Shown here: positions 1 to 13,194 of the stretch, one piece after another
How the letters are laid out: each line of letters starts with the position of its first letter
Numbering within the stretch: the first letter of the stretch is position 1
From: a virus
Reading direction: 5' to 3' (one strand)
Length of the DNA stretch: 13,194 nucleotides
UHGV virus genome: UHGV-1629023
Translations under genes and position numbers: made by a program
The notes under the pieces: generated by a model
Seen by the model: the letters and a program-made list of their open reading frames with translations, nothing else
What the model was told of the DNA's origin: nothing
Database searches by the model: none

Positions 1-38
1 CGATACTTGCTGTAACCGCTGAGACAAAACTGAGACAA

Positions 39-70
39 ACAAAGCTTTGTAATGGATTACAAGGCTTTGT
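39..70 (-). terminator. Imperfect 15-bp inverted repeat immediately 3' of int, candidate int terminator or protein-binding site
   Basis: aaagctttgtaat gg attacaaggcttt (41-53 / 56-68, one mismatch), extendable to 39-70; on the minus strand it is followed by a T-rich run. Lies just downstream of the int stop at 93. Confidence 0.3.
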
Positions 71-92
71 GTCATTCGATATCTAAGGTGGA

Positions 93-1250
93 TCACTCCA
101 CTTTTTCATCAATCCAGTCCGCCCACCACTGCATCATTTCTCTGCGTTTATCGAGATACTGAGCATGGTTGTAAATCCCGCGCACAGATCCGCCGTTGGC
201 ATGTGCCAGTTGCACTTCAATAGCATCAGCAGGCCATTCGTGCTCGTTCATAATCGTGCTGAATTCATGCCTGAATCCGTGACCGCTTTCCAGACCCTCA
301 TAGCCGATTTGTTTGATCACAAGTAGCACCGCGTTCTCGCAGATTGGCTTCTTCTTATCGTTGCGCCCGGCAAAAACAAACTCTGATACTGGTTTGGTGA
401 TTGAGCTTAGCGTAGTGAGAAGTTCAACTACCTGGTCTGACATCGGTACTACATGAATCTTGCGGCCCTTCATCACATTGGCGTCGATGGTGATAATCCT
501 GTTTTCAAAATCGACGTTCTTCCATTGCATGGAACGAAGCTCTTTCGTTCTTAGGGCTGTATAGCGTAAAACCTTGGTGGCAATGAGCGATACGATACTT
601 CCTGAAAATGTTGCCAGTGCTTTATTGAATGCCGGGATCTGGTCTGCAGGAAGAAACGGGAAGTTCTTCTTGCGGTATCCCTTCATGGCGTCAGCAAGGT
701 CAGGTGCTGGGTTATATTTAGCCCTTCCGGTGACAATAGCGTAACGGAAAACCTCGCCGCATCTTCTGCGGGCTTTGTTGGCTCGCTCCATTGCACCGCG
801 ATCTTCAAATCTGCGGATTACTTCCAGCAGTTGCATCGGCTCAATATCCTGAATCTCAAGGCCGCCGATGATGGGTAAAATGTCGTCATCAAACATTTTG
901 GCAAGTTCAGTCGCATACCCTACTGACCATACTTGCTTCTTGTGCTCGTACCATTCCTTGTAAATGGCGCTAAAGGAATTGTTATTAGACGAAGCCTTTT
1001 TCGCTTTTACCGGATCGATGCCAACCGAGATGTCTTTCCTCGCGGTCCATGCTTTATCCCTTGCCTCCTGCAAAGTCATAAGCGGATATTTTCCGACGGT
1101 CAGTATTTTTTCCTTACCGTCAATCTTGTAGCGAAGCTGCCATACCTTTTTCCCGGATACAGGAACATAAAGGTACAGGCCATTACCATCGAGAAGGCGG
1201 TATGGTTTTTCTTTCGGCTTTGCTGCTTCAATCTGCTTAACGGTGAGCAT
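93..1250 (-). CDS. int: Tyrosine site-specific integrase, P4-type (IntS-like)
   Basis: The track ORF 93..1286 opens on a GTG; the first in-frame ATG at 1250 gives a 385-aa protein starting MLTVKQIEAAKPKEKPYRL, the typical N-terminus of P4-family enterobacterial integrases. C-terminus carries HGFRHEF ... RGIYNHAQY (catalytic His/Arg/Tyr region). Terminal position with xis immediately upstream. Confidence 0.9.
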   Translation of the reverse strand: MLTVKQIEAAKPKEKPYRLLDGNGLYLYVPVSGKKVWQLRYKIDGKEKILTVGKYPLMTLQEARDKAWTARKDISVGIDPVKAKKASSNNNSFSAIYKEWYEHKKQVWSVGYATELAKMFDDDILPIIGGLEIQDIEPMQLLEVIRRFEDRGAMERANKARRRCGEVFRYAIVTGRAKYNPAPDLADAMKGYRKKNFPFLPADQIPAFNKALATFSGSIVSLIATKVLRYTALRTKELRSMQWKNVDFENRIITIDANVMKGRKIHVVPMSDQVVELLTTLSSITKPVSEFVFAGRNDKKKPICENAVLLVIKQIGYEGLESGHGFRHEFSTIMNEHEWPADAIEVQLAHANGGSVRGIYNHAQYLDKRREMMQWWADWIDEKVE

Positions 1251-1499
1251 GGGTAAAAATCCGGTGGGTAAAATTATTTTATCCACTTTTTACCCGTCAT
1301 GGTGTGCGGCTGTCAACGATCTGACGCGAACCATTACGAACTGTGAATCTATGGAAGGCTTGATATGCAGGGGATTTTGCGGACTAGTACGGATGGGAGC
1401 GAACTGATAAATGGTGTCCCCTGCAGACATCTACTTGAAGCGGCAGGGGATTGATTGGAATGGTGTTTTTTAGGTGTGAGAAATATTTTACCCGCTATT

Positions 1500-1700
1500 T
1501 TACCCATTGGCGCGGCTTAAGAGCTTATTTTTGAATTCACAATGGTCACGATATAACCATCTTGCTCGCCCGTGGATAACTTTGGCTTTTGGCAGGTCGC
1601 CGGACTTAATCCGGTCATAGATGAAGGTTTTACCGAAGCCAGTATCGGCCATGATGAATTTCAAATCAACCAGTGAATCAGGCTGTAATTCGTGTTGCAT
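1500..1700 (-). CDS. xis: Excisionase / AlpA-like small HTH DNA-binding protein
   Basis: 66-aa basic protein with an HTH-like segment (MADTGFGKTFIYDRIKSGDLP), directly upstream of int on the same strand. SD GGAGA 8 nt before the ATG at 1700. Confidence 0.65.
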   Translation of the reverse strand: MQHELQPDSLVDLKFIMADTGFGKTFIYDRIKSGDLPKAKVIHGRARWLYRDHCEFKNKLLSRANG

Positions 1701-1745
1701 GGGTGCTATCTCCGAATAGGGAATCGAACCTGCAAATCAGGCAAT

Positions 1746-1765
1746 AAAAAACCGCATTGATGCGG
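1746..1765 (-). terminator. Intrinsic terminator candidate between ea genes and xis
   Basis: Minus-strand hairpin CCGCA-TCAA-TGCGG (1752-1765) followed by a T6 run (plus-strand A run 1746-1751), downstream of the gene ending at 1825. Confidence 0.45.
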
Positions 1766-1824
1766 CGATGGTAGGTCTGGATATCTTGAGAAATGAACAG
1801 GCCTCATCGAGTGTGAGGCTGTGG

Positions 1825-2169
1825 TTAGTCCTTGCGTAGCTCGCTGATTCTTCTGTAAGTCTCTGGTGCTTTGTTTCCGTGTATCTTCATTTCAGACTTC
1901 AACAGAGCAACGAGGGGATCCCATTCGTTGAGGATGCCTTTGAATGCCGGAACGCGCTTTGCAACCTTGTCGAATGAATCTCTGATTTCTGGAATCTGCT
2001 CGACAAGTGCAACGCATCGCCGGAAATCTGCTGCGTCATGTGGAGCGCCGAAGTGATGACCATAGATATTCTTTTTCAGACCACATGCGATTGAGGCAAG
2101 AGTTGCGCTACTGATGCCGACATCGCCAGTTGATTGCCATTTCAAAACCTTCATAGCCAAATCTGACAT
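1825..2169 (-). CDS. Hypothetical phage protein (114 aa), ea-region accessory gene
   Basis: Intact ORF with ATG at 2169 preceded by GGAGA at about 6-nt spacing; no family recognised from sequence. Bracketed by two hairpin/T-tract elements. Confidence 0.7.
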   Translation of the reverse strand: MSDLAMKVLKWQSTGDVGISSATLASIACGLKKNIYGHHFGAPHDAADFRRCVALVEQIPEIRDSFDKVAKRVPAFKGILNEWDPLVALLKSEMKIHGNKAPETYRRISELRKD

Positions 2170-2174
2170 TTCTT

Positions 2175-2205
2175 GTCTCCATAAAACAAAACTCGCCGTA
2201 GCGAG
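2175..2205 (-). terminator. Hairpin plus T-tract (terminator-like) upstream of the 114-aa gene
   Basis: Minus-strand AACTCGC-tacg-GCGAGTT (2188-2205) followed by TTTTGTTTTAT, between the gene ending at 2242 and the start at 2169. Confidence 0.4.
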
Positions 2206-2241
2206 TTCAGATAAAAGAAATCCCCGCGAGTGCGAGGATTG

Positions 2242-2526
2242 TTATTCATTGCCGATATTTACCTTTATCGCGTAAACATTTACCGGTTTATCGCCGAAGT
2301 GCGGATGTGTGATTGTCTTGATTTCATATCCGTCATACGGGACGTCAATTCTGCGGCTGGAATCGTCGCGCTTCGGATATCCCTTTGTGATAATCAGGCG
2401 GTCATACTCCCGGAACATAATTCGCTTATTCCAATAGTCATTACACAGGCGATACTCTTCCGTTTTCTCCCCGCGAATCATGGCATCGAAGTATTCACCT
2501 TTGACGGCAAGTTGCAGGTTAGCCAC
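2242..2526 (-). CDS. DUF3850 / ASCH-like domain protein (about 95 aa)
   Basis: The track ORF 2242..2664 overlaps the upstream gene; a GTG at 2526 preceded by AGGAGG (6-nt spacer) is the likely start. Product VANLQLAVKGEYFDAMIRGEKTEEYRLCNDYWNKR... resembles the small ASCH/PUA-like DUF3850 fold common in prophage early regions. Confidence 0.5.
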   Translation of the reverse strand: MANLQLAVKGEYFDAMIRGEKTEEYRLCNDYWNKRIMFREYDRLIITKGYPKRDDSSRRIDVPYDGYEIKTITHPHFGDKPVNVYAIKVNIGNE

Positions 2527-3379
2527 GGTTAACCTCCTGCTGCGGTGCTGCTGGCATTTCACGCCAGTGCGTAACTGAGTGCGGATCCGGATATTCGGTG
2601 CCATCATCCCAGCGATTGCCATTCCACATTGCAGACCACATCTCACCGTCTTCATACATGACAATTACCGGAATTAACTTATCCGGCATTCGCTCACTAC
2701 AGCTTATCCAACCATCCGGAGTTACCGGATAGTTGCCCGATAGCGCATTACGCAATCGCTCCAGCTTCACGTATTCCTGAACCCTGTTTCCGTCGCATGC
2801 CTGAAGCCATTGCGCAGCCTTTTGCGCATCAGTGTGAAAGGCACAAGTGCGACCGTCATCAAATTGCATTTCGTAGAGGTCAGCAACTTGTTCAAACTGC
2901 GTATGTTGTGACTTGTAAGTTTGGCTTACAGGTTCGGCACCATGAAGCATGGCGTCGCTCCGCTCTATGCCATCCAGCGCGATTCGCAGTGCCTGAATTG
3001 TGGTAGAGCTATCGTTTGGGGCTATTCCATATCGCTCGAATACAGCTAAATGGTTGCGCATAATCTCAGGCGTAAGCTCTTTGTAAGCATAAGCAAGAGG
3101 CTCTGATGCATTATCCGGCACAACCGACGCAGGCGCGGCAGCATAAACAGGAATAACGTCCGATTGATCTTTATTGCTTTCATCCGTCAAAGCCCAGAAT
3201 AATTTTCCGGCCGGATGTTTGAAAATATAAGCAACTGGCTCTGCTTCCAGTGATGCCAGTGCAATTCGTGCCAGTTCCCTAAGATTTTCGCTATATGGTG
3301 AAGTATTATCACGATGGATTATGTGGTTAGCTGTATCTATGAGAATTTGCTTTTGTTCTTCTCTGTTCATAGTGGTCAT
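2519..3379 (-). CDS. DUF551 domain protein (286 aa)
   Basis: C-terminus GWISCSERMPDKLIPVIVMYEDG...VTHWREMPAAPQ matches the DUF551 signature (W-S-x-x-R-L/M-P ... THW-x-x-P-x-x-P) seen in lambdoid ea genes. SD AAGGAG 6 nt before the ATG at 3379. Confidence 0.8.
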   Translation of the reverse strand: MTTMNREEQKQILIDTANHIIHRDNTSPYSENLRELARIALASLEAEPVAYIFKHPAGKLFWALTDESNKDQSDVIPVYAAAPASVVPDNASEPLAYAYKELTPEIMRNHLAVFERYGIAPNDSSTTIQALRIALDGIERSDAMLHGAEPVSQTYKSQHTQFEQVADLYEMQFDDGRTCAFHTDAQKAAQWLQACDGNRVQEYVKLERLRNALSGNYPVTPDGWISCSERMPDKLIPVIVMYEDGEMWSAMWNGNRWDDGTEYPDPHSVTHWREMPAAPQQEVNRG

Positions 3380-3380
3380 C

Positions 3381-4097
3381 TCACTCTCCTTTGATGCGAA
3401 TGCCAGCGGCGCGGATTGCAGCGATGACTTCAGAAACTTTGTATGCCATTACCGTTTGGTAATCATCGTGAAAATCTGTTCGATGAAGCATGCTGCTACG
3501 TTCTGGGAGCGATATTTCCCGCGCTTCCAGTTCAGCAATCCGCTTCTCTGCGGCTTCCAGCTTCTCGCGCATATCGTCAACGTACTCGACCAGAGATCCG
3601 CCAGCAGGAATTTCGCACTCCTCGACCAGTTGGAAGTAGATATCAGCTGCGGCCCGTGTGTTGCTATGCCTAGCGTCGCCCATCTCACCTTCACGAAGAG
3701 CATCGCGTTCGGCGGTAAGATTGGCTATTTTGCTGTCTTTGCCTTCCAGCTCAACACGCAGCTTCCCTACCGTAAGCGCAATTTCCTCGTTCTCCTGGTC
3801 GCGGCGTTTTATGTATTGCTGGTTTCTTTCCCGTTCATCCAGTAGTGCCAGCACGGTAGCCGGATTGGCTGCGGCGATGAATTCAGCATTGGCCTGCTGT
3901 TCTATTTGGAAATCTTCATCGAAACCGCTTTCAGGATGCGCTCCTTCAATTCTGCAAATGGGAAGATATCCAACAACTTCACGATGAATTAGCGCATCAC
4001 CAGCATCAAATCTCTCCTCTCCATATTCGAGCGACCACACGCCACACGTTGCTTTTTCTGCCGCCTCACGCAGTGCCTGATAGTCAATCTTGTTCAC
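3381..4097 (-). CDS. Ead/Ea22-like protein
   Basis: Contains ...AEFIAAANPATVLALLDERE... and a coiled-coil C-terminal half typical of the Ead/Ea22 family. Likely start is the GTG at 4097 (GGAGG 6 nt upstream), forming a GTGA overlap with the stop of the upstream gene; the track start at 4130 is probably an over-extension. Confidence 0.8.
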   Translation of the reverse strand: MNKIDYQALREAAEKATCGVWSLEYGEERFDAGDALIHREVVGYLPICRIEGAHPESGFDEDFQIEQQANAEFIAAANPATVLALLDERERNQQYIKRRDQENEEIALTVGKLRVELEGKDSKIANLTAERDALREGEMGDARHSNTRAAADIYFQLVEECEIPAGGSLVEYVDDMREKLEAAEKRIAELEAREISLPERSSMLHRTDFHDDYQTVMAYKVSEVIAAIRAAGIRIKGE

Positions 4098-4555
4098 TGG
4101 CTGCCTCCTTTGCGAAGCTGCTCCGCACAATGCAGCAGGGCGTCCGTCGCTTCTTTCACCGTAACGATGTCGCCATCGTCCAGCCCGGCAACCGTCGCGT
4201 CCTTAACGAACACCGAGCAAAGGTCATTAAACGCCTGCGCCCGTACTTCAGCCAAGAAAGCGTCGGTGGCTGTGGTTTCGATATCGTTAATTTCAGGAAG
4301 AATCTCTTCCCATGTAGCGATATCGCCATTCAAATGCCACCCGGCAATTCCACTGGAGTTATCCGCAACACTCCGAACGGCTTCAATAGTTTCATGCATT
4401 GCCGCATTCAACGCCGCCAGCGCCGCGCACTTGGCCTCCGCTTCAGCAAATTTACGCACCAGATATTCAGCGTTTGTTTCGTTAACCTTTAAATCTCGGG
4501 GGATGCATTTACCTTTCAGGAATCCATCCATCTCAATTAGTGACATTTGTTTCAT
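4094..4555 (-). CDS. Hypothetical phage protein (153 aa)
   Basis: Intact ORF; its stop overlaps the downstream GTG start (GTGA) and its ATG at 4555 overlaps the stop of the upstream small gene (ATGA), so it is translationally coupled. Acidic protein, no family recognised. Confidence 0.65.
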
Positions 4556-4716
4556 TTCTTCCCACTCCGCAACATCGCATTCAGATATTTGTTGTCATTA
4601 ACAGAACCGAAACTATTTCTCTTAAGTAATTCCTCTCTCGATGGCATTGGCTTTACGCGTTGGCGAATAATCATTTCTGCCGGAAGAATGCCGGGATTGT
4701 ATGCAAGTCCTCTCAT
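4552..4716 (-). CDS. Small hypothetical protein (about 54 aa)
   Basis: ATG at 4716 preceded by GAGGAA (7-nt spacer) and 10 nt after the upstream stop; the track ORF 4552..4869 overlaps the upstream gene and is probably over-extended. Start choice is uncertain (alternative ATGs at 4734 and 4749). Confidence 0.4.
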
Positions 4717-4726
4717 GGTAAATTCC

Positions 4727-5023
4727 TCAGTCATTACTGATAGCGCCATAGCGTGAGCGGTAATTACGCAGACGCGGGTCGATATATTCAGGGAAGTTGG
4801 TATATGTGGCTTTGCGGAATGGTCGGATTGATGTCTGGTAAATTCGCTCGCGTTCTTGTTTCTCTGCAAGCCATATACAATGACGAAATTCCTTTTCCTC
4901 TTTCGTTTCCTGCGGTAGCGACATTATCAGGTCGTAGTTTTTTCTGAATTTATCCAGCACCTCCAATACGGAATTGCCGGAACAGCGGCGCGCGTCGTCC
5001 GCACCATACAGAGGCGCTGGCAT
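4727..5023 (-). CDS. Hypothetical phage protein (98 aa)
   Basis: ATG at 5023 with AAGGA SD (7-nt spacer); lies between the SSB-like gene and the downstream ea genes on the same strand. Confidence 0.65.
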
Positions 5024-5046
5024 AATGGAATCCTTATGTTGCTACT

Positions 5047-5430
5047 TTAGAAGGGAATTGAATCGTCGTATTCAGGATGATTTTGATGATTGCTACTTTG
5101 CTGCTGTTGGCTGTTTCCTGAAGTTGCAAATCCAATCTTTGCATTCAGTAATTCAAGAGTGATTGATTGACCATTTTGCCCCTGATAAACATCAACCCTG
5201 ATGTTTTCTCCGGTAATTTCTACAATGCCACCTTCAACAAGAACACTACGGTAGTAATCCGCTTGCGCTCCCGGCTTGGCAAATACAACGGCGCTGTAGT
5301 TTGTCCATTCTTTCTTTTTTGTCTGGCGATCGTAATACTGAACGCCAGCACGGATGTTGAATCCGATATTTTCCCCGGCCTGAAACTCTCTTGCTGGCTT
5401 GTTTAGTCTTACAGTAATCGAATGTGCCAT
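5047..5430 (-). CDS. ssb: Phage single-stranded DNA-binding protein-like (SSB-like)
   Basis: 127 aa ending ...SSNHQNHPEYDDSIPF: a Gln/Ser-rich linker and acidic DDxIPF tail characteristic of bacterial and phage SSB C-termini. Immediately downstream of erf with a TAATG stop/start overlap. Confidence 0.6.
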   Translation of the reverse strand: MAHSITVRLNKPAREFQAGENIGFNIRAGVQYYDRQTKKKEWTNYSAVVFAKPGAQADYYRSVLVEGGIVEITGENIRVDVYQGQNGQSITLELLNAKIGFATSGNSQQQQSSNHQNHPEYDDSIPF

Positions 5431-6035
5431 TAAGCAGCCGCTCCTTCTAATTCATCTCGTCTGATGTTGTAAACGTCCTGCGCTTTGTGCTGCTCCGGTG
5501 TGCCTTCGAGCATCTTCCACGCTTTGGCGAACGCCTGTTTAAGCTCTTCTACGGTGTTTTTCTGCATTGCTGCGTCAGTGAATGCCTTTAAAACCTGTTC
5601 AGGTGTAGGTGATGGCTTTGATTGCTTTGCTGCTGCGTTCTGCTGATGTTTATGCTCGTCTGTATCTGCATCTTTCGCATCATCTATGCCGAACAAACCA
5701 TTGAGGCAATACTTGCGTGCATAAGAGCTTGTAGCTCCAGTAACTTGTGCAGAATCCATTCCTTTCTTGCTTTCTTCCTCTCGTGCAAGGGCGGTTGCCG
5801 TATGACTGTTTTCGCCATCGGTAATAGTTGCCGTGGCTTTCACGTAATACCGATCACCAATCAACACAACTTCATCGCTGATTGATAAAAACAGGCCATT
5901 CAGTAGCGGCTTAACGCCTTCAAGAATGTCTTCGCAGCTTCTGTATTTATATTTACCGAATGAGTTGTACTGATTCTTTGGCGCGTTCAGATTCTCCTGA
6001 ATAGCTGCCAGTCTTGCGTAAAATTCTTTGCTCAT
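5430..6035 (-). CDS. erf: Erf family single-strand annealing recombinase (P22 Erf-like)
   Basis: From the ATG at 6035 the product begins MSKEFYARLAAIQENLNAPKNQYNSFGKYKYRSCEDILEGVKPLL..., which I recognise as the phage P22 Erf N-terminus (recalled, not searched). The track start at 6065 is a TTG over-extension. Confidence 0.85.
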   Translation of the reverse strand: MSKEFYARLAAIQENLNAPKNQYNSFGKYKYRSCEDILEGVKPLLNGLFLSISDEVVLIGDRYYVKATATITDGENSHTATALAREEESKKGMDSAQVTGATSSYARKYCLNGLFGIDDAKDADTDEHKHQQNAAAKQSKPSPTPEQVLKAFTDAAMQKNTVEELKQAFAKAWKMLEGTPEQHKAQDVYNIRRDELEGAAA

Positions 6036-6045
6036 ATGATTGTTC

Positions 6046-6216
6046 TCAGAATGGACATGGCCCAAGGAAATAACGCTGATTTAATACTTCGACTCGGGAC
6101 AAATTAAGGCATACCCGCATTCCTTCGCGGTCGCCATTATGGCGATACCAGAGAGCTTTCTGCGTGTACATGCGTCTCTGTAACTTGCTCTCCTTCACTG
6201 TGGTTGCAAGTGACAT
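6046..6216 (-). CDS. Small ORF immediately upstream of erf (56 aa, arf-position), tentative
   Basis: ATG at 6216 preceded by AAGGAG (7-nt spacer); stop 10 nt before the erf ATG. Product MSLATTVKESKLQRRMYTQKALWYRHNGDREGMRVCLNLSRVEVLNQRYFLGPCPF. Conflicts with an alternative 52-aa ORF 6137..6295 in another frame. Confidence 0.3.
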   Translation of the reverse strand: MSLATTVKESKLQRRMYTQKALWYRHNGDREGMRVCLNLSRVEVLNQRYFLGPCPF

Positions 6217-6291
6217 GAATATCTCCTTCGTTACCGATTAAATCTTTCATCTGACGAATGAATTCTTCGTCTGAACAGTTATCTGTAAAAC

Positions 6292-6444
6292 TCATTTCCT
6301 GCGATACCACGGAAGGTTGATAGCTGATTTCATCGCTTTATTTGCTTCAATCCACATTTTTGAATCACCAATAAATCTGGCTATTACTGCTTTGTTCTGT
6401 GCAGCACGAAGCATCTGGTGATTGATGGCTATTTCATTGCGCAT
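6292..6444 (-). CDS. kil: Kil-like small protein (50 aa), tentative
   Basis: ATG at 6444 preceded by GAGGT (6-nt spacer), overlapping the 3' end of the cIII-like gene. Product MRNEIAINHQMLRAAQNKAVIARFIGDSKMWIEANKAMKSAINLPWYRRK. Assignment rests on position (between cIII and erf) and size. Confidence 0.4.
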   Translation of the reverse strand: MRNEIAINHQMLRAAQNKAVIARFIGDSKMWIEANKAMKSAINLPWYRRK

Positions 6445-6560
6445 AATAAGACCTCAACTCTTTTCCATCCGTCACGTAATTTACGGGTGATTCGTTCAAG
6501 TAAAGATTCATTTAGTTGGAAGGCACCCATGCGAGCGCCTCCCGCGATTGCGTAAATCAT
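6429..6560 (-). CDS. cIII: CIII-like protein (FtsH inhibitor, CII stabiliser)
   Basis: 43-aa product MIYAIAGGARMGAFQLNESLLERITRKLRDGWKRVEVLLCAMK contains the ESLLERITRKLRDGWKR amphipathic core that I recall from lambda CIII. SD AAGGA about 7 nt upstream of the ATG at 6560. Confidence 0.75.
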   Translation of the reverse strand: MIYAIAGGARMGAFQLNESLLERITRKLRDGWKRVEVLLCAMK

Positions 6561-6584
6561 GGGTGGTTCCTTATGTTGGTTTTA

Positions 6585-7553
6585 TTAGTAGGTTATTTTT
6601 GTTGCGAATACTTCGCCTTTTACGATGGCTGTTATGATATTTTTAGCAACATCTTCTGATGCGCCAACCTTGATAAGGTCAGCAAGTATTTTGTTATTTA
6701 CTTCTTTCCGGTGAGCTTTATCCTTTGCTCTACGCTCTTCTTCGCCCTTGATTCTTTTTTCTTCTGCTATTCTGGCTTGCTCTTTTGCTTCAGCCTCGCG
6801 ACGGATTCGTTCAGCCTCCTCCTGTGCTTTTCTGCGTTCTGCTTCAATTGCTGCCTGCTTTTCTCTTTCAGCTCGTTCTGCTGCCTCTTTTGCTTCGCGC
6901 TGTGCTCGTTGCTCGGCTTCAATGCGTTCACGCTCTGCACGTTCCGCTGCGGCCTTAGCTTCTGCTTCTCGCCTTGCTGCTGCTTCAATTTCGGCTTTTG
7001 CCTTTGCTTCGGCTTCTGCTCTGGCTTTCTCTTCAGCTTCTCTTTTTAATCGTTCTTCATGCTCTCGCTTTTCCTGCTCCGCTTTGAGTCTTGCCTCTTC
7101 TCTTTGGCGGTCAAATTCGCGATCCATCAAAATAGCTATTTCATGGTCAGACTCAATTTGCTTTGCGAGAGCTTCAGCTGCTGCCTTAGCTTCTTCTTCG
7201 GCTTTAATCCGCGCCTGTTCTTCCTCATAATCAGTAAGAGGCTGGCGCGCCTTGGCTTTCAGCTCATCAAGGCGATCACGCACTGTCTTGCGGTTAGCAT
7301 CAATTAGCTTTGGAATTTCCTTCAGTTCAGCAACAAGGTCTTTGCCAAGACCATCGAGATATGTTTTCGTCTGCGCAACTTTATACGCCAGAGAAGCGAT
7401 CTCCTTTCTGCCCTTTGCCGTTGTGATATCAGGCACAAAGGACATAACTTCATGTTCAACCTTTTGAAGGATTTCTTCAATCTGGTCGGCAGACTGAAAT
7501 ACAGTCATTGCATTTGCTTTTTCAATAACAACTAAATCTGTTACTTCACTCAT
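6585..7553 (-). CDS. Large early-left protein with a long E/A/K/R-rich coiled-coil core; function unknown
   Basis: ATG at 7553 preceded by GGAGGA (the track start at 7607 is upstream of this SD). N-terminal globular part (MSEVTDLVVIEKANAMTVFQSADQIEEILQKVEHEV...), about 150 aa of EAEAKAKAEIEAAARREAEAKAAAERAERERIEAEQRAQREAKEAAERAERE-type repeats, and a short C-terminal tail. Confidence 0.7.
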   Translation of the reverse strand: MSEVTDLVVIEKANAMTVFQSADQIEEILQKVEHEVMSFVPDITTAKGRKEIASLAYKVAQTKTYLDGLGKDLVAELKEIPKLIDANRKTVRDRLDELKAKARQPLTDYEEEQARIKAEEEAKAAAEALAKQIESDHEIAILMDREFDRQREEARLKAEQEKREHEERLKREAEEKARAEAEAKAKAEIEAAARREAEAKAAAERAERERIEAEQRAQREAKEAAERAEREKQAAIEAERRKAQEEAERIRREAEAKEQARIAEEKRIKGEEERRAKDKAHRKEVNNKILADLIKVGASEDVAKNIITAIVKGEVFATKITY

Positions 7554-7565
7554 ATATCCTCCATC

Positions 7566-7592
7566 AAAAAAATTGCCCTCACACTGGAGGGC
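7566..7592 (-). terminator. Intrinsic terminator (tL-like) upstream of the coiled-coil gene
   Basis: Minus-strand GCCCTC-cagtgt-GAGGGC (7575-7592) followed by AATTTTTTT (plus-strand A run 7566-7572). Lies downstream of N in the PL transcript, where N-dependent readthrough would be expected. Confidence 0.45.
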
Positions 7593-7728
7593 AAAGAAGA
7601 TTTCCAATAATCAGAACAAGTCGGCTCCTGTTTAGTTACGAGCGACATTGCTCCGTGTATTCACTCGTTGGAATGAATACACAGTGCAGTGTTTATTCTG
7701 TTGTTTATGCCAAAAATACAGGCCACCA

Positions 7729-7980
7729 TCAGGCAGCCTTGTTGTAAATGTTGCAGGTATCAAGTAAGTAATTAGATGGAGCGCCATAAATTATGAATTC
7801 ATCGTTTGTCGGGTCCATCTCCATCTCTTGGCCTATTGCCATTCTTGCGTCAGTGTCATCAGCGGCGAAGCATAAAACAGCCCACGCACCCATTGTTTTA
7901 AAAAGAACTGCAATTGGCTGTGGTTTTACTGAATTTGCGTTAGCGCGAAAATCACAAATCGCACTTTCATGAAACTCCAT
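7729..7980 (-). CDS. Hypothetical early-left protein (83 aa)
   Basis: ATG at 7980 with GAGGTG SD; sits between N and the coiled-coil gene, the slot used by ral/sieB/ea10-type accessory genes in lambda and P22. Ral-like function is only a positional guess. Confidence 0.55.
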   Translation of the reverse strand: MEFHESAICDFRANANSVKPQPIAVLFKTMGAWAVLCFAADDTDARMAIGQEMEMDPTNDEFIIYGAPSNYLLDTCNIYNKAA

Positions 7981-7988
7981 ATCTCACC

Positions 7989-8288
7989 TCAAATAAGTGG
8001 TTTGCTGCCTAATTTCATTTTCTGGCGACCAACACAAGTCACACCCATTTCACTGCGTGGCTTGCGGTAGTAAATGCGATTCTGTTTACTCTCGACTTCT
8101 TCTGCCTTCTTGCAGCGAAGGCTTCCGAGTGATGCTGCTTTATCTGCTCTGACGCAACCAGAGAGCTTTAGCGCAATTTTTCGCGCCAGTCGCTGCTCTT
8201 GCATTGCCTGTTCACGTTGAGCCTGTCTGCGTGCTCTGCGGCGATTTCTGGCGTTATCGTCAGCCAGATATGTAATGACTACTGTCAT
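7989..8288 (-). CDS. N: Antitermination protein N
   Basis: From the ATG at 8288 (GGAGG 5 nt upstream) the 99-aa product has an N-terminal arginine-rich motif (DDNARNRRRARRQAQREQ) and a C-terminus RIYYRKPRSEMGVTCVGRQKMKLGSKPLI resembling lambda N (...WYSKPGERGITCSGRQKIKGKSIPLI, recalled). The nutL boxA/boxB lie just upstream. Confidence 0.8.
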   Translation of the reverse strand: MTVVITYLADDNARNRRRARRQAQREQAMQEQRLARKIALKLSGCVRADKAASLGSLRCKKAEEVESKQNRIYYRKPRSEMGVTCVGRQKMKLGSKPLI

Positions 8289-8376
8289 GTTGACCTCCGA
8301 TGATTGACTTTGGCGGTGACGCGCCGGGTGCTTATCTTCCGGTTGCCGTCGTGCAGCTGCCAACTACTCTTTGGTT

Positions 8377-8416
8377 CCCGCATTTCGGCGGGACAATCCC
8401 ATCAATGTTAAAGAGC
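8377..8416 (-). promoter_or_regulatory. nutL: nutL: boxA (GCTCTTTAACA) plus boxB hairpin (CCCGC-CGAAAT-GCGGG)
   Basis: On the minus strand, boxA GCTCTTTAACA (8406-8416) is followed 13 nt later by the boxB stem-loop (8377-8392). The same boxB sequence recurs in nutR at 10064-10079. Located between PL and N. Confidence 0.6.
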
Positions 8417-8462
8417 CTGCCAATCTGTTCCGTTTGGCTTCCAGCGTCCTGCTGATGGCTAA

Positions 8463-8549
8463 AGAATACTGTAGGTATTTTATTGTGTAAATACCCAAGG
8501 TATTTATTTTTGGTGAAATAATGATAAGCAAATGAATACAAAGGATATT
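8463..8549 (-). promoter_or_regulatory. PL promoter with OL operators (AATAC-N5-GTATT sites)
   Basis: Minus-strand -35 TTTACA (8486-8491), 17-bp spacer, -10 TATTCT (8463-8468). Three 15-bp near-palindromes: aatactgtaggtatt (8465-8479), aatacccaaggtatt (8490-8504), aatacaaaggatatt (8535-8549). The first two overlap the -10 and -35. Confidence 0.5.
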
Positions 8550-8635
8550 TATTTTTTCGGTGTCTGCTTGTTCAGTGCGTTTTATGCGGGATATGTGAAG
8601 TGGATCCCGATAGCTATTGCTGCCGGGATTATAGG

Positions 8636-9004
8636 TTAGTCAGCGAAGGTTAAGACGAGAATTACCTTAATGATGTCTGCTACAACAGACACGGCCATAG
8701 ATAAACCAAAGACGATCCAAGCCACAGTGATGTCTTCACTACCATCGTATAGAGTTCCGTAATCACTGGTGTAAGGCGTAAATGTCGCGCCTTGATACAA
8801 TAGGTATAAGCTTGATCCATAGAGGATAAATGCAGATATCCCTTGTATTGCTATGATCACCAGAATCATGAAACGAGCTGATCTATGCGCCCAAGCCTGG
8901 CTTATTTTTTCTGATAGAGATTTCGCAATAAAAGCATGCGCTAAGCCGTAAATTGTCGAGATTGCCAACATCCCAAAAAAGCTTGCTATAGCGGTTCCAA
9001 CCAT
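8636..9004 (-). CDS. Small integral membrane protein (about 122 aa, 3 predicted TM helices) encoded immediately downstream of cI
   Basis: ATG at 9004 preceded by AAGGGG (5-nt spacer) (the track start at 9025 is a TTG overlapping the cI stop). Three hydrophobic segments (AIASFFGMLAISTIYGLAHAFIA; FMILVIIAIQGISAFILYGSSLYLLY; VAWIVFGLSMAVSVVADIIKVILVLTF). Occupies the slot held by rexA-rexB in lambda. Confidence 0.6.
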   Translation of the reverse strand: MVGTAIASFFGMLAISTIYGLAHAFIAKSLSEKISQAWAHRSARFMILVIIAIQGISAFILYGSSLYLLYQGATFTPYTSDYGTLYDGSEDITVAWIVFGLSMAVSVVADIIKVILVLTFAD

Positions 9005-9021
9005 AATCGCCCCTTGCGTGA

Positions 9022-9738
9022 TCAAACCAGCCTTAGTTTTGTCTCAATTGCAACGCCTATAATCTTGCAGTTTCCATTGATTGGCACGAGAGGCCATGCA
9101 GGATTAAGTCCCTTGAGGTATTTATTTCCGCCGTCGATTATCAGCTTCTTGAATGTTGCTTCGTTAGAGTCAGAAAGTTTTGCTATGACCAAGCTGCCGT
9201 TGATCGCCTCCCTTCCGGTATCGAAAAGAACGAATGTTCCCTCTGGAATGCTTAACCCAACCGGTGCCGTCATTGAATCACCTTCCACTTTAAGCCAGAA
9301 CGCATTACCTTGAATATGCGCGTCAGACTCAAGCCAAACATCTATGTCTTTAATGGTGTATGGTTCGCATGCTTCACACCACGAGCCAGCCTGGATACTG
9401 CTTAACACCGGATACCTCTTTCCTGCTCTGTATTCCCCTGCATACCTTACGTTGGCATCGCTCTTAAGGCTTTCTGCCTGTTCTGCAACCTTGGCAGCAA
9501 TTGACTGGCTAAAATCAGCAATTGAGACTTGCAACAATCGTGCAAAACCAGATGCAACCTCAACGTTTAGCGCATTTCTGCCATTAAGATAATGCCCTAC
9601 CGCTCCTTGGGTGATACCCAGTTCATCAGCGATTGAGTATTGGGTTATCCCCAATTCTTTCTTTTTTGACTCATACAAAGCCTTAAGCCGCTTAGCGTCT
9701 TCCAGCTGTTCTGTCGTCAGTGATTTTTTATTTTCCAT
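9022..9738 (-). CDS. cI: CI repressor (lambda CI family, HTH plus S24 LexA-like autopeptidase domain)
   Basis: 238 aa; N-terminus MENKKSLTTEQLEDAKRLKALYESKKKELGITQ... parallels lambda CI ([34 protein letters not shown], recalled). C-terminal domain has GDSM (catalytic Ser) and ATFKKL (Lys). Divergent from cro across the OR region. Confidence 0.9.
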   Translation of the reverse strand: MENKKSLTTEQLEDAKRLKALYESKKKELGITQYSIADELGITQGAVGHYLNGRNALNVEVASGFARLLQVSIADFSQSIAAKVAEQAESLKSDANVRYAGEYRAGKRYPVLSSIQAGSWCEACEPYTIKDIDVWLESDAHIQGNAFWLKVEGDSMTAPVGLSIPEGTFVLFDTGREAINGSLVIAKLSDSNEATFKKLIIDGGNKYLKGLNPAWPLVPINGNCKIIGVAIETKLRLV

Positions 9739-9744
9739 AGCTTA

Positions 9745-9815
9745 ATTCTAATAGCTAAGGTACTTAAACTAAAAATACCCTGAGTATTGATTGCTTTGAA
9801 TACCTGTAGTATTCT
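9745..9815. promoter_or_regulatory. OR region: PRM, PR and OR operators
   Basis: Operators aataccctgagtatt (9774-9788), aatacctgtagtatt (9799-9813) and a degenerate aatagctaaggtact (9750-9764), spaced 24-25 bp. PR: -35 TTGATT (9787-9792), 17-bp spacer, -10 TATTCT (9810-9815). PRM (minus strand): -10 TAGAAT (9745-9750) ending 6 nt before the cI ATG, implying a leaderless cI mRNA. Confidence 0.55.
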
Positions 9816-9844
9816 TTGTTCATGGTTAATAACGGAGAGTGCAT

Positions 9845-10030
9845 ATGATTCGAATGACACTTGCCGATTACGCCAAAATCCATGGACAGGCTAAAGCAGC
9901 CAGTGACTTTGGTGTAATCCAGTGCAAGGCCATTCTGGCAGGCCGTAACATCATGGTTACGGTAAAGCCTGATGGCAGTGTGATTGGAGAGGAAGTTCGT
10001 CCTTTCCCAAGCAACAAGAAAAACAAATAG
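9845..10030 (+). CDS. cro: Cro repressor (lambda Cro-like)
   Basis: From the ATG at 9845 (GGAGAG SD), 61 aa [61 protein letters not shown], close to lambda Cro (...[59 protein letters not shown], recalled). Confidence 0.85.
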
Positions 10031-10036
10031 TAACAC

Positions 10037-10079
10037 CGCTCTTTAACAGTCATGGTCATCATTCCCGCCGAAATGCGGG
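10037..10079 (+). promoter_or_regulatory. nutR: nutR: boxA (CGCTCTTTAACA) plus boxB hairpin
   Basis: CGCTCTTTAACA at 10037-10048 is the consensus boxA; 15 nt downstream is CCCGC-CGAAAT-GCGGG (10064-10079), identical to the nutL boxB. Lies between cro and cII. Confidence 0.65.
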
Positions 10080-10087
10080 AATACAAC

Positions 10088-10112
10088 GCGCATAAGTTGA
10101 TGCGCATAACTT
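10088..10112 (+). terminator. tR1-like hairpin between nutR and cII
   Basis: GCGCAT-aagttg-ATGCGC (10088-10105) followed by a moderately T-rich stretch; position matches lambda tR1. Weak as an intrinsic terminator. Confidence 0.3.
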
Positions 10113-10138
10113 CTTATTTGTTAAGGAAATACTTACAT

Positions 10139-10417
10139 ATGGAACTTACAAGTACTCGCAAGAAAGCGAATGCAATTACAAGCAACATCCTGAATCGAAT
10201 TGCTGTACGTGGTCAGCGAAAGGTTGCCGACGCGTTAGGGATTAATGAATCGCAAATTTCGCGATGGAAAGACAGCTTCATCCCAAAAATGGGAATGCTT
10301 CTGGCTGTTCTTGAATGGGGTGTTGAAGACGAGGAGTTGGCGGAAATGGCTAAGAAAGTAGCCAGAATGCTGACAAAAGAAAAAGCCCCGAAGAACGGCG
10401 AATTCTTCGAGGCCTGA
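10139..10417 (+). CDS. cII: CII transcriptional activator
   Basis: Leader taaggaaatacttacatATG matches the lambda cII ribosome-binding region as I recall it. Product ...SNILNRIAVRGQRKVADALGINESQISRWKDSFIPKMGMLLAVLEWGVEDEELAEMAKKVARMLT parallels lambda CII (...ESALLNKIAMLGTEKTAEAVGVDKSQISRWKRDWIPKFSMLLAVLEWGV...). The track ORF 10052..10417 is an upstream over-extension. Confidence 0.85.
   Translation: MELTSTRKKANAITSNILNRIAVRGQRKVADALGINESQISRWKDSFIPKMGMLLAVLEWGVEDEELAEMAKKVARMLTKEKAPKNGEFFEA
10172..10185 (-). promoter_or_regulatory. PRE-like CII-binding site (TTGC-N6-TTGC)
   Basis: The minus strand reads TTGCTTGTAATTGC, matching the TTGC-N6-TTGC direct repeat bound by CII at lambda PRE; it lies inside the 5' end of cII in antisense orientation, as in lambda. 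Confidence 0.45.
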
Positions 10418-10451
10418 TGTAGAAAGACTGGATCAATCCACAGGAGTAATT

Positions 10452-10619
10452 ATGACAAAACGTCGTAAGAAATACCAGGAAAAAGAAGAGATTCGACACC
10501 CTGATTCACCTGAGGGATTAGTGGTAGCCGCAGCAAATAACAGGGCGTTCGCAGAGCGCCTTGTTGGTGTTTACAGACTAGCCAAAGCAGGAGTGAAACA
10601 TGGGCGTCGTTAAGTTAGC
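10452..10619 (+). CDS. Small basic ORF between cII and O (55 aa), tentative
   Basis: ATG at 10452 preceded by CAGGAG (6-nt spacer); product [53 protein letters not shown]. Overlaps the O start by 20 nt. Absent from the track only because it is under 60 aa. Confidence 0.3.
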
Positions 10620-11421
10620 TGATTACAGGCCTCAACTGGAGGTCGTGGAGCATCGCGTGGCAGATACCGAAGATGGTTTCATGCGCGTTGCTAACGAGAT
10701 TACCGACAGTCTGCTGATGGCTGATTTAACCGTCCGGCAGTTGAAGGTGATGCTCGCTATCATGCGCAAGACATATGGATTCAATAAGCCGATGGATCGA
10801 CTCACAAACACGCAGATAGCAGCCATGACAGGTATTCATCACACTCATGTTTGCGCTGCCAAGCGCCAGCTTATTGAGCGTAAATTCCTCATTGCTGATG
10901 GCGTGAAAATCGGAGTGAACAAGGTGGTTTCTCAGTGGATTAGCCAGGACAGCTTAACATTAGCTAAAACAGCTAATAAAACATTAGCCAAGTCGGCTAA
11001 TGGGTATAAGCCAAGTCAGCTAAACACAAAAGACAATATACAAAAGACAATAAATACAAATACCCCCTTACCCCCTAACGGGGGCGGCGATGGGCAGGTT
11101 AAACCTGAACGTCGCAAGGCAGAACGAATCGACTACGAATCCTTCCTGAACGCCTACAACACCGAAGTCGGTGACAGACTTCCGCATGCTGTTGCGGTCA
11201 ACGAGAAACGCAAACGCCGCCTGAAGAAAATCATCCCGCAACTGAAAACGCCAAACGTGGACGGTTTCAGAGCGTATGTCAGGGCGTTTGTGCATCAGGC
11301 CAAACCGTTTTACTTCGGAGACAACGACACGGGCTGGACGGCCGATTTTGATTACCTGCTGAGGGAAGATTCGTTAACGGGAGTACGGGAAGGGAAGTTT
11401 GCAGACAGGGGGATTGCATGA
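10600..11421 (+). CDS. O: Replication initiation protein O (lambda O-like)
   Basis: ATG at 10600 with AGGAG SD. N-terminal domain ...[55 protein letters not shown] parallels lambda O (...DDGYARLSNMLLEAYSGADLTKRQFKVLLAILRKTYGWNKPMDRITDSQLSEIT, recalled). The central linker encodes the ori iterons. Stop overlaps the helicase start (ATGA). Confidence 0.85.
10938..11070 (+). repeat. ori: Replication origin: four ~20-bp iterons plus adjacent AT-rich region, inside O
   Basis: attagccaggacagcttaac (10939-10958), cattagctaaaacagctaat (10958-10977), cattagccaagtcggctaat (10982-11001), ataagccaagtcagctaaac (11006-11025), each with internal TTAGC...GCTAA dyad symmetry at roughly 24-bp periodicity, followed by an A-rich run (11026-11062). 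Architecture matches lambda ori. Confidence 0.55.
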
Positions 11422-12794
11422 GACAGGATATCGAAGCGAGCGTTATCGGTGGCCTGCTGATTGGTGGATTAACTCCAACCGCCAGCGACGTTCTGGCAAC
11501 GCTGGAGCCGGAAGCGTTTTCAATTCCGCTCTACCGGAAAGCCTTCGAGGTTATCCGCAAGCAGGCGAGAAACAGAAACCTAATCGATGCGCTGATGGTT
11601 GCCGAGGCGTGCGGAGAGGAGAATTTCACGTCAATCCTGATGACCAGCAAAAACTGTCCGAGTGCCGCAAACCTGAAGGGATATGCCGGAATGGTCGCGG
11701 ATAACTATCACCGCCGTCTGGTGCTGGAAATCATGGATGAAATGCGTGAACCAATCCAAAGCGGAACCATCGACGCATCGAGTCAGGCGATGGATGAACT
11801 TGTAAAGCGTCTTTCAGCCATCAGAAAGCCCCGTGACGAGGTTAAACCTGTACGGTTAGGGGAAATCATCACTGACTACACTGACACGCTTGACAGGCGT
11901 CTGAGGAACGGAGAAGAGTCAGATACCCTGAAGACCGGAATCGACGAACTTGACGCCATCACCGGAGGGATGAACGCGGAAGACCTGGTGATAATCGCCG
12001 CTCGTCCTGGTATGGGGAAAACCGAACTGGCGCTAAAGATTGCCGAAGGCGTTGCAAGCCGCGTTATTCCTGGTTCTGACGTCAGGCGCGGGGTATTGAT
12101 TTTCTCAATGGAAATGAGCGCATTGCAGATTGCAGAGCGAAGCATTGCCAACGCCGGGAGGATGTCGGTTAGCGTGCTGCGAAATCCTGCTTCGATGGAT
12201 GACGAAGGCTGGGCGCGCGTTGCTAATGGCATGAGTCAGCTTGCAGATTTGGATGTATGGGTAGTCGATGCCTCGCGGTTATCGGTCGAAGAAATACGCT
12301 CAATCGCAGAACGGCACAAACAGGAAAATCCAAACCTGTCACTCATCATGGTGGATTATCTTGGCCTGATTGAGAAGCCGAAAGCAGATCGCAACGATCT
12401 CGCAATTGCTCACATCTCCGGAAGCCTGAAGGCGATGGCGAAAGACCTGAAAACGCCTGTTATCTCCCTAAGTCAGCTTTCGCGCGATGTTGAGAAGCGA
12501 CCAAACAAACGCCCGACAAACGCAGATTTGCGTGATTCAGGAAGCATTGAACAGGACGCAGACTCAATCATCATGCTCTATCGGGAAGCGGTATATGACG
12601 AGAACAGTAGCGCCGCGCCATTTGCTGAAATCATCGTGACAAAAAACCGTTTTGGCTCACTTGGTACGGTTTACCAGCGGTTCTGCAACGGACACTTTGT
12701 TGCATGTGATCAGGATGAAGCCAGACAGATTTGCACAGCATCAAATGCACCTGCTGCGCGTGGCAGACGATATGCACAAGGGGCTGACGTATGA
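11418..12794 (+). CDS. Replicative DNA helicase, DnaB family (phage-encoded, P22 gene 12-like)
   Basis: 458 aa with a Walker A motif ([14 protein letters not shown]) and DnaB-type C-terminal helicase motifs ([10 protein letters not shown]; [39 protein letters not shown]). Start overlaps the O stop (ATGA). Confidence 0.9.
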
Positions 12795-12819
12795 CCATCT
12801 ACATCACTGAGCTAATAAC

Positions 12820-12851
12820 AGGCCTGCTGGTAATCGCAGGCCTTTTTATTT
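12820..12851 (+). terminator. Intrinsic terminator (tR2-like) after the helicase gene
   Basis: AGGCCTGC-tggtaatc-GCAGGCCT (8-bp GC-rich stem, 12820-12843) followed by TTTTTATTT. Position after the replication genes matches lambda tR2 at the start of the nin region. Confidence 0.6.
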
Positions 12852-12879
12852 GGGGGAGAGTAATTGGAGGCTTTAAGAA

Positions 12880-13095
12880 ATGAGTACGATAGCTGAGCTT
12901 GTCCGCGCCGACTTTAAGGAGAACATTGGTCGTGCAAAGCGGTACTGGTCTGCTTCCAGACTTCCGACTGGCGAGAGACAGAAAAACGCCCCTGAGCCAC
13001 GTAGCTATCCGCGTGACCGCGTTCTTCGCCGGTTGGTTAAAATCGATACTGATTTTCAGTGTGACAGAATTATCCGGAACCTGGATTTAAAGTGA
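12880..13095 (+). CDS. Hypothetical basic protein (71 aa), first gene after the tR2-like terminator
   Basis: ATG at 12880; product MSTIAELVRADFKENIGRAKRYWSASRLPTGERQKNAPEPRSYPRDRVLRRLVKIDTDFQCDRIIRNLDLK. No family recognised. Confidence 0.5.
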   Translation: MSTIAELVRADFKENIGRAKRYWSASRLPTGERQKNAPEPRSYPRDRVLRRLVKIDTDFQCDRIIRNLDLK

Positions 13096-13105
13096 AGGAG
13101 TGAGC

Positions 13106-13194
13106 ATGACAAATCAGCAGCAAATAGAGTTCATCCTTGAGCAGATCCGAAAAATGCGAGAAAAGAACCAGCCAGACATGATGGAAATATGGAG
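13106..13194 (+). CDS. 5' fragment of a hypothetical protein running off the right edge
   Basis: ATG at 13106 preceded by AAGGAG (5-nt spacer); 29 codons (MTNQQQIEFILEQIRKMREKNQPDMMEIW...) open to the window end. Confidence 0.45.
   Translation, partial: MTNQQQIEFILEQIRKMREKNQPDMMEIW

Follow-up and report, generated by a model that had tools for sequence, protein, structure and literature searches.

A divergent SSB-type OB-fold protein predicted between erf and abc2 in the Rec module of an HK97/HK022-type lambdoid prophage

Gene content of the leftward Rec module

What protein is encoded directly after erf in UHGV virus genome UHGV-1629023, and what might it do for the annealase beside it? 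The stretch of DNA analysed, referred to below as the window, comprises 13,194 nucleotides and was recognised from its open reading frames and domain searches as the early region of a lambdoid prophage. A first-pass annotation had described the 127-residue product of this gene as an SSB-like protein with an acidic, host-type tail, had placed it downstream of an Erf-family annealase in a module arranged differently from that of P22, and had suggested that it could compete with host SSB. The features considered are as follows.

93-1286, minus strand: integrase
leftward block, listed after the integrase, minus strand: Ead/Ea22 protein
4552..4716, minus strand: DUF2737 gene, HK97 gp38 homologue (PF10930, E = 4.9e-31)
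4727..5023, minus strand: abc2, anti-RecBCD protein 2 (PF11043, E = 1.7e-60; phrog_656)
5047-5430, minus strand: gene for the 127-residue SSB-like protein (ATG at 5430-5428, coding to 5050, stop at 5047-5049)
5430-6035, minus strand: erf (ATG at 6035, TAA stop at 5430-5432)
5441..5447, minus strand: Shine-Dalgarno sequence GAAGGAG serving the SSB gene, 10 nt from its ATG and within the 3' end of erf
6046..6216, minus strand: small ORF in the arf slot, HK97 gp42 homologue (phrog_1723, E = 9.4e-36)
6137..6295, minus strand: small ORF in the arf slot, directly after kil, resembling HK75 gp33
leftward block beyond the arf-slot ORFs, minus strand: kil and cIII
9022-9738: cI repressor
10600-12794, rightward: O-type initiator and DnaB-type helicase

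The leftward genes run in the order cIII, kil, arf-like, erf, ssb and abc2, followed by the DUF2737 gene, and the region is the Rec module of an HK97/HK022-type lambdoid prophage, reading leftward from pL. The abc2 gene starts 23 nt downstream of the SSB gene, and the DUF2737 gene lies 3' of abc2, as it does in the annotations of P22, HK97 and HK620. Two small ORFs occupy the arf slot. The product of 6137..6295 is identical to HK75 gp33 at 46 of 52 positions and weakly resembles P22 Arf at its N terminus (FSDEEFI), with no match in Pfam; HK75 Gp33 has been reported as a trigger of P2 OLD (preprint 10.64898/2026.07.10.737580). The ORF at 6046..6216 lies in another frame, shares 80 nt with its neighbour and stops 10 nt short of the erf ATG; its product is 100% identical in Sf6 and HK106, and 82% identical in HK75 and HK022.

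The erf and SSB genes overlap by a single base, position 5430, where the TAA stop of the former and the ATG of the latter form TAATG. Because of this overlap, and because GAAGGAG is placed within erf 10 nt upstream of the ATG, translation of the two genes is likely to be coupled. The module is real and probably functional.

Close relatives and distribution

Across 1.8 kb (positions 4500-6300) the DNA is 95-97% identical to HK97, Sf101, HK106, HK022 and several Stx phages. The 127-residue protein is 100% identical to proteins of HK022 and mEp213 and agrees with the deposited HK97 gp40 at 120 of 129 positions; by this identity, and by its place between erf and abc2, it belongs to the HK97 gp40 family. 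Gene 40 in the HK97 record, likewise between erf and abc2, is labelled only 'Gp40', and its product was named SSB-1b, from a predicted AF3 fold resembling that of bacterial SSB, by Casjens, Smith and co-workers (Genome Res 2025, PMC12315714). The arrangement belongs to a functional class of lambdoid Rec modules that combines an anti-RecBCD protein, an SSB and an annealase without a nuclease and accounts for 27 of 325 panel phages in that work; among the 246 Enterobacteriales panel phages whose Rec module genes could be recognised, 177 have no SSB gene in that module (PMC12315714).

Of 5426 complete E. coli genomes, 579 carry the gene, under the label 'hypothetical protein' and beside 'ERF family protein'. 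There is no Pfam family for it, and this label, assigned by NCBI's PGAP in about 10% of these genomes, marks an annotation gap that a family model would close. The arrangement itself is the standard HK97/HK022/Sf101 module and has already been described; it holds little new biology, the module being that of the long-studied HK97 and HK022 and its SSB-like gene already named in print.

The 127-residue protein is predicted to adopt an SSB-type OB fold

The product ends in NHQNHPEYDDSIPF, the last residues being EYDDSIPF. Three parts could be distinguished.

5122..5430, minus strand: OB-fold domain, residues 1-103
5074..5121, minus strand: disordered linker rich in S, N and Q, residues 104-119 (pLDDT <50; no charged or aromatic residues)
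5050..5073, minus strand: C-terminal tip EYDDSIPF, residues 120-127

Matching by sequence was weak in Pfam and the PDB. A Pfam scan of the 127-residue protein returned no match at E<=10, SSB (PF00436) included; when its homologues were scanned, 5 of 36 matched PF00436, the best at E = 0.0056, which is below the curated cut-off. Searches against PDB sequences gave marginal SSB matches (E = 0.042 for the sequence alone and 0.22 for the profile; range E = 0.04-0.26). Among the PHROG families, phrog_44, 'single strand DNA binding protein', was matched at E = 1.8e-28.

For comparison within the family, 320 relatives were collected among 5.8 billion proteins, of which 36 diverse members were aligned and 107 full-length ones were used for examination of the tip. 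The alignment of 36 shows a conserved region of about 103 residues, then a segment of variable length rich in Q, P, S and N, and finally [FYW]-D-D-x-I-P-F. An AF2 model built on this alignment (mean pLDDT 83.5, with ten-residue blocks at 89-96 over residues 1-100 apart from one at 81) contains a five-stranded OB barrel with long beta-hairpin loops, a capping helix at residues 55-63 between strands 3 and 4, and a disordered tail. When the model was compared with the PDB using Foldseek, the best 50 matches (E<=0.001) were all bacterial or mitochondrial SSBs or PriB, the top one at E = 1.9e-5 with a TM score of about 0.45.

The ssDNA-binding surface of E. coli SSB includes Trp-40, Trp-54, Phe-60 and Trp-88 (W40, W54, F60 and W88), which stack on ssDNA. 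An hhalign comparison of the family profile with E. coli SSB (query sequence identical to PDB 1EQQ) gave a probability of 86% (E = 4.9e-6, 52 columns) and paired these four residues with Y32, W42, F50 and Y82, respectively. In the 36 homologues Y32 and F50 are invariant, W42 is present in at least 90%, and Y or F stands at position 82 throughout, which suggests that the ssDNA-stacking aromatics are kept in the SSB-1b family. At the position of E. coli SSB His55 the family has an invariant T-N-Y insertion.

Despite the weak sequence tests, the OB model, the Foldseek matches and the alignment of aromatic residues together identify the product, in our view, as an SSB-type OB-fold protein too divergent for family models to detect; HK97 gp40 is described in the same way in PMC12315714. 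The OB fold for which alignment and structure prediction had been proposed as a check is present in the model, and the first-pass description of the protein as SSB-like is borne out by the barrel, the SSB and PriB matches, the profile comparison and the conserved acidic tip described below. We infer both ssDNA binding by the SSB-1b protein and its oligomeric state.

The general plan, an OB core followed by a disordered linker and a D-D-x-I-P-F tip, is shared with E. coli SSB and with canonical phage SSB-1 proteins (such as those of HK75, gp31, and of Sf6 and ES18; PF00436), and HK75 gp31, a canonical SSB, is likewise encoded between an annealase and abc2. Unlike E. coli SSB, the 127-residue protein has an OB core that falls under the Pfam threshold and a linker of about 16 rather than about 55 residues.

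Conservation of the C-terminal tip

EYDDSIPF follows the 16-residue linker as the acidic tip of an SSB does; it is close to the E. coli SSB tip DFDDDIPF, and in hhalign it aligns with PMDFDDDIPF of the canonical HK75 SSB. Among the full-length homologues, 82 of 107 end in xP[FY], and in these the last nine residues average 2.4 acidic and 0.01 basic residues. One homologue (P0094) carries the exact E. coli tip MDFDDDIPF. The stretch between barrel and tip ranges from 12 to 72 residues in length and is without sequence conservation. To keep a terminal motif across so unconstrained a linker is characteristic of a tip that has a function, and its recurrence is more than would be expected by chance. 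The SSB-type acidic tail proposed in the first-pass annotation is therefore a conserved feature of the family, present in those 82 homologues.

Some members lack it. About 13 environmental homologues have Q-rich ends without acidic residues, one of which (P0100) is encoded directly after an ERF gene; three further homologues carry a few additional residues after DIPF. In the deposited HK97 gp40 an extra C turns the terminal DDSIPF into DDSNPILI, each followed by the stop codon, and the same entry carries the change Y32H; the window copy has the family consensus intact at both of the altered positions. The tip-less distant homologues and the frameshifted HK97 allele show that the tip is not indispensable everywhere.

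Erf and comparison with the P22 module

The annealase upstream of the SSB gene was assigned to the ERF family from its match to PF04404 over residues 5-143 (E = 2.1e-44; 151.6 bits against a cut-off of 25) and its closeness to P22 Erf. Two parts are recognised.

5607..6035, minus strand: N-terminal annealase core, residues 1-143 (PF04404; phrog_155, E = 2e-57)
5433..5600, minus strand: C-terminal three-helix module, residues 146-201 (AF2 single-sequence model)

Identity to P22 Erf is 74.6% overall, reaching 92% over residues 1-135 and falling to 31% over residues 153-201; the module at 146-201 is 39% identical to its P22 counterpart. The first-pass description of an Erf-family annealase with an N terminus like that of P22 Erf was accurate on both counts.

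P22 has the order kil, arf, erf, abc1, abc2, and the window has kil, arf-slot ORFs, erf, SSB gene, abc2. The two modules share their order and operon, an Erf core that is 92% identical, and homologous abc2 and DUF2737 genes; they differ in that the SSB gene stands in the abc1 slot and the last ~43 erf codons are another allele. In a blastn comparison with P22, homology was found at 4566-5026 (84.6%) and 5559-6035 (79%), and no DNA homology was seen across 5027-5558, which corresponds to the SSB gene plus those ~43 codons. The view that the arrangement is a different one holds insofar as abc1 is replaced by the SSB gene. It requires correction in that abc2, which had been overlooked, is retained 23 nt downstream, the order is otherwise that of P22, and the arrangement is known from HK97, HK022 and Sf101.

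Association of SSB-1b homologues with annealases

The gene neighbourhoods of individual distant homologues were examined for diversity of context, a search for loci with the family alignment having given 80 near-identical loci. Vibrio phage K50 encodes an Erf (56% identical) and, 11 nt further on, a 163-residue homologue ending in DWDEDIPF; the pair is flanked by an exonuclease and an HNH endonuclease. On a contig from a metagenomic phage, 4 nt separate the end of an ERF gene from an SSB-1b homologue; this homologue and that of K50 show 50-60% identity. The start of the homologue in a Leminorella prophage is overlapped by the gene for an AAA_24 (Sak4-type) annealase. One genome has an ERF gene 1 kb upstream of the homologue, and on one further contig no annealase was recognised. 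The pairing of SSB-1b with an annealase is thus mostly conserved.

The nearest counterpart examined by experiment is the SSB of HK620 (HkaK, 'SSB-2'), whose gene was first annotated as abc1 and was later found by experiment to encode an SSB (PMC5928155). HkaK binds ssDNA, and its stimulation of recombineering and annealing by Sak4 requires the C-terminal hexapeptide NDYPPF (Hutinet et al. 2018, PMC5928155). The binding of Sak4 to ssDNA coated with the HK620 SSB likewise requires this tail, through which the SSB boosts its annealase about tenfold (PMC5928155). As in the window, arf-like, annealase, SSB and abc2 genes occupy equal slots in HK620 and the SSB has a host-like tip; unlike in the window, the annealase partner is the RecA-like Sak4 and not Erf. 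Comparison of HkaK with the gp40 family by hhalign gave a probability of 0.3%, with no detectable sequence relation, so HkaK falls outside the family and the parallel is a functional one that is not based on homology. The annealases and SSBs of S. aureus phages form cognate pairs, and phage replication needs both partners (PMC5499656).

Possible roles of the SSB-1b protein

We consider it probable that the 127-residue protein serves this HK97/HK022-type Rec module as a phage SSB, passing ssDNA on to Erf. Abc2, described in work cited in PMC5928155 (Murphy 2000) as turning RecBCD into a resection enzyme, would re-programme host RecBCD into a resection machine and thereby expose ssDNA. The phage SSB, whose synthesis would be tied to that of Erf by the TAATG overlap, would coat the exposed strand, and its exposed tip would bring Erf, possibly together with host SSB-binding proteins, to the coated DNA. 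Erf could then anneal complementary strands, leading to genome circularisation, concatemers and recombination-dependent replication. By analogy, we infer a contact between the tip and Erf.

The competition with host SSB raised at the outset would make the protein a decoy, its host-like DDSIPF tip titrating ExoI, RecQ, RecO, PriA, chi and Ung off host SSB and any service to Erf being secondary. The likeness of EYDDSIPF to the E. coli tip, the exact copy of that tip in P0094 and the company of kil, cIII and abc2, neighbours in the pL operon that act on the host, all fit such a role. A pure decoy would have no need of an OB core, yet the four stacking aromatic positions are kept; the HK620 tail acts positively, recruiting the phage annealase (PMC5928155); and the gene is found repeatedly directly after, and overlapping, that of an annealase. 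We therefore regard titration of host proteins as an unlikely main function. P22 abc1 also lies between erf and abc2, with an equal stop/start overlap with erf, and the segment lacking homology to P22 coincides exactly with the SSB gene and the final ~43 codons of erf, so that an Abc1 analogue, an accessory modulator of RecBCD or Abc2 rather than an ssDNA-binding protein, might be expected in this slot. P22 Abc1, however, has Pfam matches of the helix-turn-helix type, no OB fold and no similarity to the 127-residue protein, and the same-slot gene of HK620, once annotated abc1, is by experiment an SSB (PMC5928155); an Abc1-like function is accordingly very improbable. 

A role in replication, with erf nearby only through shared early expression, would have the protein coat lagging-strand and rolling-circle ssDNA and itself couple to the host replisome and to the DnaB-type helicase of the phage. 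Bacterial SSB uses its IPF tip to bind replisome components, and genes for a DnaB-like helicase and an O-type initiator do lie in the window (10600-12794). The annealase and adjoining SSB of S. aureus phages, both of which are needed for DNA replication (PMC5499656), point the same way. Against this, the gene lies in the leftward Rec module and not in the rightward replication module, it is recombination genes that adjoin the homologue in K50 and in the Leminorella prophage, and the 177 of 246 Enterobacteriales panel phages without a Rec-module SSB would use that of the host (PMC12315714). A dedicated replication SSB seems quite unlikely on these grounds, and this reading overlaps with that of hand-off to Erf, because Erf-type recombination itself feeds replication.

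The C-terminal module of Erf

In the AF2 single-sequence model the last ~55 residues of Erf form three helices with a pLDDT of about 95. In comparisons that included a tblastn search of a phage collection, this module was seen at 38-51% identity at the ends of AAA_24, Rad52_Rad22 and RecT annealases; a large protein search with the profile of the 56-residue module yielded short fragments only.

AAA_24: Erwinia phage EhrS_59 gp42; Leminorella prophage
Rad52_Rad22: HK75 gp32 (P22-type allele, followed by the canonical SSB)
RecT: TL-2011b gp06 and Tyrion gp35 (with a RecE-like exonuclease and no phage SSB)

Comparison of the module with the C-terminal domain of Red-beta, which binds SSB, by hhalign gave a probability of 1%, indicating no sequence relation, and a Foldseek search with the module model returned nothing below E = 1, the Red-beta C-terminal domain and lambda Orf being absent. 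The sole match to PDB sequences, a 23-residue helix in the coiled coil of colicins E2, E3 and E9 (E = 0.003), was judged to be chance helical similarity. The idea that the Erf C-terminal allele always travels with the downstream gene was also set aside, HK75 having a P22-type module with a canonical SSB and the RecT carriers having no phage SSB.

Because the module is found on varied annealase cores, including those of phages without their own SSB, its partner is probably something common to these phages. 'Shuffling of partner interaction domains' is mentioned, and left unanalysed, in PMC12315714. As a tentative suggestion, which is by analogy with Red-beta and which we hold to be rather doubtful, the three-helix module could be a portable docking domain for the tip of host or phage SSB, carried on four unrelated or very distant cores (ERF, Rad52_Rad22, RecT and AAA_24/Sak4) and swapped by recombination at the junction of core and module, with SSB-1b as the phage's own supply of tips. 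If this were true, the frameshift in the tip would make the deposited HK97 allele a natural loss-of-coupling mutant.

A pairing of Erf with the SSB encoded beside it would be an obvious candidate for recombineering, by analogy with the tail-borne boost given by the HK620 SSB. For such work the choice of allele matters, as the HK97 reference clone would give the tail-less form to anyone testing the SSB-1b family.

Erf C-terminal module and the joint with P22

Comparison with P22 placed a mosaic joint within erf: DNA homology ends at about codon 159 and restarts at abc2, leaving window positions 5027-5558 without homology. The C-terminal end of Erf and the gene downstream of it therefore differ jointly between P22 and the prophage. 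In the window, Erf residues 146-201 form a three-helix C-terminal module of approximately 55 residues (5433-5600). At 38-51% identity, the module is common to annealases whose Pfam cores are of four kinds (ERF, AAA_24/Sak4-like, Rad52_Rad22 and RecT), and it was located in the following comparison loci.

Comparison loci with an Erf-type C-terminal module
L003, 2492-2665
L088, 2825-2998
L092 (HK75), 2514-2684
L095, 2495-2671
L096, 2495-2671

Gene neighbours vary among the annealases that carry it, and the module looks like a candidate portable partner-binding domain. A profile of the module also matched the coiled coil of colicins E2/E3/E9 over a 23-residue helix, QAKAVQVYNSRKSELDAA (E = 0.003); this match sits in the third helix (window 5433-5500) and is probably a chance helical similarity.

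Variation at the SSB-1b C-terminal tip

Some distant homologues of SSB-1b, the 127-aa predicted OB-fold protein encoded downstream of erf, have no acidic tip (P0091, P0095, P0100, P0112, P0117 and others), and Q-rich C-terminal ends such as ...QPNFQQPR and ...GGYNNNRG are found in its place. Three further homologues (P0101, P0102 and P0119) continue for 3-5 residues after DIPF, and the canonical SSB of HK75 (L092 2688-3194) runs 15 residues beyond DDDIPF. Taken together, the tip-less homologues and these extensions indicate that a free C-terminal Phe is not universal.

The deposited HK97 gene 40 (AF069529; L001 3540-3929) has an additional C close to its 3' end relative to window 5047-5100, whereby gp40 ends in DDSNPILI* rather than DDSIPF*; deletion of this C regains the family tip. 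The additional C arose either by mutation in a laboratory stock or through an error in the old sequence. A second difference in the deposited gp40 is Y32H, which falls opposite W40 of E. coli SSB in the alignment.

In phage records PV340537-PV340554 (mEp043, mEp213, mEp234 and PhiR12 series), the Erf gene is labelled 'Bet', although its product belongs to the ERF family and not to Red-beta/RecT. In mEp234 the match to the SSB-1b gene is limited to residues 1-49, and this copy is thus truncated.

Other open reading frames in the window

Further genes of the window are as follows.

6046-6216, minus strand, small arf-slot ORF
6137-6295, minus strand, small arf-slot ORF adjoining kil, in a different frame and overlapping the former by 80 nt
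6585-7553, minus strand, 322-aa protein, between cIII and the N-like gene
8636-9025, minus strand, 129-aa hydrophobic protein, starting at the cI stop codon with a 4-nt overlap

The 322-aa protein has a long, E/A/K/R-rich central region, probably a coiled coil; it matched phrog_1376 and phrog_21365, both of unknown function, and had no Pfam match. For the 129-aa protein, probably a membrane protein, no Pfam match was obtained either; judged by its position beside cI, the gene may be an exclusion or moron gene expressed in the lysogen.

Both arf-slot ORFs are kept in HK75, with 46/56 (6046-6216) and 46/52 (6137-6295) residues identical. The ORF adjoining kil matches P22 Arf weakly (FSDEEFI) and is the counterpart of HK75 gp33, which alone is reportedly enough to trigger the P2 OLD defence (2026 preprint, 10.64898/2026.07.10.737580).

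Follow-up and report, generated by a model that had tools for sequence, protein, structure and literature searches.

The gene at 6585..7553 on the minus strand of the window (the whole stretch of 13,194 nucleotides that was analyzed, from virus genome UHGV-1629023) is a real, common prophage gene, and its product belongs, judged by its sequence, to the Agt/Mog family, which takes its name from agt of phage phi80. From the homology, architecture, selection, and genomic association laid out below, we infer a biochemical activity and a partner for it in the window phage, which bears Abc2 and lacks GamL. We give even odds to the reading that the protein assists the phage module for recombination and host-nuclease control, modulating what follows when RecBCD/SbcCD is disabled. 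As a gene it is unremarkable, having been known from sequenced phages from Sf6 and D3 onward; the useful point is its link to phi80 Agt/Mog. That link ties a common “hypothetical” or “TolA” prophage gene to a barely studied antidote of a RecBCD/SbcCD inhibitor, corrects a widespread TolA misannotation, and offers a testable function for a family that has no Pfam model.

It is important to establish the correct frame and start before discussing function. The coding sequence runs from an ATG at 7553 to a TAA stop at 6585-6587 and specifies 322 aa plus the stop, on the basis of translation, DNA identity, homology, and dN/dS. Direct reading of the sequence places a ribosome-binding site, GGAGGA, at 7557..7562 on the minus strand, with a spacing of 3 nt to the ATG. 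The program-called ORF starts farther upstream (TTG 7607) and would cross a terminator; MSEVTDL is the start of all homologues. In a comparison of 72 distinct alleles, the minus-strand frame has a dN/dS of 0.02 in the N-terminal domain, 0.10 in the central rod, and 0.32 in the C-terminal domain; purifying selection acts on all three parts. Values this low mean that the frame is translated, and the earlier note on this DNA was right to describe a product of the early-left operon that begins with a globular part and continues as a long charged helix. Since the minus-strand frame is under purifying selection, the open reading frames opposite the gene are by-products. There are two of these on the plus strand, one Ser/Ala-rich (6748-7230) and one Cys/Phe-rich (6711-7049), and both had already been called spurious. 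The skewed composition reported at the DNA level is there as well: between 6700 and 7000, the plus strand has an AT skew of −0.73 and a GC content of 0.51, against ~0.41 in the flanks.

The family had at first seemed unrecognizable, and searches then turned up relatives in Sf6 (gp33), D3 (orf53), and phi80 (Agt/Mog). At the DNA level, the window gene is 97.9-99.6% identical to its counterparts in HF4s, CUS-3, IME10, HK544, mEp043/213/234, and Sf6. Sf6 gene 33 (97.9%) is the same gene, and the HF4s record labels its copy (99.6%) “similar to phage phi80 Agt.” About 10% of complete Escherichia coli genomes carry the gene at an identity of at least 95%. By BLASTP, phi80 Agt and the window protein, both 322 aa, align over residues 1-322 of each at 51% identity (E=3e-63), and tblastn with phi80 Agt matches 181 of the 183 loci collected. 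A profile of the N-terminal domain gathers 5,622 clusters at 50% identity, and the family spans phages of alpha-, beta-, and gammaproteobacteria.

Agt/Mog of phi80 is the family's only characterized relative, and what is said of its role comes from record notes. The source of its role as an antidote to GamL is reportedly the work of Rotman and colleagues on phi80 in 2012. In the phi80 record (JX871397), the authors' annotation gives PHI80_40 as “agt: anti-toxin for Gam; Mog (modifier of Gam)” and its partner as [quoted passage not shown] The literature searched yielded no functional study of Sf6 gp33, phrog_1376, the TolA-like prophage proteins, or phi80 Agt, and no evidence was found that Agt itself inhibits RecBCD.

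The phi80 (Lula) protein shares with the window protein the N-terminal domain motif, the E/A/R/K helix, and the C-terminal I-x-Y domain, and its gene has the same position in the PL operon, upstream of the recombination genes. The two loci differ in what comes next. In phi80, gamL lies directly after agt, whereas in the window the gene is followed by cIII and kil, no GamL homologue was found, and the unrelated Abc2 lies 1.6 kb downstream. With GamL absent from the window, the family's only reported activity therefore cannot apply literally here; the antidote role is that of phi80 Agt, to which the Sf6-type protein is likened by sequence. Farther afield, orf53 of Pseudomonas phage D3 and gp65 of JBD44 have N-terminal domains 52-66% identical to that of the window protein and the same overall architecture, but they are situated directly upstream of Erf and an exonuclease, not beside cIII. 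All three, Sf6 gene 33 included, are annotated as hypothetical or as “TolA,” with no assigned function.

The protein consists of an N-terminal domain, a rod, and a C-terminal domain, with net charges of −3, −8, and +3, respectively, and this three-part layout is preserved in 104 diverse family members. The N-terminal domain (residues 1-110; 7224..7553, minus strand), delimited by alignments and profile searches, is helical; its KGR loop is invariant, and it bears a basic stripe that is conserved. Family alignments give its core motif as VPDxSTxKGRKEIASxAxKV..K..LD..GK.L, with G48, R49, and G70 invariant, and conservation along the protein is highest at residues 46-110. At the other end, alignments and AlphaFold2 define a conserved mini-domain of 45 residues (278-322, plus the stop; 6585..6722, minus strand) with the consensus D.EHR..IN..A...L...G.tEeqAK.vv.AIA.G.I.nV.I.Y-COOH, kept in the same 104 members and modeled from the alignment with a pLDDT of 94-97. 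The earlier note had overlooked this domain.

Database searches were run with the whole protein and with each end domain, and gave no real match in Pfam, NCBIfam, or PADLOC; for the N-terminal domain, there was no match in Pfam, NCBIfam, or the PDB. The sole PADLOC match (LmuB, E=0.035) is to helical low-complexity sequence. Likewise, a Pfam scan of the 104 diverse members returned only low-complexity helical matches, and no DUF1351, gp157, or Gam. Sequence-profile searches of the PDB with the full alignment, the N-terminal domain, and the C-terminal domain found nothing significant, and the only lead was a weak helix-hairpin-helix (HhH) theme in the C-terminal domain. Here, the best match was to the HhH repeats of EEPD1, sub-threshold at E=0.011. 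In 50 members, the domain matched RuvA_C (PF07499) three times, HHH_3 (PF12836) three times, and HHH_5, HHH_2, and HHH once each, all below the Pfam cut-offs, and RuvA was among the Foldseek matches at E ~8. The motif resembles a helix-hairpin-helix without the canonical second glycine. Taken as a search for a biochemical activity, the fold and family matches to the Agt/Mog-family protein indicated none.

These signals bear on one alternative, namely that the protein is a stand-alone recombination or DNA-end factor, with the basic stripe of the N-terminal domain and the HhH-like C-terminal domain binding DNA so as to tether or protect ends for the recombinase whether or not an anti-RecBCD protein takes part. 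On this view, phi80 Agt would act as an antidote only incidentally, by protecting ends. We regard this as possible but rather doubtful. The EEPD1 and RuvA_C matches would fit it, but every HhH signal is sub-threshold, the second glycine is missing, and none of the 104 members matches the Pfam families of end-protection slot proteins.

Between the end domains lies an E/A/R/K-rich helical rod (approximately residues 111-277; 6723..7223, minus strand), identified by composition, charge pairs, periodicity, and AlphaFold2, with a median length of ~170 aa in the family. Over residues 109-290, E accounts for 27.5%, A for 24.2%, R for 15.4%, and K for 11.0%, together 78%, so that the charged stretch measures ~175 aa instead of the ~150 aa first estimated. 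Within the rod there is a more hydrophobic and partly conserved segment, ESDHEIAILMDREFDR (residues 134-149).

This stretch had been described as an E/A/K/R repeat coiled coil, of which the charged helix stands and both the clean tandem repeat and the heptad fall away. At spacings of i/i+3 and i/i+4, the rod has 89 opposite-charge pairs versus 27 like-charge pairs; shuffled sequences give a difference of 0.4 ± 10.5, and the observed 62 lies ~6 SD above that. The rod thus carries the charge pattern of a single alpha-helix (ER/K-type), and AlphaFold2 run on the single sequence returns one helix from 108 to 295. With the alignment, the model has helices at 46-172 and 183-295 and a break at 173-182 with pLDDT below 50; this low-confidence break could mean that the rod folds back as a hairpin. 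In a crude test for a hairpin by hydrophobic mirror-pairing, the window protein reached a suggestive 12/13 at S=345, but family members shared no consistent peak.

The rod lacks a heptad signal: the power at period 3.5 is 5.4, and the maximum over periods of 3.3-3.9 is 35.2, versus 30.1 ± 12.5 in shuffles, 29% of which reach 35.2. Large hydrophobic residues at positions 150-285 are spaced 6-25 residues apart, mostly 12 or more. The rod does not show the 3.5-residue hydrophobic periodicity of a canonical heptad coiled coil. Tandem Repeats Finder detects only weak arrays in the rod DNA (scores 43-48); the repetitiveness of the rod is imperfect and a matter of composition, short of a clean tandem array. 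The protein is exactly 322 aa long in 78 of 80 close relatives, which, together with the weak repeat signal, rules out hypervariable tandem-repeat polymorphism. The length polymorphism across related prophages that the note proposed to look for is thus rare, and the in-frame variants that do occur (245, 275, 300, and 333 aa) all map to the rod.

In its very high E/K/R/A content, the rod is like both single-alpha-helix (ER/K) domains and domain II of TolA. With these it also has in common the strong excess of opposite charges at i/i+3 and i/i+4, the lack of a hydrophobic heptad seam, and the tolerance of in-frame length changes; its alanine content exceeds that of classical ER/K helices, and the likeness is one of physical type, not homology. 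As for TolA, RefSeq and many phage records present such proteins as TolA-like cell-envelope proteins, under product names such as “cell envelope biogenesis protein TolA” and “TolA protein.” What speaks for this reading, to which we give practically no credence, is the product names and a composition resembling that of domain II. With the TIGR02794 (tolA_full) model, the protein reaches 9.2 bits (E=0.62), the cut-off being 59.45, and only the low-complexity helix is matched; the N-terminus (MSEVTDLVVIEKANAM) has no hydrophobic membrane anchor, and domain III is absent; these three points refute homology to TolA. The genomic context, moreover, is that of a phage early operon.

Immediately upstream of the gene, a terminator scan finds an intrinsic terminator, TTGCCCTC-CAGTGT-GAGGGCAA followed by T7 (7566..7594, minus strand), and the Sf6 record has, in the corresponding position ahead of gene 33, the annotation “tL2A, homology to phage lambda.” A tL2-type terminator directly upstream suggests that expression of the gene depends on N antitermination, and the gene is probably made only then, with cIII, kil, and the Erf-SSB-Abc2 module. 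The gene order is agt-cIII-kil-(2 small ORFs)-erf-ssb-abc2, all the named genes being on the minus strand. Directly downstream is cIII (6429-6560; Pfam Lambda_CIII, E=4e-15), then kil (6292-6444; Lambda_Kil, E=1.9e-19), and then the recombination module (4727..6065), made up of Erf (5430-6065; ERF, E=2.1e-44), an SSB-like protein with a DDSIPF tail and no Pfam match (5047-5430), and the anti-RecBCD protein Abc2 (4727-5023; Anti-RecBCD_p2, E=1.7e-60). On the upstream side is an N-type ORF (7989-8363), separated from the gene by the terminator and an 83-aa ORF, and the location between cIII and N given in the note is therefore correct.

The stretch between N and cIII is a variable one, which in lambdoid phages houses ral, sieB, gene 17, or ea10, and a single allele of the window gene moves among phages with differing modules. 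Both observations would be expected of an anti-defense or host-takeover accessory unrelated to recombination, with the charged helix as a spacer or decoy and the Rec linkage merely positional. In its favor we also counted that the gene presumably occupies the position of ea10 on the lambda map. We nevertheless consider such an accessory unlikely. The gene is under strong purifying selection at a fixed length; the family is very large, with an architecture conserved across alpha-, beta-, and gammaproteobacterial phages; it invariably co-occurs with recombinases and is adjacent to them in several non-lambdoid phages; there is no PADLOC or other defense-related match; and the single experimental handle, the phi80 record, indicates control of RecBCD/SbcCD. 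In addition, the charges of the rod nearly cancel (net −8 over ~165 aa), unlike those of acidic DNA mimics, which leaves the suggestion of a protein or DNA mimic unsupported. The note had spoken more generally of a host-takeover or anti-defense accessory. This is broadly borne out by phi80 Agt, which is involved in host-nuclease takeover, and such takeover counts broadly as anti-defense because RecBCD degrades phage DNA. What does not hold is the picture of a fast-evolving accessory, given the strong conservation, the 5,622 clusters, and the recombinase that is always near.

Linkage to recombinases was scored within 3 kb and on the same strand for 142 loci having at least 3 kb of flank on both sides. 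An ERF, RecT, Sak4-like ATPase, or YqaJ/RecE exonuclease gene was present in 133 of these, and the remaining nine have a divergent RecT (PF03837) with Sipho_Gp157, as found by tblastn and Pfam. A strand-annealing recombinase thus lies within 3 kb on the same strand in 142/142 loci, which are not independent because they represent only 18 clusters at 80% identity. In members from distant hosts (JBD44, phiLM21, PLPE, and Serratia Eta), the gene adjoins recombinase-module genes or sits within ~0.6 kb of them, and the same is true of Yersinia 210.17, Vibrio Seahorse, and metagenomic contigs. Both JBD44 and phiLM21 have the order agt-family gene, Erf, exonuclease, with no recognized inhibitor. By comparison, 68 of 325 lambdoid phages are without any Rec module (PMC12315714, Table 1) in the most detailed survey of lambdoid Rec modules, which leaves the agt-family gene out of module membership (PMC12315714). 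In lambdoid phages, proximity to the Rec module also partly reflects a fixed operon order.

The anti-RecBCD genes that accompany the family are varied. Only 28 of 181 loci have gamL; in 27 of these 28 it starts ~11 bp after the agt stop, even where GamL is 46-53% identical to that of phi80. Copies of the agt-family gene that are 98-99% identical co-occur with Abc2 (window), with lambda Gam/Bet/Exo (phiSTEC801), and with RecT and gp157 (L012), and no known anti-RecBCD gene is detectable in 36 of 154 loci. Near-identical copies with unrelated anti-RecBCD partners, or with none, argue for a common target, either a host nuclease or DNA. Lambda Gam, phi80 GamL, and P22 Abc2 belong to the same operon and functional neighborhood as agt, and the family's sole reported role concerns the same host enzymes, but these are proteins of 93-98 aa whose sequences are unrelated to the 322-aa Agt-family protein. 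The family is found alongside all classes of phage strand-annealing recombinases and with several anti-RecBCD proteins that are unrelated.

If the protein is an accessory of the recombination and nuclease-control module, as we prefer to read these data, it would be a cytoplasmic product of the early-left (PL) operon in which the rod holds the two end domains at a fixed long distance, and its likely target would be host nucleases or DNA ends rather than one specific inhibitor protein. Much more tentatively, and with the balance of probability against it, we suggest that Agt/Mog might be a general, hitherto unrecognized component of the recombination modules of Proteobacteria phages. It would be a two-headed rod of ~25 nm that binds DNA ends and/or long-armed RecBCD and SbcCD, setting the extent of end-processing shutdown whichever inhibitor (Gam, GamL, Abc2, gp157, or none) is present. 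Were this true, in phages without a known inhibitor the Agt-family protein could itself be the host-nuclease control factor. The link to phi80 Agt/Mog makes the family a possible missing player in the management of host DNA-end nucleases by temperate phages, a matter of interest for recombineering toolkits and for the part RecBCD plays as a barrier to phages.

The same loci can be read in terms of the stand-alone DNA-end factor introduced above. A recombinase is always near, yet a known anti-RecBCD gene is absent from 36/154 loci, and the arrangements of JBD44 and phiLM21, with no recognized inhibitor, would suit a protein that acts at ends by itself. On the other side, some E. coli phages carry both gp157 and the agt-family gene, which also occurs together with lambda Gam, and the protein therefore replaces neither. 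Nor is it related in sequence to gp157, homology being ruled out by an hhalign probability of 0.3% between the N-terminal domain and Sfi21 gp157. What speaks for an end factor is a comparable position in phages of Firmicutes, where the genes found ahead of erf-ssb or sak4 encode Mu Gam-like end-protection proteins, gp157, DUF1351, or DUF2483, with proposed analogous functions tied to end protection or nucleases (PMC8093625). No DUF1351 example was found in phage 80alpha or Sfi21. The slots of the Mu Gam-like proteins, Sipho_Gp157 (PF05565), DUF1351 (PF07083), and DUF2483, beside erf-ssb, sak4, or recT, are analogous to that of the agt family, and Sfi21 likewise illustrates this recombinase-upstream slot in Firmicutes phages.

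The gene lies on the minus strand at exactly 6585-7553, as the earlier note had placed it, and encodes 322 aa, with its ATG at 7553, its TAA at 6585-6587 and a ribosome-binding site, GGAGGA, preceding the start codon at 7557-7562. A mechanical ORF list opens the same frame farther upstream, with a TTG at 7607, but that start would cross an intrinsic terminator (stem-loop 7573-7594, then T7), and MSEVTDL begins every homologue of the protein. The terminator (7566-7594, minus strand) has an 8-bp GC-rich stem and was called strong; its T-run stops 3 nt short of the ribosome-binding site and 12 nt short of the start codon. Given this position, transcription into the gene and into cIII, kil, and the Rec module beyond it should need N.

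Residues 109-290 consist of 27.5% E, 24.2% A, 15.4% R, and 11.0% K. The skewed DNA and spurious opposite-strand ORFs that had been described are both real: coding for this charged helix drives AT skew on the plus strand down to -0.73 and locally raises GC, and Cys/Phe-rich and Ser/Ala-rich plus-strand ORFs, products of its composition, lie opposite. A clean tandem repeat is absent at the DNA level (Tandem Repeats Finder scores 43-48). In 72 distinct alleles from 80 related IMG/VR loci, dN/dS in the minus-strand frame rises from 0.02 (residues 1-110) through 0.10 (111-277) to 0.32 (278-322). The charged stretch is thus translated under constraint, which makes the antisense ORFs by-products.

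The gene does sit between cIII and N, as had been proposed. Directly downstream, Pfam identifies cIII (6429-6560) and kil (6292-6444), followed by two small overlapping minus-strand ORFs of 56 and 57 aa (6046-6310), which correspond to Sf6 genes annotated as HK97 gp42-like and gp42.1-like, and then by Erf (5430-6065). Between erf and abc2, a minus-strand ORF at 5047-5430 encodes a 127-aa SSB-like protein whose tail, ...EYDDSIPF, resembles the C-terminal tip of bacterial SSB; Pfam returns neither an SSB nor any other match, and it is probably a divergent "SSB-1b/1c"-type Rec-module protein as discussed in PMC12315714. Pfam also identifies Abc2, the P22-type anti-RecBCD protein (4727-5023), and an Ead/Ea22-like protein (3381-4130). 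Upstream lie the terminator, an 83-aa minus-strand ORF (7729-7980), where HF4s has a different "TM helix-containing protein," and an N-type antiterminator ORF; beyond these come cI, cro, cII, an O-like gene, and a DnaB-type helicase. Next to cI on its downstream side, in a rexB/sieB-type position, is a minus-strand ORF of 129 aa with several hydrophobic segments (8636-9025); Pfam has no match for it or for the 83-aa ORF. Sf6 shares the layout, and there the matching terminator is annotated "tL2A, homology to lambda" and the gene "gene 33, similar to phage D3 orf53." The gene thus sits behind a tL2-type terminator.

The earlier note did not recognize the family, but it can be named. HF4s annotates a 99.6%-identical gene as "similar to phage phi80 Agt; Gam antitoxin," and the phi80 record (JX871397) describes agt (PHI80_40, 322 aa) as "anti-toxin for Gam; Mog (modifier of Gam)." Immediately downstream in phi80 is gamL, "host RecBCD/SbcCD enzymes inhibitor; toxic without Mog," and then RecT and exo. 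Phi80 Agt and the window protein are 51% identical end to end (E=3e-63). Rotman and co-workers reportedly found gamL in 2012 as an E. coli-toxic gene and agt as "its own antidote, apparently encoding a modifier protein," and phi80 lysogens are said to be recD and sbcCD phenocopies. The gene, conserved and translated, belongs to this Agt/Mog family, which is known but barely characterized; it is common, and will not surprise a lambdoid-phage specialist. A 2025 survey counts GamL as one of four non-homologous anti-RecBCD types and does not discuss Agt (PMC12315714).

Searching an N-domain profile exhaustively against 1.84 billion representative proteins returned 5,622 clusters at E ≤1e-3 and 1,716 at E ≤1e-30. 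Nearly all full-length members share one architecture: an N-domain of ~110 aa (VPDxSTxKGRKEIASxAxKV..K..LD..GK.L, with G48, R49, and G70 invariant and a conserved basic-residue stripe along the helix after the motif), an E/A/K/R-rich helix (median 171 aa, range 116-272), and a domain of ~45 aa that runs to the very C-terminus (D.EHR..IN..A...L...G.tEeqAK.vv.AIA.G.I.nV.I.Y). The family occurs in 188 of 50,697 sequenced-phage records, all from phages of ~38-60 kb with gamma-, beta-, or alphaproteobacterial hosts. No Pfam, NCBIfam, or PADLOC model matches it, and PHROG 1376, which covers the window protein, gives no function. In RefSeq and phage records the family goes by at least seven names unrelated to one another: TolA, cell envelope biogenesis protein, fibrinogen binding protein, putative tail-fiber protein, colicin import membrane protein, putative DNA repair protein, and antitoxin. 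Except for "antitoxin," which HF4s takes over from phi80 Agt, most of them look like low-complexity-helix artefacts. The TolA label in RefSeq ("cell envelope biogenesis protein TolA") is an artefact of composition and is rejected: TIGR02794 reaches 9.2 bits where the cut-off is 59.45.

AlphaFold2 predicts a continuous helix at 108-295 from the single sequence; with a 104-sequence alignment (pLDDT 85.3) it predicts helices at 46-172 and 183-295, a confident C-domain, and a break at 173-182 (pLDDT <50). A long charged helix had been claimed and is borne out, but as a canonical coiled coil it finds little favor: sequence statistics give no 3.5-residue periodicity, large hydrophobic residues at positions 150-285 are spaced 6-25 residues apart (mostly at least 12), and i/i+3 and i/i+4 pairs are opposite-charge in 89 cases versus like-charge in 27, ~6 SD over shuffles. 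This pattern favors a rod of the single-alpha-helix type. The C-domain shows no more than sub-threshold similarity to helix-hairpin-helix/RuvA_C modules, a lead rather than a result.

Length polymorphism, which the earlier note suggested looking for, exists but is rare. The exact 322-aa length is kept in 78 of 80 close relatives, the other two being C-terminal frameshift variants. A wider search turned up four established in-frame variants at ≥90% identity, all arising between internal EA(K/R) repeats within the charged helix: deletions of 77 (P0168, 245 aa), 47 (P0087, 275 aa), and 22 residues (P0074, 300 aa) and a duplication of 11 (P0072, 333 aa). The length can change, then, and rarely does. 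Three of these lengths (77, 22, and 11) are divisible by 11, which may reflect a structural (hendecad) constraint or merely DNA repeat spacing. The rod may be straight (~25 nm) or may fold back as a hairpin that brings both end domains together; one-arm indel variants count against a register-specific hairpin, and across the family no consistent signal emerged from a crude mirror-pairing test.

We collected 183 sequences (182 loci plus the window), drawing on close relatives, annotated phages, metagenomic contigs, and an IMG/VR set seeded with a consensus. Of the 142 loci flanked by at least 3 kb on each side, 133 carry ERF, RecT, a Sak4-like ATPase, or YqaJ/RecE within 3 kb on the same strand, and the remaining nine carry a divergent RecT (PF03837) with Sipho_Gp157. 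The gene thus always travels with a strand-annealing recombinase module (all 142 loci), although the loci are non-independent (18 clusters at 80% identity) and operon architecture fixes gene order in lambdoid phages. By comparison, 68 of 325 lambdoid phages are without any Rec module (PMC12315714, Table 1). Family members in phages of distant hosts also lie near recombination genes. JBD44 and phiLM21 have the order agt/Mog gene, Erf, exonuclease, and PLPE has RecE, Bet, agt/Mog gene, RdgC; the distance to the closest Rec-module gene is ~0.6 kb in Serratia Eta, Yersinia 210.17, and Vibrio Seahorse, and metagenomic contigs show similar closeness. In locus L012 (7652-9029), the divergent RecT (E=2.7e-32) is directly followed by Sipho_Gp157 (PF05565, E=3.7e-38), an arrangement repeated in the E. 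coli lambdoid prophages L010, L038, L046, L052, L053, and L101; Sipho_Gp157 is best known from Streptococcus phages, where it is annotated as Mu Gam-like end protection.

The accompanying inhibitors vary. Of the 154 loci whose downstream flank reaches at least 4 kb, 80 carry Abc2, 25 GamL, seven gp157, four lambda Gam, and two a pair of types, and none was detected in 36. The gamL start follows the agt stop by ~11 bp in 27 of 28 gamL loci. Sf6-type proteins at 98-99% identity adjoin Abc2 (window), lambda Gam/Bet/Exo (phiSTEC801), or RecT and gp157 (L012). Since near-identical proteins stand beside unrelated inhibitors or none, a target shared by all these phages is a likelier reading than binding to one particular inhibitor, and it accommodates the phi80 "modifier/antidote" phenotype with no need for GamL. 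The Agt/Mog protein would then serve the recombination and host-nuclease-control module as an accessory, acting on RecBCD/SbcCD or DNA ends, with the charged helix as a spacer between two binding domains, a general reading that we consider about evenly balanced between right and wrong. A variant in which the protein itself tethers or protects DNA ends for the recombinase seems to us rather unlikely. The anti-defence role suggested earlier drew on the gene's place and charged helix, both of which stand; in a recombination-independent form, set beside a recombinase in every locus examined, it is more improbable still. Overall, the earlier observation holds, and its interpretation holds in part. 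With no Pfam model, widespread mis-annotation, and this linkage, the family as a whole may yet merit an experiment.

Genes at 97.9-99.6% identity occur in HF4s, CUS-3, IME10, HK544, mEp043/213/234, Sf101, Sf6, and several Stx1a phages, and 530 of 5,426 complete E. coli genomes carry one at ≥95% identity. Odd precomputed Pfam tags (DUF2856/Abc2) on some homologues are explained by three prophage-decay fusions. P0019 fuses the first ~80 residues of the agt/Mog protein in frame with the last ~30 of Abc2, implying a ~2 kb deletion that took out cIII, kil, erf, and ssb; in P0037 and P0047 the fusion is to other sequences.
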